Part shown: positions 1 through 61,347 of the stretch, piece after piece | Numbering within the stretch: the stretch's first letter is position 1 | How the letters are laid out: the number at the start of each line of letters is the position of its first letter | IMG/VR virus record: IMGVR_UViG_2061766007_001638 | Length of the DNA: 61,347 nucleotides | Source: an uncultured virus (IMG/VR IMGVR_UViG_2061766007_001638) | Lineage: Duplodnaviria; Heunggongvirae; Uroviricota; Caudoviricetes | Strand: one strand, 5' to 3' | Notes under the pieces: generated by a model | What the model was told of the DNA's origin: nothing | Seen by the model: only the letters and a program-made list of their open reading frames with translations | Databases searched by the model: none | Translations under genes and position numbers: made by a program

Positions 1-1
1 G

Positions 2-535
2 TCACAGGAGCGAAGGACGGAAGTCCTGTCCGAGTTCAGGAAAAACGGAGAGAGATACGAGGACGGCGTGGGAAGACTCCTTGTCGAGAGTAAAGGGGGT
101 GATTACAGGAAATCCACGAGTTCTGAGAACATAACAAAGCACATCGACATCTGGTGGACGGACAAAAACGGAAAAAACCATCCGATTGACGTCAAGATGC
201 CGAAAAAGACGAGGCGCTACGACTCCGCACCAGACAATACGAGGACGTGGGTCGAAATCCTGAACACCGCTGGGGGTCCTGGGTGGATTGACGGAGAGGA
301 GGAGTGGATTGCGTTTGTCAGGGAGGGCGAGTTCAAGGAAGTCCTTTTCGTAAACAGGGAGAAGTTCTCGAAGTTCCTCAAGAAGAGAATAGAACGGTCC
401 CGCGTTGTGGAGTACAACACTGGAGTGGAATACGATTTGTATACGAGGGCTAAGTGGGGGAACAACGACATGTGCACGATTGTTCCATTCTCTGACATGG
501 AGCCGTTCGTGGATTTCAGAATCAAGTTCAAGTGA
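2..535 (+). CDS. Putative PD-(D/E)XK-type nuclease (5' partial)
   Basis: Frame open from window start; HIDIW...IDVK and WVE...GW motifs. Confidence 0.5.
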   Translation, partial: SQERRTEVLSEFRKNGERYEDGVGRLLVESKGGDYRKSTSSENITKHIDIWWTDKNGKNHPIDVKMPKKTRRYDSAPDNTRTWVEILNTAGGPGWIDGEEEWIAFVREGEFKEVLFVNREKFSKFLKKRIERSRVVEYNTGVEYDLYTRAKWGNNDMCTIVPFSDMEPFVDFRIKFK

Positions 536-538
536 GGA

Positions 539-907
539 ATGACAGACATGAAATCCATACTTACGATAAAGTCATACGACAAAATCCTTACAGTCGTGTA
601 CGACCACGAAACGGAGAAGTTCACTCCAGACGTGGAGCATGACGAAGATTGTCTGCGAATCATAGACAACGCAATCGTCGAGAGCCAGGTCGGGTGCTTG
701 ATGTGGCCAGACTTCGACGACCTTTCCCACGTGAAGGAATACAGAATGAACTCACTTCCAGTCAAGAACATCACCTGGTTCGAGGACAACAGAGGAAGTC
801 CGTCCGAAAAGCTGCAATTTCTCTCCTTTCTCTCCAAGGTGAGGATGGATGTCGACAATCGAGGAAACGTGGAATTCGTTAAAGACAGATACATGAGGCA
901 CAATTAA
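539..907 (+). CDS. Hypothetical protein
   Basis: ORF packed against neighbours on the same strand. Confidence 0.7.
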   Translation: MTDMKSILTIKSYDKILTVVYDHETEKFTPDVEHDEDCLRIIDNAIVESQVGCLMWPDFDDLSHVKEYRMNSLPVKNITWFEDNRGSPSEKLQFLSFLSKVRMDVDNRGNVEFVKDRYMRHN

Positions 908-938
908 CAGGATAAAAACGAAACTTTAAGGTGAAAAA

Positions 939-1404
939 ATGAGACTTTTTGATATATTCAAGAAAAAGAAGAAGATGTCTCTCAAGGAACTGTACGCTCC
1001 AGTCCTTGACGAGATGTGGGTGTGCACTTTCAACTTTTGTCCGTGGGACGAGGACAAGTACAAGGTCTTCTTCAAGAAAGTCAAGATAGTCAGGGCAGAG
1101 GCCACAAATGAAGGAATCTGGGTCAAGAGCGACGAGCCANNNNNNNNNNNNNNNNNNNNNNNNNNNNNNNNATATCGACAAGATTGATTGCAGATGGTAC
1201 TGGATTGGATTCTTCGAGACGAGGGAAGAGGCAGAGAAGGCTTACGTCGAGCTCATGGAGAAGTGGATTGGCGAGATAAGGAAAAATGTAGATGGACACA
1301 GAAATGAACCCAAGAAAGATACTCGTTGCATGCCAACACGTAGAGCCAAACGTTTTATTGGTTCCGACAAGTCTAACGTAGAAGAAAACGAGAAGAATGA
1401 CTGA
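939..1404 (+). CDS. Hypothetical protein (frame joined across N gap)
   Basis: MRLFDIFKK... continues after the N gap as ...GFFETREEAEKAY..., ending in overlap with the next gene. Confidence 0.55.
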
Positions 1405-1678
1405 CAAGCAGAAGATTCTTTGCCATGCCTACGTCACGATGGTGTTCAAACCTCTTTATTCGGACAAGTACAAGGTAGACCTCTGGGAGTCTTATGACGA
1501 AGCCAGAATCCGCGTACACAACCAGCTGTGCGAGGAATTCGGATTGAAAAAGAAGGTTATCGAGGAATTGGTCNNNNNNNNNNNNNNNNNNNNNNNNNNN
1601 NCGTATTTCGACATAACTTCGGTATCTGACAAATTCGTCGAACTTTTGGAGGAAGAACTGGAAAAGGACAAATCATGA
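1397..1678 (+). CDS. Hypothetical protein
   Basis: Overlaps both neighbours; ATGA overlap at the 3' end. Confidence 0.65.
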   Translation: MTDKQKILCHAYVTMVFKPLYSDKYKVDLWESYDEARIRVHNQLCEEFGLKKKVIEELVXXXXXXXXXXYFDITSVSDKFVELLEEELEKDKS

Positions 1679-1872
1679 TTGTGTTTTTTGTTTCATTGGG
1701 AATCTACATCTTAATCGCGTACCTCACCCTTCTTTATCTGGGATTCTCTGGTGAAAGATGCGGAGCGGACAAGCTGGACGTAATCATAGGAATTTTTTGG
1801 CCCATTGCGTTAATCCTGACGGTTTTCGACTTTTTCTATGAACTTCAGGAAAAGTACGATTTGGGAAACAGG
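1675..1872 (+). CDS. Small membrane protein (3' end masked)
   Basis: Two hydrophobic segments including ...GIFWPIAL. Confidence 0.55.
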
Positions 1873-2932
1873 NNNNNNNNNNNNNNNNNNNNNNNNNNNN
1901 NNNNNNNNNNNNNNNNNNNNNNNNNNNNNNNNNNNNNNNNNNNNNNNNNNNNNNNNNNNNNNNNNNNNNNNNNNNNNNNNNNNNNNNNNNNNNNNNNNNN
2001 NNNNNNNNNNNNNNNNNNNNNNNNNNNNNNNNNNNNNNNNNNNNNNNNNNNNNNNNNNNNNNNNNNNNNNNNNNNNNNNNNNNNNNNNNNNNNNNNNNNN
2101 NNNNNNNNNNNNNNNNNNNNNNNNNNNNNNNNNNNNNNNNNNNNNNNNNNNNNNNNNNNNNNNNNNNNNNNNNNNNNNNNNNNNNNNNNNNNNNNNNNNN
2201 NNNNNNNNNNNNNNNNNNNNNNNNNNNNNNNNNNNNNNNNNNNNNNNNNNNNNNNNNNNNNNNNNNNNNNNNNNNNNNNNNNNNNNNNNNNNNNNNNNNN
2301 NNNNNNNNNNNNNNNNNNNNNNNNNNNNNNNNNNNNNNNNNNNNNNNNNNNNNNNNNNNNNNNNNNNNNNNNNNNNNNNNNNNNNNNNNNNNNNNNNNNN
2401 NNNNNNNNNNNNNNNNNNNNNNNNNNNNNNNNNNNNNNNNNNNNNNNNNNNNNNNNNNNNNNNNNNNNNNNNNNNNNNNNNNNNNNNNNNNNNNNNNNNN
2501 NNNNNNNNNNNNNNNNNNNNNNNNNNNNNNNNNNNNNNNNNNNNNNNNNNNNNNNNNNNNNNNNNNNNNNNNNNNNNNNNNNNNNNNNNNNNNNNNNNNN
2601 NNNNNNNNNNNNNNNNNNNNNNNNNNNNNNNNNNNNNNNNNNNNNNNNNNNNNNNNNNNNNNNNNNNNNNNNNNNNNNNNNNNNNNNNNNNNNNNNNNNN
2701 NNNNNNNNNNNNNNNNNNNNNNNNNNNNNNNNNNNNNNNNNNNNNNNNNNNNNNNNNNACGAAAACTGCACGACATACGGGGAGTGCTTCGACTACCTGG
2801 AGCAGACCCTTTCCAGCCACTATCTTCTCACCGAACACGAAAGACAACAGTGCATGTAGGCCATTGGAATGCTGAAATCCGTGTTCAAGAGGTTTGGTGG
2901 GAAAAAGGAAAATCCCGTATAATATAGGTAGA

Positions 2933-3478
2933 ATGAAGATAATCTTTCTTGACATAGACGGAGTCCTTAACTGTCTCCCAGACAAGCCAAGAGACAGGTG
3001 GCCTGATTTCCACACCCATGACGAGCGTGCCTACGGATTGAATCCAGAGCTTGTCGAAAACCTCAAGTACATTCTCGACAAGACCGACGCGAAAATCGTG
3101 GTTTCATCTTCATGGCGTCACTTCGACGACTATATTCCATGGGAGAAGAACGGAGACTGGCGTGAAAAGCTGGCGAAGATGGTCGGAAGGAAAAAGGACG
3201 AGCTCTTTATCGGGAATACTCCTTCACTTCATACGCAGAAGATGGTTGACGACGGAGAGGGCGAATACACATTGAGGGGACGCGAGATAAAGAAGTGGGT
3301 GGAAGACAACATGAAAATGCTCACTTCCGAATCGAGCATAAAGATGTGCGTCGTTGACGACGAGACAATCGACATAGTCTCCGTGATTGACAGGAAATTC
3401 GTCGTGAAGACGAATAGAAGAGAAGGTCTGACGAGAAAAGATGCGGAAAAGGTCATTTCAGTCCTGAACGGAGAATGA
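2933..3478 (+). CDS. HAD-family protein, 'Swiss Army Knife RNA repair' (HAD_SAK_2)-like
   Basis: MKIIFLDIDGVLN, IVVSSSWR, RGREIK.W, VVDDE motifs; TATAAT at 2918-2923. Confidence 0.8.
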   Translation: MKIIFLDIDGVLNCLPDKPRDRWPDFHTHDERAYGLNPELVENLKYILDKTDAKIVVSSSWRHFDDYIPWEKNGDWREKLAKMVGRKKDELFIGNTPSLHTQKMVDDGEGEYTLRGREIKKWVEDNMKMLTSESSIKMCVVDDETIDIVSVIDRKFVVKTNRREGLTRKDAEKVISVLNGE

Positions 3479-3479
3479 C

Positions 3480-3701
3480 ATGATAGACGACTTGCTTGAG
3501 AAATTCGGACGCGAGAAGTTCGGGGATAGGTTCGTTCGGGGAGTGACCCCAGACAACCAGCCGTTCACGATAATAGAATACATCGGCCCAGACGGGGAGA
3601 TTTGGCACGAAGAACATTCGTTTTTCGGCCTGGAAGAAGAGTACAGGAGATGGAAGGAAGTCTCCGAGATTAGAAAAGCCGTTTTCGAGATGCTTGACTG
3701 A
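3480..3701 (+). CDS. Hypothetical protein
   Basis: ORF in operon-like packing. Confidence 0.6.
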   Translation: MIDDLLEKFGREKFGDRFVRGVTPDNQPFTIIEYIGPDGEIWHEEHSFFGLEEEYRRWKEVSEIRKAVFEMLD

Positions 3702-3702
3702 C

Positions 3703-4131
3703 ATGAAAATCGAAGATTTTCCAACTGAAATTGCCGCGATGGACAAAGCCGTCGTAGACAGGACTGGATATACGTGCGCAGTGAAAGTCGCAGAGCTGAA
3801 TCTCAGCTTCATAAGGTCCTATGTCGAGATTCTGTGCGGATGCCATTCTTGTTCTGAACTGGACCCGTTCGAGGCCGACGAGATAAGAAGGACGAACCAC
3901 AACGCGATAGCCGCCGCGTTTTCCATTCCTCGGAAACTTGTGCAAAAAGCCGCCGACACCGTAACCCCACACGAAGACGCATATACCCTCTACCACAGGA
4001 AAAGGAAATTCCTGTACGATTCCTGGAAAGATTCTTTAAACTTAAATTTTGTCGCCCAGAAGTTCATAGAGCGCATCGTCGAGCTGAGATATGAATTCTA
4101 CGTAGAGGGAAAGTGGCAGGAATTCGTAGAG
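3703..4131 (+). CDS. Hypothetical protein (3' end masked)
   Basis: ORF in operon-like packing. Confidence 0.6.
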
Positions 4132-4192
4132 ANNNNNNNNNNNNNNNNNNNNNNNNNNNNNNNNNNNNNNNNNNNNNNNNNNNNGTGAAGAA

Positions 4193-4522
4193 ATGGACTA
4201 TCTTATTGACCCGAAGAGCGGAAAGAGCTACTACTCCAAGTTCCTTGAGACGCAGGGAGGCGACGTGAACACGAGGGCAAGGAAGGCAATCGTGAAGATA
4301 GAAAACGGGAACAGGGGGCACGTAACGAGGATAAAGTTCAAGAACGAGCTTTTCTACGCCCCGCTGTACGAATACATAATCGACTACAAGCAGGGATTCA
4401 GGATATACTTCATAGAGGAAAAAGGAACAAAGACAATCATGTCCATGGGAGTGAAGAAGAACCAAAAGGACGACGTGAAGTTCTGTGTGATGAAGTATAT
4501 GGAAATAAGGAAACGTTCATGA
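4193..4522 (+). CDS. RelE/HigB-like 'addiction module killer' fold protein, no adjacent antitoxin seen
   Basis: ...KIENGNRG...LYEYIIDYKQGFRIYF...GVKKNQKDDV resembles the ELRIDxGPGYRVYF...GGDKxxQxxDI pattern. Confidence 0.55.
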   Translation: MDYLIDPKSGKSYYSKFLETQGGDVNTRARKAIVKIENGNRGHVTRIKFKNELFYAPLYEYIIDYKQGFRIYFIEEKGTKTIMSMGVKKNQKDDVKFCVMKYMEIRKRS

Positions 4523-4905
4523 GCTGGTACAGGGAAGCAGATGGAACGATTGTCGTCGAGGATGGTCAAGAACTGCTGAAAAACCATCTGAACCACGGGT
4601 TCTGGACGAGGGAGGACGGAAAGGTCATTCTTCTGGACTACGACCTTCTCTATCTCTGCGGAAAGGAACACAAGAAGAGAAGGTTTTTCGGGAGAAAGGA
4701 CAGCGAGACAGTTACATGGGAACGTCCGTACAAGAACGCAATCAAGCTCATGAAAAAGGACGTATATGACTACGGAGACTGTCCCCAAGACAAATCAAAA
4801 TGCAAGTTCTGGAACGAGTATTTCAGCATATGCGCGATTAACTCGAACTTCGACGCGAAGAAACGCGAAAAAGTTCCTTGCGTGAGAAACGACGAAAATG
4901 ACTAA
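4519..4905 (+). CDS. Hypothetical protein
   Basis: ATGA overlap with upstream gene; Cys-containing C-terminus. Confidence 0.6.
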   Translation: MSWYREADGTIVVEDGQELLKNHLNHGFWTREDGKVILLDYDLLYLCGKEHKKRRFFGRKDSETVTWERPYKNAIKLMKKDVYDYGDCPQDKSKCKFWNEYFSICAINSNFDAKKREKVPCVRNDEND

Positions 4906-5134
4906 CAAAGAGCTAATTGATAAGTTGTCAGAGCATCCAAAAGACGCAGAGGTGAATTTCTGCCTGTTCTCGAACCTCACTCCAAGAAGATGCGATGTTC
5001 AGGACTCGAACATCATGATTCTTCGCTCTCCGCATACTGGCATTGTAAACATAATGCTGAATCTTGAACAATATTGGGAAAGCGACATACGAAATTCGGT
5101 GCTGGTTGAGAATAACTTGACAAACTGCGGTTAA
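4898..5134 (+). CDS. Hypothetical protein
   Basis: MTNKELIDKL..P.DAEV, a common small phage protein start. Confidence 0.6.
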   Translation: MTNKELIDKLSEHPKDAEVNFCLFSNLTPRRCDVQDSNIMILRSPHTGIVNIMLNLEQYWESDIRNSVLVENNLTNCG

Positions 5135-5145
5135 AACGGTATAAT
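5117..5145 (+). promoter_or_regulatory. sigma70-like early promoter
   Basis: TTGACA 5117-5122, 17 nt spacer, TATAAT 5140-5145; ATG 7 nt later. Confidence 0.85.
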
Positions 5146-5152
5146 ATCAGGC

Positions 5153-6381
5153 ATGGAAAAGAAACTTGACATACAGTGGTTCATAGAGCAGCATTCCGAC
5201 TGGGAGCGTCTTCTCCAGGAGAAACCATATTGCATAACAATCCAGCGCGACAACGTGCTCGGACGGAACCTCATTCTCTTCAAGTACGACCAGATTGAGT
5301 CTGATTTCAGCCTTCGCCTCGTCCGCCAGTGTCGCGGCCTCATTTTAGACGAGGACACGCTCGAGCCAGTCTGCGTTCCGTTCTTCAAGTTCTTCAACGC
5401 TGGGGAGACGCATGCAGACGAAATCGACTGGAAAACCGCGTGGACGAGCGAGAAGATAGACGGTTCCATCATAAAAGTCGTCAAACTCGGAAACGAGCTT
5501 CTTGTTTCCACAAACGGAACTATTGATGCGTACAAGGCCCCTATACAGGACCAGATTGGATTTGTGGGACAGACGTTCGGAGGACTTTTCGAACTTGCTC
5601 TTGCAAACACCATGAACAAAGAGCAGAAAGGCAAAGCTTGCCTTGACTGGTTCATTACGCCTACACAGTGGCTTGCCTCGAAACTTGAAGAGGGATATAC
5701 CTACATGTTCGAGCTCACAAGCCCGTACAACAAAGTCGTGGTGACGTGGCATGAGCCGAAACTCTGGTTCATCGGTTGCAGGAACAACGACACGATGAAA
5801 GAGATTAGATTTTCTGACCACCCTCTTTCAAACGTCTTCGACACTCCACAGACTTTCCCGCTTACCAATTTGAAGGAAGTTCAGGAGTCAGCCGAAAAGC
5901 TCGACTGCAACCACGAGGGCTTCGTTGTGTGCGACGGGAACTTCAGGAGGAACAAGGTCAAGAGCACCACGTACGTGTCTCTCCACCACATGAAGAACAA
6001 CGGAGTCCTTTCTTTTGAACGAGGCATAGAGATTGTTCGTGGGAACGAACTTGAGGAAGTGTTGACTTATTTTCCAGAGTTCTCCGAGCACCTTCTGAAA
6101 ATCAAGGGAGATTTCGACGCGCTGCTGAAAAAACTAAACGGCGCGTGGCTTAAGTTCAACTGCGTAAAGCACATGTTCACGACCAGGAAGGAAATGGCCC
6201 TGGTAATAACGAATAAAGACTGCTTCGGAAAGCTCTCTGGGGTGGGATTCGCCCTTCTTGACGGAAAGGTTTCNNNNNNNNNNNNNNNNNNNNNNNNNNN
6301 NNNNNNNNNNCAGCGAAAAATCTAGTAAAAATCCTTGGTTACAAGGAACAAAAACAGGAAAATGAAAATGAAAATGAATAA
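5153..6381 (+). CDS. T4 Rnl1-like RNA ligase
   Basis: CRGLIL, PFFKFFN, EKIDGS, FELTSP.N, EGFVV motifs; C-terminus AKNLVKILGYKE...TAA in a shifted frame after the N gap. Confidence 0.85.
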
Positions 6382-7234
6382 GATAGCACAAATCGCGGCA
6401 TTGTTCGCCGCAACTTTAGTCGCTGGCTNNNNNNNNNNNNNNNNNNNNNNNNNNNNNNNNNNNNNNNNNNNNNNNNNNNNNNNNNNNNNNNNNNNNNNNN
6501 NNNNNNNNNNNNNNNNNNNNNNNNNNNNNNNNNNNNNNNNNNNNNNNNNNNNNNNNACCAGACGGTGGCCGTGACGACTCCCGTGTTCACCAAGGACGTG
6601 CAGTCCATGGAACTTTCCCTCATGGTGACGTTCAACATCATAAAGGAAAAGGTCATCGACCTTCACGTCAAGACTGGAAAGAACTACGTTGAAATNNNNN
6701 NNNNNNNNNNNNNNNNNNNNNNNNNNNNNNNNNNNNNNNGGAGCGGCAAAGGACGCGCTTGGAAAAATGGAAGCCGACCAGATAGTGTCGAACAGGGAGA
6801 CCGCTACGAAATGCATACACGACGCATTGAAGGAGCGTCTCGAACCATACGGAATCAACGTATCCCTCGTGAACATCGCAAACATCGACTACTCCGACGC
6901 GTTCGAGCGTGCCGTGGAGGCCAAGCAGGTTGCCATGCAGGAAGCAATAAAGGAGAAGAACAACACCCAGCGTCTAAGGGAAGTGGCTGAACAGGACGTA
7001 GTCAGGGCGGAGGCTGAGGCAAAGGCCAGGGTAGTCAACTCGGAAGCCGAGGCAAGGGCCATACTCGTGAAGGCTGAGGCCGAGGCGAAGGCAATCGAGC
7101 TGAAGAACAGGGCCCTTGCGTCGAGCCACGCCCTCATCGAATACGAGACGGTTAAGACCTGGGACGGAAAGCTTCCCGTGCAGATGCTCGGCTCGACCCC
7201 CGTTCCGTTCCTAAAGCTGGATGAGAAAAAGTAA
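6362..7234 (+). CDS. SPFH/prohibitin (band 7) membrane protein
   Basis: Hydrophobic N-terminus; TKDVQ, FERAVEAKQVA, AEAEA repeats, WDGKLP. Confidence 0.85.
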
Positions 7235-7275
7235 TGGCTTTTGTCTGTGTTGTCGCCATTTAAGGAAAAACTGAT

Positions 7276-7479
7276 ATGATGACCGAAGTAGAAGAGAAAG
7301 ATGTCTCGTGGGCAATCGGGAAAATCCTTGAGGACACCGACAACAAGGAAAACCTCAAAGTCAGGCTCAACGCCGCGTTTCGCCTGTTCCATTCGAAGGG
7401 ATACTGTCAAGGATACCGCGATGGACAATCCGACGCGGCGAAGGGCAAGGACCGCAGAGTCGTCGCACATCTTAATTGA
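7276..7479 (+). CDS. Hypothetical protein
   Basis: AAGGA SD upstream; short ORF. Confidence 0.55.
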   Translation: MMTEVEEKDVSWAIGKILEDTDNKENLKVRLNAAFRLFHSKGYCQGYRDGQSDAAKGKDRRVVAHLN

Positions 7480-7492
7480 GTATAATGTGGAA

Positions 7493-7717
7493 ATGGAATT
7501 TGAAACCATGGATGTTGAAAAAGAAATGGTCGATGCTTTGGTGATAGAAATAAACCGAACTTTGAATGAAGCCATCTACATGGCAAGCAATGGATACCGT
7601 CCGAAAATCGAGACGTGGATTGAAAAAGGTTCATCTCCGTTTCCAAACCAAGACCGAATGTGGGGGGTTTCCTGGGTCGATAAAAATGGACATGAATGTA
7701 TGGTCGAAACTTGGTGA
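7493..7717 (+). CDS. Hypothetical protein (probably leaderless)
   Basis: TATAAT 7481-7486, ATG 6 nt later. Confidence 0.55.
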   Translation: MEFETMDVEKEMVDALVIEINRTLNEAIYMASNGYRPKIETWIEKGSSPFPNQDRMWGVSWVDKNGHECMVETW

Positions 7718-7743
7718 ATACAGATTTGATGTATAATATGGAC

Positions 7744-7941
7744 ATGAAAAACAAAAACAATCTTGAATGGAATCGGAAGATTGTCGAAAAGATTTCCGTA
7801 CTTGTGGAAAAGAATCCAGATTTGACCTTGCATCAGATTCTGATGAACCACGATTTTGAAAATTACGACGAGAAGAAGTATTACGAAACTTCAGAAGAAA
7901 CTTATGTAAATTTAAATCTGTGTATGAACAGCATCATGTAA
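7744..7941 (+). CDS. Hypothetical protein (probably leaderless)
   Basis: TATAAT 7732-7737, ATG 6 nt later. Confidence 0.55.
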   Translation: MKNKNNLEWNRKIVEKISVLVEKNPDLTLHQILMNHDFENYDEKKYYETSEETYVNLNLCMNSIM

Positions 7942-7956
7942 TCCAAAAAGTATAAT

Positions 7957-8278
7957 ATGGACACGAAAAAGAAAACAAGGATAGAAAACGCGAGAATCGA
8001 AAACGTCGGCCTGTACTACGACGGGCATTTCAACAACCTGTACGTCANNNNNNNNNNNNNNNNNNNNNNNNNNNNNNTGGGGAGCGCAAATCAACATCCC
8101 CATGGAGAAAATGAAGAAGTTCGTCGGGATGTTCGGGGAGAGCATTGACCTAGAAAACGGGATTTTCGTCTACGAGCTGGAAAACGCCCCAGTTACAGTC
8201 ATGCTGAACGACTCAAACGAGGTGGTCGCGATAGGGGACATATTGGCAAACGAGGACGAAATGATGGAACTTGCCTAA
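7957..8278 (+). CDS. Hypothetical protein (joined across N gap)
   Basis: Frame after the gap reads to ...EMMELA TAA, just before a terminator. Confidence 0.55.
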
Positions 8279-8298
8279 ATACATGGGACATTTTTGAC

Positions 8299-8330
8299 AA
8301 AAGACGCCGTTGATTTGGCGTCTTTTTTGT
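8299..8330 (+). terminator. Rho-independent terminator
   Basis: AAAAGACGCC / GGCGTCTTTT stem followed by a T run. Confidence 0.8.
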
Positions 8331-8348
8331 TCCTCTTTCCATAAAACT

Positions 8349-8355
8349 GTAAATA
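8349..8355 (+). promoter_or_regulatory. GTAAATA putative late promoter (one of 13 copies)
   Basis: Motif recurs upstream of start codons; see findings. Confidence 0.7.
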
Positions 8356-8385
8356 TATCCAGATAGTTTTTAAGAAGGAATCCAG

Positions 8386-11300
8386 ATGAACGAAGTGTTT
8401 CTTGGCCGTCCGAGCCCTAAGATAGAAGAGTGGATAAAAAACCACAAGCAGAGAACGGTTTTTGTCATGTCGGACGGACAGACCGAGGAGTATTCCGTGG
8501 ATAAAATCAACGTCGAATGGCTCCAATAGAANNNNNNNNNNNNNNNNNNNNTGGCTAAAAAACTTCTCAAGAGTTGAAATTGGTTGGGAGGTTGTCGAAA
8601 TAGGGGAAGGTTCGTTCTAGAACAACACTGCACTTGAAAGCGTAATAATAAGCGGCAATGTAAGAAAAATAGGAACAGACGCTTTCAAGGGGTGTACTTC
8701 TGTAATCGACGTGGTATGCGTGGCCCATCCGAGAACCCTCCAGTGGGACGACGGAAACTGCGACGATTTCAGGCCAAACAGGGAAACGGTGTTGCATGTA
8801 AACTCGAATTTCCTAGACATGTACGTCGGAAAATTTCAGGATAAGGTAAACGTGACGTTCCAGGGGGACGGAGAGTATTCAACTGGAACTTCGGTTAAAT
8901 ACGACGAACTTGCACAGTCGTTCGAAATTCCAATCCAGGACATCGGCCTTGCACCTGGAACCTATTCCGTCGGATATGTTGGAGAAGGAAACCAGANNNN
9001 NNNNNNNNNNNNNNNNNNNAAGCGGTAATATCATGAACAGCATATACTCACTAAACAAATACAGCGTCGTCCCGAACGGGGCATAGTCAATCGGGGTGTT
9101 CGATTCCAATGGAAACCTGAAAAAGACGTTCTCGATAGGAGAATTGAAAAAACAGTCTGGAGAGATAAAGTACAGATTCGGGGTTCTCGCTGATACACAC
9201 CAGAACACGAACCAGCAGACGGAAAACGAGAACCAGACGGACCTCAGGAATGCGCTAAGCGTCCTTTCTGAAAAGGAAGGTGTCGACTTCATATGCATAG
9301 CTGGTGACATAACGAACGACGGATGCAACACTGTTCAACAGATATCTAGCTTTGCGAATGCGATTTCTGCGTCGAACGTAGCTCCGACATACGCAGTCGC
9401 TGGAAACCACGACTGCACGAACAACGGATTCAACAATTTATCATTTGACAACTGGAAGAAGAACACAATAGATTTCATTAAAGGTTCGTACAAGGGAGTT
9501 GATACACCTACAATAACATATTCAGATTCAAAACTTGCATTCTACTTCAAGAAAAACATTCCAGGCACGGAAAACTCAGATTTCTTCATATTCCTAGGAA
9601 TGAATATCTGGAACTTTTCTGGAAACATATTCCTGGACAGCGACATAAATTTCGTTTCGAATATCCTGAAGGGAGAAGCTGCAGATGCAAGGTGCTTCAT
9701 ATTCTTGCACCCGTTCTTCAAGAACAAGGCTGGAGACCTACATGACCTCTATTACAGGAACAATATACTTGGAGGGAATCAAGGCCAGAAGCTGATGAAT
9801 CTCTATTAGACCCATCCGAATACACTATGGTTCAGCGGACACTCGCATTGGAAGCAGTATCTTTCGTTCTAGCCACCTTTAGAGGCAAGTTATGCTGGAA
9901 TATACTCAAACGTCTACAGGGACGAAAATAGGTTAAGCTGCGGATGGACTGTGCATGTCGCTTCGTGTGCATATCCAAGAGACGCACATTATGATGAAAA
10001 CCAACATAAATGGGTAAGCGACGCCGAGCAGGATTGGACAAGCAAGGCCTCCGAAGGAATGGTCGTGGACGTATACGACGACAAAGTGGTCATAAGGGGA
10101 ATCAGTTTCAAGGACGCTTGGGGAGACGGAACTGGAGACCAAGGATACATTACAAGATACTAGCCATGCGGAACGTATGGGCTTTCGGCCCAGTCTGGAA
10201 GTCCAATTCCAATCCCAGATGGTTCTTACACTACAATCAAATTTGTGGATGGAACCAGTTATAAAATCCTCCATAAATAGGACCAGATATCTTTTGATAT
10301 TGGACTTTTAGAGTTAGAAGGAATAACCGACGGATGGACTTATAAACCACGTGAAATAGAATTNNNNNNNNNNNNNNNNAGGTGACTATGTCTGTCAATA
10401 GTGCTATAATTTGACTTCGATATCTATTCCACATGGAGTAATTACTATTTAGTATGGTGCTTTTGCCTATACTGGTCTAACTACGGTGGAAATACCAGAA
10501 TCTATCGTGTATATATGCGGTTCGGCTTTTTCATATTGTGATAATTTAGAGGAAGTCCAACTGAGATGTGGAATACACTCAATTGAAGGAAACGTATTCT
10601 ACAACTGTACTAATTTACGTANNNNNNNNNNTACCACTGGGGTCTCGGAGTCGACGACTATGGAACCCACACCGTGGTCGTGTACTGCGCTGACGGACCG
10701 TTCGTCGTGAACGGAGGGGAAGACAGCAGCGGAAGCGAAAGCGGAAGCGAGGACGTTTCCGAAGATTTTACCTTTGTGGAATACTACGATGGTAATACTT
10801 GGTCTGGGTTGATAGATGGAGAATTGTCGTATGTATCTATACCGAATATATCTTGGGCAAAAAATATCGTCATTGGAAATTTGGTAACTTCGATTTATTA
10901 TGACACGTTTTATGGTTGCTATGAGTTGAGAGAAATTACACTTCCTTATAACATAAATCCCGATAGTATAGACAATAACGCGTTCTACAACTGTCCAAAC
11001 CTTAATGTAGTGAACGCACCTGGAATGTACACGTATGACTTCGAAAACTATAATTACGNNNNNNNNNNAGATGAAAGCTTAACCTACGTTGAGTATTATG
11101 GTGGGGGTTCATGGAGTGAGTATTTAGATGGATATGTTTATGGTTGGACGGACATATATGATTTATCGAATGCCGTAAAAATTAAACTCGGCGATGAAAT
11201 AGCCTTTATTTCTTAGTTTGACAATTCCCCTAACCTAACTGAAATCACCCTTCCAGAATCCCTTGGAGCACTTGGTATAGACAATAACGCGTTCTACAAC

Positions 11301-11453
11301 TGTCCAAACCTTACTGCAGTGAACGCACCTGGAATGTACACGTATGACTTCGAAAACTATAATTACGCTGGCGACTGGGGTCTCGGAGTCGACGACTATG
11401 GAACCCACACCGTGGTCGTGTACTGCGCTGACGGACCGTTCGTCGTGAACTGA
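8386..11453 (+). CDS. Large BspA-type LRR / calcineurin-like metallophosphoesterase fusion (TAG read as sense)
   Basis: In-frame TAGs at 8527, 8618, 9084, 9807, 9870, 10161, 10278, 10399, 10450, 11214; DTH, AGD, GNHD, HP, FSGHSH motifs flanked by IGxxAFxxC repeats; ends TGA. Continuity across N gaps is inferred. Confidence 0.75.
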
Positions 11454-11473
11454 GGGGAAGACAGCAGCGGAAG
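10636..11473 (+). repeat. Near-exact intragenic direct repeats
   Basis: 10636-10735 vs 11374-11473 (99/100 identical); 10966-11058 vs 11275-11367 (91/93 identical). Confidence 0.9.
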
Positions 11474-11525
11474 AGGGAAACATACATGATTGAAATTTGA
11501 TATTGATTCTATTCCAACATGTGAT

Positions 11526-11560
11526 AAAACCAGGCTGTATTAATTCAGCCTGGTTTTTAT
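11526..11560. terminator. Bidirectional terminator between convergent genes
   Basis: AAAACCAGGCTG / CAGCCTGGTTTT stem. Confidence 0.85.
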
Positions 11561-11601
11561 TTCAACTAAATAAGAAGATTATTCTCACGTAGCGTCAAAG
11601 T

Positions 11602-12272
11602 TTAAATCTACAAGTAACTTTCAATCGACTTGAACCCTGTTGGAACTTTGTTGAATGTTCTGTTTTTCCTTGACGGGAACGGTCCGACGTCCACAAATAA
11701 GTATCCATTTGTATTGCTGTTAGTCCTCGCCGTTTTTGGTGAATTATACTATATAAACAAGGGATAATTTGATACATACGTCCTGAAAAACTTATATGAA
11801 TATGAATCTGTTATATGGTTCAGTTCATGATGGTAGTCGATAAATTTGTCGTATGCGTCTGAAAAAACCATGTTGCACGCACTTCCCCATACTGTGTTTC
11901 CGTCTTCGAGTCTTATGAATGGGCTTTTTGACATGTCAAGTATGTTCTTGTAGGAACATTTAAGGTTTGTCCAGTTCAGGCATATTATTTCCGCGTCTTC
12001 TGGTATGTTTGTCCGTACGAATTCCAGTTTTTCCTTTATTCCGTCGCATGGATACGCGTCATCTTCAAATATCACTACAAATGGCCATCCTCTCGCTTTC
12101 GCCTCTTTCACGCATTTCAGATGAGATGCTGTAATTCTCATCCATGTCTTCGAGAGCTTCCTGTCCGTACAGCCAGCTATCTTTTCTGGGATTTCAAGAA
12201 AATTGGCTTCAAACAACCTTTTGAAAATATTTAGTCTATCTTCGTTGACCGAGATTACAAACGAGTGCTTTA
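11602..12272 (-). CDS. Glycosyltransferase family 25-like (start masked; TAG read-through)
   Basis: FVISV...R, ASH, IFEDDA motifs; PLFI(TAG 11749) matches the GT25 P-x-x-x-Q motif; second TAG 11608; ends TAA. Confidence 0.75.
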
Positions 12273-12386
12273 NNNNNNNNNNNNNNNNNNNNNNNNNNNN
12301 NNNNNNNNNNNNNNNNNNNNNNNNNNNNNNNNNNNNNNNNNNNNNNNNNNNNNNNNNNNNNNNNNNNNNNNNNNNNNNNNNNNNNN

Positions 12387-13284
12387 AAACCTTGATTTTT
12401 CATTGAACTTGTTTTCGAAAAAATCCAGCATCTGTCTTAGTATTTCATTAATTTCAACGACATTGTCGGAGTCGTTTATGCAAACCATTTTTTGTTTCAT
12501 CGTCTATAGAACGTTTTTCATGTAGCCAAAGTCATTTCCANNNNNNNNNNNNNNNNNNNNNNNNNNNNNNNNNNNNNNNNNNNNNNNNNNNNNNNNNNNN
12601 NNNNAATAAATCGGAAAAAGGTACTGAGTATAGTTGAACGGCTCCCTGAATTTCGTGCATGAATCGATTATCGTGTCTCCAGCTTTCTCGTGTATCTCGT
12701 CGAAAACGCTTTTTAANNNNNNNNNNNNNNNNNNNNNNNNNNNNNNNNNNNNNNNNNNNNNNNNNNNNNNNNNNNNNNNNNNNNNNNNNNNNNNNTCTAT
12801 ATGTGTTTCTTGCAGACGTCCTTTTTTTGAAACTGTATATCGGCCTTCCGAGAAAATCAAAAAAATCCTAACAATCGGTCATTCTCATAACCAGTATGTC
12901 GTCATTACTGTATATGAAATGTTCAGATAATCCTTCTATCCTATTAAGAAACATCTCTATTGTTGTGCTGTTGAATGTCGGAACGAGAACTTCTGGGATT
13001 ATTTCCTCGTGAAGCACGACGTGGACGTTTTCCCTGTCTATGAAGTCGGGGACCTGCTCTATGTTAGACACCACCAAATGCACTTTCCTGACAAATGGCA
13101 TGTACTTGTCAACACCCCTCAAAATGTATTTTAACAATCCCCAACTTCTATATCTTGATGGAGAATAGCATCCAGGATACTTAGAGATTTTCTCTAACCA
13201 CACTGGGTCTCTGTCGTCAACGTATGTTATGACAAAGTCAACTGGAAAATCACTAAAAACTTGTATTTGGTTTTTTAAATTCAT
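12387..13284 (-). CDS. Stealth family (hexose-1-phosphoryltransferase-like) protein (TAG read-through; 3' end masked)
   Basis: PVDFVITYVD, LKYILRGV..YMPFVR, PTFNS..IE, HFIYSNDD, KFR, MVCIND, KSRF motifs; TAGs at 12868 and 12504 fall between them. Confidence 0.85.
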
Positions 13285-13511
13285 TTTTATTGNNNNNNNN
13301 NNNNNNNNNNNNNNNNNNNNNNNNNNNNNNNNNNNNNNNNNNNNNNNNNNNNNNNNNNNNNNNNNNNNNNNNNNNNNNNNNNNNNNNNNNNNNNNNNNNN
13401 NNNNNNNNNNNNNNTTATGAATCTGGTTATTTTCATTTTTTATACTCCTGTTTACTTGTATTATTTACAGTTTAACAAATCCATGTATAATATGATACAC
13501 AAGGATGTTAC

Positions 13512-13721
13512 CTGAAAATAAGAATCAGACAAGAAGGTCTTGGATACTGCGTGGACAGATACGTCGGATACATGTGGAAGAGATGGCTTCCAAAAGCAAT
13601 AGGCGTAATACGGGGGGAGGAGATTTACAACTACTACAAAACGCCAAAACAGGCAGAACGCGCAGCAAGGGCTGAGAAGAAAAGAATGGAAAACGACAAG
13701 GACATAATCATGGAGATTTGA
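13512..13721 (+). CDS. Hypothetical 69-aa protein with probable CTG start
   Basis: TATAAT 13486, AAGGA SD, then CTG AAA ATA AGA... open to TGA; not in the ORF track. Confidence 0.4.
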   Translation: MKIRIRQEGLGYCVDRYVGYMWKRWLPKAIGVIRGEEIYNYYKTPKQAERAARAEKKRMENDKDIIMEI

Positions 13722-13742
13722 CATATGGGGTAAATATCCCCA

Positions 13743-14129
13743 ATGGCAAACACTACCGAACGCCACAAGCAGAAGAAGAGCCAAAAGCGGAAAGACCGCC
13801 AGGAAAGGCGAAGACAGAAACAACTCAGCAAGATTGCTGAAGAAGCTGACAACGTGGGGGATGTGCGGCAAGACGGTCGTGTCGTCCAGGAGGGGGAACT
13901 CCCAAAGAAGAAAAAGTCTATCCCTGGACTCCTTGCTAAGAACTGCGACAACATAATGAGGTGGCTCAGGGACTATCTTCTCATGTTCATGAAATGCGAC
14001 GACGAAGGCTCCGAGTACATACGGAAAATGCCAATAGAGCAGCACAGGCAGCTAATCCAGGACTACGTCGACATACGTCTCATGATTCGAGAGATAGAAG
14101 ATATCAGAAATCCAGGGAAAACCGCGTAA
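13743..14129 (+). CDS. Hypothetical basic protein
   Basis: GTAAATA 13730-13736, ATG 6 nt later. Confidence 0.7.
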   Translation: MANTTERHKQKKSQKRKDRQERRRQKQLSKIAEEADNVGDVRQDGRVVQEGELPKKKKSIPGLLAKNCDNIMRWLRDYLLMFMKCDDEGSEYIRKMPIEQHRQLIQDYVDIRLMIREIEDIRNPGKTA

Positions 14130-14160
14130 ATATCGTCATACCCACAAAAGGAGGACGCCA

Positions 14161-14805
14161 ATGAAAAACCCAATCAAGACCATTGGAATGCTTTCCCTCG
14201 GCCTTTTTGCGACATTTGCCTCTGCAAAGGACGTATTCGACTTCAAGATGACCTTGAAAGTCCCGAGAGTATACAACAACGAGCGCTCGCTCGGCTTCAG
14301 GAAGTACCAGAAACAGATTATAAAGGGAGAGATGGTGGTTGACTACGATTCGGATGGAAACATAAAGGAAATCCAGTTCAGGAACGTATTCAACAGGACC
14401 CACAAGACATCAAACGGGAAAAACGTCACTTACGACGCAAAAATTGACGGAGATGCATTTTATCCGAGGTTCAACGCGATAGGAGACAACAAAAAGAGGA
14501 AGTTCAACGTACCAAGCGTATGTTTTTTCTTTGTCGCGGAGCCTTCATACAACATAGGATAGCTGAACGAGGACAACGCCCTATACCTGATGGTGTCTGG
14601 AAGCGGTCTGCTGCATCCAAAAGGATACATAAGGAAACTTGGCGGAAACGTTTCTGGAACGATTGGATGCGGATGCTCCGCATACGGACACATATCCCCG
14701 ACTAGGGTTCTCTGGTTCTGGGGGGCCTCTTCGCAAGTTGACGACGTCGCTGCGGTCTACGGAAAGTGGAGCGCAAAGTTCAACAGGAAAAAATCCGACA
14801 GGTAA
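14161..14805 (+). CDS. Secreted protein with signal peptide (TAG read-through at 14560)
   Basis: Signal peptide ...FATFASA; ORFs 14161-14562 and 14590-14805 are in one frame; AGGAGG SD; GTAAATA 14126. Confidence 0.75.
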
Positions 14806-14827
14806 ATATCCAAAAAGAAAATAGAAT

Positions 14828-17058
14828 ATGGGAAGCGCATTTTTAGGGAACACCTCTTCCAATATGAAGAGATGGATTGAGACGCACCGTCCAGAGACAC
14901 TTTTCTGCATGTCCGACGGAACGAGGGAGTATTACGACATACGTGGGTGCGTTGACGACGGCTGGCTACTGGAAAACGGATTCAAAGACGGTCAATCTTG
15001 GACAAAAGACATAAAAAGAGTCGTCATTGGACTGAATTCGTCTGGAATTGGTGGATTTGCATTCTCAAATTGCCAAAGTCTGGAGGACTTTTATGCATCT
15101 GACAATGCGGTGGAATTTGGAAATGGTGCGCTAAGCGGATGCGTTCGTCTTTCGTCTGCTGTGCTTCCAGAAGAAACAAAAACGATAAGCGAATCTCTTT
15201 TCTCTGGATGTACTGGACTTACGTGGTTTAAAATTCCAGGTAAAACTGAAATAATAGGGAAAACGTCATTTCAGGGATGTTCAAATCTTGAAAATGTCAG
15301 TATCCCAGACAGCGTTAAATCAATCCAAAATGGAGCATTCAGGGACTGTAACGAAAACCTTTATGACATTCAGACTTTGCCTGGGGTCAAGCTTGTTGAC
15401 GGATGGGCGTGTGAAATCGTGTACCAGGATTTTCAACATGGGGCATTGGATTTGACCGATGTACGAGGAATCTGCGAGATGGCGTTCTATGGATGCGATA
15501 AGATAGAACACGCGGAAATTCCAGGGAAAATTCATGAAATTCCTCATCAATCATTTGCGTCATGTCCGTAGATTTCATCGGTTTTGATGCACGACGGGGT
15601 TCAGAAAATAGGAAATTACGCTTTCATGGGTTGTGGAAACCTGATTGAAGTAAATCTTCCAGACAGCGTATTGGAAATCGGAATGGGTGCATTCCAGGGT
15701 TGCTCCAAACTTTCATCTATCCATTTAGGAAACGGCCTGACTTCAATTGGAAAAAATTCATTCAATGGTTGCAGCGAACTTTTATACGACGTACAGACGA
15801 TACAAAACATAATCATAGTCGATGGGTGGGTTATCGGCTATGAAAACGGATTTCCATCATAGTTAGACTTATCCCGTGCAAGGGGGATTGCCAATGNNNN
15901 NNNNNNTAGCAAATAACCCTTCCAGAATCAATGTCGAAAATCGGGGACGGAGAGTTTATGTTTTGTCAATCCCTTGAATCGGTTTCAATTCCTACAACCG
16001 TAAATGAAATAGGACATGAGTCTTTTGCGATGTGCGATTCTCTTGAAAGCATCACCATTCCAGAAAACGTAGAAACTATAGGAAACAGGGCATTTTACGG
16101 ATGTACTGGAATGACATCCATAGAAATATAGAATGAAGACGTCGTCATATCAGACAATTCGTTCAGGGGGTGTTTTTCCGTCGTTATCGTGGATATTCCG
16201 AATGGAATAAGACAGATAGGACAGTGCGCTTTTCAATTCGACGCCGACGGACAGGAGATAATGTTCACAAACCAGGACATGCAGACTATAAGGGAATGGT
16301 TCGACAACGGGTATTTTGGAATGGGCTGGGGCCCCGTCACCATTAACTGCTATGACGGTTCGCTATATTGCGTATACGGGTCCGNNNNNNNNNNNNNNNN
16401 NNNNNNNTCCAAATAACGGGGAGAGTCAGTCATATGACATAATTGGAGAACTTGCGGCAGGGTACAACGGTTATACAACAAAGAACATCTATAAAGTTGA
16501 AATAGGCTCTGGCGTCACTAAAGTTGCCAACAGGGCATTTGAGAGGAATACAAGTGTAAACACACTGTCAAGCGTAGTGATTTATGGAGTCCCGACAATA
16601 GGAAATTTTTCTTTCAAGTGCCCATCAATCAAAAACGTCCTAATGACGGAAGGTGTAAAGAACATAGGAAAGCAGGCTTTCAGGGAAACGGCGATTGAAC
16701 AGATAACGATTCCAAGGAGCGTGGTCAAAATAGAAGATTCCGCATTCATATTCTGTTACGACTTGAAAAACGTCAACATTCTCGGGGATGAACTTGAAAT
16801 TGAACAGGGTGCGTTTTGGGGATGCAACAAAATGGAAATGGTTTCGATTCCAAACGGAAACATAACCATAGGGGGAAGCGCATTTGAATTCGATAAAGAG
16901 GAAGAAGACCCTCCAGTATATTTCAAAAACCAGNNNNNNNNNNNNNNNNNGGGTACTTCGGTGATTGGGGAAATATGACCGTCTAGTGCACAGATGGAAA
17001 ACTTTCATGTGTTTATAGTTATTCAGACAACCAATGGCACATAACCCCAATTTAGTAA
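14828..17058 (+). CDS. BspA-type leucine-rich repeat protein (TAG read-through)
   Basis: Many IPxxVxxIGxxAFxxC repeats; in-frame TAGs 15569, 15860, 16129, 16984, 17053; ends TAA; N-terminus paralogous to the 8386 gene. Confidence 0.8.
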
Positions 17059-17092
17059 TTTTCCATAATTTGTCTATCGTATAATATACCAC

Positions 17093-17890
17093 ATGAAAGA
17101 AACGTGTGGAATAATCCTCTCTGGAGGTCTCGGGACAAGGCTTCGTCCAATGACGACGGCTGTCTCAAAGCAGCTTCTCCCAGTGTACAACAAGCCCATG
17201 GTGTACTTCCCTCTGAGCCTTCTCATGCTCGCTGGAATAAGGGACGTACTTCTGGTATCGGATGAATACTCGATGCCGATGTACAAGAAACTGTTCGGAG
17301 ACGGAGAGCAATTCGGAATAAAGATTTCGTACAAAATACAGTACGTTCCAAACGGCCTTGCACAGGCGTTCATATTGGGAAAAGAATTCATAGGAAACAG
17401 AAACACATGTCTGGTCTTGGGAGATAACATCTTCTACGGAGCTGGATTGACAAAACTTCTCATAGATTCCGTACAAAGCGGTGAACCGACAGTATTTGCA
17501 TACAGGGTGAAGAATCCCTCTGCATACGGAGTCGTGGAATTTGACGATAACGGAAGGGTTATCTCCATCGAAGAGAAGCCGAAGGAGCCAAAATCAAATT
17601 ATGCGATACCTGGAATATACTTCTTCCCGAACGACGTAGTTGAAATCTCGGAAAACGTGAAGCCTTCGGCAAGGGGAGAATACGAGATAACCGACGTGAT
17701 GAACGCATATTTAACGCAAAAACGCTTGAAGGTCTCAGTCATGCAAAGAGGAATAGCATGGCTTGACTCTGGTACTCCGCAGTCACTGAACGACGCAAGC
17801 AACTTCGTCAGGACGATAGAGGAGCGGACTGGCCTGAAGGTAGCGGACTTAAACGAAATAGCCATAAATAACGGATGGATAGAAGGTTGA
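17093..17890 (+). CDS. rfbA: Glucose-1-phosphate thymidylyltransferase
   Basis: GIILSGGLGTRLRPMT..VSKQLLPVYNKPM, PNGLAQAF, LGDNIFYG, EEKP..PKSNYA, PSARGEYEITD, AWLDSGT. Confidence 0.95.
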   Translation: MKETCGIILSGGLGTRLRPMTTAVSKQLLPVYNKPMVYFPLSLLMLAGIRDVLLVSDEYSMPMYKKLFGDGEQFGIKISYKIQYVPNGLAQAFILGKEFIGNRNTCLVLGDNIFYGAGLTKLLIDSVQSGEPTVFAYRVKNPSAYGVVEFDDNGRVISIEEKPKEPKSNYAIPGIYFFPNDVVEISENVKPSARGEYEITDVMNAYLTQKRLKVSVMQRGIAWLDSGTPQSLNDASNFVRTIEERTGLKVADLNEIAINNGWIEG

Positions 17891-17891
17891 C

Positions 17892-18125
17892 ATGCTTGAC
17901 AAGAACGACAAGGATGGAACGATAAAATTCCTGGTTGAACGCATAAAGGAAATACGAGAAGCCGTACGGGGAATATACTCGGTCAAGAACGTATATGTCT
18001 ACGATTATGAGGACGACGACTATTATGAAGTTGAAAACGCGGGGTTTTCCAACAAGGTCGGAAATGACGACATAAACGAAGTTGTAGACCTGTGCGACAA
18101 GACTTTAATGGAAGTCATGTTTTAA
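17892..18125 (+). CDS. Hypothetical protein
   Basis: Directly follows rfbA. Confidence 0.6.
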   Translation: MLDKNDKDGTIKFLVERIKEIREAVRGIYSVKNVYVYDYEDDDYYEVENAGFSNKVGNDDINEVVDLCDKTLMEVMF

Positions 18126-18130
18126 TTAAC

Positions 18131-18159
18131 TTGACAAGACCTTGTGTTTGTGGTATAAT
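18131..18159 (+). promoter_or_regulatory. sigma70-like early promoter
   Basis: TTGACA-17-TATAAT; ATG 8 nt later. Confidence 0.85.
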
Positions 18160-18167
18160 ATCCACAA

Positions 18168-18689
18168 ATGAAAGAATATACCAACAGAATCTGGTGGAAA
18201 ACCAGCGGAGACGGATACTCCAAGTACAGGATTATATCCGAAGCGACGGTGGATGGATATAATTCCGCTTTGATTGAGAAATATATCGCTGATTCGAAAC
18301 ACACAAGATTTGACCTTTGGATAGACTTGTCAAAGTACAGAAAATGCTGGGAAAATGTATTTTACAGAGGAAATGAATGCGACAAAAGCCGTATCCTCGG
18401 ATTTGAAGTATATCTGAACGACCTTCGGAAGAAAACGAAATTCTACATGAGAAACGTATCCCCATCCCCATGGGACAGCGGATTTGGAATCGCNNNNNNN
18501 NNNNNNNNNNNNAAAAACAAAATCGACTCCATGAAAGATGCAATACGAATTGGAATAAATGAAGAAAACATAGGACAATATATCGAAAGCATGACAAAGG
18601 ACGCTGTATTGGGAATGGAACCAATGATTAAATGCTTTGAAGGTTGTGGGGAGATAATCCTGACGCCAGAAAACGAATTTTACCTTTGA
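18168..18689 (+). CDS. Hypothetical protein
   Basis: ORF after promoter. Confidence 0.65.
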   Translation: MKEYTNRIWWKTSGDGYSKYRIISEATVDGYNSALIEKYIADSKHTRFDLWIDLSKYRKCWENVFYRGNECDKSRILGFEVYLNDLRKKTKFYMRNVSPSPWDSGFGIXXXXXXXKNKIDSMKDAIRIGINEENIGQYIESMTKDAVLGMEPMIKCFEGCGEIILTPENEFYL

Positions 18690-18697
18690 GGAAAGAA

Positions 18698-19504
18698 ATG
18701 AACATTGTATTCGTGGAAAATAGCACTAATTTCACAAAAGACATCGGAAACATATCTGAACGCCTTGCGGAGCTTGGAATGTCCAATGTTGAGATTATCT
18801 ACATAGACGGAGTTACGTGCCACGGGGTGAAAAGCCTTCTGGAAAGCAAGAACAACGTAGGAAGCTTTGTAATCGTTACTGACAAGAGGGAGAAGTTTGC
18901 CGAGAACTTCCCGAACAACACGATTGAGGTTAAGCAAGACGAGAATCCAGACAACGTGTGCAAGCACATTGCGTACATAATGTCGAACTTCGGGCGTGAA
19001 TATAAACAAACAAAGAGGATTTTCGTTACATCCGACACGCATTTCTTCCACTCCAACATAATCAGGTACTGCAACAGGCCGTGGGGTTCGGCGGAGGAAA
19101 TGNNNNNNNNNNNNNNNNNNNNTTGTCCGTCCAGACGACATCGTAATCCACATGGGAGACTTCTGTTTCGGAGGACGTCATAAGGTCGAGTCGGTCTTCA
19201 ACCGCCTGAACGGGAAAATCGACCTCGTCTTGGGAAACCACGACAAACTTAAGGTGTCGGACTACTATTCAATCGGATTCCACAGGGTCTACNNNNNNNN
19301 NNNNNNNNNNNNNNCCACGCACCTCTCCAGTGGATTAAGGACGGAGACGTGTACTACAACGTCTTCGGACACGTCCACGACATGCCGCTTTACAAGACAT
19401 GGACCAAGAATTCGTGCTGCGCTTGCGTCGAGAGGCATGACTACACGCCAATCCTCTTTGAAAAGATAAAGTCGACTGCAAAATACATGAACGAAAACGA
19501 GTAA
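18698..19504 (+). CDS. Calcineurin-like metallophosphoesterase with N-terminal extension
   Basis: FVTSDTHFFHSNII.YC.RP, HMGDF, LGNHD, HAP, GHVH across N gaps. Confidence 0.85.
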
Positions 19505-19510
19505 TTCGAC

Positions 19511-20065
19511 ATGACAAGACAGAAATTCTACGAGACATGCCTTTTGAGGACCTTCCACACCGCATGGTGCGACCCAGACAATCCGATGTACGACACAATC
19601 GGAAAGCTGGATTCCATTGAAGGTCTTACGGTCAAGGAAATAACCATGAGGCTCCAGCTTATCGGAGTTGACAACATCCCTATGAAGGAGGACTTCAAGA
19701 AATGGGGGGTCGGATATCTATGCCAGCTCCTCGGTTTCGTATGTTCGGAGGATGACTCGGAATTCACCAGGCAATTCTTCTCTTTCCTGAAAAGGAACCG
19801 TGGTCTGTACAGGAACAAGAGGGACAGAAAGAAATTCGGAGACGTTTGCTATTTCGCTTACATCGAGAATATCTGCAAGAAAAGGGATTTCTGCGAGAAC
19901 CTAGGAACGTTCATCGCGTATACGTTCAAGGGGGAGGAGTGGTTCGACGATTTCGTGAAAGTTGCATACAGCCTTGGACTTGTCACCGTAGACGGAACGG
20001 AAGNNNNNNNNNNNNNNNNNNNNNNNNNNNNNNNNNNNTGGAGTTATTGGAAAAGCAATTGGTGA
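19511..20065 (+). CDS. Hypothetical protein
   Basis: ORF in operon. Confidence 0.6.
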   Translation: MTRQKFYETCLLRTFHTAWCDPDNPMYDTIGKLDSIEGLTVKEITMRLQLIGVDNIPMKEDFKKWGVGYLCQLLGFVCSEDDSEFTRQFFSFLKRNRGLYRNKRDRKKFGDVCYFAYIENICKKRDFCENLGTFIAYTFKGEEWFDDFVKVAYSLGLVTVDGTEXXXXXXXXXXXXWSYWKSNW

Positions 20066-20070
20066 AAACA

Positions 20071-20406
20071 ATGGTTAAGACGCGTAAAATCAAGATTATA
20101 GCGACGTACTCGACCCTGAACTGGAAATCTGAAAAAGTATCCAATAAACTTGTCGGGGAGACGGACTTCGACGATTACGATTCCGAGAAATTCATGAAAG
20201 CGTTGAATTTCGGGGACTTGTCGTCAATTCCCTCGCCGTTCAAAAACAATGAATACAGTACGTACGGGGAAACAAGGAAAATCTTCGGAAGAGAACTTGA
20301 CATCGGAAAAATGGATGTAGTTGAAACGGAGCCAATCCTTGGGGTTAAGTATGTTATATCGAAAATGGGGAAAAATGTGTCGAAATGGACGTATTCAAAT
20401 GAATAA
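20071..20406 (+). CDS. Hypothetical protein
   Basis: ATG GTT AAG start; ORF in operon. Confidence 0.55.
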   Translation: MVKTRKIKIIATYSTLNWKSEKVSNKLVGETDFDDYDSEKFMKALNFGDLSSIPSPFKNNEYSTYGETRKIFGRELDIGKMDVVETEPILGVKYVISKMGKNVSKWTYSNE

Positions 20407-21292
20407 CTTAAATTTTATGTATTCAAGCGTACAAGATTCCTCGAGCGAACCAAAACCAGAAAAAGTGGACCTGGATGAAATAGACGAGTCAGCCAGGAAC
20501 GAGAAGATTTCGAAAATAGAACGCGCGAGGGACGGGCTGGTCGACATAAACAGGAAGATAATGGAGCTTATCGACGAAAGGTACTCCAGAATCGTTGAAA
20601 TAGAGGACATGGTATCCGACATAAGCCACACGAGATATTTCATAGGGATAGGATATGGAAGCCTCGAAAAAGAATGGCAGGNNNNNNNNNNNNNNNNNNN
20701 NNNNNAAACCGTCGTGTCCAGAATACGGAAGATTTTCTTTGACGATGAAGATGAAAACTTCAGGAAATTCGAATTCTCATGGATGTCCACCCGTGGAAGA
20801 GAAAGTACTGTATCGTGCATAACGGATTTCATCGAATTTACGTTCACTGACGGAACAAACGAATTTGGCATAAGCATTCCTACGGTCAACAAAAAAATGG
20901 TAGGAGACCACTTCTCTTGTTTCGACGAGTCGAGTACACGGTCATACTACAGAACGCATTGCATGTCTCCTGGATTCATGGGGGAGAACTGGTGGCTTGG
21001 AAACATAAGAATAATGGTAAAAATCGATGAATATTCCAAGGAAGAGGTTTGTTCTTCCATGTCGATTGACGAAATACGGACTTATTTGAAAAGCCTGGTG
21101 GGGGAAATCGACAGGAAGAAACAGGAACTGGTCGAGGACAGGTCCAAGAGATTTGAAAGATATGTCTATGGATTTACGGAAAGTTGGACAGAACGTCATG
21201 CGCTTGACGAAAACCCAGTAAAAGAAGAAAATTTTAAAAACAGACGATTAAACCTAGAGACGATGTTGAGAGAAGAGGGATACCTGAGATAA
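20399..21292 (+). CDS. Hypothetical protein
   Basis: Long ORF overlapping the upstream stop. Confidence 0.65.
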   Translation: MNNLNFMYSSVQDSSSEPKPEKVDLDEIDESARNEKISKIERARDGLVDINRKIMELIDERYSRIVEIEDMVSDISHTRYFIGIGYGSLEKEWQXXXXXXXXXTVVSRIRKIFFDDEDENFRKFEFSWMSTRGRESTVSCITDFIEFTFTDGTNEFGISIPTVNKKMVGDHFSCFDESSTRSYYRTHCMSPGFMGENWWLGNIRIMVKIDEYSKEEVCSSMSIDEIRTYLKSLVGEIDRKKQELVEDRSKRFERYVYGFTESWTERHALDENPVKEENFKNRRLNLETMLREEGYLR

Positions 21293-21328
21293 ATTCAATG
21301 TATAATATTCAACCTGAAGGAGTAAAAC

Positions 21329-21766
21329 ATGAAGAAAGACGATATGAAAAACAAACTTGATTTTGTCGCGGTCGTAAGTCTAGGCAGAGGAATCAAAGAT
21401 TTAAAAGTTGAATTCTCCGTTAATCTGGAAAATAAAAAGGACGAACTTGATGGATTGACGTGGGACGAAGTCTACGACAGTGCGGTGGAAACGGCTGAAA
21501 ATACGTATACCGTGGACGATTTTCCAAAAATGGAGATAACAGACATTTTCATCAAGAAAGACGGCGGGGAATTCAGGGTCCTTGCGGAAGACCATTCTGA
21601 AGAAGACCTGAAGGGCTGTCCTGGAGGAAAAATCCTAATCCTCCCGTACGCAAGATATTCTCTTACGCCAGAATTCGAAAAATACATGAAACTGTCCGAA
21701 GCTGGTCTTGTGAACTTCGAGTACAGCGTCGAGAAGATGAGAGAGCTTATGGAAACAATGAAATAA
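21329..21766 (+). CDS. Hypothetical protein
   Basis: TATAAT 21301 and AAGGAG SD. Confidence 0.7.
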   Translation: MKKDDMKNKLDFVAVVSLGRGIKDLKVEFSVNLENKKDELDGLTWDEVYDSAVETAENTYTVDDFPKMEITDIFIKKDGGEFRVLAEDHSEEDLKGCPGGKILILPYARYSLTPEFEKYMKLSEAGLVNFEYSVEKMRELMETMK

Positions 21767-21805
21767 CCAGTTTACGTGTAAATATCCTCAATATAAGGAC
21801 ACAAA

Positions 21806-22387
21806 ATGACAAAAGAATTTGAGGAAATCGTAAAAGAAAAGCTCATGAAACTCGAGTCGGAAGAAAACAACGTTGCCGACCAAGAAATCGACCAAGGACA
21901 GGAACAGAACCAGGAAAACACAACAGACTCGGAAAATGGGGAAAATGCCAAAGAGAATGAATTCTCGGCGGAAAACCTGGATGATTTCTTAAAGAAGACC
22001 GAAACCAAAGTTACGGTCAAAAAAGAGGGGTGCATGCCATCTCCCATTTTCGGGAACAGGGACGTCAAGAACCACAACAAGTTCAGGGTCTACGTCGGGA
22101 ACCCGAAAGGAAAAGTAAGTTTCGTGTTCTGGGACTCGATAGCAAATACTGAAAAGGACAGTCCTCTCGACGAGAAAGACGCCATAGCCGATTTAGGAAG
22201 ATGTATTCTTGATTACGAAGGGAATCCGTCCTTCGAGGAATTCAAGGAAGCTTTCGGTTATGATGAAACGGAAGTCGACCTGGCCCAGAAAGCCTACAAC
22301 GGGTGCAGGAAGATGGTCGAAAAGGCAAAGAAGATTTTTGACGGACCCCAGATTGAAGAGCTGAAGAGACTCGCATCCGAGTACTGA
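21806..22387 (+). CDS. Hypothetical acidic protein
   Basis: GTAAATA 21778 and AAGGA SD. Confidence 0.7.
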   Translation: MTKEFEEIVKEKLMKLESEENNVADQEIDQGQEQNQENTTDSENGENAKENEFSAENLDDFLKKTETKVTVKKEGCMPSPIFGNRDVKNHNKFRVYVGNPKGKVSFVFWDSIANTEKDSPLDEKDAIADLGRCILDYEGNPSFEEFKEAFGYDETEVDLAQKAYNGCRKMVEKAKKIFDGPQIEELKRLASEY

Positions 22388-22398
22388 CAATCCTTAAT

Positions 22399-24447
22399 TT
22401 ACCAACTTGGTCCATCGAACGGGTCGTCCTCGAATCCGAACAGATTGTCGATTCCGTCGGTTCCGTTTGACCAGCTGCTCCACATGACGTTTAGCTGGGT
22501 CCTGTCATATTGATTCTGATTGTTGTTTCCAGCGGAAAACATCGGGTCATGCAAGTAATTGTCATGTCGAATCCCTCCGACGACGTCGTTTCCAGTGTTT
22601 CCAATCCTTTCCGTCGTACGCCCTCCGACCTGTTCTCTCATGAGACGTATAAGCTCGTCTTCAGACAGGACATTTTTCTTCATGATTCCGTCTATTTCCG
22701 TTTTTCCGTCAGTTTCCGCCTTAATCTGCTGTTTTACGAGCTGTTGGCGTTCCTGGACTTTTCTTTCGTGTTCACGGAGGAATTCATTGTTGTTCTTCAT
22801 CTTGTAGAACTGGAAATCCCTAACCTGCACGCTTTCCTATATTCTCTGAATGTCTGACGGGGCGTAGTCGTAATACGGAGACAGTGTCTTCGGGAATACC
22901 ATTCCCGTGCTCGACTCGAACGTGCTGTCCACGTTGAAGTACCTTTCCACGTTTTCTGGGTTCAGAATCCAGTTCATCCAGATGAACGACATGATATGGT
23001 CGTCGTATGCCCCTTTTATCGCGGAATATACGGTATGAACCTTCAGGTCTTTCTTTATGAAAGACGAAAACTCGTCTATAAGCTCATAGTCGTAAAGCTC
23101 ATATCCGAATCCCACGGTAGTCATCATGTCCCTTGTCCAGAGACACGCTCTCGTCTTCAGTTGCCAATTCGAATCTATTCCGCATCCACCCTTGTTCATC
23201 ATGACAAAGTTCTCATACGCATAAGTAACCCTGAGCTGTTCTATGAATCCGAGGGATATTCCGTTCGATTCACATGCGATGAACGGATTCGCGTAAAGCT
23301 TCAATATTTCCTTCGCAACATACGCGAACTCGAGAATCGATGTCTTGTTGTCTGAAAACTTGCAGCACATCCTTATGTTGGAGAGGTCTGTGACATCCCA
23401 AATATAAAGGACAGACGAGTCCTTTCCGACTCCCTCTGCCACATCCCCAGACGCAAGATATGTCTTTTTGGGGTCGAAGTCGTGCCACATCGTGAACTGA
23501 TATGTCTTCTTTCCGTCTGGAGACNNNNNNNNNNNNNNNNNTAATGTATTCCCCTTGTCTTGAATTCCGTGAGCTGTATCTTATGCCTGTCTGCAGTTTC
23601 GTCTGAAATCAGCTTTACCGTAGTAATATCATCGAGAAATTGATTGTCGAACTCCTGTGCAAATCTCGTCGCACCAATCGATTGTATCTGAATCTTCTTC
23701 CACTGTTCGTCTCTTCCTGGAACCTGCCACCAGTACATTATGAACGGCTTCCATCCGTCCGCGTTGTCTGGGTCATTTTTGTTATTGGCCTTTTTCCACA
23801 AGTCATAATAGAGATTATGCTTTCCGTTCGGCGTCGAGACGATTATCACCTTTCCGTTCTTCGAGGCGGAAATAACTGGATATACTGCGGCAAAAAGGGA
23901 ATCTGCTATGTTTTGTGGAACAAAACTAAACTCATCAAGAATCAACACAGAACAAGATTGTCCACGAGCTCCTTGAGCAGAACAAGAAAATCCCATTATA
24001 GTGGAACGATTCGAAAATTTTATTGATGATTTGTTAAACTCGGCGCAACCTGGTTTCAACCACGTAGGAAGATACGAATATCCAAGTTTGATTCTCTCGA
24101 GAAGTTCAAGTGCCGTTTGTTCGCGCTATGCAAGCATCATCACTCTTTTATCGGAATGGAAACACGTCAACCAGAGAACGTATATGCAATACGATGTACT
24201 TTTTCCGAGCTGTCTGGATGAACACACAATTGCTCTGTTCTCATTCACCATAAATTTTAAAAGTTCCTTCTGAACATCATATGGTTTTATTATCTTCAAG
24301 CCTTCTGGTGTTTGTATCCTATAGTAGTTTTCAGCGAAATAGACTATATCCTCTCGACATCTCTTTATTTCTTTTAGCCTTTCTATGAGCATGTCTTTTG
24401 AAACATACTCGACATGATTTGGCTTTTTTACTGTAGCAAGCTCTTTG
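22399..24447 (-). CDS. terL: Terminase large subunit, T4 gp17-like (start masked; TAG read-through at 24126 and 22837)
   Basis: DIVYFAENY, SSRQLGKST, LILDEFSF, IVSTPNG, RFAQEF, GDVAEGVGKDSS, ESN, YDDHIMS; MLA(TAG)REQTALELLERIK..Y..LP.WLKPG is continuous. Confidence 0.92.
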
Positions 24448-24488
24448 NNNNNNNNNNNNNNNNNNNNNNNNNNNNNNNNNNNNNNNNN

Positions 24489-25232
24489 ATCCACAACCTC
24501 TCATACACGCATGTAAAATCATGTCACTTCTTATTCCAAGGCATTTACCAGCTTCTGTTGAATTTTCCCATTCTTTTATAATCTGTTCGGTATTCGCATC
24601 AATTTGAAGCACCTTTCTAATATCTCTTCTCGGTGATGGCATTCCAATTCTAGACTTACTTATTTTTTCTTTGGTTTCTTCACTTAATTTTTTACCTTTA
24701 TTGCTCTCACTTATCTTTTTCTTTGTTTCCTCACTATGGTGCTTTCCATAAAATGGACTGTTTTCACCAGTCATAGCCAATTTTAATTTTTGTCTTGTTT
24801 CTTCTGACACAATTTTTCCTTTATTTGCGATACTTATTTTTCTTTTGTGCTCATCTGAAAGATGTTTTCCCCAGTTTGGATTATCTTTTCCCTTTCTCCC
24901 GTAAAATGGATGTTTTTCACCAGCCATTTTTCCCTTTAATGCTTCGCTTATTTTTCGCTTTGTTTCCTCTGTCTTTGGAATACCTTTGCTCCAAGACGGC
25001 TTTCCTTTCTTTTTTTCACTCATTCTTAATCTTGTTTCTTCTGAATATATTCCATGTTTTCCCTTGTTCCAAGGTATATAATTTCTTTTTGCCATTCTCA
25101 TTTTTTGTCTGGACCCATCACTATACCAAGATTTTTGATTCCCACCAGTTTTTCGATTGTAAGTATCGTCTCGTTTGACAAATTCTTCATTCACTATTTG
25201 TTGTTTTCGAATATCTAATTCATATCCATCAT
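24489..25232 (-). CDS. Homing endonuclease with NUMOD3 repeats and NUMOD1-like tail (probably GIY-YIG; N-terminus masked)
   Basis: YN.KTGG followed by repeated HSEETKxKIS and C-terminal VLQID...IIKEW.NS.EAGK.LG. Confidence 0.8.
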
Positions 25233-25570
25233 NNNNNNNNNNNNNNNNNNNNNNNNNNNNNNNNNNNNNNNNNNNNNNNNNNNNNNNNNNNNNNNNNNNN
25301 NNNNNNNNNNNNNNNNNNNNNNNNNNNNNNNNNNNNNNNNNNNNNNNNNNNNNNNNNNNNNNNNNNNNNNNNNNNNNNNNNNNNNNNNNNNNNNNNNNNN
25401 NNNNNNNNNNNNNNNNNNNNNNNNNNNNNNNNNNNNNNNNNNNNNNNNNNNNNNNNNNNNNNNNNNNNNNNNNNNNNNNNNNNNNNNNNNNNNNNNNNNN
25501 NNNNNNNNNNNNNNNNNNNNNNNNNNNNNNNNNNNNNNNNNNNNNNNNNNNNNNNNNNNNNNNNNNNNNG

Positions 25571-26076
25571 AAAAGAAGATGGTTCCAGCTATGTCCGTCT
25601 TCGAGGATTCCAAGTATTTTCCCCAGATAGTCGAGGACAGGGACTACGACTTGTTCGGACTTTTCGGGAACTCTTGCAGGTCTTTGTATCCAGAGCTCGA
25701 CTGCTTCGAGCCTGAGAACGACTTCCCGAGCTTCATGAAGAAGATGACTATCTATAAGAGGATTAACATAGGAGACTACCACACCCGCAGATGGTGCTAT
25801 GCGGACAAGCTCGAGGCTTCCCTCAAGGAATACAAGGAAAACCTTTTGGACCCGAAGAAATGGCTTGCCAGATACGAAGACAGAAACGACGACTTTCTCC
25901 TCGATGTCGTTCAAAAGAAGGTTTCCGCCAAGAAGTGGAAAGAAGCCCATCAATATCTAGTGGCCTCAATTGACGAAGTCCTGAAGAAAATCGAAGACGT
26001 AAAGGCATGGATTGGGGACTATTCCGACATCCTTGACCCCGACTATATTGTGTTCGTCACGTGGATGGACAGCTGA
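25571..26076 (+). CDS. Hypothetical protein (5' end masked)
   Basis: Contains RDYDLFGLFGN, ends IVFVTWMDS. Confidence 0.6.
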
Positions 26077-26077
26077 A

Positions 26078-26263
26078 ATGATAAATTCCATTTCATGTAC
26101 GATAATCAATCTTGTCTGGCTTGCCATTGCGGTATTCATTCTAAATTCAGTGGTATGCTGTCTGTTCGATTTTGACATGGTCGCGTCCATCATAAAATTC
26201 TTCAAAACAAAAATCCTTGGAGAATCTGGAAAGTCTAAGGGGAAGTCAGATGGTAACTCATAA
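26078..26263 (+). CDS. Small membrane protein
   Basis: Hydrophobic segment. Confidence 0.5.
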   Translation: MINSISCTIINLVWLAIAVFILNSVVCCLFDFDMVASIIKFFKTKILGESGKSKGKSDGNS

Positions 26264-26710
26264 CTTCAGTGACGNNNNNNNNNNNNAATCTTCAAAAAAT
26301 GTCTTGAGAAGTGGGGGTGCAAGTTCGAGGACGTATCAGAAAACCCAGAATACCAGGAACAGGACATAGATTTCGTGGTGGAATCCAGAAAAGTCCCTGG
26401 CAAAACCGTATCCGTTGAAGTGAAGAACGACCAGAGGATATACGAGACTGGAAACATATTCTTCGAGACGATGAGCAATGTAGATTATTCCACAGAGGGG
26501 TGTTTCAAGAAATCGAAGTCTGAACTGATGGCGATAGTCTCTGAAAAAGAAAGGGCCATCTATTTCGTCGGAACCGAAATTCTCAGGAAATTCGTAGATG
26601 AAAACTCAGAATCCCTCAGATTCATATCCAGGGTTCCAGGAAGCGATTCATGCGGATATCTCATACCAGTCAAAAGGATTAAGCAAAATGTCGTCAAGAA
26701 AAGCTATTAA
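26250..26710 (+). CDS. PD-(D/E)XK-type nuclease-like protein
   Basis: YQEQDIDF...VEVKND...TGNIFFE. Confidence 0.6.
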
Positions 26711-27046
26711 GGAGAAAATTCCTATTTCCATAGAAAAGTTCGTATCCATTCTCAAACACAAGCCCAAATGGGTGGGGAACGAGATGGGAGGAATGATTAT
26801 CGTCCAGTTCAGGGACTTCGACGAATTCTCCCCAAGCCTTGAATTCAACGTTAAATTGGAAGATAACGGTGTTCAGGGGATATACTTCGAGATTCTGGAC
26901 CTACATGGATACAAAGACGGAGATTTCATACAGATAAAATCCAAAAGGAGAAAATGCGTTATGCGGGTCGGAATGACATACGACAAAAAAGTTTTCGACT
27001 ATGCTAGGGAAATAGGTTACAAAGACGTGTTCTTCACACCAGAAGA
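26688..27046 (+). CDS. Hypothetical protein (3' end masked)
   Basis: ORF overlapping the upstream gene. Confidence 0.5.
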
Positions 27047-27131
27047 NNNNNNNNNNNNNNTTTATTCTGGAAAACTTAGAAAGAAAAAGTTTTCAAAAAC
27101 AACAAAAACAACAAAACCAAGGAAATAAAAA

Positions 27132-27506
27132 ATGGGAACAACAAGTACATTCCTGAAGTCACGAGTCTCCAAGCCGACTGTCGGCAAGTGGAGTTCTGGA
27201 TTCAGTGCGGTCAAGAAATACGCGGATGACAATAAAATTCCGCTCATCGCTGTATGGTCGAACGGAGACGCATGCGGCCACTGCACGAATTTCGAGACCA
27301 CCGTAATGAACTCGACGTTCAAAAAGTGGATGGCGTCGTCTGGATGCGTGTTNNNNNNNNNNNNNNNNNGGCTGACGACAAGTTCGAGGGCAAAGGATTC
27401 ACGTGGACTAGAAATTCCAAGCTTACGACGTATCCTTTCGTCAGGGTATGGTGGAAGTCTGGAAAGGTTGACACGTACAAGAGCGGAGACGACTGGACTG
27501 GCGGCG
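27132..27506 (+). CDS. Thioredoxin-fold protein (3' end masked)
   Basis: PLIAVWS...CGHC..FE and later YPFV. Confidence 0.6.
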
Positions 27507-27892
27507 NNNNNNNNNNNNNNNNNNNNNNNNNNNNNNNNNNNNNNNNNNNNNNNNNNNNNNNNNNNNNNNNNNNNNNNNNNNNNNNNNNNNNNNNNNNNNN
27601 NNNNNNNNNNNNNNNNNNNNNNNNNNNNNNNNNNNNNNNNNNNNNNNNNNNNNNNNNNNNNNNNNNNNNNNNNNNNNNNNNNNNNNNNNNNNNNNNNNNN
27701 NNNNNNNNNNNNNNNNNNNNNNNNNNNNNNNNNNNNNNNNNNNNNNNNNNNNNNNNNNNNNNNNNNNNNNNNNNNNNNNNNNNNNNNNNNNNNNNNNNNN
27801 NNNNNNNNNNNNNNNNNNNNNNNNNNNNNNNNNNNNNNNNNNNNNNNNNNNNNNNNNNNNNNNNNNNNNNNNNNNNNNNNNNNNNNNNNNNN

Positions 27893-28734
27893 AGAACGCA
27901 GTTCTTCCATGGCCTTGTCGAATTCCTCTTTTCCTTCCTGTCCGATTTCGGTATCTATCGTACCACCGCCAGGAAGCTGTACGGAGCCGAATTTCTTCCT
28001 CNNNNNNNNNNNNNNNNNNNNNNNNNNNNNNNNNNNNNNNNNNNNNNNNNNNNNNNNNNNNNNNNNNNNNNNNNNNNNNNNNNNNNNNNNNNNNNNNNNN
28101 NNCCTCGCATGTTATCAATATAACGTTATCTTTTCCAGGCTTAAGTCTTGGTTCAGGTGTAATTTTTAGGATTTTCGTATTCTTGAAATACCTGTACTGA
28201 GGACACGAGCCANNNNNNNNNNNNNNNNNNNNNNNNNNNNNNNNNACCAATCCATGAACCATTAGTCGTACCAACGTTGTTGAAAAACGGAAACACCCCA
28301 GCTCCAGCATATGACTGAAGCATCGCACCAGTTCCGAAGAACAAGTCGTTTCCGAATCCATATAAAAGGGCGTCTCTCTTGAATGAAATGTCATGTATGT
28401 CCGCTATGTTGTACTCGCTCAGGTCAAGACCTTTTCCGTGGACGTATCCATCTAGTGGAACCACTATGTCCTGAATATCAAACGACGCGAATTTCGTATA
28501 TTTTTCGATTGCGTCCGCAACGCAGACTTGTATCATCCTCTTTGAGAGCTCTACGTTCTGCAATCCACCAGTATTGTCGTCGTACTCTCCCCCAAGTTTA
28601 GTTATTCCCCATGCTATCAAATCGTCTATATTCTTGATATATGGATGAAGATACGAGGATTTCTCTATGTTCTCTCCCTTTTCATCATCTTGCTTCTTAT
28701 GATACGGTCTTCTGAACGGAACTTTATCTTCCAT
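27893..28734 (-). CDS. Neck protein, T4 gp13-like (3' end masked)
   Basis: LIAW..TKLG...NVELS...CVADAIE; C-terminal KKFGSVQLPGGGTID; GTAAATA (minus) 28759-28765. Confidence 0.75.
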
Positions 28735-28801
28735 AATTTCTCCTGGATTTTACTCCATTATTTACCCCAGTATAATATTCCATGGAACAAGAGGGACACA
28801 A

Positions 28802-29290
28802 GTGGAAACAAAGGAAAACCAAGATAACAAAGAATTTTTTGACGGATTGTATGATATAAACTCAAACACCCTAAAGATAGAAAACACAGACGGCCATTTA
28901 ATCAAAGACATAAAATACGACCCAAACAATATTTTCATTGAAATGAACCAGTCTAATCTACAAAGTTTAATCAACGCGAATTCAGCGTGGAGCAATGTAA
29001 GCAGCTACCCGAGGGAATCTGAATGCACGTCCCCNNNNNNNNNNNNNNNNNNNNNNNNNNNNNNNNNNNNNNNNNNNNNNNNNNNNNNNNNNNNNNNNNN
29101 NNNNNNNNNNNNNNNNNNNNNNNNNNNNNNNNNNNNNNNNNNNNNNNNNNCGGTGTCAGACTACTCTGACAAGAAAAGGAATATCTTGAAGATTGACTGC
29201 AACCTGAAAATGATGATGAAGATTCTCGACATGGATTACTCGTCCTGGTCCGTGATGACGATGACGGAAAACGTAAAAAATGGAATCTAA
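28802..29290 (+). CDS. Hypothetical protein (partly masked)
   Basis: TATAAT 28771; GTG start after GAGGG. Confidence 0.45.
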   Translation: METKENQDNKEFFDGLYDINSNTLKIENTDGHLIKDIKYDPNNIFIEMNQSNLQSLINANSAWSNVSSYPRESECTSXXXXXXXXXXXXXXXXXXXXXXXXXXXXXXXXXXXXXXXXVSDYSDKKRNILKIDCNLKMMMKILDMDYSSWSVMTMTENVKNGI

Positions 29291-29612
29291 CGTGAGAATA
29301 GACAAATTTACTCGTCTTCTCGGGGTGAAGGACGAGTGGTTCACTGTTGACATGACCCTTCCGAGCGGAAAAAGGATATGTGCGAACATCAATCCAAAAC
29401 TGATATCTAACGTAGTTGAAATTCCATATAATAAATATTACATTGACTTGAAATTTCCTTTTATCCACAGAATAAAGAAAACCTGCACAAAATTCAGGCA
29501 ATGGAGCGGAGACGGTTCGTTCCAAGATTACGTGATTTACACAATAGACTGCAACATAAAATCATTTCTTAACCTGTTCGGGTTGAACACCCCGTGGAAC
29601 ATGGCAATGATG
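29280..29612 (+). CDS. Hypothetical protein (3' end masked)
   Basis: ORF upstream of the clamp loader; joined to it in the track only through Ns. Confidence 0.5.
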
Positions 29613-29654
29613 GNNNNNNNNNNNNNNNNNNNNNNNNNNNNNNNNNNNNNNNNN

Positions 29655-30557
29655 AAACTGGAAGACATGGTTCTGACGGATGAACTAATGGAATATTTTT
29701 CCAACCTTCTGTCTTCCAAGAGCAAGTTCAACATACTTCTGTCTGGCTCCCCTGGTATAGGAAAGACCACGATAGCCAAGCTCATAGCAAAGGAACTTGA
29801 CGCAAGCACTCTTTTCATCCCGTGTGGAATAGAGGGAACGGTTGCAACGGCCCAGGGAAAGCTCAAGACGTTCTGCGACTCGATGTCGATAGAAGGAAAA
29901 CCCAAGCTCGTAATCCTGGACGAACTGGATTCTGCGTCTGGAACACAGGACAACAGCTTCCAGAAAACCCTCAGGAACATCGTAAGCGAATCCCCAGACA
30001 CGATGTTCATCGGAACGTGCAATTACGCGGAGAAGGTAATAGACCCGATAAAGTCCAGGCTTGGGGTGGTGAATCTCGGATTCACGAAGAAGAACCTCCT
30101 CATCAGGATAAAGAAGATTCTAGACGAAAAGAAAATAAAATACACCCGTCAGTCCATAATAACATTCATCGAAACGGTCATAAGGAGCTACTATCCAGAC
30201 ATTCGACAGATTATCTCCATTCTACAGGCGTCGTGTTCGTCTGGAGAGCTCGTCGTGACGGAAAGCGCAAATGTCAGCGCAAACAAGACCTTTCTGAACG
30301 AGCTCATGACCAGATTGATAAACACGGACAACCTTCTTTCCCTTCGGGAATTTTACATTCAGTCCAAGTCGAACATAGACGACTTCAGGGCGTTCGCTGG
30401 ACTCGTGTTCAACGAGGCAATTTCCAGAGGGATGATAAAAGACCCAGATTCAGTTTTGAGAATGAGCGACATCATCTACCAGATGAACGTCGTCATAGAC
30501 CCAGAAATACAGTTTTTCGCACTTTTAACCCTGATAAACAAGGAAAACAGAAGATGA
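29655..30557 (+). CDS. Sliding clamp loader AAA+ subunit (T4 gp44/RFC-like; start masked)
   Basis: NILLSGSPGIGKTT, VILDELD, FIGTCNY..KVIDPIKSR, YPDIR, VIDPEI. Confidence 0.9.
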   Translation, partial: KLEDMVLTDELMEYFSNLLSSKSKFNILLSGSPGIGKTTIAKLIAKELDASTLFIPCGIEGTVATAQGKLKTFCDSMSIEGKPKLVILDELDSASGTQDNSFQKTLRNIVSESPDTMFIGTCNYAEKVIDPIKSRLGVVNLGFTKKNLLIRIKKILDEKKIKYTRQSIITFIETVIRSYYPDIRQIISILQASCSSGELVVTESANVSANKTFLNELMTRLINTDNLLSLREFYIQSKSNIDDFRAFAGLVFNEAISRGMIKDPDSVLRMSDIIYQMNVVIDPEIQFFALLTLINKENRR

Positions 30558-31225
30558 TAGACAAAAATCCCATTAGGCTTGGAGAACACGAATCTCCCAA
30601 TAGCCCTAACCACTGGAAAACACGAGACGCGACGAAACAAGAAATGGTGAACCACCCACACCACTACAACATGGGAAATCCAGCATACGAGCCCTACAAG
30701 GTCATAAGCGAATGGGGATGCAACTTCAACATCGGAAACGCAATCAAGTACCTTGCCAGATACAAGCAGAAATGGAATCCGATTGAAGACCTCGAGAAGG
30801 CCAAAAAATACATCGACTTCGAAATTGAAAGGTTGAGGCCGACCGAAGCACTGGCTCCAGAGGAGCTTTTCAAGGAAAGAACATATCAAGTAAATCCTTG
30901 CTGTGAGAATAACTTAGAAAGAAAAATCGTAAACGGCGACGAACTCCAGGAGACAAAACCAGAGACCGCAGTTAAAAACAGGGGGCTCATGGAAAGCATT
31001 TGCAGAGGGGAGAAAATCGTAGACGAGGCCAACAAGGCCCTGGACGAAGGAATGTCTAGAATAGACGTCATGAAGAAAATCCTAAAGATGAGCGACGATG
31101 AAATATCCGAAGTCATGAAAATGGACGGTCTAGAGGACGCCTGTGTAAAGATTGCAAATAAAATAGCAGAAAACACCGAGAGCGTAAATCCCCAGAAACA
31201 TGGAAAGTATTTCACCCATTTCTGA
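30554..31225 (+). CDS. DUF3310-like protein
   Basis: VNHPHHY...FNIGNAIKYLARY..K..IEDLEKAKKYI. Confidence 0.8.
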   Translation: MIDKNPIRLGEHESPNSPNHWKTRDATKQEMVNHPHHYNMGNPAYEPYKVISEWGCNFNIGNAIKYLARYKQKWNPIEDLEKAKKYIDFEIERLRPTEALAPEELFKERTYQVNPCCENNLERKIVNGDELQETKPETAVKNRGLMESICRGEKIVDEANKALDEGMSRIDVMKKILKMSDDEISEVMKMDGLEDACVKIANKIAENTESVNPQKHGKYFTHF

Positions 31226-31485
31226 TGGAAACTAAAAAGAAAAATTTCAAGAACAGGAACCTCTTCGACTACCTGAACAACATCCTGTGTGCAAAGAACA
31301 TGGAGATGTACAATAAGCATGTAGCCGAAGAGGGTTTCGATGTAGATTTCAAGAAGGTCGTACTCATAAGATACCTGTCGATGTCCACGGACCCGAGAAT
31401 AAGGGAGGTCGTGTTCAGGAACCAGCTGTTCTTTGACAGGACTGACTGCAAAACTCTGTACAGGTATCTGATTAAGGTTATTCCT
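31225..31485 (+). CDS. Possible clamp loader small subunit (T4 gp62-like; 3' end masked)
   Basis: LFDYLNNI...LIRYLSM...LYRYLIK.IP and position near gp44. Confidence 0.5.
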
Positions 31486-31525
31486 NNNNNNNNNNNNNNN
31501 NAAATACATCAAGTAACACATTATC

Positions 31526-31789
31526 ATGATTCTTTGCATAATAGCATCCATATCTATATTGTTGTATCTTGTAATACTGGTATATCCAACAATAAGAATG
31601 TCCGTTGAGAACAAAAGNNNNNNNNNNATGCGAGACATGCACAATGCTACGCGACAAACAAAGAATAAAAACGCCACTCCTGGCAAAATAGTGCATGTTG
31701 GAAATGGTCTTGATGCAATTTACGACGAGGACGGAGAAATGATTTGGAATTCATATATTGGATGCTGCGGAAAGGCTACGTATGTCTAA
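31526..31789 (+). CDS. Small membrane-anchored protein
   Basis: Hydrophobic N-terminus. Confidence 0.5.
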   Translation: MILCIIASISILLYLVILVYPTIRMSVENKXXXXMRDMHNATRQTKNKNATPGKIVHVGNGLDAIYDEDGEMIWNSYIGCCGKATYV

Positions 31790-32096
31790 TACCAAGAACG
31801 AAAAATGCCAACTTTGCGGTTTTGAAGGACCGTTGCAAAAGCACCATCTTATTCCCCAACGCACTTGCAGGAACAAGTACAAGGACGCGAAGGACGACCC
31901 GAGCAACCACGCATACATCTGCGACATGTGCCACAGGACGATTCACGCTTATTTCTCTGAAAACGAGCTTCGGGACGGACTTAACACAATAGAACTTCTC
32001 AGAAAAAACGAAAAGTTTTCCTCGTACTTGAAATGGCGTTCAAAGCACATGGTCTACAACTCAAACTCGACAAAGATGAGCAGGTCGAGAAAATAA
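31782..32096 (+). CDS. Small HNH-type nuclease-like protein
   Basis: CQLCG...HHLIP...ICDMCH..IH. Confidence 0.75.
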   Translation: MSNTKNEKCQLCGFEGPLQKHHLIPQRTCRNKYKDAKDDPSNHAYICDMCHRTIHAYFSENELRDGLNTIELLRKNEKFSSYLKWRSKHMVYNSNSTKMSRSRK

Positions 32097-32097
32097 C

Positions 32098-32126
32098 TTG
32101 ACACGGTACATGAAAAATGGTATAAT
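32098..32126 (+). promoter_or_regulatory. sigma70-like early promoter
   Basis: TTGACA-17-TATAAT; ATG 7 nt later. Confidence 0.85.
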
Positions 32127-32133
32127 ACTTGGC

Positions 32134-32529
32134 ATGGCAAACAAACTGACAATCATAAGAGGAACTCCAGGCTCTGGGAAGAGCACCTACGCGAAGGAAC
32201 ACTACAACTGCCTCATCCTCGAAAACGACATGTTCCACATGCACGACGGACGGTACGAGTGGGACAAAGACAATATGCCAGACGCCATGAAATGGTGTAT
32301 GGAAGCCTGCAATTACGCCCTTTCCCTTGGAATGGACGTAGTTGTCTCGAACACGTTCACGAAAAGGTCCAGCATATCGAAATACATCGAGCTTGCTGAC
32401 ATCTACGGGGCCGATTACGAGGTAATCAGATGCACTGGAAACTACGGAAACATACATGACGTTCCACGTTTTGTCCTCGAAAGCATGAAGCACGGTTTCG
32501 AGGATTGGCCTGGAGAGAAAATAGTATGA
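32134..32529 (+). CDS. P-loop kinase (AAA_33 / polynucleotide kinase-like)
   Basis: IIRGTPGSGKSTYA, VVVSNTF, HDVP. Confidence 0.8.
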   Translation: MANKLTIIRGTPGSGKSTYAKEHYNCLILENDMFHMHDGRYEWDKDNMPDAMKWCMEACNYALSLGMDVVVSNTFTKRSSISKYIELADIYGADYEVIRCTGNYGNIHDVPRFVLESMKHGFEDWPGEKIV

Positions 32530-32975
32530 AATTGTCCGAAAAGTTTAAGGATTTCAAGTTTTGGATGAAGGAGAAATTTGTTTTTCCTGTTCAAAATTGG
32601 TATTTGAACCATTTTAACTGGATTCACATGGAAGGTCAAGTCTTCAATGACGGAGACCTGATTTACATCGTGTGGAACGGCGAATACAACAAGAAAACAA
32701 GTCTAATCGAAAAATTGAGATGTCCGAAACTTTTCAAAAAGCTCGATTGGGTCTACGACGGAAGCGTAATTCAGTGCTATTATATCTGGGGAATGGACGG
32801 GTTCTTGCGAAACATCAGGCTCATCAAGTGCGTTATGACCGTGAGAGATATTGTTTTATGTGTAAACGGGGTGAAGAACACGCCTTCTTATCTAAGGGGA
32901 AAACCATCTGACTATCTTGTCCAGTTCGAAAACTTTTGCGAAGCCAGGAAAAACATTCATGAGCGACGGCAGTAG
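32526..32975 (+). CDS. Hypothetical protein (ends at TAG; true end uncertain)
   Basis: ATGA overlap with upstream gene. Confidence 0.6.
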   Translation: MKLSEKFKDFKFWMKEKFVFPVQNWYLNHFNWIHMEGQVFNDGDLIYIVWNGEYNKKTSLIEKLRCPKLFKKLDWVYDGSVIQCYYIWGMDGFLRNIRLIKCVMTVRDIVLCVNGVKNTPSYLRGKPSDYLVQFENFCEARKNIHERRQ

Positions 32976-33094
32976 AGCAAACAAAACATACTACGTCAAC
33001 ATGTGCGGAGTTGTCTGTGCAATTGCCGACAAATTTCCGTCATTATTGGGAAAATACTGGTAAATATACCTGTAATTTTATAGCAAGGAAAAAC

Positions 33095-34946
33095 ATGGAA
33101 AGTTTCAAGAAGTTCCTCAAGGAGAATATCGACGACATCGAAAAATCCATATCCGATTTTGACCCGAACGAAACGTTCATTCATGTCAACGACGAAGGAG
33201 AGGTTGTTGTCGAGAACTTGAACCCAGACTCGGAACTTTCGGCAACGCAGAACTCCGACGACGTGGACGAGGACGNNNNNNNNNNNNNNNNNNNNNNNNN
33301 NNNNNNNNNNNNNNNNNNNNGAAAGCTGGAAACGAAAAGACCTGGGGTGGAGAAATGATAATTGACCTGAACTTCGGAAACGAAACTAATAACACCGAAG
33401 GACAGGTTAAGGAGGAACTACAGGAAAAGGAAACCCTGAAGGAATGGAAGTTTGACAAAAACGGAAACGCTGGAGAAGAGGACAACTCGGCTTAGGAACT
33501 TCTGAAAACCCTTCACCAGAGAAACAAGGACAATCTGAATACCGACACGCTGAAATATCTCTTCGAACTCGGNNNNNNNNNNNNNNNNNNNNNCAAAAAT
33601 ACGTTATAGTCAACAAGGATGGTGGAGGATACGAGCTTCAGGTGAAGGACTTCAAGGAAAAGTATAGACATCCTCTGAGCGACAAGGAGATAGACGAGCT
33701 TGTTGCGGAAAAAAGGGGGGAGAACGAGACACCCCCAAAACAGCCAGCCAAGTTCGAATTCGACCAGGAAGGAAATCTCCTAAAGAACGGAAAGCCTATT
33801 CAGAGAAGATACAAGAAGAAATTCATCCAACAGCTACACAAAGCGGCGGAAAAGATTTATGGAAAAGGCAAGGTCCACTACAAATGGCAGGCTTCTGAAG
33901 ACGGAAGCGACTGGACGGACAAGCTTGAAGTGAACACAAGCGAGTGGGACGACAGCGACGAGACGAACGCAAAGCGTTTCGACACGGCTGAATACAAACT
34001 TGTCGGACCAGAAGACCAGGAACGGGCATTGAACATCATTCAGACAACGGTAAAGAAAGCCAGGGAAAAGAGGAAAATCGACATTGGCTTCGACAAGGAC
34101 ACGAGACAGTTCACCCTGAACGGTAAACCGATGGACAAGGACCAACTCAGGGCTTTTGTCGTAGGACTCAACGGAGGAGTCGGAAACGTAAAGAAAGACA
34201 AGAATGGAAATGTCAAGGACCCAGACGAATATTGGAAGCATTTCAAAATTTCCATAAAGGGCTCGAAGGTCGGAGACATAGCGAACTTCTCGCTTCCTCC
34301 CGTACAGACGTGCAACAAGGCGGCTCCGTGCATTTCCGACGGATGCTATGCCGTGAAGGCGTACGGCCTTTATCCCGCGTCTAGGGTGGCTCAGGACATA
34401 AACCTGGCCCTTCTGAATGAAAAAAAATTCGACTAGTTTGTAAAGGAAGTGTCTATAGCGGTAAGAAGCACGTTCAAGAAAACGGTGGGAGCCATGAAGG
34501 AGGGTGAGAAAATCCAGTATTTCAGGTTCCACGTCTCTGGAGACGTGTTCTCGAGCGAATATTTGAACGCAATATGCGACATTGCCGACGCAAACAAGAA
34601 TGTGGGATTCTGGACATACACCAAACAGTATGACATTCTTCTTAAGAACATGGATAGGGTTCTAAAGACAAAGAACCTTTCGGTTCTAGTTTCGTGCTGG
34701 GGAGAATTCAGGCCGAAAGTCTTTGGAGATAAGTATAAAGTACTCGAAGAGAATTTTCCATTGGCGTATCTCGACGACGGTTCGGAGGAAATGAAAAACT
34801 ACATAGACACGAAAGACGGACAGGGGGAACCTTTTGTCTGTCCATGCACGGATTACAGTGAGGCTGAGGTCCACTGCAACAAATGCTTGAAATGCTACAA
34901 AGTTAGCGAGATAATGAACACAAACCTTATATTCAAGAAGCACTGA
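33095..34946 (+). CDS. GP88-like protein with long N-terminal extension (TAG read-through at 33493 and 34434)
   Basis: FSLPPVQTC...C...CYA before the TAG and FRFHVSGD, FWTYTK, CPC..C..C..C after it; GTAAATA 33060. Confidence 0.75.
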
Positions 34947-34947
34947 C

Positions 34948-35543
34948 ATGAAATTCATACCTTTCAATGCAAACTATTTCAATCAGCTTTCTACAAAAGA
35001 CTACGGAGACTGCGTGGTCAGGGCTCTTTGCGTAACTCTCCAGATGGGATACAAGAAAGTCTGTGAAATGCTTGGAGTCGATTTCAAGATTGGAACTGGA
35101 TACGGATATTCCCAGGCAGNNNNNNNNNNNNNNNNNNTTGAATCCAAGATGGGAGATTATGTCGAAAGAATTTACAGAAACGAAGAATTCTACGACTGGA
35201 ACCAGGATTTTTCTGCTCCGATGGAAGACGAACTCCTGGGAGGATGGGTCGAAAGCGGGATGCAGTTCGAGATAGACCGTGCGAAAGAAAAGGGAAAAAG
35301 ANNNNNNNNNNNNNNNNNNNNNNNNNNNNNNNNNNNNNNNNNNNNNNNNNNNNNNNNNNNNNNNNNNNNNNNNNNNNNNNNNNNNNNNNNNCCGTCGTTG
35401 ATGGAAGCAGAATAAAGGGAATAGTGAACCAGATTCCGACGGACCTTTTCGCGATAAAGAAATTCTGCAAGCCAGACAATCCTGACTTCTACTATACGGA
35501 AAAAGCCAAGATAATGGCACAGCACAAAAATAAAATCTTTTAA
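34948..35543 (+). CDS. Hypothetical protein with GDCVVRAL motif (joined across N gaps)
   Basis: DCxxRA motif; C-terminal part has VVDG. Confidence 0.5.
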
Positions 35544-35638
35544 AAACTTCCTCAAGCTGAAAAAGGTAAGTATAATATAATTTATTGAGCACAACAGGGT
35601 GTTGGGTTCATTAAGGACAAACAAGAAAGAACAAAAAA

Positions 35639-36447
35639 ATGAAGAAAATAATTATTAGTATGATGATAGCACTTGGAGCTTTCTCCTCCGTCTTCGGCGC
35701 GTGTGAGTACATCTCCAAGGACACCGCTTGGGTGTACAAGTGGAAGTTCAGCGGAAAGACCACGTATGGCAAGAAAGTCAAGACCGTGAATACGACGGCT
35801 GGTTCGTGCGGTTACACGAAGAGCGGAGAGACANNNNNNNNNNNNNNNNNNNNNNNNNNNNNAATCGAGGGATACACGTGGGTGTGCTCCCCTGGCTGCG
35901 GAGACACGTTCGGACAGTTTGCGGAAGTGAACGAGGTTTTCTGGAGCACAAAGCCTGGAAAGTTCTCTCTTGCTGGAGGTGTCCAGAACGAGATAATGCA
36001 CATCATCGGAAAGAATGCGAAGAATTCCGAAGTTGGCGGAACGGTTGAGTTTGTCGGAGACGACATGACTTACAGATTCACCTATGCTGGATTGGGAAAA
36101 TACGACAAGAAAAATGGCCGCATGACGTCTGCGTCTGGNNNNNNNNNNNNNNNNNNNNNNNNNNTCCTTGTCCATGTGCAGCTACTGGATACTGGGACTG
36201 CTCCACACTTTCCCTTGACTGCACCGACACGGAGCCTACTGTCGTGTATGGAAAGTGGAGCGTGAAGCTCAAGAAGAATTATTCCAACAAGTATGCGAAG
36301 AAAGGCACTCTTCCTAAATTCCCTTCGTGGGTTAGGATGAAGAACCAGGAAGCCGAGGAATCGTCGGGTGAAGACGGAGACGGCGGTGGNNNNNNNNNNN
36401 NNNNNNNNNNNNNNNNNNNNNNNNNNNNNNNNNNNNNNNNCACCTAA
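35639..36447 (+). CDS. Secreted Cys-containing protein (end approximate)
   Basis: Signal peptide MKKIIISMMIALGAFSSVFGA; VYGKWSVK near the C-terminus. Confidence 0.7.
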
Positions 36448-36449
36448 CA

Positions 36450-36485
36450 TGAAGCCTTCCATTTCTGGAAGGCTTCAACTTTTTT
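36450..36485 (+). terminator. Rho-independent terminator
   Basis: TGAAGCCTTCCA / TGGAAGGCTTCA stem then T run. Confidence 0.8.
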
Positions 36486-36496
36486 ACTGGTTTAAC

Positions 36497-36525
36497 TTGA
36501 CACGGTCCTGGAATATTGGTATAAT
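36497..36525 (+). promoter_or_regulatory. sigma70-like early promoter
   Basis: TTGACA-17-TATAAT. Confidence 0.85.
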
Positions 36526-36559
36526 AATAGCATCTTAAAAATCAAAAGGAAACTCCAAC

Positions 36560-37743
36560 ATGGCTGAAAAAGGCGTAAAGATTGACCTCCACAACAGGGT
36601 TCATCCAAAAACCCTCGCGGAAATCATCAAGATGAACTACAGGGCGTTCCATGACGCGAATACCCTTAACGAAGAGGCAAACAAGTCGAAAATCAAGTCG
36701 ATGCCCATTATGATTTGGGGTTCGCCTGGTTGCGGAAAGAGCTCAATCGTGAGACAGGTAGCGGAAGACCTGGGAATAGACTTCATCGACGCGAGACTTC
36801 CGCAGATGGAACCTTGTGACATCAAGGGTCTTCCCGTACCAGACAAGGAAAACAAGGTCATGGACTGGTTCATCAACGGAATGTGGCCTCGTGGAAAGGA
36901 CACGAAGGGAATCCTGTTCCTAGACGAATTGAGCGCATGCGACAAGTCGATTGCTGTCGCTGCATATGAACTAGTCCTCGACAGACGGCTTGGAAAGCTC
37001 TATTCCGTCCCAGACGGATGGATGATTGTGGCCGCTGGAAACACCACTACTGACAGGGCGGTCGCAAACACGATGAGCTCGGCTCTCGCAAACAGATTCA
37101 TGCATCTTGAACTTGAAACAGACGCAGAAACGTTCTTCCAGTACGCCGTGTCGCACAATTTCCATCCTGCCGTGACTGGCTACCTGAANNNNNNNNNNNN
37201 NNNNCGATGGAGAAGCAGAACCTGGAAAGAGGCTGGCCTTCTCCGCGTTCTTGGGAGAACGTCTCAAAGATGTGCCATGTCTGCAAGAACGAGGACGTTC
37301 TTCGCAAGGTCGTTTACGGACTCGTCGGGAACGCAGTTGGCGTCGAGTTCATGGAGTACTTCAAGCTAAGCGGAAAGTTCGACGACGTTCTCAAGTACAT
37401 GCTTGACGATAAGCTCGACATAGAGAAGTCTTACGGGTCCCTGAAAAGCCTCGAAATGTCCCAGAAGTACGCAATCACAACTGCCCTTGTCTACCACCTG
37501 TGGAGGGCGGAAAACGAAAAGGACCAGACGAGGCGAGTCAACGGGTTCTTCAGGATTCTTGGGAAGATGAGCTCCGAATTCGCGTCCATGGGGTGCCTCG
37601 GTGCGATGGCTGGAACCGACAAGGTCGCGAAGGACGTGGCGTGCGACATCCTCTCGGAATCTGACGGATACCAGAGTTTCAAGGAAATCCACAGGGACAA
37701 CATTCATAAGCGCGTCAGCGTGGAAGTCGACCTTGACGAGTGA
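36560..37743 (+). CDS. MoxR-like AAA+ ATPase
   Basis: MIWGSPGCGKSS, DIKGLP, ILFLDEL, IVAAGN, ALANRF, WPSPRSWE (frame shifts at N gap). Confidence 0.88.
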
Positions 37744-37750
37744 CTGGGAC

Positions 37751-38281
37751 ATGAAGCAGAGAGTTCTGAATCTCTACGGACCACCGTGTGCGGCGAAAAG
37801 CACAATCGCCGCATACGTGTTCTCCAATCTTAAGATGCATGGGGTGAACTGCGAGCTCATAAACGAATTCGCCAAGGATATGTCGTGGGAAAAGAACGAA
37901 ACTGTCATGTCCGACCAACTCTTCATGTTCGCAAACCAGTGGCACAAGATGTACAGATGCTACGGAAAGACGGACCTCCTGATAACGGACTCGCCGCTTC
38001 TCCTGTCTCCAATGTACAATTCCGACGTGGAAATAGACAGGCAATTCAGGGATATCGTATACGCAATGGACTCCAAATTCTCGAATACGAACTATCTCAT
38101 AAGGAGGGTAGTGAAATACGAAAACTCTGGAAGGGTCCACGACGAATCTCAGTCCAACGAGATATGGGGGAAACTAAAGAACATGCTTGATTCTTCTAAA
38201 ATAAAGTACGTAGAGCTTCCTGGAAACAGGGAATCGGCGGACTTCATTCTGTCCGAAACCCTTAAATCCTTCGGGCATTAA
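37751..38281 (+). CDS. P-loop nucleotide kinase-like protein (AAA_28/NadR-like)
   Basis: NLYGPPCAAKST, EFAKD..W, ITDSPLLL, GR.HDE. Confidence 0.75.
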   Translation: MKQRVLNLYGPPCAAKSTIAAYVFSNLKMHGVNCELINEFAKDMSWEKNETVMSDQLFMFANQWHKMYRCYGKTDLLITDSPLLLSPMYNSDVEIDRQFRDIVYAMDSKFSNTNYLIRRVVKYENSGRVHDESQSNEIWGKLKNMLDSSKIKYVELPGNRESADFILSETLKSFGH

Positions 38282-38283
38282 AC

Positions 38284-38312
38284 TTGACACGAAATCTCAA
38301 CTATGGTATAAT
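38284..38312 (+). promoter_or_regulatory. sigma70-like early promoter
   Basis: TTGACA-17-TATAAT; ATG 6 nt later. Confidence 0.85.
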
Positions 38313-38318
38313 AGCATC

Positions 38319-39591
38319 ATGGCAAACAAAAACAAGAAGTACGCGTCCGACATGAAGGGCTACATCGACAGGCTCTACAGCGGAAAACTCGATACGAAGC
38401 TCAAGGACGGAGACCTCGAGACTCTCAAAAAGAAGATGCTCGCCTCTATAGANNNNNNNNNNNNNNNAAGCGGGCTTATACTTAGAATGCCCGTAATCCC
38501 AGTTAGGGACTGTCGCGTGAGCACGGCACTGACGGACGGAACAAATATCTACTTCGACATAGACTTCTACACGAGGCTCAACAAGAACGAGAGGCAGTTC
38601 GTCCTGGCACATGAGGTTTGGCACAACGCGCTACTGCATTTCCTTCGCAGGGAGAACAGGGAGCAGGACCTCTGGAACATAGCCACCGACTGCGAGATTA
38701 ACTACGCCCTCCACGAAGACGGGTTTTCCATGCCAGACGGACTGTGCTATCCTTCCCGCGCGGACGAGGGAAAAAGCGCCGAGGAAATATACGACAGGCT
38801 TCTCAGAAGGCAGAAAAAGCAGAAAAAGGGTCAAGATGGCAATCCTTCGTCTTCAAGCGAAAACTATGAAAACGGAAACACTGGAAAGGGATATTCCACG
38901 ACTTCTGGAAACCGCTCTTGCTCTGGATGCTCGGATGGAAATGAATTCGACGAGCAGTTCGACCAGCACATGGACAAGAACACCCAATCCGAAAAATACG
39001 GGAATGGGGGGAATGGTCCAGAAGACCAGGATAAATTCAGGTCTCCTAGCGACAAATGGGGAGAAAAAGGTTTCGACAAGGACTTCAAGCCGTGCATTAC
39101 GGACAACGTAGCTGACAAGATTCGTGAAATGGTAATCGCAGAGGCACAGAGGTTTGAACGCCTTAAGGGAAAGGTTCCAGGCGGAATCCAGAGAATCATC
39201 AATACCATTTGCAAGCCAGAAATCAGGTGGGAGGAGCATCTCGCACAGTTCGTGACAACGTGTCTGGGAGACAGGCGTCAGTGGCTTCCTCCGCTTCGCA
39301 GAGGCGTATACAACNNNNNNNNNNNNNNNNNNNNNNNNNNNNNNAAAAAATCAACGTGACGTGCATAGTCGACACGTCTGGGTCTACATCAGCTGACCTT
39401 CCAAAGTTCCTCACTGAACTCTCTTCTCTTCTCGAGACATTTGGAAGATACGAACTTAACTTAATCCACTGCGACTGCGAAGTACATAAAGTGGAAACTT
39501 ACGATGATTCAAACCCGTTTCCGTTCGAAAACCTCAAGGATTTCGTTTTCGAGGGAGGGGGAGGCTCGAGCCTAATTCCAGCGTTTGATGA
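38319..39591 (+). CDS. DUF2201-like metallopeptidase + VWA domain protein (3' end masked)
   Basis: TA.TDG, LAHEVWH, WNIATD.EIN, VDTSGS, GGGGS; typical MoxR partner. Confidence 0.85.
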
Positions 39592-39891
39592 NNNNNNNNN
39601 NNNNNNNNNNNNNNNNNNNNNNNNNNNNNNNNNNNNNNNNNNNNNNNNNNNNNNNNNNNNNNNNNNNNNNNNNNNNNNNNNNNNNNNNNNNNNNNNNNNN
39701 NNNNNNNNNNNNNNNNNNNNNNNNNNNNNNNNNNNNNNNNNNNNNNNNNNNNNNNNNNNNNNNNNNNNNNNNNNNNNNNNNNNNNNNNNNNNNNNNNNNN
39801 NNNNNNNNNNNNNNNNNNNNNNNNNNNNNNNNNNNNNNNNNNNNNNNNNNNNNNNNNNNNNNNNNNNNNNNNNNNNNNNNNNNNNNNNNNN

Positions 39892-41296
39892 AGACGAAAT
39901 CTTGGACATAATGAAATACAGCGACTGTTCCCCAAGGATTTTCTCTCTGGATTTCATCATGAAGATGACCCCGCAGCAAAACGAGATGTTCGCAAATATT
40001 CTGAAAACCAAAAGGGCTTGGTTGAACGACGGCGAAATATACGACNNNNNNNNNNNNNNNNNNNNNNNNNNNNNNCTGAAATGGACGAGACGAGAAAGAA
40101 CATATACAGGAAACTTGCGGATGCACTTACGTTCACCATAAAATACGGACCGTATTCTGGAAAACGCGGTAGCGAATGCCTTAAGTTGGAAAGGCGTTTT
40201 TTCGAGGCGAAAGACCCAGCCGACTATGCGGTAATTCTTGATGAAATGTCCCCAAACGACATCGTTAGGCTGCTTAATCTTAACGACAAGACGACTATTC
40301 TTCCCCGACTGTACCAGGAAGACGTTTTCATAAGACTCAAAAACACCACCCAATTCATCATGCTGAACAACTTTCCTGATTACGCTACGATACAGGTCCT
40401 AAAGGGTCTCAAGCAAATAGTAACTGGGTGCTCCGACGTGGAAGTTAAGAAGATGGCTTGTGACGTACTATACCATTATAACGACAAGTATGGCGATAAC
40501 CTTGCATCGTTCATTGGAAAATCCATTGACGAGGGGATTCTCGCATCAAAGACGTTCAACCAAATGGCCATGAAGATAGAGATTTGCGGAAAGGACTGTC
40601 TGTGTGACTGGATTNNNNNNNNNNNNNNTTCGGATTAAATTTCATGAAAAAGGGTGCAAATGGGCACAAAAGGCTATTCGAGGAAAATTTTGACATCTTG
40701 GACATTCTGTACGAGAAATGATGAACATGACAGACCCAAGTCTCATGCNNNNNNNNNNNNNNNNNNCCCAATCCTACAGGAAGTGTATGACGGGAACATA
40801 ACTAATTATTCAATGTTCAGGATGAGGATGGACGTGTCTGGATTTGTTCCAGATTCCGAATTCATTGAAGACCTCATATTCATCGCTTTCAAAAATAAAA
40901 CTGCCGAGAGCATACTCATCAAATGCATAAAAAATGGATTGTTCGNNNNNNNNNNNNNNNNNNNNNNNNNNNNNNNNNNNNNNATTTTCGAGTGTTCTTC
41001 GTTCATATCATCCAAACAGCAGATATGGGAAGACGGCCATAAACATAATTCAGGCGATTTCAGAGAAACGACCAGGAATTTTGATAGGCCATTACCTGAA
41101 AAACNNNNNNNNNNNNNNNNNNNNNNNNNNNNNNNNNNNNNNNNNNNNNNNNNNNNNNNNNNNTTTCTTCGAAGACGCGGTCAAGGGTGTTTCTGACAAA
41201 ATATCCGCTGTAAACGAGGAATACAGGGTCAACATTCATCCTAAAGTCATGGAAATTATCGAAGAGAACAGGACAATAGAACTCGCTTTAAAATAA
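39892..41296 (+). CDS. Large hypothetical protein(s) fragmented by N gaps
   Basis: Successive open frames on + strand ending ...IELALK TAA. Confidence 0.45.
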
Positions 41297-41334
41297 ATAC
41301 TTGACTTTACATTGACACGTTGTATAATATTGCC

Positions 41335-42355
41335 ATGAANNNNNNNNNNNNNNNNNNNNNNNNNTAAATTCGGGGTAAGTCTAACGGAAAGCGGGGAAAA
41401 CGACGTTTTCACTCTCATAGCTGGGGATATCTGCGGAACCGTCGACAATACAATCGAATGGATTGGAAATAATGTTAAAAGAGGTGCTTTCTGCGCTGGA
41501 AATCACATCGTTTACGACCCAAAGGCACTTAAGTCAAATGAAAAAGTCCCTATAGAGGACATAAAAAACCGTCTCCACGAAAAATTTCCAATTAACGGAG
41601 ACGTGACATTCTTCGACTATGATGTAGGGGTAATGAGCAAGGAAATTGGAGAAAACGTCCTTCTCGTTTCGGACGTCATGTATACGGATTATAGGCTTAA
41701 AATTCCAGTCGTGAATCCAAGGGGGCTCATCAAGAAAAACATGATTATGGCCGAGCCAAGGGGGTTCGGATGTGGATATCTCAACGACTTCGTCTATGGT
41801 TTCACAAAGAAGAGAATGTACAAGAAGGAGAAATGGGACAACGGAAAGTCGTCTTATGGAACTCCAAAAGGAATATGGCATCTAAGGGCGAAATACTACA
41901 GGGACCATCACGTAAAGGCGTGGAAAGCCGTAACCGACATCGTCGAGGCGAACAAGGACAAGGATGTCGTCATTATGACGCATCACTGCCTTTCCCCAAA
42001 GTGCATTTCAGACGATTACGTGAACGACAGCCTTAACGCGTCTTACGTGTCGGACAAGGAGAAATGGATAAAAAACCATCCAAACATCAGGTTAATCCTT
42101 TCTGGACACGTACACCACAGGGCAAACTTCAAAGTGGGAAATACCCTCTACGTCCTGAATCCTCTTGGTTATTGCAGGGATACGGCAACCCAGTTCAATC
42201 CAGAGACAAACAAAAACGAATTCTGGACCCCGAACTGCTTCGTGGACACCAAGACGTGGGAGCTTACGTATGAACCGTATGAAAACGAGCATTGGGAGGA
42301 AATGCTCGAAATCCATAGGTCCAACATCCTGAAATACGCTGGATTATTCTTTTAA
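41335..42355 (+). CDS. Calcineurin-like metallophosphoesterase
   Basis: TATAAT 41323 with ATG 6 nt later; LIAGD, AGNH, MTHH, LSGHVH, NPLGY. Confidence 0.85.
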
Positions 42356-42358
42356 AAA

Positions 42359-42922
42359 ATGAACAACAGACAAGACAATAACAACGGGGGCTCCAAGTCG
42401 CGCGAGCCCGTAACCTACACAGACTACAACATATTCAGGGGAAACGTCCGACTCGTAGGAGAGGGACAGTCCCCAATTATAATCGACAGGGACGAAGCCA
42501 TAGAAATGGCGAAATCCAGGGGAATGAACCTCGTCCAAATAGCGTACAACAAGAACGAAAACCCGCGTTCCGTGTGCAGGATAATGGACTATTCCAAGTT
42601 CAAGTACGAACAGAAAAAAAGGGAAAAGGAATCGAAGAGGCGTCAGAGAGAGGCGATGACCGAAGTAAAGGAAATCAAGTTCTCAATACGAATCGACGAC
42701 GGGGACAAAAACACAAAGATACACAAGGTAAGGGAGCTTCTTTCGGAAGGCGACAAGGTCAGGCTTACGATACGGCTTCTCAGGAGGGAGATATCCAAGA
42801 CCGACTTCGCAAAGGTCGTGATGGACCAGATTATTTCAGAACTCTCGGACGTTGCGGAAATAGACCAGCCGTCTTCTTTGTGCGGAAGTAACTTTTCATG
42901 CATTATAAGAAAGAAGGGATAA
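42359..42922 (+). CDS. infC: Translation initiation factor IF-3
   Basis: VRLVG, A..MA...GMNLVQI, VCRIMDYSKFKYEQKK, VKEIKF...ID..D..TK, GDKVRLTI. Confidence 0.93.
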   Translation: MNNRQDNNNGGSKSREPVTYTDYNIFRGNVRLVGEGQSPIIIDRDEAIEMAKSRGMNLVQIAYNKNENPRSVCRIMDYSKFKYEQKKREKESKRRQREAMTEVKEIKFSIRIDDGDKNTKIHKVRELLSEGDKVRLTIRLLRREISKTDFAKVVMDQIISELSDVAEIDQPSSLCGSNFSCIIRKKG

Positions 42923-42925
42923 CAA

Positions 42926-43543
42926 ATGTCAAGAGGAACAACATTTAGATTGCTGAAAAGGTCTTTGACCAAATTCGATGATGAATTCCCAAAGACGATT
43001 ATCGAGAAATACGAAAAGGAGCATGTTTCAGATAAAGAATTCTTCCGCAGGGACGCTGGAGATTTCACCCCGTCGTATCCGAAGTTCATGGAATCTGGGA
43101 TAAACGAGTTCGACCTCATTGACACACAGAAAGCAATTCCCTACAACGTGGCCTTGGAGTTCACGTTCAACAGCACGTTCGGCGAAGTCAGGAAGTTCCT
43201 CGAAGACCAGTATGGCATGGATTCGTACGACCCGTGGAAATCCCAGCTTGTAGTAACTGAACAGATGGCAAGGGACATGCTTGTCGCCGCAAACTACATT
43301 CTCCTCGAGCATTTCGACGAGAAGATAGAGAAAGTCATGGACAATCCCCTCATAGACGCAATCGGTTCCATGAGTGACAAATATTCGGAATACAAATACA
43401 GATTGAAGTTTCCAAACGACGAGGAGCCATTCGTCGAAGAAGACAACACATGCATGATTGAATCTCTTAAGACCATTCTTTCGGCATTTCTAACAGCGGA
43501 CAATCCAGATGAATACGTTCTCGTTGCAGAAGTGTGGGGATAA
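42926..43543 (+). CDS. Hypothetical protein
   Basis: ORF in operon. Confidence 0.7.
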   Translation: MSRGTTFRLLKRSLTKFDDEFPKTIIEKYEKEHVSDKEFFRRDAGDFTPSYPKFMESGINEFDLIDTQKAIPYNVALEFTFNSTFGEVRKFLEDQYGMDSYDPWKSQLVVTEQMARDMLVAANYILLEHFDEKIEKVMDNPLIDAIGSMSDKYSEYKYRLKFPNDEEPFVEEDNTCMIESLKTILSAFLTADNPDEYVLVAEVWG

Positions 43544-44063
43544 GCTCCCCAAGGAAATCCTAAAGTCGATAAAGTCTGGAAATATCCTGTTCCTGGACTT
43601 TGACGGCGTATGCAATTCGTTCAAGGAGGGAAGCTATCTCACCCACGAGCCAGACGAATATGGTCCAGATATGGACATAATCGAGCGAATAAAGGAAATA
43701 TGCTCGTTGAGACACGCAAAGATAATCATAAGCAGCAACTGGAGAAGATTCGACCCAGACGGATATTGGGTGTACAACGGAAAGAACTATTTCAATCCTC
43801 TTCCGAATCTTTGCAAAATTCTCGGTGACAGGATTATAGGAACTCTTACGACGGAAAGATGCATTACAAAATCCGAGGCCATAGAGCTGTGGTTCGAAGA
43901 CCATGAAGACTTCCACGGAAAATACGCCATCGTGGACGACGACCCGAGAGAGGGATTCCAGTATAATTTCAAGTTGATGAAGAATTTCTGGCATACGACG
44001 CCGAAGTACGGACTTACGGAGAGAATCAAAGAGGAAATCATAGACCATTTGGAGGAAGATTAA
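43509..44063 (+). CDS. HAD_SAK_2-like protein (second copy)
   Basis: LFLDFDGVCN, IIISSNWR, YAIVDDD, GLTE. Confidence 0.8.
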   Translation: MNTFSLQKCGDKLPKEILKSIKSGNILFLDFDGVCNSFKEGSYLTHEPDEYGPDMDIIERIKEICSLRHAKIIISSNWRRFDPDGYWVYNGKNYFNPLPNLCKILGDRIIGTLTTERCITKSEAIELWFEDHEDFHGKYAIVDDDPREGFQYNFKLMKNFWHTTPKYGLTERIKEEIIDHLEED

Positions 44064-44543
44064 ATGTTCAGGTGGATTGCATACATTTTCAGGAGCATCT
44101 TTGNNNNNNNNNNNNNNNNNNNNNNNNNNNNNNNNAAAGCTTCAAACATAGTCCCGATGGAATATCATCCTAAAATTGGATTTGGTCATCCAGACGTAAT
44201 ACCGATTTATTGTTTCATATACGATTCTCACAAGAGAAAGTATTATGGAATTCGTCATTTCCAAGGTTTCGAATACATAGGATGGAAGAAGATTCCGATA
44301 TCGGAACTCGGCCCGTCGTCCTATTACGAGTATAATATGATGGGAATGAAAATACAGAAGAATGCAGTTGAATACAAGCGCGGAGACCCACAAAGAATAG
44401 TATTCGGATATGCTTACAACTCTCCCCAGGGAAAGATAATGGCTATGACGTGGAACGAAAAGAAAAAGAAAATAGAACCAGTTGACGCCGAAACTACGAT
44501 AGACGTAAAAGACCCGATGCAACATACATGGTGGAACCGATGA
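44064..44543 (+). CDS. Hypothetical protein
   Basis: ORF in operon. Confidence 0.6.
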   Translation: MFRWIAYIFRSIFXXXXXXXXXXXKASNIVPMEYHPKIGFGHPDVIPIYCFIYDSHKRKYYGIRHFQGFEYIGWKKIPISELGPSSYYEYNMMGMKIQKNAVEYKRGDPQRIVFGYAYNSPQGKIMAMTWNEKKKKIEPVDAETTIDVKDPMQHTWWNR

Positions 44544-44950
44544 AAATGTTTTATTTGATTTTCGACAAAGACCTGACAGAAGTTGAAATCTACAACGTAG
44601 ACGTAAGCGAGGAATTCGAGGTCAAAAAACACGGAGTCGTTCCTAACAAGTCTCCAAGAAAAGGGTATTTCAACTGCCGAATCGGGGATTACACGGAAAC
44701 ATGCGTTAACGTTTCCTCGCTAGGAACGTATTTATACAAAAACTTCATTGCAAGCGATATCGGTACAATCCTAGAGTACGAGGATGATTTCTACGGGATT
44801 TTCAAGACGAAAGAAGACGCGAGGAAAGCTTTTGCCAAGAAAGCAAGGAAAATCGTGTCGTCTCTTGAATCTAAATTAAAGCGCACGAAAAACAATCTTG
44901 CAAAGGCGTTGAAAACGTTCGACGGAATCGAGGACTCTCAGAATGGCTAG
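44540..44950 (+). CDS. Hypothetical protein
   Basis: ATGA overlap; GIFKTKEDARKA motif. Confidence 0.6.
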   Translation: MKMFYLIFDKDLTEVEIYNVDVSEEFEVKKHGVVPNKSPRKGYFNCRIGDYTETCVNVSSLGTYLYKNFIASDIGTILEYEDDFYGIFKTKEDARKAFAKKARKIVSSLESKLKRTKNNLAKALKTFDGIEDSQNG

Positions 44951-46055
44951 AATCTATCTTGCACAGGGGTCGTCGAGAAACGTTTTTGCCAGCGACGAAT
45001 ACCCAGATGAAATCATAAAGAAGCCAATTCCAGAACGGTTCAAGGCTGGCCTTATCCAAAATGCGACAGAAGTGGAAAACTACAGAATCGCAAAGAAAGC
45101 TGGACTGTCGTGCTTTGCGAACGTGACTTGGAATTCAAGGGACAAATCAGAAATACGTTCCGAGAGGTGTGCATTCGTAAGCCACGACGACTTCAACAGA
45201 AGATACCGAAACGACTTCCTTAAATGCGGAATGGCACCAAACGACGACCTTCTGAAGTTTTTCGCATGGAGAACCACGTTCGCATTCAACAGGATTCTCG
45301 ACGCGGCTGAAAAAAGAGGAATCAAGAGAAAGGTCAATAAGATAGTTGGATTTCTCGACTTGGAAAAGGACATTCTCCTGTCTGGTGGTTCTCCTACGCT
45401 GAACCTCATAGTTGACATGTTCTTGAACAGGAACGAAAACCTGAAACTGTTCAGGGACATATTCTCGTTTTCCATAGAAAACAAGAACAGGCTTCTTGTG
45501 GACGACCTGTGGCAACCTTCGCAATACGGTTTGACGAAATACGGAAACATAGTCGTGATAGATTACGGCTACAGTGTGGACCTCAGCAAATCCGAACTGT
45601 ACGGAATCTCCAAGAAGAAAACGAATATCAACCCAGATATGAAGGAGTTCAAATCTTCCTTCCAGATAGGAAGCCTTCTTTTTATGGTTGATTCCGAGAA
45701 TAGGACACAGATGAAAGACGCCGACGGAATTTGGTGGACCAAATCTACAAGGACCGTTTACGTATCTCCAGAAACTGCGGTCTCTGCAATCAAGTCGGTA
45801 AGAAGCCGAGTGGACTTCAATAGGGTGTTCAGGGTTGAAAGCAAATGGGCGACAAGCCTCGTGTTCGAAGAACTTGCAAATGAAAAGAGAACTCCTCTTA
45901 CGAACGAGATACTTTTCTCGGTAGAGCCGAAACCTGGCCTAGTTCCCCTTGAGCTGTACCTAACAGAAGACAACGTCGTCAGGAATTTCTACACGACGGC
46001 ACTTGTAAACGGTATAGAAAATGAAACCATACGGGAAATCAAATATGAGCTATGA
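44943..46055 (+). CDS. Protein kinase-like fold protein with C-terminal extension
   Basis: AQGSSRNVF, IIKK, QN..E, DL....YG....IVVIDYG. Confidence 0.55.
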   Translation: MARIYLAQGSSRNVFASDEYPDEIIKKPIPERFKAGLIQNATEVENYRIAKKAGLSCFANVTWNSRDKSEIRSERCAFVSHDDFNRRYRNDFLKCGMAPNDDLLKFFAWRTTFAFNRILDAAEKRGIKRKVNKIVGFLDLEKDILLSGGSPTLNLIVDMFLNRNENLKLFRDIFSFSIENKNRLLVDDLWQPSQYGLTKYGNIVVIDYGYSVDLSKSELYGISKKKTNINPDMKEFKSSFQIGSLLFMVDSENRTQMKDADGIWWTKSTRTVYVSPETAVSAIKSVRSRVDFNRVFRVESKWATSLVFEELANEKRTPLTNEILFSVEPKPGLVPLELYLTEDNVVRNFYTTALVNGIENETIREIKYEL

Positions 46056-46614
46056 AGAATTGATGGACGTTCTTATACACAGAAGGTCGTGCAGGAATTT
46101 CAAGGAAACAAAAGTTCCAGATGAACTTGTGAATAAGATAATGGAAGCTGGTCTATGGTGTCCTTCTGCGCACAACAACCAAGATTCCATAATTGTCAGG
46201 ATAAAGAATCCAAATGAAATGGAAAGGCTAAGAAAATCGACTTCTCGTATAATGATAAACAAGGACGATTTCGACCCATTCTACGGAGCTCCAGAGGTTT
46301 TGATTGTAGCAAGAAGAAACGGATTCAATTCGGACAGAGACCTTGGAAACATGGATGGAACTCTCGTCATGTCAAACATGATTCTCGCGGCTGAAACCCT
46401 TGGTCTTGCGACTTGCTGGGTAAACACGGCCCAGATAAACCACATGTTCATATGGAACGTTCTTCCAGATATACTTTCAAAAGCAACTGGAGAAAATCCT
46501 ACAGAATGCGATAATCCACCATTTATAGGCGTTGGTTATCTGGCATTAGGATACAGAAATGGAGAAGCTGGAGAACCACTTCCAAGAAAACCAAACAGGA
46601 TATTTGAAATATAA
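46045..46614 (+). CDS. Nitroreductase family protein
   Basis: RRSCRNF, AG.W.PSAHNNQ, FYGAP, NMILAAETLGLATCWV, LALGY. Confidence 0.9.
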   Translation: MSYEELMDVLIHRRSCRNFKETKVPDELVNKIMEAGLWCPSAHNNQDSIIVRIKNPNEMERLRKSTSRIMINKDDFDPFYGAPEVLIVARRNGFNSDRDLGNMDGTLVMSNMILAAETLGLATCWVNTAQINHMFIWNVLPDILSKATGENPTECDNPPFIGVGYLALGYRNGEAGEPLPRKPNRIFEI

Positions 46615-47086
46615 TGGACATTTTCGGAACAAGATGGCGCATAGTCGAGAAGAGGAAATGTCCCCATAGCAGGGACCTCTCCACGAAATGGGTTGTACAG
46701 CACAAGTTTCTCGGCTTGTTCTGGNNNNNNNNNNNNNNNNNNNNNNNNNNNNNNNNNNNNNNNNNNNNNNNNNNNNNNNNNNNNNNNNNNNNNNNNNNNN
46801 NNNNNNNNNNNNNNNNNNNNNNNNNNNNNNNNNNNNNNNNNNNNNNNNNNNNNNNNNNNNNNNNNNNNNNNNNNNNNNNNNNNNNNNNNNNNNNNNNNNN
46901 NNNNNNNNNNNNNTATCTTAAAAAGCGGGCATTATGAAAGTAATGGAATGCTTTTCGTAATGCATGATTCTGTATCGGAAATCAGTAAGAATGTAAATGA
47001 AGTCCTAATGAAAGCCGACGTAACAGGTTATACCGTCGACAACAGACAACAATATGACCCGAACTGCAAAATAAAGGACAGAGATG

Positions 47087-47602
47087 ATGGCGTTCTCATT
47101 ATATAAATTCCTTGTGAAGGAATGGAAGGTCCTGGAAATAACAGATTACTATACCGACAACCATATTTCATCTTGGCATATATACGGAAAACTATTTGGG
47201 CTGTTCTGGGTAGAACTGTTCAAAAACAAGGCATTTGTAAGTCCACATTCTTTTCATCAGGTGAACCGTGGATATAGAACGCCTGGGGACGCGTTACACA
47301 AGATAACGTCAGAGGTTGGGAACAAAACTGCATCCAAGAACCGTCTGATTGTAAGAAAAGACCCGTTTAATCCCAAATACAACGAGAATGATGTATTCAG
47401 ATATTCAGTCATAAAATCCAGGAATTTCCACGAAGAGGAGAAATATTCCGTTGCAAAAGGATTTTATTTTTTCGACCGATACAACGAAACTTTCGTGATA
47501 CTGGAATCCGTCGTCGATGGATGCGACTCGCCAAAAGAGGCCATCATGAAGGCTTCTCTTATGGGAATAACCGTAGACAATCCAAACCGTTTCCGTAAAT
47601 AA
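47087..47602 (+). CDS. Hypothetical protein
   Basis: ORF; KLFGLFW motif similar to KFLGLFW in the partly masked gene starting at 46614. Confidence 0.6.
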   Translation: MAFSLYKFLVKEWKVLEITDYYTDNHISSWHIYGKLFGLFWVELFKNKAFVSPHSFHQVNRGYRTPGDALHKITSEVGNKTASKNRLIVRKDPFNPKYNENDVFRYSVIKSRNFHEEEKYSVAKGFYFFDRYNETFVILESVVDGCDSPKEAIMKASLMGITVDNPNRFRK

Positions 47603-47610
47603 TACGGTAA

Positions 47611-48119
47611 ATGAGTTTGTACAACAGTAGCATGTATAGTCCGCTTTAGGGCAGACGGCTTCAGTTCGGAAGTTCCGCGTTCCAGAGAAATTCGAACGCA
47701 TCCGTTCCGAACCAGGTTCCGTCGTTCAACGGGTTTGGATGCATGGGAGACGACGGGCTTCATACACCGCATCAAGACGTTCCGATGCCGATGTCTGGAG
47801 ACTAGTCAAGAATGGTTCCCCCAGGAAAGGGAGAGTGGAACGGTGGCGGATATGGGTGGAGAAACATAGCAAGGGGATTTCTGGGAAATGTTGGAGGAGG
47901 GGGAACATGGAACAGGTAGGACGAACTTTACTTCGACCCGTCGAGACCGAAGGAAATGTCCCTCGGTTTTTCCAGATAGNNNNNNNNNNNNNNTCGGAAC
48001 GGAAAAACATGGAAATCGTCAAGAACATGAACAACAAGCAGAAAAGACTCCTGACCGCCTTGCAGAAAGGCAGAATTTTCAAGCTGTCCAGGCTGATACC
48101 AGAGAAAAATCCAAGGTAA
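47611..48119 (+). CDS. Gly/Pro-rich hypothetical protein visible only with TAG as sense
   Basis: GTAAATA 47595; ATG 47611; in-frame TAGs 47647, 47803, 47917, 47977 and no TAA/TGA before the N gap. Confidence 0.65.
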
Positions 48120-48128
48120 ATATCTTAA

Positions 48129-48910
48129 ATGGGAAACATTAGCCAAGAGATTNNNNNNNNNNNNNNNNNNNNNNNNNNNNNNNGGCTGGAGGATTCGGAA
48201 ACGAAGGTATTTTCAAACTGCTTTCCGACGGGGAAAGCGGTTCTGCGATACCAAACACCACCGACCCGATTCTTGACATGATTGACAAGATAAACAACGA
48301 CTCTGGATACGGGAAAGTGGTCGACGCCGACGGAAACGAGGTTCTGTAGGGAGAGGACAAATTCCTCGCTGAATTGGGCCAGCTCAAGGGGCTTAACACC
48401 AACTTCTCCCATTCGAACAAATGGGTAGGTTATTTTCCTCTTGCGAACGTCCTCGGAAAGAAGTACAGCAATCTTGAGCTCAACCTGACGAGGTTCTCCA
48501 TTCCGTAGATGGTCATGGGCTCGACTAGCACGACATTCAAGGGATACACCTATGAATTCCCTACTCATCTCCTCGACGCAGACACAAAGGAAATAGTCAT
48601 AGAGTACATCATCGACGAGAAATGGCAGAACTACAAGTCTTTCTTCCTGTGGTGTTCCGCGTCTGAGGGACAGGTCAACCAGGTTGCGGACACAAGAGAC
48701 GTCTAGACAATTTCGATGAAAGACCTGATAGATTGCAGGATTTGGCTCATTGACTCATTCAAGAACAGGATTGTCGACTTCGTTTTCGAAAACTGCTGGA
48801 TAAAGAATTTCCAGGACCTGTCACTCGAAGCCAACAATCCAGAGGAAGTTCACCACACGATAACCCTTGCGTATTCGAACTTCTACCTCGACAACGCGAG
48901 AAACAAGTAA
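48129..48910 (+). CDS. Tail tube-fold protein (T4 gp3/gp19-like; TAG read-through)
   Basis: FSIP(TAG)M.MG...IEYIIDEKWQNY...W...LIDSFKN...F.FENCW...ITLAYSNF; TAGs 48347, 48506, 48704; GTAAATA 48116. Confidence 0.7.
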
Positions 48911-48936
48911 AGGGTAAATAAAACCAAGGACCAGAC

Positions 48937-50080
48937 ATGAAAAGACTCGATTACAACTTCAGCGAATACATGGACGCGTTCAACAGCGTCGCAAGGAAAA
49001 TATTAAGGGAATCAATCGACGAGGAATACGACGCCGACCAGGTTTCACAGGAAATCGACGAAGCCCAGGTGACATACAACAAGATTCAGAAAATCCTGAA
49101 TTGCCCAGAGATGATTAAGTCTCACGCATATCTGTACGCTCTTGACATGGAGAACGTGGACGAGTGCGACAGGAAGAAAATAGACAAGCTGTATGACCTT
49201 GGGGTTGCAAGGGGAGTCATAGACGATACCCCCCAAAATGACGTATCCGACAACCCAGATGGAGATTCAGAAACAAACGGAGACGAAATCTGCGGAGGTC
49301 CAGACGACGCCCTGACTGGACAGGAAATGGTCCCTGGACAGATGAAACCATCCATGATGTCCAGGGCCTTCACGGTCCTGTATTCAGCCATGAAAGACGG
49401 ACAGGTCAAGACTGGGGAGTTCTTCTCGTCCGCCACGGACCAGGACGCCGCGAAGAGCGACTGCATTTCAAGCCTGTCGCCTCTTGGATACGCGAACATA
49501 AGGATTCTCGGAATAGAACAGGCAAACGATGCCGTTGACATGGGAGATTCCGACTTGGACACCCTTGACGAAGACTCGAAGACCGACGCAGAAGACGAGG
49601 CACAGGAAACTGGAGACACGTCTTCACAGGAACAGAACGGAGAAGAAGAAACAAAGACCTCCGACGGGGAAAATGCTGAAAATGGCGGGNNNNNNNNNNN
49701 NNNNNNNNNNNNNNNNNNNNNNNNNNNNNTGGAAACGGGCAAGATTCCGATGAGACGGATTCTGAGGCCGAAACTTCCAAGGATGACAATTCCACAGAAA
49801 ATAACAGTGAAAATTCCGAGAAATCGGATGGAACCAGCTCTTCCGAGGGAGAAACGGAAAAGAAGCTGACCCCCACTGAAAAAGGTGTACTAAAAGACGA
49901 ATTCGTTGGAATGTTCAAGGCTGAACTTCAGGCAACGAAGCTTGAAAAATCGCCAAATGACATGAATATCAAGGAAAAAGCCGATTTCTGGAACAAAATC
50001 CTCGAAAAGTGGAAAAAACAGGACCCAGAGGAATTCATGAGTCCAAAGGAAATCGAAAAACTGAACAACACTGTGATAAA
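48937..50080 (+). CDS. Acidic hypothetical protein (3' end masked)
   Basis: GTAAATA 48914, AAGGA SD; long D/E/S-rich linker. Confidence 0.65.
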
Positions 50081-50523
50081 NNNNNNNNNNNNNNNNNNNN
50101 NNNNNNNNNNNNNNNNNNNNNNNNNNNNNNNNNNTTTCGTAACAAGTAGCGAGTTTTTTAATGGAATATGAAGAAATACCGTCGGACAGAAAGTGCTGTC
50201 TGAATTGCGCGGCGTTCGAGGACAGGACTGGTTTTTGCAGGAGGCNNNNNNNNNNNNNNNNNNNNNNNNNNNNNNNNNNNNNNNNNNNNNNNNNNNNNNN
50301 NNNNNNNNNNNNNNNNNNNNNNNNNNNNNNNNNNNNNNNNNNNNNNNNNNNNNNNNNNNNNNNNNNNNNGAATGATGTATTGTTCAGAAATTGATTCTTC
50401 AAGTTTCATCCTTCTTCTCAAAACTGATTGGTGAGCTTGTCAAGGGTATTCCTCATGATGGCATTGAACTCTTGCAACTATCCATTTAGTTTTACGGAAG
50501 ACTCTGTTATCTTTTAATTTTAT

Positions 50524-51327
50524 TCATTGTAGTCCGAACCTTGACTTGTCCAATGCGTAGTTGGCCTGCTGCTCGGCCAAAGTGAGCTACCTGTTGTAAA
50601 GCCTGATGCAGTAGACATCGCCTATTATTCCACTTGAAGATGGATATGGGTTTCCGACAAACTGCCTTATGGGCGAAATCGCTCCCTGTGGAATAGTAGC
50701 GTCGCCCTCAGCAATCCAGGATGTCACGACCCACTATGTTCCGTTTCTGACAATCCTCACAGGCGTTGAACCTCTGTCGTAGTTGCTGTCTGTTGTCGGA
50801 TATACCACGGAGAAGCCCCAAGTTCCAGTTGGCATTGAAGTTCCGCTCTGTCCAGACGGTTCAGCATATCCAGTAGAGAACATCCAGCCGCGCTTTCCAT
50901 CATTAACGTCCCAGGCGAGCATCCTTCTTGTCATCTGCCAGGTGTTGCTCAAAAATCTCGTTCCAAACGTGAATGCCCTGATTCTGCTGTTGTTAGTGGT
51001 CACGTTGTACGAGTCTTCCACCTTGAAACAGACTTCCATCGTCTGAATGTTCTCGCGCGGAATGGCGTTCTCGCATATAGCCCTTGAACTGAACGTGTCA
51101 AGGTGGAATGAGTTGCTTTTCCAGGAGCACTGGTCAAGTGTTGTGAAGTCATATGTGCTTCCTAAACTTCCGAGATTCTTCCACGTCGGCGCGCTCGCGT
51201 TGTGAATTCCGCCACCAGCGTTCCACTCGCCGTCATATTGCGCTATGAGTCCGTCGGTGACGTAGGGATTTGTCCAACCGCCAGCCTTCTGCACCCAGAA
51301 AAAAATATTCTTACCAAGAAGGCTCAT
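50524..51327 (-). CDS. Tail-associated module, LamG/ConA-like (type B; TAG read-through at 50734 and 50587)
   Basis: PYVTDGLIAQYDGEWNAG...WKNL; C-terminal CIRLYNR(TAG)LTLAEQQANYALDKSRF matches paralog CIRIYSRILSEDEIKKNHEIDKIRF. Confidence 0.75.
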
Positions 51328-51403
51328 GCCGACTCCTTACACTCCAAACGGCGATAAGAGGAAAAGAAGAGAGAGAGAGAGAGATGTCGAATATCTTAAA
51401 CAT
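51311..51403 (-). CDS. 30-aa leader mini-ORF containing a (TC)8 tract
   Basis: GGGGAGG SD 5 nt before ATG 51403; MFKIFDISLSLSSFPLIAVWSVRSRHEPSW*. Confidence 0.55.
   Translation of the reverse strand: MFKIFDISLSLSSFPLIAVWSVRSRHEPSW
51369..51384. repeat. (GA)8 / (TC)8 microsatellite
   Basis: Read directly. Confidence 0.95.
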
Positions 51404-51424
51404 TTATACCTCCCCATTCATATT

Positions 51425-52092
51425 TTAGGTTTTGTCCGACCACGTGAACGCGCCCGTGCCTTGGTTGCGGTAAAGCCCGTCTGTGCGCAGAGAGCCGTCT
51501 GGGTCCATTCCAACGGTCGGGTTCACTCGGTCGTACNNNNNNNNNNNNNNNNTTTGTTCGTGAAGCGGACGGGCACGAGGTCGCGAACCAGCTCTCCGCC
51601 TATCGTCCACATCTTGCAGTATTTCACCTGTCTGACGCCACCAGTGTCAATATGCTGGCTCTTGAACAACCAGAATCCAGAATTGTCGTGCAGTCCAAGT
51701 ACATTGAGCGCAGTGGGCCTAAGTTTCACGCCGTCGAAGTACGCACCATCGTTCAAAAGCTGCGCCACATGGAAATTGGTGTCATAGTTGATGTTCGCCC
51801 AATAGCTTGAATTATCGGGTCCTGCTCCGCATCTGTACCCATTGTAATACCCGACCAGATACAGTCTGGCGCTCGGATTGTTGTTCCAGTACCCGAACAC
51901 CCACGTGTCGTTCGACGGCCTTGACGTGTACCGATACTCAATCTCGACCTGGTAGCCCGTATACTGCGCGGGCGGCACACATCCAGTGTCGATATACTGT
52001 GTTCCCGTGGACTCCAGGTACTCCACCTCCGCGTCGTAGGGGAGTCTTTTAATTGGAGAGGACTGGTAGAAGTTTTTAGAAGCGATTAACAT
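51425..52092 (-). CDS. Tail-associated module (type A)
   Basis: LPYDAEVEYLESTGTQYIDTG...LVRDLVPVRF...YDRV...NQGTGAF. Confidence 0.75.
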
Positions 52093-52102
52093 TTACTACC
52101 TC

Positions 52103-52780
52103 TCATGATATATTGAACCTGATTTTGTCTATTTCATGGTTCTTCTTTATTTCATCTTCGGACAATATTCTTGAATATATCCTTATGCAGTGGGCGNNNN
52201 NNNNNNNCTGTTCACGCGTGTCTCCGAGTATGCCAATCATTCCCTCTTTAAAGCCCCACGTATCAGAAGAGTCTTTTACCATGAGCCCAGAGTTCTTGTA
52301 ACCACGCTGAACAGTAGATGTCAAGGTTGCGGTTTCATTTGGTTTCATCTTGTATAAAGAATTTATAGCGAAATAATTCGACCATTCTGGACTATTTCCT
52401 TGTTTAAGAACGATACATGGGTACAGATTTGTATATAATATCGGTCCTACCACGAGAAGGGCCTGTGAACCTCCGTATATATCCGACGGCATTGTTATGC
52501 ACATTTCAAGTGTTTCCAGCTTTACTCCGCTGTAGTTCATTACGGCAACTGGCTTCATGTTTGAATTTGATTTGATTCTCCCAACTCCGTTTTTTGTCAA
52601 TACTGAAACCGCGCTTCTTAACGATAGGTCATTTCCGTTCCCAGAGGAATCAATCCATTTATACTGCTCTTTGCCTCGGTTGATTCCATCCCACAATGCG
52701 AAAATACCGTCTTGAACGTAGTCTTTTTCAGTTGGTGTAGATTTTCCATGGAAAAACGTGTTTCTCGAGGCTACAATCAT
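52103..52780 (-). CDS. Tail-associated module, LamG/ConA-like (type B)
   Basis: DYVQDGIFALWDGI..G...W.D.SGNGNDL...CIRIYSRILS..EI..N..ID..RF; GGAGGTG SD. Confidence 0.75.
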   Translation of the reverse strand: MIVASRNTFFHGKSTPTEKDYVQDGIFALWDGINRGKEQYKWIDSSGNGNDLSLRSAVSVLTKNGVGRIKSNSNMKPVAVMNYSGVKLETLEMCITMPSDIYGGSQALLVVGPILYTNLYPCIVLKQGNSPEWSNYFAINSLYKMKPNETATLTSTVQRGYKNSGLMVKDSSDTWGFKEGMIGILGDTREQXXXXAHCIRIYSRILSEDEIKKNHEIDKIRFNIS

Positions 52781-52800
52781 CTCGTCACCTCCGAAACTCT

Positions 52801-52819
52801 AGAGAGAGAGAGAGAGAGA
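52801..52819. repeat. (AG)n / (CT)n microsatellite, at least 19 nt, cut off by Ns
   Basis: Read directly. Confidence 0.95.
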
Positions 52820-52877
52820 NNNNNNNNNNNNNNNNNNNNNNNNNNNNNNNNNNNNNNNNNNNNNNNNNNNNNNNNNN

Positions 52878-53494
52878 TTGTCTTCGCTATTCCAGTTTTC
52901 TCTCGGATTTTTTTTTTGGACTGAATCATAAAATACGTGTGCGTTGTCCGAGATTCGTACACATGGATATAAATGGGCGATTTCGATTCCGTCTCTTGTA
53001 ATAATGGTTTCTCCCAACCCAGTTCCTTTGCATACTGACCTGTTGACGCCGTTNNNNNNNNNNNNNNNNCCGTTGAAACCAGAATCACTTGTCGCTGTTC
53101 TTACGGTTCCATTCCAGTCAATCGTCGTTTTAGTGGAGGAAACATCGCATTTCATAATGTTTCCTCCAGCTCCAGTCCCAATCGTAGACCAATACTATCN
53201 NNNNNNNNNNNNNNNNNNNNNNNNNNNNNNNNNNNNNNCAGCAAAACCGTATCCAGTCCACGTCCCAGTTTCAAAAAACGCCCCAAACCAACACCAACTA
53301 CTGTAGCTGCTAGAAGAATACCCGTCTGTTTCAAGGTGCCAATTTCCGTCGTTGTATACGCCAGTTTGGTACATGCATAGAGTCTAAGTTGGATTTCCGT
53401 TATCGTCCTTTACTATATACTTGACCCTCCTGTATCCAGAAGGAACAGGTTCACTGGTTCCAAAAGAGAAAATCTTCCTTGAAGCTATCAACAT
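52878..53494 (-). CDS. Tail-associated module (type A-like; TAG at 53384; 3' end masked)
   Basis: MLIASRKIFSFG...PSGYRRVKYI...; C-terminal IAHLYPCVRISD...FYDSV. Confidence 0.65.
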
Positions 53495-53498
53495 GTCA

Positions 53499-54029
53499 TC
53501 AGATTTCAGTTGGTATCATATCCAAGAATGAATCCACTTCTTCCCTTGTCTTTCCAAGAGCGACTGCAGCTCCGTCCAATATGGAATTCCATCTTTCTTC
53601 CGTTGGATATCCCTCCTTGACGTAATTGCAGTCTGCAAGGGCTTTCCAGGCGCTATAATCTGGCTTTAGTTCAATCGAGGAAAGATACTGCTCTGCGACA
53701 GATAGGATATGCGCGTCGGCAAGTGCCCCCTTTACCGAAAGCCTTGTCCATATTCTTGGAGGAGGCGGAGGAACTTCCCTTGTCTCATATGTCCTTTTCC
53801 ACTTGTCTCCGTCGCGCTCCCATCCAACGGCAACTGCGTAATATCCATCTTCCGTTTCTGGCGGCACTTCATATATTTCAAGATATGGCTGAAGTCCTAG
53901 CTTCTGTCGTTCTACGTTTACAACCTGGAAATGCTCTTCAACTGGATTGCACACAAGGGAATTTCCTATCCTCACGGCAGAAGGTGCCTGTACCATGATT
54001 CCGTTTTCTAATGTTCCGTACTTCTTCAT
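53499..54029 (-). CDS. Hypothetical protein, possibly tail fibre assembly-related
   Basis: MKKYGTLENG...AP...NP...GW...YE...PPPPR; lies between the fibre-like gene and the module cassette. Confidence 0.55.
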   Translation of the reverse strand: MKKYGTLENGIMVQAPSAVRIGNSLVCNPVEEHFQVVNVERQKLGLQPYLEIYEVPPETEDGYYAVAVGWERDGDKWKRTYETREVPPPPPRIWTRLSVKGALADAHILSVAEQYLSSIELKPDYSAWKALADCNYVKEGYPTEERWNSILDGAAVALGKTREEVDSFLDMIPTEI

Positions 54030-54047
54030 TTATGAAATTCCTTTCCG

Positions 54048-54911
54048 TTATCCGTTGTTGGATGGAGGTGCTACCTCCACCATCTGTTTAAGAGACACTG
54101 CGAACCAGCCCTGCTTCATTTCGGTAAACGAATACGACCACGTTCCAGAAAGAGATGGAACTGGAAACTGTGCAGTTGACGGGTCTGAACCGTCTACGTA
54201 GAAATGAACCTCTTCCTGTCCGCTCGGAGTAAACGTTATTAACCCTCCGAAATCCTATACGGTCTGTGGAATGTCCAATGTTACGATGAAATCCCTTACT
54301 CTATTTCCAGGCGGAGGAAACGATAACTGCGTTGCTGCGTCTATCGAGAGGTAGTTTACCGCCATGTCCTCAATTTGACCAGATTGAATCTCGTTAAAAA
54401 CGTACTTCGTGTCTTCTACGTCTGCCTTTGTCGAAAGTTCGTCGCTAAGTCCGAAAAGCTGCCCAAGGTTCACTGCGTCGGAAATGTCCGTTCCATCCTG
54501 TACGTTCTTCACCTGCATTCCGTACATGTTATTGTATTCGGATGATACGACGTACACTACGTTGCTTATTGCTCCTTTTTCGAGTATTTTATAATATTCT
54601 GTGTCCGAGACATGCAAGAAACTTACGTCGCTTTTGTAACCGTCGACTGAAATCTGGGGAACCGATGAGACATCGGCCTTTGAAGATATCTCCGCGTTCA
54701 CGTAATCGCTTAAACCAGAGACGTCTTTGTAGCTTATTATCTATCCAGATGTTATCTCGTTCAATGGAAGATTAGTCTCCGTAAAAGTATTTGTGGNNNN
54801 NNNNNNNNNNNNATATATGTTCTCGTCGTCTCCCCTTATTTTCTTGTTGTTGTCGGAATAATATCTTATAAGATTCATTCCGTCTAGTGTCACGTTTTCT
54901 GAACTTATCAT
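54048..54911 (-). CDS. Tail fibre-like protein (TAG read-through at 54741 and 54255)
   Basis: KAD repeats, VKNVQDG...DAVNLGQL (YadA-stalk-like), C-terminal LSFPPP..VRDFIV.L...YSFTE...WFAVS. Confidence 0.6.
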
Positions 54912-54912
54912 G

Positions 54913-55987
54913 TTAAACTCCAATTATGTGGTTTTTGAGCGCNNNNNNNNNNNNNNNNNNNNNNNNNNNNNNNNNNNNNNNNNNNNNNNNNNNNNNNNNN
55001 NNNNNNNNNNNNNNNNNNNNNNNNNNNNNNNNNNNNNNNNNNNNNNNNNNNNNNNNAATCCAATTCCATGAGATTGACACAATCCTAGAACGCGTATTTT
55101 CCTATGTATCTCACATAAGGAACGGAAATCCTGATTTTCCTGCACTGTTTCTGGAACGCCGTATCTCCAATCGATATTAGACGATTGTTCGAATCGAATA
55201 TGGTGGCGAATCCATGGGTCTGCAGGAACTCGTCTGAAACGTCGCGTCCTATAATGAAGCTTCCGCTTCCCTGGTTCTCGAGAAGATTCTTCCCCACCTT
55301 GTCGTAAAGCCCGCCTTCGTCTTCCCCTTGTCCATTTGTAAACTGGACTGGAATAGCGTCGAATAGCAACTAGCCATTCTCGTCGTATATCTAGAAACTT
55401 TTGAGCTTGGCGGAACCCATTAGACTGTCGTCTCCATATCCACTCTGGATGAATATTTTGTAGTTCTCCCCGTCTATTTTGACAGTTGATTCGTCCTGGC
55501 TCGTCCCTACGGTTGTTCCGTCCACCTTTGAGGATTTGTTTCCACTGAAAGTCTGTGATTCCACTTCAACGAAAACATCTCCAGTGGTGTCTAGCCCAAG
55601 TCCTTCCGCTGGAGTGATTCGGTTTACCGTACATTGCTCGAAAATGTATCCATCGGACCCGTTGGCCCTCACGTCGTAGATAAAGTTTTCGCTTCCAGCA
55701 ATTTCCCCAGAACCGTATGCATTTTCTCCAACAAAAGCGAAGGTTGCGACGAATCTCTTTCCTCCGCCAGAAATGGGTATTCCAGTGTCAATCCACTGCA
55801 ATCCAGTGGATTGAATGTAGCTGACCTCTAAATCATATGGAACATTTCCTCCGCCCCCAGCTGGCGCTGCATAGTAAATCGGACAGTGTTCGTTCACCAT
55901 CTGCGCAACCTGGAACTGACAATATCCCTGTATTACGTTGCACCAATATGGGTTGTCAGACGGATTATATTCGCAAAAAGCTTCCAT
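54913..55987 (-). CDS. Type A module + BspA-type LRR protein (TAG read-through at 55391, 55370, 55085; end approximate)
   Basis: VPYDLEVSYIQSTGLQWIDTG...KSF*IYDENG*LLFDAIPV...LYDKV...NQGSGSF...IGKYAF*DC; GTAAATA 6 nt before ATG. Confidence 0.7.
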
Positions 55988-56018
55988 AAAACATATTTAC
56001 AGCTTTTTGCGGATTAAA

Positions 56019-56558
56019 TCACATATTGAACACTTCTTCCACGGTTTTATATCCCTGGAAGACCTTAGACGGCTTTTTCGTCTTTTGCGTAAACTTGAAT
56101 TCATCTAAAATTCCGAATTTTTTGAAGAATTTCTTTGGTTCTAGCTTGTATATGTAATATCCAGTCTTCTGGTACACCCATTTCTGGTCTATGGAGAAGC
56201 TTCTCTGATTCCTGTTGAACGACCCCTTTACATCTACGTATATCTTGTTTCCTTCTACTCCAAACATAACCTTGAATTCGGATACCAGGTCCGTGAAACT
56301 AGGATTCACTTCTATTAAAAAATCTGGACTATACACGTGGTCCTGAAACAAGGTCTTTTCTTTTTTCCCAGATTTATACATTGCTTTCTCGAACAACACA
56401 AAAGTACACGGCTGATACCAGAAGTCTTTCACAACTCCTTTTTCGTTCATGTGGAGAAGCCACTTGTAAACCAAAACTTCCTCATTGCTGTCAACCTACA
56501 CGGTATTTCCAGTTCTAGTGTCCAAAACCTGAAATTCGCTGTTTTTGTTCTTTCCCAT
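56019..56558 (-). CDS. PD-(D/E)XK nuclease, DUF1064/TnsA-like (TAG at 56496)
   Basis: MGKNK...TV(TAG)VDSNEE...YQP..F.L...YSPDF...YVDVKG. Confidence 0.65.
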
Positions 56559-57240
56559 TCAACTTTCTCCGTTTATGCAAGNNNNNNNNNNNNNNNNNNN
56601 CGTCCTCTATTTTTTCAAAAACCCCTCTTTCGATATAATCGTCCTTGAACGGACAGCACCTGTCCATGCTTTCATTCACGCTCTTTATGACGTTATCTTC
56701 GCCAAGTCCGTGTTTTTTCTTTATGTTTACGACCATAGAACCGAACCTTTTCTTGAAAAACCTGTAAAGAACGTAACTGTCAATCTTCCTGTGCTTTATG
56801 AAAAAGACGTTTTCCCATGTCTTTTTCCGTTCCTTCATGAATTTTTCGAATATGTGGTGGAATACGGAATTCATCATCCTCATGTCGAGCCTTATGTCCG
56901 TCTCCTTCAGGAAATACGTGACGTCTGGGATGATTTTCACGAGCTTCCTGAGCTTAGGTGCCCTCATTTCCGTTTCCAGCAGAACGTTCTCTCCAGGAAA
57001 GCACGAACCCAAAACAAATAAAAACTCTGGGCTGGATTCCCTGAAATCCACCACATATTTTCCAGTCTCTTCTTCAACGTATTTCCTGAATACCGACCTC
57101 ATGGTGCTTTNNNNNNNNNNNNNNNNNNCGTACTCCCCGTCTGAATTCCTCGAGAATTCCGAACCATAGTCGTCGAAAAACCTTGACATGCACGCATCGA
57201 GGATTTTCTTGTAGTATATGAGATTTATTTTAGGCTTCAT
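56559..57240 (-). CDS. Hypothetical protein (end approximate)
   Basis: ORF directly after the exonuclease. Confidence 0.6.
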
Positions 57241-57241
57241 C

Positions 57242-58206
57242 TCACACCACCATGCACTCGTCGAGGCTGAATTCTCCAGAAAAACTTCGTTCTTTCATCT
57301 TCTCGTCGACAACCTTGGTTATCCTTTCAACGTAGTCCTTCGGTATGTGCCTGAAATCTATGAGAGTGGAATTCAGCTTGAACCTCTCCGCTGCGTCGTT
57401 GTCCTCCAGGAGCATTTGCCTGAGTTTTACCCTGTTCTTGACCAGCGCCCACGATTTCTTGTTCCCGTATTTCGGGAATACGTTCTTGATGTTGTCGGAT
57501 ACGTCTCCCCTGACAATCTTCCACAGAAGGAAATCGCTTCTGCTTACTGGCTCGTCCGAAATNNNNNNNNNNNNNNNNNNNNNNNNNNNNNNNNNNNNNN
57601 NNNNNNNNNNNNNNNNNNNCGTCCTTAAGCTGAAGGAAGTCTCTGTCCGATGAGAACAGTATCCTTGACATGTATCCAGTGTAGTTCATGAAAATCGTGG
57701 CTATGATGTCGTCTGATTCGCATCCTTCGACTTTCACAATCTTGTATCCAAGAGCTGTTTCAACTCCTAATTCGGTGAATAGAACGTCCTGAATGTATGG
57801 CTTCAGGTTCTTTATCGAAAACCTCTGCTTTGTGTTCTCGCGTTGTGCCTTATACCCTGGATATAGACGCTTCCTGAAGTTCTTGTCGAGGTCTCCGTCA
57901 ACCGCGAAGAAAACGTCTACATCCGTGGCGCAGTCTATTTCTCCTTGGTGGTTCCTGGAAACAATTGTCCTTATCTGCTCAAGCTTGTCCTGGACAACGA
58001 ATTTCAGAACCCTCCTGAACGAATAGAAATTCAGGAGTTCTGGCAAATTTTCCTGGTCTGTTTTCCATACGCTTTCCTTCAATACCGAGCCCGNNNNNNN
58101 NNNNNNNNNNNNNNCTGTTCGCCGCAGCGAATATGCACATATACTCGAAATTGGATGCGTCTACGACTACGAGTACCCTTGAACTGTTGTCGTCAGTTCC
58201 GTTCAT
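57242..58206 (-). CDS. 5'-3' exonuclease / T4 RNase H-like
   Basis: VVDASN, FAVD, RKRLYPGYKAQR, EGCESDDIIA, SSDRDFLQL, IVRGDVSDNI across N gaps. Confidence 0.9.
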
Positions 58207-59036
58207 CTGTCCTCCGAATTCAGAAGGCTTTCGACTTTCAAGAGAAGGTTCCTGTCATTCTCGAAAAACCTGCTGTTCTTCATAATCCACGAGAAATACT
58301 GCCTGTCCTTCATAAAAGCGTCTTCAATCTTCATTCCCTTGTACTTTCCTACACGGAAATATTCTACGGGATGAGGAGAGCTCAGAAAATCCGAAATTTC
58401 CTTGAACGAACCCATGTGCCAATTCGTATTTAGGTTTCCACGGCAAATCAATTCATCCAATATGACCCTTGTCTTCGCTATTTCATTCTTTATTGTCCTT
58501 TTAGACGTAAAATAATCGACAACGTCTTTCTTTAAATTTGCGAGTACGCTGTTTTTGCAGTAGTTTCCGCAGTCGTTCACGTCTACGAAGAGCTTTGAAA
58601 GAGATTCCACGTCTATAATCCTGCCTTCATCGAACTTTATCGGTTCTTTCTTCAATATTCTCTCGAAATGCTCGTTCAGAACCTTTAATACGTATTCCTT
58701 TAGCCCATAACCTATCACGTACACTCCGTTGTCCGAAAACCAAGACATGATAAAATGAATCTTGGACAACCCTTCATATAGGGACATCCATTTCCCGAAC
58801 CTATCGGGGTCCAATGACATTATTTCTATCGAAGAATTGGTAAATCCGTGGAAAGCCGTTCCATTTCCCAGTATTTTCTCGTCTGGAATCATGTTTATCT
58901 GCTTTGCCTTCGCATTCAGTCCAGACATCATTTCTTCCCAGCTAGATACTTCACATCTGAACTGAATCGGGCAATTCTTGCTTCCGTACAGGTCGTTCAT
59001 CGTCGTGAATACGTCTATGAATGCACAATTTTCCAT
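58203..59036 (-). CDS. DnaQ/DEDD exonuclease-like protein, apparently degenerate, with C-terminal GKYKG domain
   Basis: FIDVFTT, HGFT, IGY, IID; GKYKG.KIED....D..YFSW; TATAAT (minus 59043-59048) 6 nt before ATG. Confidence 0.55.
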   Translation of the reverse strand: MENCAFIDVFTTMNDLYGSKNCPIQFRCEVSSWEEMMSGLNAKAKQINMIPDEKILGNGTAFHGFTNSSIEIMSLDPDRFGKWMSLYEGLSKIHFIMSWFSDNGVYVIGYGLKEYVLKVLNEHFERILKKEPIKFDEGRIIDVESLSKLFVDVNDCGNYCKNSVLANLKKDVVDYFTSKRTIKNEIAKTRVILDELICRGNLNTNWHMGSFKEISDFLSSPHPVEYFRVGKYKGMKIEDAFMKDRQYFSWIMKNSRFFENDRNLLLKVESLLNSEDR

Positions 59037-59184
59037 GCTTATATTATACCACAGTGAAAATTATGGAATAATTCCAGTTTATTCCAAAATAGACAAAAAC
59101 TTCCCGTTAATCAAATATATGCAAGAAGTGATTACAATGGTGATTACAATATAAGTTACCAATCGTTACCAAGAAAAGGAAACG

Positions 59185-61128
59185 TCAAGTGTATATGTAC
59201 GTATCCGCACGTCCATTTTTTATAGCCGCCAGGGAATTCCTTACGACGTGTTTTGTCTTCCTTATGTCACCTATTTCGACCTTATCTGGCCTGTTTATCC
59301 TGTCGAATATCTCCTGGTCTGTCATTTCGACGAATTTCTTGAGACGCTTATATGCATTCTTGAGGAACTTCTGGACTATCGTAAGGTCCATCATCTGTGC
59401 TGTTTCCATCGGGGTGCAGTACTGGAGCTTTGGTTCAAGGTCGAGGTTGTACGAACGGAATCCCCTGTTTTCGTCGTCTTTTTCAAGGGGTGACATGGAA
59501 AGTCCATACGTATATGAAAGATGAGTGAATCTCATGCGGAGAAGAGGATGGATTTTCTTCCAATCCTTCCACTGGCTCCACTTGAATTCCTTTCCTCGTT
59601 CTGGCCACACGAAATACGCCTCCTAATCGTCGTGTTTGACCCCGAAGTCAGAAAACGACACTATTTTTCTTCCAGAGTTCGTGTAAATCTGCTCTCCAGC
59701 GGCGTTTTTACCCCTTGACCTGTTCTTGTCGATGTTTCCCTTCCTGAACTCTCCGTCCTCGGTCATTACTCCACATGGGTCGAGGTTTATTTTCTTCATT
59801 TTTACCGCTTCCAGAAGGTCCTTGAAGTATGGGTCTCTTTCTGGCCACATCTGGAACAACCTGTTGTCTATCTTCCTGCNNNNNNNNNNNNNNNNNNNNN
59901 NNNNNNCTCCCATCTGGTCTGGAGTCAATTTTGAAGAGCCGTTTATCCTTGAGTCCCATTCCTTCGTGTTTGGGTCAAGAAACACCTCAACTGTGTCTCC
60001 TCCCTCGAATTCGAATAGAATGTCCACAGCCTTGTCTGGATTGCTCTTTGGATTGTAGACACCCTCTCCGTCATTCTCCATAATGTGCGTATTATAGGCT
60101 ATTATAGAGCATTTGGCATTTTCAAGGGAATCGTCGTCCATCCTCAACCCAGAGAACTCTGTTTCTTCTTCGTCAAGTTCGACGGAATCTGAGTCTTCAA
60201 CGCTTTCATTAACTGGTCTTGACACTATCTTTGCAAATTCAATCCCAGATTTCTTCATATTTTCCAAACTAGACGGATATTCACACTTGAAAACCTCTTT
60301 TCCGTTCTAATCATATACCCTGAAACGTTCCCTGAAATCCCTAGTCGCACANNNNNNNNNNNNNNNNNNNNNNNNNNNNNNNNNNNNNNNNNNNNNNNNN
60401 NNNNNNNNNNNNNNNNNNNNNNNNNNNNNNNNNNNNNNCGACTTCGTGGCGAAATTCATGTCTTCTAGAATGAGTCCATCTTTCTCGTCTTCGAGAAGAT
60501 TCTGGAAAATCTATGAACCAAGCCTCAAATCATCGTGTGAATCTATTTTTTTACTGTTTTTTCCGTTAAGAATGCCATAAATCTTGTTGAAAGTGTCATC
60601 TTCTACGTATACTGGAAGATACGACCTCAACATTTCCTTATCGGAGATGTGTTTTCTGATGTCGGACGCGGAAATCTCTATACCATATGACTTTATCGGG
60701 GAAAAAGCCGTCTCTTTTGGTGGGATAATCATTACGTTGTTTCCGCTGAAATAGTCTTTGTCTATCGAATCGTACCTGTCCTGGTCGTCATCCTTCGAGC
60801 TTACTCCCAAAACAACCTGGCAGTCCCTAAGTTTTGAGATATCCCTCAAAATCGTCCTTATGGGGTTCGGGTNNNNNNNNNNNNNNNNNNNNNNNNNNNN
60901 GTGTATTCCAGAGTCCTTAAGGCACAATTCTATGATGGATTTCGCGTCTTCTGGGGAAATTTCTGAATTGTTGCTCGTAATCCTTGTACTTTCCTGGTTT
61001 TTTGGGTTTGACACAACAAGAATCACTTCATCGCACATGTCAGAGTAATGTTTGGCCATTTTCATGTGATGGTCTCCGAACGGGCGAAACGCCCCTGGTA
61101 TAAAAGCTATTTTTCTTGTGCTATTCAT
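59185..61128 (-). CDS. Nucleotidyltransferase (cytidyltransferase-like) domain fused to long unknown C-terminus (TAG read-through at 60511, 60307, 59623)
   Basis: IAFIPGAFRPFGDHH, ISASDIRK; frames continue through each TAG; continuity across N gaps inferred; GTAAATA (minus) 61142-61148. Confidence 0.65.
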
Positions 61129-61347
61129 TAGAAATCATCAATATTTACCCAATATCAACCTTTTTGCCAGGTCTTCGCAGTATCATCGTCTGCCGTTGGA
61201 AGGAACTTTTCGACAAGATAACCACGCCATGTTTGTTTTTCGTGATTGCATTCGACTACCATGCCATTAAAACCCAACTTTTTCTACATTCTGAACAAAT
61301 ACTGGTCATTGTCGTATTTGTTTTTCGTCGGCATTGATGCTATCGAG

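Follow-up and report, generated by a model that had tools for sequence, protein, structure and literature searches.

Candidate slippage-prone dinucleotide repeats in leader frames ahead of two lectin-type module genes of a bovine-gut phage that reads TAG as glutamine

In a phage from the bovine gut, two (TC)n tracts precede two genes for LamG / ConA-like lectin-type modules, and each tract would lie in the hydrophobic core of a short leader frame. The tracts are real and non-random. We tentatively interpret them as slippage-prone leader-peptide coding repeats of the oipA / opa kind that are followed by an internal SD and ATG, a reading to which we give slightly less than an even chance.

The evidence for the tracts themselves comes from the window, i. 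e. the whole 61,347-nt stretch of DNA that was analysed. Tandem Repeats Finder detected two period-2 arrays and no others, one of 8.5 copies at 51368-51384 and one of 9.5 copies at 52801-52819, and a regex scan detected no dinucleotide run of more than four units beyond the two TC tracts; the only other four-unit runs were at 48-55 and 42645-42652. (TC)7 occurs five times in the window, every time within one of the tracts, and not at all in 100 dinucleotide-preserving shuffles. Both tracts are located on the minus strand, 20-41 nt upstream of the start of a paralogous gene. Tract 1 (52801..52819, minus strand) reads as Ser-Leu repeats whichever frame is used; it adjoins an N mask (52820-52877) on its 5' side, so that its visible length of (TC)9.5 is a lower bound and the start of its upstream frame is hidden. 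Tract 2, (TC)8 at 51369..51384 (minus strand), lies within a leader mini-ORF and belongs to a run of 29 pyrimidines (51356-51384). Both are perfect repeats with a unit that is not a multiple of three, and both have a length prone to slippage (about 7 units or more). Thus two statements of an initial annotation of this DNA, that the tracts are the only long dinucleotide repeats of the window and that they lie about 20-40 nt ahead of the gene starts, are borne out.

The interpretation of the frames around the tracts depends on the genetic code, and several observations indicate that the phage reads TAG as glutamine. The Pfam domains GP88, LRR_5, Terminase_6N and Metallophos span in-frame TAGs. 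Under the standard code gene C, the gene behind tract 2, is truncated, and its conserved C-terminus lies past an in-frame TAG. Many of the relatives (n = 2139) align in a single stretch over the TAG position, and the closest ones, including P0004 and P0005, have Gln at the TAG column. In the module at 55987 a TAG lies within the conserved C-terminal block, and in the module upstream of tract 1 (A') a TAG coincides by eye with the Gln of a TGTQYIDTG-type motif. A search for a suppressor tRNA (anticodon CTA) found no tRNA of any kind in the 61-kb window, which is part of the genome. Gut phages with TAG reassigned to Gln (genetic code 15) carry in-frame TAG, read as Gln, in structural and late genes, as described in PMC9523058. 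The window phage shares the in-frame TAG read as Gln with them but differs in that its 61 kb hold no suppressor tRNA.

At the first locus, tract 1 is followed by gene A (52103..52780, minus strand), which encodes a type-B module of 225 aa belonging to the LamG / ConA-like family, with MIVASRN at the N-terminus and CIRIYSR...N..IDK.RF at the C-terminus. Compared with 5.8 billion proteins, it matched nothing but itself. The start region of gene A (52777..52792, minus strand) comprises the ATG (52778-52780) and a strong SD, GGAGG (52788-52792), 7 nt ahead of it. Directly after the tract stands a TAG (52799..52801, minus strand) in frame with ATG 52780. This TAG had initially been taken for a stop; in a TAG-recoded phage it is a sense codon for Gln, and therefore the TAG phase gives a fusion and not termination. 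The frame is then open from the tract into gene A and reads ...SLSLSL-Q-SFGGDE-MIVASRN.... The claim that the repeat acts "not by frameshifting the gene itself" hence fails at locus 1, where the TAG phase reads into gene A. Of the other two frames, frame 2 ends at TGA 52777-52779, which overlaps the ATG of gene A (ATGA, 52777-52780), and frame 3 at TGA 52785-52787 within GGAGGTGA. We know of no description of such an arrangement, in which a slippery tract and a start codon have a TAG set exactly between them.

Upstream of tract 1 lies the module A' (52820..53494, minus strand), which starts at ATG 53494 with MLIASRKIF..., is type-A-like and contains two in-frame TAGs. With TAG read as Gln its frame stays open over three masks, through tract 1 and on into gene A, giving 463 aa in window coordinates; the frame link from A' to gene A is uncertain because the lengths of the masks are unreliable. 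A' also contains, in its 3' part, an A10 homopolymer (52908..52917, minus strand), about 90 nt before tract 1. In a relative from another sample (one contig, depth 3.9) this run is one A shorter.

The second locus begins with gene B (51425..52092, minus strand), a type-A module with the LPYDAEVEYLESTGTQYIDTG motif and the stop TAA 51425-51427. The break in its frame at the mask 51537-51552 is apparent and due to the mask length. The leader mini-ORF (51311..51403, minus strand; 30 aa as assembled, MFKIFDISLSLS...) starts 21 nt past the gene B stop, and GGGGAGG is found 5 nt ahead of its ATG 51403, in line with the earlier description of a mini-ORF with a strong SD. Where this ORF ends depends on the repeat number, as seen in an in-silico repeat table: with 7 or 10 units it ends at a TGA overlapping ATG 51327 (51324-51327), with 6, 9 or 12 units at a TAA 12 nt before ATG 51327 and in the same frame, and with 8 or 11 units at a TAA 14 nt within gene C. 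The TAA of the in-frame repeat phase (51337..51339, minus strand) is the one within TAAGGAG; it shares the frame of ATG 51327 and closes the leader-module fusion; thus no long isoform is possible at locus 2. Gene C has its own strong SD, AAGGAG, 7 nt ahead of ATG 51327. The stop positions that had been listed for both loci all proved correct in the frame tables and the repeat table.

Gene C (50524..51327, minus strand; type-B) encodes 267 aa, residues 198 and 267 being TAG codons read as Gln. Whereas gene C itself has no Pfam match, its relatives P0050, P0010, P0013 and P0014 pass the cut-off of PF13385 (Laminin_G_3). The AF2 model of gene C (pLDDT 81, pTM 0.83) had lectin-like jelly-roll domains as best matches in Foldseek (E 8e-8, TMq 0.52), and rank 16 was a cyanopodophage tailspike. 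From the model, and from PF13385 matches that come from the relatives, gene C is predicted to be a LamG / ConA-like lectin-type module.

The mini-ORF of locus 2 had been regarded as a dedicated device. This view did not hold, as its layout corresponds to a hydrophobic leader that is in frame in many relatives. Among 111 N-terminal LamG-module representatives, 31 have at least 30 residues ahead of the conserved motif, and by eye most of these leaders resemble Sec- or Tat-type signal peptides. TAT_signal gave two leader matches, both below the Pfam cut-off, and NCBIfam gave no matches in this check of the signal-peptide nature of the leaders. Judged by inspection and by the two sub-cut-off TAT_signal matches, the leaders appear signal-peptide-like, and the mini-ORF of locus 2 seems to match them in layout. 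One relative's leader begins MCKIF...LSLALFASLDGGAA-M, its window counterpart MFKIF...SLSL. In leader-bearing relatives other than the L107 case described below, 'GG' residues before Met suggest an internal SD.

The initial annotation had proposed to look for repeat-bearing mini-ORFs before homologous genes. Across 445 kb from 110 related loci there is no TC or GA run of at least 5 units, another 16 type-B loci also lack one, and a leader made of dipeptide repeats is missing from all 31 leader-bearing representatives. L001, the relative that comes closest to gene B at 83% aa identity, is followed by another gene and lacks a tract; its central DNA is near-identical to that of gene B, and the ends and neighbours differ. 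A conserved segment of gene B, 51983-52044, is matched by many other contigs.

A repeat-bearing leader does occur ahead of a type-A module in a complete phage record of 181,382 bp (locus L107). There, an SD and ATG open a leader MRKTIGTLIAVCVCVC... with (TG)13, which is followed by the SD and GTG of the module. With (TG)11, 14 or 17 leader and module are fused without a stop, and (TG)13 is one unit off; the 12- and 15-unit phases stop right at the start codon of the module. (TG)13 is the sole dinucleotide run of more than 6 units in the 181,382-bp genome. In the same record the LamG gene is preceded by a leader in its frame that carries (TC)4 and, behind it, GGAGGGAGG and ATG; here the layout of the window is seen in its unexpanded form. 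This phage is unrelated to the window phage and shows the leader-repeat layout independently.

Repeat length was compared in assembled contigs, hence not as allele counts. Contigs of the runs X1 and X2, which probably represent the source sample, have (TC)8 at tract 2 as in the window; they do not cover 52164-52995, and this gap is uninformative for tract 1. A contig of X3 over tract 1 has 92 letters against 86 window positions, a comparison that includes a mask of unreliable length. The runs X3, X4 and X5 contain small shares of the window only. A second sample contains a relative with 94% identity.

Known phage genomes had no match to 50700-53200 (distant blastn) or to gene A (tblastn). For the standard-code ORFs of the cluster, the sole Pfam and PHROGs results were YadA_stalk and, weakly, a tail-fibre PHROG for 54701..54255. 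In IMG/VR back-translated patterns retrieved no gene C relatives, and neither the flanks of tract 2 nor the right flank of tract 1 had a match. A generic pattern of (TC)7 or more, up to 30 nt, GGAG, 5-12 nt and ATG, applied to all viral contigs, yielded 39 loci, none of which had the family motif downstream. A scan of 50300-56200 for promoters and terminators stayed at shuffle level. RNA structure, with sequestration of the SD by the pyrimidine tract, was considered as well and rejected; the folds were weaker than those of shuffles (z +1.0 to +1.4).

How could the tracts work as slippage-prone leader repeats? Since (TC)n reads Ser-Leu in every frame, gain or loss of one unit (2 nt) would leave the leader hydrophobic but would alter the frame in which a ribosome reaches the module's own SD and ATG. 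Such ribosomes would come from the leader ATG or, at locus 1, maybe from the upstream module. In the in-frame phase of locus 1 they could produce a long leader-bearing or fused isoform, as the sole 'stop' on the path is the Gln codon TAG. At locus 2 the in-frame phase would end at the TAA 12 nt ahead of the ATG. In the other two phases translation would stop in the SD, at the ATGA overlap or 14 nt into the gene. A leaderless protein could be made from the module's own SD and ATG in any phase. Slippage in the population, translation of the leaders, any influence of the phase on the amount or isoform of the protein and any part that the leaders might have in export are inferred. The TAA-closed phase of locus 2 tells against this reading, as it typifies a leader in decay or an effect solely of the uORF type.

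Rival accounts were weighed as well. The initial annotation assumed that the repeat sets only the stop site of a small uORF and thereby tunes termination-reinitiation or occlusion, with no long isoform. Several observations agree with this: the stops lie where it described them, with an ATGA overlap in at least one state at both loci; the leader ORF combines a strong SD with a start shortly (21 nt) past gene B; the 12- and 15-unit phases of L107 stop at the start codon of the module; and at locus 2, where the in-frame phase is TAA-blocked, this would be the sole functional output. That every phase shifts the stop relative to SD and ATG stands. Dependence on re-initiation is not indicated, however, because gene A (GGAGG) and gene C (AAGGAG) each carry a strong SD 7 nt ahead of the ATG. 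At this ideal spacing coupling is unneeded, and the weak or sequestered downstream SD that it would need is found at neither gene. Moreover, the supposed TAG stop of locus 1 is a Gln codon, the leader is fused in frame in relatives, and a full-text search found, within the collection covered, no precedent for dinucleotide-repeat phase variation via translational coupling. We consider this account distinctly unlikely. Somewhat unlikely, in our estimate, is that the tracts are neutral relics, i. e. that TC-rich codons of leader remnants, dispensable because the modules have internal starts, were expanded by slippage under relaxed constraint and that their length is inconsequential. The h-regions of leaders tolerate almost any hydrophobic sequence, locus 2 is doubly disabled by an out-of-frame repeat count and the in-frame TAA, the tracts are lineage-specific and absent in all other family loci examined, and the junction is not conserved in the nearest relative (L001). 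Yet tracts of 8, at least 9.5 and 13 units occupy the same position in two unrelated phages that otherwise have none above 6 units in 61 + 181 kb; each visible leader start retains a strong SD and ATG; and the in-frame path is intact at L107 and, from the tract on, at locus 1. As known from contingency loci, long perfect repeats are usually short-lived unless selected.

A role at the DNA level seems very improbable. It would have (TC)n, as polypurine/polypyrimidine, and alternating (TG)n form non-B DNA and promote module-shuffling recombination. The modules are indeed mosaic, as seen for L001 and gene B and from the many contigs that match 51983-52044, but the visible breakpoints of L001 are away from the tract. 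TC and TG repeats also differ in DNA structure; what they have in common is the 2-nt frame step and the frame-independent hydrophobic coding, and each tract occupies exactly the interval from an SD-ATG to the SD-start that follows.

Repeat-based on/off switching is well known from bacteria and rare in viruses. To our knowledge the description of phage contingency loci has only just begun and so far concerns homopolymers within genes. The closest likeness to the tracts reported here, read as leader-peptide coding repeats, is found in Helicobacter pylori oipA (hopH) and other Hop genes, in which CT repeats in the signal-peptide region shift the frame by slipped-strand mispairing, as stated in PMC10564699. 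The unit is the same (CT/TC), it would likewise be located in the 5' part coding for the leader or signal peptide, and slippage would alter the frame of the downstream sequence. Unlike oipA, the tracts belong to a phage, one locus of the window has a stop in the in-frame phase, and an own SD and ATG past the repeat means that 'off' phases need not abolish the protein; the window tracts are known from assembled sequence alone. Neisseria opa genes have CTCTT coding repeats in the leader peptide, with frameshift phase variation at about 1e-3 per generation according to PMC3960869. This is likewise a pyrimidine-rich coding repeat in a hydrophobic leader, but the unit is a pentamer and not a dimer, the product is a bacterial outer-membrane adhesin and there is no internal restart. 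For phages, homopolymer tracts in T2/T4 genes and polyG tracts in receptor-binding protein genes of Fletchervirus are hypermutable repeats that give mixed progeny (bioRxiv 10.1101/2025.10.21.683753, which cites Sorensen et al. 2021, Cell Rep 35:109214). The preprint also reports that across 41 coliphages SSRs are under-represented in tail-fibre genes. The likeness would lie in the hypermutability of repeats in phage genes, receptor-binding proteins among them; whereas T2/T4 and Fletchervirus have homopolymers inside the gene body, here dinucleotides lie in a leader frame before the start of the gene.

A dinucleotide repeat in a leader frame before an internal start would be a different design from gene-body homopolymers. 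The gene would not have to be switched off by it; instead the repeat might select among protein isoforms or adjust the proportion between them. In a more far-reaching version, which we regard as unlikely, rumen phages would have built twice independently, with (TC)n and (TG)n, a stochastic two-output switch, in which a repeat that gives one and the same hydrophobic peptide whatever the frame separates the start of a leader from an internal SD-ATG. If this were true, each burst would consist of genomes that make a lectin-type host-recognition module with a signal-peptide-like leader, or fused to the preceding module, and of genomes that make it without. The Gln-TAG after the tract would in addition make the long form depend on a late-expressed suppressor, so that heritable random switching would be joined by temporal switching. 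In such phages stop-codon recoding needs to be settled before small ORFs and 'stops' are interpreted. The lectin-type modules behind the tracts probably take part in host recognition and, if confirmed, the arrangement would offer a simple signature at the sequence level by which phase-variable genes for host range or surface interaction could be found in uncultured phages.

On the minus strand, (TC)8 at 51369-51384 and (TC)9.5 at 52801-52819 are the sole dinucleotide runs of more than four units in the 61,347 bases of the window. The initial annotation had taken them for the only long dinucleotide repeats of the window, and this was confirmed by Tandem Repeats Finder and a regex scan. All occurrences of (TC)7 lie within the two tracts, and none arose in 100 dinucleotide-preserving shuffles. 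The (TC)8 tract (tract 2) ends 41 nt before the start of gene C (ATG 51327), the other one (tract 1) 20 nt before that of gene A (ATG 52780). The window contains 76 masked stretches. One of them (52820-52877) starts exactly where tract 1 ends; thus (TC)9.5 is the visible part only, and the full length of this tract and the adjacent upstream sequence are hidden. Mask lengths are unfaithful, as aligned contigs have additional letters at mask edges (e.g. 51537-51552, 53054-53069, 53200-53238). Hence gene B only seems to lose its frame at 51537-51552, which is an artefact, and reading frames across masks are unreliable. (TC)8 was found again in contigs from two metagenome runs (X1 and X2) of one sample, the probable source; these are assembled contigs, not reads. 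A relative from another sample (run X3, about 94% identical) spans tract 1, with a mask of unreliable length in the compared stretch. The module that precedes tract 1 has an A10 homopolymer towards its 3' end (52908-52917), another slippery site, some 90 nt away from the TC repeat; the X3 relative has one A fewer (A9; one contig, depth 3.9).

Translated with the standard code, the window breaks up into short ORFs, many of which merge once TAG is read as a residue. Pfam domains continue across in-frame TAGs in GP88 (33642-34946, plus strand), LRR_5 (14639-15916, plus), Metallophos (8910-10385, plus) and Terminase_6N (24494-23373, minus). In the module cluster itself (50524-55987, minus strand), the module at 55987 has a TAG within its conserved C-terminal block. 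The conserved C-terminal motif of gene C, which is common to gene A (E = 6e-7), lies downstream of the first TAG of gene C. Read as 267 aa with TAG as Q, gene C had 2139 relatives at E ≤ 1e-3 in a full HMMER scan; many align unbroken across the TAG position, and the closest ones have Gln in this column. Because Pfam domains and homologue alignments cross in-frame TAGs and the closest relatives carry Gln, the phage must decode TAG as Gln, a coding already known among gut phages (PMC9523058). No suppressor tRNA was found within the 61,347-nt window, which is part of a genome. With TAG as Gln, gene C (start 51327) ends at 50524, not at 50734, and the TAG after tract 1 is a sense codon, so that this phase enters gene A. 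At 22399-25953 (minus strand), the terminase large subunit occupies two overlapping frames (N-terminal domain 24494..23373, remainder 23490..22399), and it adjoins a 540-aa ORF in which three NUMOD3 motifs of the homing-endonuclease type occur; the gene may be split or invaded.

Tract 2 is enclosed in a 30-aa leader ORF (51311..51403, minus strand) which starts at ATG 51403 with GGGGAGG ahead. A tiny ORF (51404-51421, minus strand; ATG, four codons, TAA) lies between the stop of gene B and the leader, its TAA adjoining the leader ATG (TAAATG). An in-silico table of repeat numbers reproduced all three stops laid out for this locus in the initial annotation. With 7 or 10 units the leader stops at a TGA overlapping ATG 51327; with 6, 9 or 12 units at a TAA within TAAGGAG, 12 nt before this ATG and in frame with it; and with 8 or 11 units at a TAA 14 nt into the gene. 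For the frames leaving tract 1 the three proposed positions were also correct, namely TAG 52799-801, which shares the frame of ATG 52780, TGA 52785-87 within GGAGGTGA, and TGA 52777-79 overlapping ATG 52780. The TAG, however, is no stop but a sense codon (Gln), and this phase reads ...SLSLSL-Q-SFGGDE-MIVASRN..., directly into gene A. (TC)n gives Ser-Leu and (TG)n Cys-Val in every frame; both preserve a hydrophobic core whatever the frame and shift the downstream reading.

Between 50.5 and 56 kb the minus strand holds a block of small modules, all with an M-[LI]-[IV]-A-S-[RK]-N-like N-terminus. Along the strand they are arranged as A-type, tract, B-type, A-type, tract, B-type; A-type and B-type parts are fused in a single frame in other phages. 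Type A (gene B, 51425..52092, and the modules at 53494 and 55987) contains the motif PYDAEVEYL...TGxQYIDTG. Type B (gene A, 52103..52780, and gene C, 50524..51327) is part of a large family, with 597 relatives found at E ≤ 1e-10, among whose members Laminin_G_3 matches lie above the Pfam cut-off. The AlphaFold model of gene C (pLDDT 81, pTM 0.83) best matches lectin-like jelly-roll domains (E 8e-8, TMq 0.52), with a cyanopodophage tailspike at rank 16. It is plausible that the modules are receptor-binding tail modules. The nearest relative of gene B (83% aa), at a related locus (L001:1-1680), is a mosaic: the central 370 nt are almost identical, the differences lie in the N-terminal and C-terminal parts and in the two neighbour genes, the gene downstream is homologous to window gene 54029..53499, and no tract is present. 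Many further contigs from the same metagenomes match the DNA at 51983-52044, which encodes the PYDAEVEYLESTGTQYIDTG motif, with at least 88% identity and a summed depth of up to 33 vs about 7 for the phage. This conserved segment could serve as a recombination anchor in module exchange.

A second, independent case was found in a phage unrelated to the window phage. Locus L107, the end of a complete viral record (G001; 181,382 bp, 58% GC), has two type-A modules and one lectin module. Between the type-A modules (L107:1180-1280), the stop TAG is followed by AGGAGG, 4 nt and ATG 1191, and the leader MRKTIGTLIAVCVCVC... contains (TG)13 at 1220-1245 (180138-180163 in G001), the sole dinucleotide run of more than six units in this genome. 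The downstream start consists of GGGAGG, 6 nt and GTG 1276 (VLAARNAM...). With 11, 14 or 17 units, a single open frame covers leader and module; with 12 or 15 the leader stops at GTGCTAG; with the 13 units assembled, one short of an in-frame fusion, the leader frame crosses the module out of phase. The lectin gene of the same record has an in-frame 22-aa leader, MSNAITAISILLSISLCGGRCC-M, in DNA with (TC)4 followed by GGAGGGAGG and ATG (L107:1931-2010), which is the unexpanded form of the window layout. In this phage the SD-plus-start string GGAGGTGCTGCATGCTGATAGGT... is repeated ahead of two modules. All three long dinucleotide repeats of the two phages lie within the few tens of bases from leader start to module start.

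Leaders were surveyed in the top 150 representatives of the lectin family, 111 of which have the lectin module N-terminally. The conserved N-terminal motif stands right at the start in 80 of the 111 and is preceded by at least 30 extra residues in 31. About three quarters of these extensions resemble Sec- or Tat-type signal peptides as judged by eye; two have TAT_signal matches, both below the Pfam cut-off. One relative has the leader MCKIFLAVLSLALFASLDGGAA-MLVAARASF; at 9 units the window leader would be MFKIFDISLSLSLLFLLSPFGV-stop-GVG-MSLLGKNIFF. Since relatives' in-frame leaders such as this one resemble the window leader at 9 units, the mini-ORF appears to be the local version of a leader borne in frame by relatives. 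That the 'GG' immediately ahead of the internal Met falls on the GGAGG of the module itself is directly seen in L107 and presumably holds for the remaining leader-bearing relatives. Twin-arginine-like leaders (..TRRDILKGGAGLAAILAAGKAPA..) stand directly ahead of the conserved motif in many type-A and type-B module proteins (related proteins P0050, P0074, P0092, P0103, P0113, P0120 and P0122; loci L027, L038, L050, L067 and L069). These leaders suggest that part of the module family may be exported, which would be odd for presumed virion proteins.

No TC or GA run of at least 5 units was present among 110 related loci, which total 445 kb and include some contigs twice, or in 16 further lectin-module loci. 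Among 115 distinct module-start contexts, the window and L107 alone have a long run. Across all IMG/VR contigs there are 39 occurrences of (TC)7 or more followed by SD and ATG, none of them before a family member. The tracts are recent and lineage-specific.

Our analysis best supports a leader-peptide coding repeat like those of oipA (PMC10564699) and opa (PMC3960869), here placed ahead of an internal SD-ATG. A frame switch with isoforms or fusions as output is our tentative interpretation. No stop interrupts the in-frame path in L107 or, from the tract onward, at locus 1. The TAA blocks this path at locus 2, which leaves there either a uORF-type effect, as the initial annotation proposed, or none. 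Each of the two module starts is preceded by its own strong SD, and local RNA folds are unremarkable, which weakens any dependence on coupling; as the sole mechanism we consider repeat-tuned translational coupling improbable. Repeat expansion in a dispensable leader, i. e. a neutral relic, is a serious rival, although on balance rather unlikely, and a role of the tracts at the DNA level is very improbable.

That repeats in leader peptides drive phase variation is textbook knowledge for bacteria. For phages, hypermutable homopolymers are described in T2/T4 and in receptor-binding genes of Fletchervirus (bioRxiv 10.1101/2025.10.21.683753). In the literature searched we found neither a leader frame with a dinucleotide repeat upstream of an internal start, nor its recurrence in two unrelated phages, nor its combination with a recoded TAG. 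With a frame switch of this kind, slippage would choose whether a ribosome started upstream enters the lectin module or stops within, at or shortly behind the start region of that module, and leaderless protein may still come from the module's own start.

Follow-up and report, generated by a model that had tools for sequence, protein, structure and literature searches.

Lectin-like proteins encoded beside a tail fibre in a TAG-recoded phage share an N-terminal peptide that may dock them to the fibre

Why should neighbouring phage genes that encode different proteins begin with nearly the same few residues? The question is raised by a cassette at positions 50524 to 55987 of the window, the name used here for the whole 61,347 nt stretch of DNA that was analysed, which comes from a TAG-recoded phage of 42% GC. 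The cassette consists of seven genes on the minus strand, where all the features described below also lie, and in which TAG is read as glutamine (genetic code 15). A type-A/LRR fusion gene comes first, followed by the genes for a 287-aa fibre-like protein and a 176-aa protein termed p176, and then by four peptide-headed genes of about 200–270 aa. The gene starts and N-termini given in a preliminary description of this DNA are borne out by the open reading frames under code 15. The reading of TAG as glutamine is itself supported because the two in-frame TAG codons of the last gene, B2, align with glutamine in one of three and two of three of the nearest full-length homologs, and because the conserved LamG C-terminus falls past both of them. 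Masked sequence interrupts the window in 76 runs of N. The cassette is located downstream of DNA-metabolism genes on the minus strand and is adjoined by a tail-tube-like gene in convergent orientation only. Relatives of the region occur both on viral contigs and in MAGs whose titles name Lentisphaerae and Verrucomicrobia.

The reading that we favour, at a probability of about one half, is that the region is a distal host-recognition module in which the peptide docks interchangeable lectins on one fibre. In this jumbo-like phage a fibre with a trimeric-stalk-like segment would end in a conserved domain of ~105 aa, and encoded beside it would be the two-domain p176 and several small, single-domain lectin-like proteins of LamG fold, each with a docking tag of ~10–20 aa ahead of the fold. 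The tag would plug any of the lectins into a single socket at the fibre tip, to which the C-terminal domain of the fibre, the N-terminal domain of p176 or both would contribute. Such docking would be physical and would place the lectins in the virion. If this is true, the phage displays several binding specificities and can swap them with the fibre unchanged.

The four small genes had been described as an alternating A, B, A, B series, and the type HMMs uphold the assignment for B1, A2 and B2. B1 (52103..52780; 225 aa, 11 N masked), whose ATG is preceded by GGAGG, and B2 (50524..51327; 267 aa, with its two TAGs read as Q) match the type-B HMM with E-values of 5.9e-46 and 2.3e-75, and on these profile matches are members of a LamG/ConA-like lectin family. 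B1 and B2 themselves gave no Pfam match at E<=1; type-B homologs reach the cut-off of the Pfam family Laminin_G_3 (PF13385), and the B profile matches NanA CBM40 (E 4.6e-6). A2 (51425..52092) belongs to a large family whose modelled fold is LamG-like and for which no model was found in Pfam, NCBIfam or PHROG. It matches the type-A HMM, for which A2 and its homologs were the source sequences. The type-A structure is an AF2 model (pLDDT 91.8) of the homolog P0184, which is 78% identical to A2, and it superposes on the LamG domain of PAPP-A with a Z of 12.4 (171 residues, rmsd 3.5) and on 4dqa with a Z of 11.0. Across a 16-N run at 51537–51552 A2 changes frame, its first 180 aa being read in one and its final 36 aa (51425–51535) in another. 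The LamG/ConA-like domains with which the modules were compared are Laminin_G_3, NanA CBM40, the PAPP-A LamG-like module and BACOVA_03559, and by analogy with this fold class the modules may bind carbohydrate.

The place of A1 in the series as a type-A gene could not be demonstrated. A1 (52878..53494) has a divergent body, of which hhalign aligns only the first 29 residues with the A profile (probability 8.8%, with ~20 A1 residues masked), and the gene, with a tract of ten A near its 3' end, runs out in masked DNA at 52820–52877. Since A1 and B1 share one frame across this masked DNA, they may form one fused gene. The gene at the head of the cassette (54908..55987) carries three in-frame TAGs, and its C-terminal part is masked by an N run at 54943–55056. 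It had been described as type A joined to LRRs without the motif, and this agrees with a Cys-rich N-terminus of 48 aa that lacks the shared peptide, with type-A stretches at residues 50–78 and 155–252 (A-HMM) and with a sub-threshold match to the BspA-type LRR family LRR_5 (E 2.8e-4; 21.2 bits against a cut-off of 27.7).

The peptide reads MLIASRKIF in A1 (53468..53494), MIVASRNTFF in B1 (52751..52780), MLIASKNFY in A2 (52066..52092) and MSLLGKNIFF in B2 (51298..51327), the last being the weakest copy, missed by the strict regular expression that finds the other three. The window has 520 Met positions with 100 or more open codons after them; that expression matches five, of which three are cassette genes, and the motif exceeds chance. 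Its conservation extends to homologs of both domain types, where the strict expression places it at the extreme N-terminus of 74 of 120 single-domain type-A proteins and 13 of 31 type-B proteins, and, as judged by eye, many further variants have it there too. Identical peptides occur on A and B proteins (e.g. P0166 and P0007/P0010), and when the A profile is aligned with the B profile the sole alignable part is 19 peptide columns (E 3.3e-4). Modularity shows as well in fused A–B forms, where a single N-terminus serves two domains, and in BspA-LRR proteins with the same peptide at their head. Compared as DNA, codons one to nine (27 nt) of A1, B1 and A2 are 56–67% identical and differ by 2–4 synonymous codon changes in each pair, which places the conservation at the protein and not the DNA level; the upstream regions are unrelated.

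The fibre-like gene (54048..54911) contains two in-frame TAGs, and its earlier designation holds, with residues 133–165 of the product matching Pfam YadA_stalk just above the cut-off (E 1.5e-6; 28.9 bits against 28.4). The candidate socket is its C-terminal domain (residues ~183–287, ~105 aa; 54051..54365), which is conserved: residues 178–284 match the C-ends of ORFs of 430–840 aa beside A/B genes at five loci. A sequence search found no relative of this domain with a solved structure. A tail context is evident in relatives, as the DNA immediately upstream in one locus (L010) carries baseplate-wedge and tail-fibre PHROGs and the fibre of another (L007) matches tail-fibre PHROGs.

Between the fibre and the lectins lies p176 (53499..54029), which has a beta domain at its N-terminus and a helical one at its C-terminus (AF2 pLDDT 93.9), as well as an invariant PPPPPR, and has homologs beside A/B genes. 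In size (~170–200 aa), in having two domains and in being encoded immediately next to the fibre, it resembles the tail fibre assembly proteins Tfa, Caudo_TAP, DUF4376 and XkdW. Unlike them, none of ten members searched has a Pfam match, a PDB sequence search gave none either, and the fold search gave no clear match, its best Z of 5.0 covering the helical part only. The nearest named Atlas clusters are tail-fibre-assembly families with scores of 0.80–0.85, which fall under Atlas's own bar and serve as leads only. p176 is a conserved partner of the module and may, in line with the earlier suggestion of a possible assembly gene, act as an assembly factor or an adaptor.

Fibre domain, p176 and lectin form a recurrent triad. 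When 17 viral loci were seeded with p176 alone, the fibre C-domain HMM was found in 16 (the seventeenth locus has no upstream DNA) and A or B genes in all 17, eight of the 17 being contigs already found with type B. Seeding with A2 alone gave 79 metagenome loci, in which, counting genes with at least 2.5 kb upstream, the fibre C-domain accompanies 14 of 16 peptide genes against 2 of 12 with other N-termini (Fisher p 3.3e-4). For p176 the counts are 11 of 13 against 5 of 15 (p 0.009), such that type-A domains with a different N-terminal type mostly lack both neighbours; these N-terminus classes, assigned by regular expression, are imperfect, with three leaderless genes filed as 'signal' and the 'signal' class (n=8) lying outside the Fisher tests.

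Peptide subtype also tracks the subtype of the fibre C-domain (Mantel r 0.60 over 15 loci and 0.53 over 34 non-duplicate loci, both p 2e-4) and is independent of lectin type. Within the window's own fibre cluster the ..R/K..FF subtype is present in 13 of 13 loci, as read from the listing. Exceptions are L025, where two peptide subtypes accompany one fibre, and L026, and the LINLRNALM subtype pairs with two unrelated clusters of fibre C-domain. The covariation is confounded by relatedness, and it leaves the fibre C-domain and the p176 N-domain inseparable: the similarity measures of these two domains are themselves correlated (r 0.84), and the peptide correlates with the p176 N-domain at 0.55 compared with 0.60 for the fibre. 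Partial correlations of the peptide are 0.32 for the fibre and 0.30 for the p176 C-domain.

It is on this point that the strongest alternative arises, an unlikely one in our estimation, in which p176 and not the fibre is the socket, as an adaptor or retained chaperone that recognises the peptide and either links lectins and fibre or does no more than aid folding and assembly. The near-equal correlations would fit it, as would the position of p176 next to peptide-bearing genes (10 of 16 type-B-seeded loci, besides the 11 of 13 A-seeded genes with flanks), a leader-bearing A gene that follows p176 in L106, and the Atlas leads. However, once the fibre is accounted for, the peptide has a partial correlation of 0.07 with the p176 N-domain, variants of the p176 C-domain are not in step with peptide subtypes, and the Pfam and fold searches gave no match to known assembly proteins.

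A different difficulty comes from relatives in which a Sec/Tat-like leader, read by eye, directly precedes the peptide. Such leaders occur in L002, where leader–peptide arrays reach nine genes on a contig that also encodes ThyX, RusA and head-completion proteins, in L004, where a ribosome-binding site lies ahead of the leader ATG, in about eight of 120 A homologs, and on BspA-LRR proteins that are headed by the same peptide. The leader-bearing relatives are, by their sequences, probably exported, and a role in cytoplasmic virion assembly and docking leaves the leaders unexplained. The lectins might be non-virion proteins of infection, exported or on the cell surface, with the peptide as a mature N-terminus for sorting, anchoring or processing. 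Type-A proteins with several repeats do resemble surface proteins, and some of them contain BspA LRR and Listeria-Bacteroides repeats as well. We consider this less likely still, as the window genes and most homologs begin at the peptide and, again read by eye, contain no hydrophobic core that would mark a cleaved signal peptide, ribosome-binding sites precede the peptide ATG in leaderless genes, and the leaderless forms are linked to fibre genes within tail/baseplate blocks. The docking reading is therefore partly supported by the domain, peptide, triad and covariation results: its sequence-level predictions are borne out by the homologs, by the peptide as the sole region shared by A and B, by its position outside the fold, by the association with fibre and p176 and by subtype covariation, whereas the leaders in relatives and the position of the window cassette downstream of DNA-metabolism genes count against it.

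The position outside the fold is a prediction of the P0184 model, in which residues 1–10 are unpacked (pLDDT 63) and all structural alignments begin at residues 22–24. It makes improbable the idea of a peptide with no external partner that works intramolecularly or in oligomerisation, for instance as a short helix capping the LamG fold or bundling lectin subunits, even though the model draws a short helix at residues 5–12 and many peptide subtypes are amphipathic. In multi-repeat type-A proteins the domain begins behind the peptide and the internal repeats lack it; moreover, the same peptide heads LRR proteins and two families alike only in broad fold class, and its subtype goes with the fibre alongside and not with the domain. 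Least probable is that cassette exchange or translation signals gave rise to the shared start as a by-product, making it a recombination handle or conserved initiation region instead of a functional peptide. Tight gene packing, in which starts in relatives overlap conserved 3' ends of the genes before them, the exchange of lectin types behind the same start and TC tracts upstream of both B genes, (TC)9 at 52802..52819 beside a masked run ~20 nt from the B1 start and (TC)8 at 51369..51384 ~40 nt from that of B2, might suggest it, but the divergent DNA of the first 27 nt and of the upstream regions, the retention of the peptide between this 42% GC recoded phage and relatives of quite different sequence, and its internal position behind leaders all speak against it.

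Docking of lectins on a fibre would have parallels in known phages. The gp38 adhesin is encoded by a small separate gene beside the distal fibre gene, attaches by its N-terminal part to the fibre tip and sets host range; attachment is through an entire N-terminal domain, the receptor-binding body is glycine-rich and each phage has a single adhesin. The cassette is comparable in having small separate module genes beside a fibre gene, whose products would dock there. Unlike gp38, it has a short peptide, LamG-fold bodies and several tandem paralogs, with no sequence or fold relation. Gp38-type adhesins are located at the tip of the T-even long tail fibres (PMC3157838, PMC12032242).

Among known systems, the nearest in kind are the branched receptor-binding ones with an N-terminal docking peptide, as in K1E/K1-5/SP6, Klebsiella KP32/KP34 and others. 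As described in PMC6872550 and PMC13352976, the conserved peptide occupies 7–11 residues or more on secondary RBPs, differs between phage groups and is required for RBP incorporation, several RBPs being carried per virion; there a T4gp10-like branching domain serves as the socket, and large trimeric tailspikes or depolymerases make up the RBPs. A T4gp10-like domain was not found here by Pfam search. In the present module the fibre C-terminal domain and/or p176 would provide the socket, the peptide heads small single LamG-fold or LRR modules, and some relatives have export leaders. What the cassette has in common with them, as there described, is a short, subtype-varying N-terminal peptide before interchangeable bodies, in genes beside the primary fibre or adaptor.

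Read with TAG as glutamine, the minus strand carries seven genes between 55987 and 50524. These are a fusion of a type-A domain, one of two domain families in the cassette, to LRRs (55987-54908), a fibre-like protein of 287 aa (54911-54048), a protein of 176 aa called p176 (54029-53499) and four genes named A1, B1, A2 and B2, which start at 53494, 52780, 52092 and 51327 respectively. The recoding is supported by the alignments, since one of the two in-frame TAGs of B2 stands opposite Q in the homolog P0005 and the other opposite Q in P0003 and P0005, the conserved C-terminus of B2 lies past both codons in the alignment with the nearest homologs of full length, and two further TAGs fall within the type-A domain of the 55987 gene. 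The summed long ORFs come to 122,691 nt with TAG as glutamine against 84,831 nt with code 11, and other reassignments lengthen the frames too. A tRNA scan of the window finds no tRNA, suppressor tRNAs included. The window, which contains 76 masked N runs in its 61,347 bases, also encodes an RNA ligase and a clamp loader, a large terminase into which a homing-endonuclease region intrudes, an exonuclease and a tail-tube-like protein, together with numerous LRR ORFs of the BspA type. Cassette DNA has no similarity match among 50,697 phage records, and no family is found by NCBIfam search of the cassette or by PHROGs on eight cassette pieces.

The code-15 reading bears out the four N-termini as the preliminary description gave them (MLIASRKIF, MIVASRNTFF, MLIASKNFY and MSLLGKNIFF). 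A strict regular expression for the peptide matches five of the 520 methionine positions in the window that have at least 100 open codons after them; three are cassette genes, two are unrelated, and B2, the weakest copy, escapes the expression. The peptide is also conserved in homologs, where the same expression places it at the extreme N-terminus of 74 of 120 single-domain type-A proteins (40 were scored 'none', many of which are peptide variants by eye) and 13 of 31 type-B proteins. Between the A and B profiles only the peptide, which makes up the first 19 columns, can be aligned (E 3.3e-4). Type-A and type-B proteins are headed by identical peptides, two BspA-LRR proteins in relatives begin with the same peptide, and type-A domains with a quite different, longer N-terminus occur in five loci (regular expression). 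The arrangement is that of branched RBP systems, namely a short conserved N-terminal peptide ahead of differing bodies. The most likely reading, with a probability of about one half, makes the peptide a docking tag through which exchangeable binding modules are mounted at the fibre tip. The tag would mount interchangeable LamG-type modules, and in relatives LRR modules too, on a socket formed by the fibre C-terminal domain (the last ~105 aa of the fibre-like protein), by p176 or by both, and the window phage could then display up to four or five specificities.

According to PMC6872550, the second RBP in the K1-5/SP6 and the Klebsiella KP32 and KP34 systems docks through a conserved N-terminal peptide on a T4gp10-like branching domain, and PMC13352976 describes validation of this peptide-branching-domain docking by engineering. 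The present cassette resembles such branched systems in principle, in having a conserved N-terminal peptide on secondary binding proteins, and differs in that its socket is not recognisably T4gp10-like by Pfam, PHROGs and PDB sequence searches, in that small lectin-fold modules (or LRR proteins) stand in place of trimeric tailspikes or fibres, and in that some relatives join the tag with export leaders. Pfam and PHROGs scans find no T4gp10-like domain in the fibre or p176, and gp10 is absent from the PDB sequence matches listed. A literature search returned the Klebsiella and T-even analogues and no description of this family, which is not proof of its absence in print. Should the docking reading hold, the cassette would represent a compact plug-and-socket form of host recognition, with small lectin-type modules replacing large tailspikes, in phages of bacteria that have been little studied as a group, and would take the docking-peptide principle beyond enterobacterial podophages.

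The tagged proteins are either single LamG-fold domains of ~200-270 aa or LRR proteins. Types A and B are both LamG/ConA-like in fold, yet their sequences cannot be aligned with one another; the fold assignment comes from matches of a type-A model to LamG modules and of the type-B profile and homologs to CBM40 and PF13385. For type A, which has no covering model in Pfam, NCBIfam or PHROG, a complete homolog 78% identical to A2 (P0184) gives from a 52-sequence alignment an AF2 model with a pLDDT of 91.8. This is LamG-like, matching PAPP-A LamG (Z 12.4, 171 aligned, rmsd 3.5), BACOVA_03559 (4dqa; Z 11.0) and laminin G modules (Z about 10.5), with Foldseek E-values of only 1e-3 to 1e-2. The B profile matches the CBM40 lectin domain of NanA (E 4.6e-6). 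PF13385 is precomputed on nine of the 32 database relatives of B2, and two rescanned type-B homologs, P0006 (30.5 bits) and P0016 (28.5 bits), exceed its cut-off of 27.6; a Pfam search with B1 and B2 of the window gives no family at E<=1. The type-A family was without annotation before; searching 1.84 billion representatives at E<=1e-3 yields 2,437 relatives of A2. Among the 150 listed, 14 have a single matched stretch and the others are 300-3,651 aa long with 2-8 copies, one of these also bearing BspA LRRs and Listeria-Bacteroides repeats. A-B fusions occur as well, the closest relative of B2 (P0002) being one.

The proposed A, B, A, B alternation holds in part: B1 and B2 are type B and A2 is type A, but A1 could not be assigned to that type, its alignment to the A profile being limited to the first 29 residues with a probability of 8.8%. 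A1 and B1 share one frame through the masked run 52820-52877 and may be fused. In A2 the first 180 residues and the conserved last 36 (region 51425-51552) lie in different frames across the 16-N run 51537-51552, which reflects either a frameshift or a mask of altered length. A ten-A run is present at 52920-52932 (minus strand) inside the coding end of A1, followed by 58 masked bases, and the frame one base off comes slightly closer to the usual type-A C-terminus, an effect that could be slippage or sequencing error.

The comparison of cassette content between relatives, which the preliminary description had proposed, shows that fibre C-domain, tagged lectin and p176 recur together. Viral contigs scanned with B2 alone gave no relative, and relatives emerged only with a type-B alignment, which led to 16 viral loci. 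With Blast of the window proteins, a p176 homolog adjoins the B gene in ten of these, and in five the ORF immediately upstream, 430-840 aa long, ends in a stretch that matches the last ~105 aa of the fibre, a similar C-end being seen by eye in four more. In 17 viral loci found from p176 alone, HMMs detect an A or B gene in every one and the fibre C-domain in 16, the exception having no upstream DNA; eight of these contigs were already among the earlier finds. A search from A2 alone yielded 79 metagenome loci. The fibre C-domain accompanies 14/16 of the peptide-bearing genes that have 2.5 kb or more of DNA upstream, against 2/12 genes with other N-termini (Fisher p 3.3e-4). For p176 the counts are 11/13 against 5/15 (p 0.009). 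These regular-expression classes are imperfect, and the 'signal' class of eight genes, three of them leaderless, is excluded from the tests. In one locus (L010) matches to baseplate-wedge and tail-fibre PHROGs precede the module, in another (L016) a major-head-protein-like gene does so, and the fibre of a third (L007) matches tail-fibre PHROGs. The p176 gene is also found on genome contigs of MAGs labelled uncultured Lentisphaerae bacterium and Verrucomicrobia bacterium, and one type-A homolog is named as from a Kiritimatiellae MAG. The three-gene module provides a handle for finding receptor-binding genes in metagenomic phages.

Peptide subtype goes with fibre C-domain subtype regardless of lectin type. 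As read from the listing, the ..R/K..FF subtype, window variants included, is found in 13/13 loci of one fibre cluster and LINLRNALM in 7/8 loci of a second, and three smaller fibre clusters each have their own subtype. Mantel correlations between peptide and fibre C-domain similarity, computed on loci that are related to one another, are 0.60 for 15 loci and 0.53 for 34 non-duplicate loci (both p 2e-4). Exceptions are LINLRNALM with an unrelated fibre cluster and a locus with two subtypes and one fibre (L025); single-linkage clustering of the peptide subtypes is uninformative, nearly all being fused into one cluster.

That the true partner of the peptide is p176 is possible, if somewhat unlikely. 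Similarity of the fibre C-domain and of the p176 N-domain correlates at 0.84, so the two are inseparable as candidate sockets; the peptide shows a partial correlation of 0.32 with the fibre, of 0.07 with the p176 N-domain and of 0.30 with the p176 C-domain. The position and conservation of p176 point to an assembly or adaptor protein. Its AF2 model (pLDDT 93.9) consists of a beta domain, an invariant PPPPPR and a helical domain. None of ten family members matches any Pfam model, and profiles of the tail fibre assembly families (Caudo_TAP_N, DUF4376, XkdW) match 0/10 at E<=5. The named Atlas clusters nearest p176 are tail-fibre-assembly families (0.80-0.85), leads only by the tool's own rating. 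Against the PDB, p176 has no relative by sequence and nothing at E<=1e-3 by Foldseek, and a wide VIA search with the whole model as query gives a best Z of 5.0, over the helical half only. In the fibre itself, residues 133-165 match YadA_stalk (PF05662) marginally, the score of 28.9 bits lying just above the cut-off of 28.4.

It appears unlikely that the peptide has a role in export and that the lectins are not part of virions. Judged by eye against a positive n-region and a hydrophobic core of ~10 or more residues, the window peptides are not signal-like, a concern raised at the outset, with no more than four hydrophobic residues in a row ahead of the LamG fold. Leaders that look Sec- or Tat-like by eye do occur in ~8/120 type-A homologs, one such gene following p176 (L106). 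They lie immediately ahead of the shared peptide in genes of two phage-like contigs, one of 251 kb with ThyX, RusA and head-completion genes (L002) and one with terminase and HNH genes (L004), where tandem arrays contain 7-9 paralogous A, B and LRR genes (L002:4217-12946 and L004:7055-13219). Such forms do not fit cytoplasmic virion assembly, and neither fibre C-domain nor p176 is found within 10 kb of these arrays; hhalign gives a probability of 0.5% for a fibre C-domain in the protein upstream of the L002 array and of 4.6% for a p176-like protein at L002:6108-6776. The L004 array is flanked by an HNH/RRXRR gene and an IS605-type transposase. Leader-bearing and leaderless forms both seem real, because ribosome-binding sites precede the leader ATG in L004 and the peptide ATG in L001. 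In either form the peptide lies at or near the mature N-terminus, which fits a tag requiring a free end, and the family offers a natural case of one tag combined with export leaders. Some leaderless B genes (L001:9926-9997, L008, L032, P0008 and P0013) are preceded by an in-frame open spacer whose translation is hydrophobic, resembles a signal peptide and closes with the translated Shine-Dalgarno sequence, and these may have two alternative starts, giving one exported and one cytoplasmic form.

A broader version of the docking tag is quite speculative. Here the ~12-residue tag would be a general plug in phages of Lentisphaerae, Kiritimatiellae and Verrucomicrobia, with at least three bodies (two LamG-like families and BspA LRRs) for one fibre socket. 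In jumbo relatives the tag would follow a Sec/Tat leader, and the modules, once exported, would attach beyond the cytoplasm. Their attachment site would be a phage-encoded scaffold at the surface of the infected cell, or else virions at the time of lysis or later. If true, this would be an undescribed way of arming or re-arming fibres.

It is improbable that the peptide serves as an intramolecular or oligomerisation helix. It is a module separate from the fold: in the P0184 model the pLDDT is 63 over residues 1-10, and every structural alignment starts at residues 22-24. A shared start that arose as a by-product of recombination or translation is the most remote explanation. Over their first nine codons A1, B1 and A2 share only 56-67% of their DNA sequence, each pair differs by 2-4 synonymous codons, and the upstream regions are unrelated, from which it follows that the peptide is conserved and not a DNA repeat.

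Upstream of B1 and B2, at 20-40 nt, are the tracts (TC)9 at 52802-52819 and (TC)8 at 51369-51384 (minus strand), the only two such sites in the window (7 overlapping matches against 0.04 expected). They are absent from the 37 relatives' loci examined and might be slippage-prone or regulatory elements. Elsewhere in the window, the plus strand at 8438-16975 encodes several BspA-type LRR ORFs (phrog_35892, phrog_18805). Near-identical repeats occur inside some of them, and together they form a second set of putative binding proteins, none carrying the shared peptide. The large terminase (22402-25965, minus strand) is split, with PHROG matches on 23376-24500 and 22402-23580, and upstream of it are an ORF resembling a homing endonuclease and a masked run of 337 N. 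A plus-strand ORF at 42356-42919 matches phrog_9787, a translation initiation factor (E 2.5e-39), which is of note given the stop-codon recoding.
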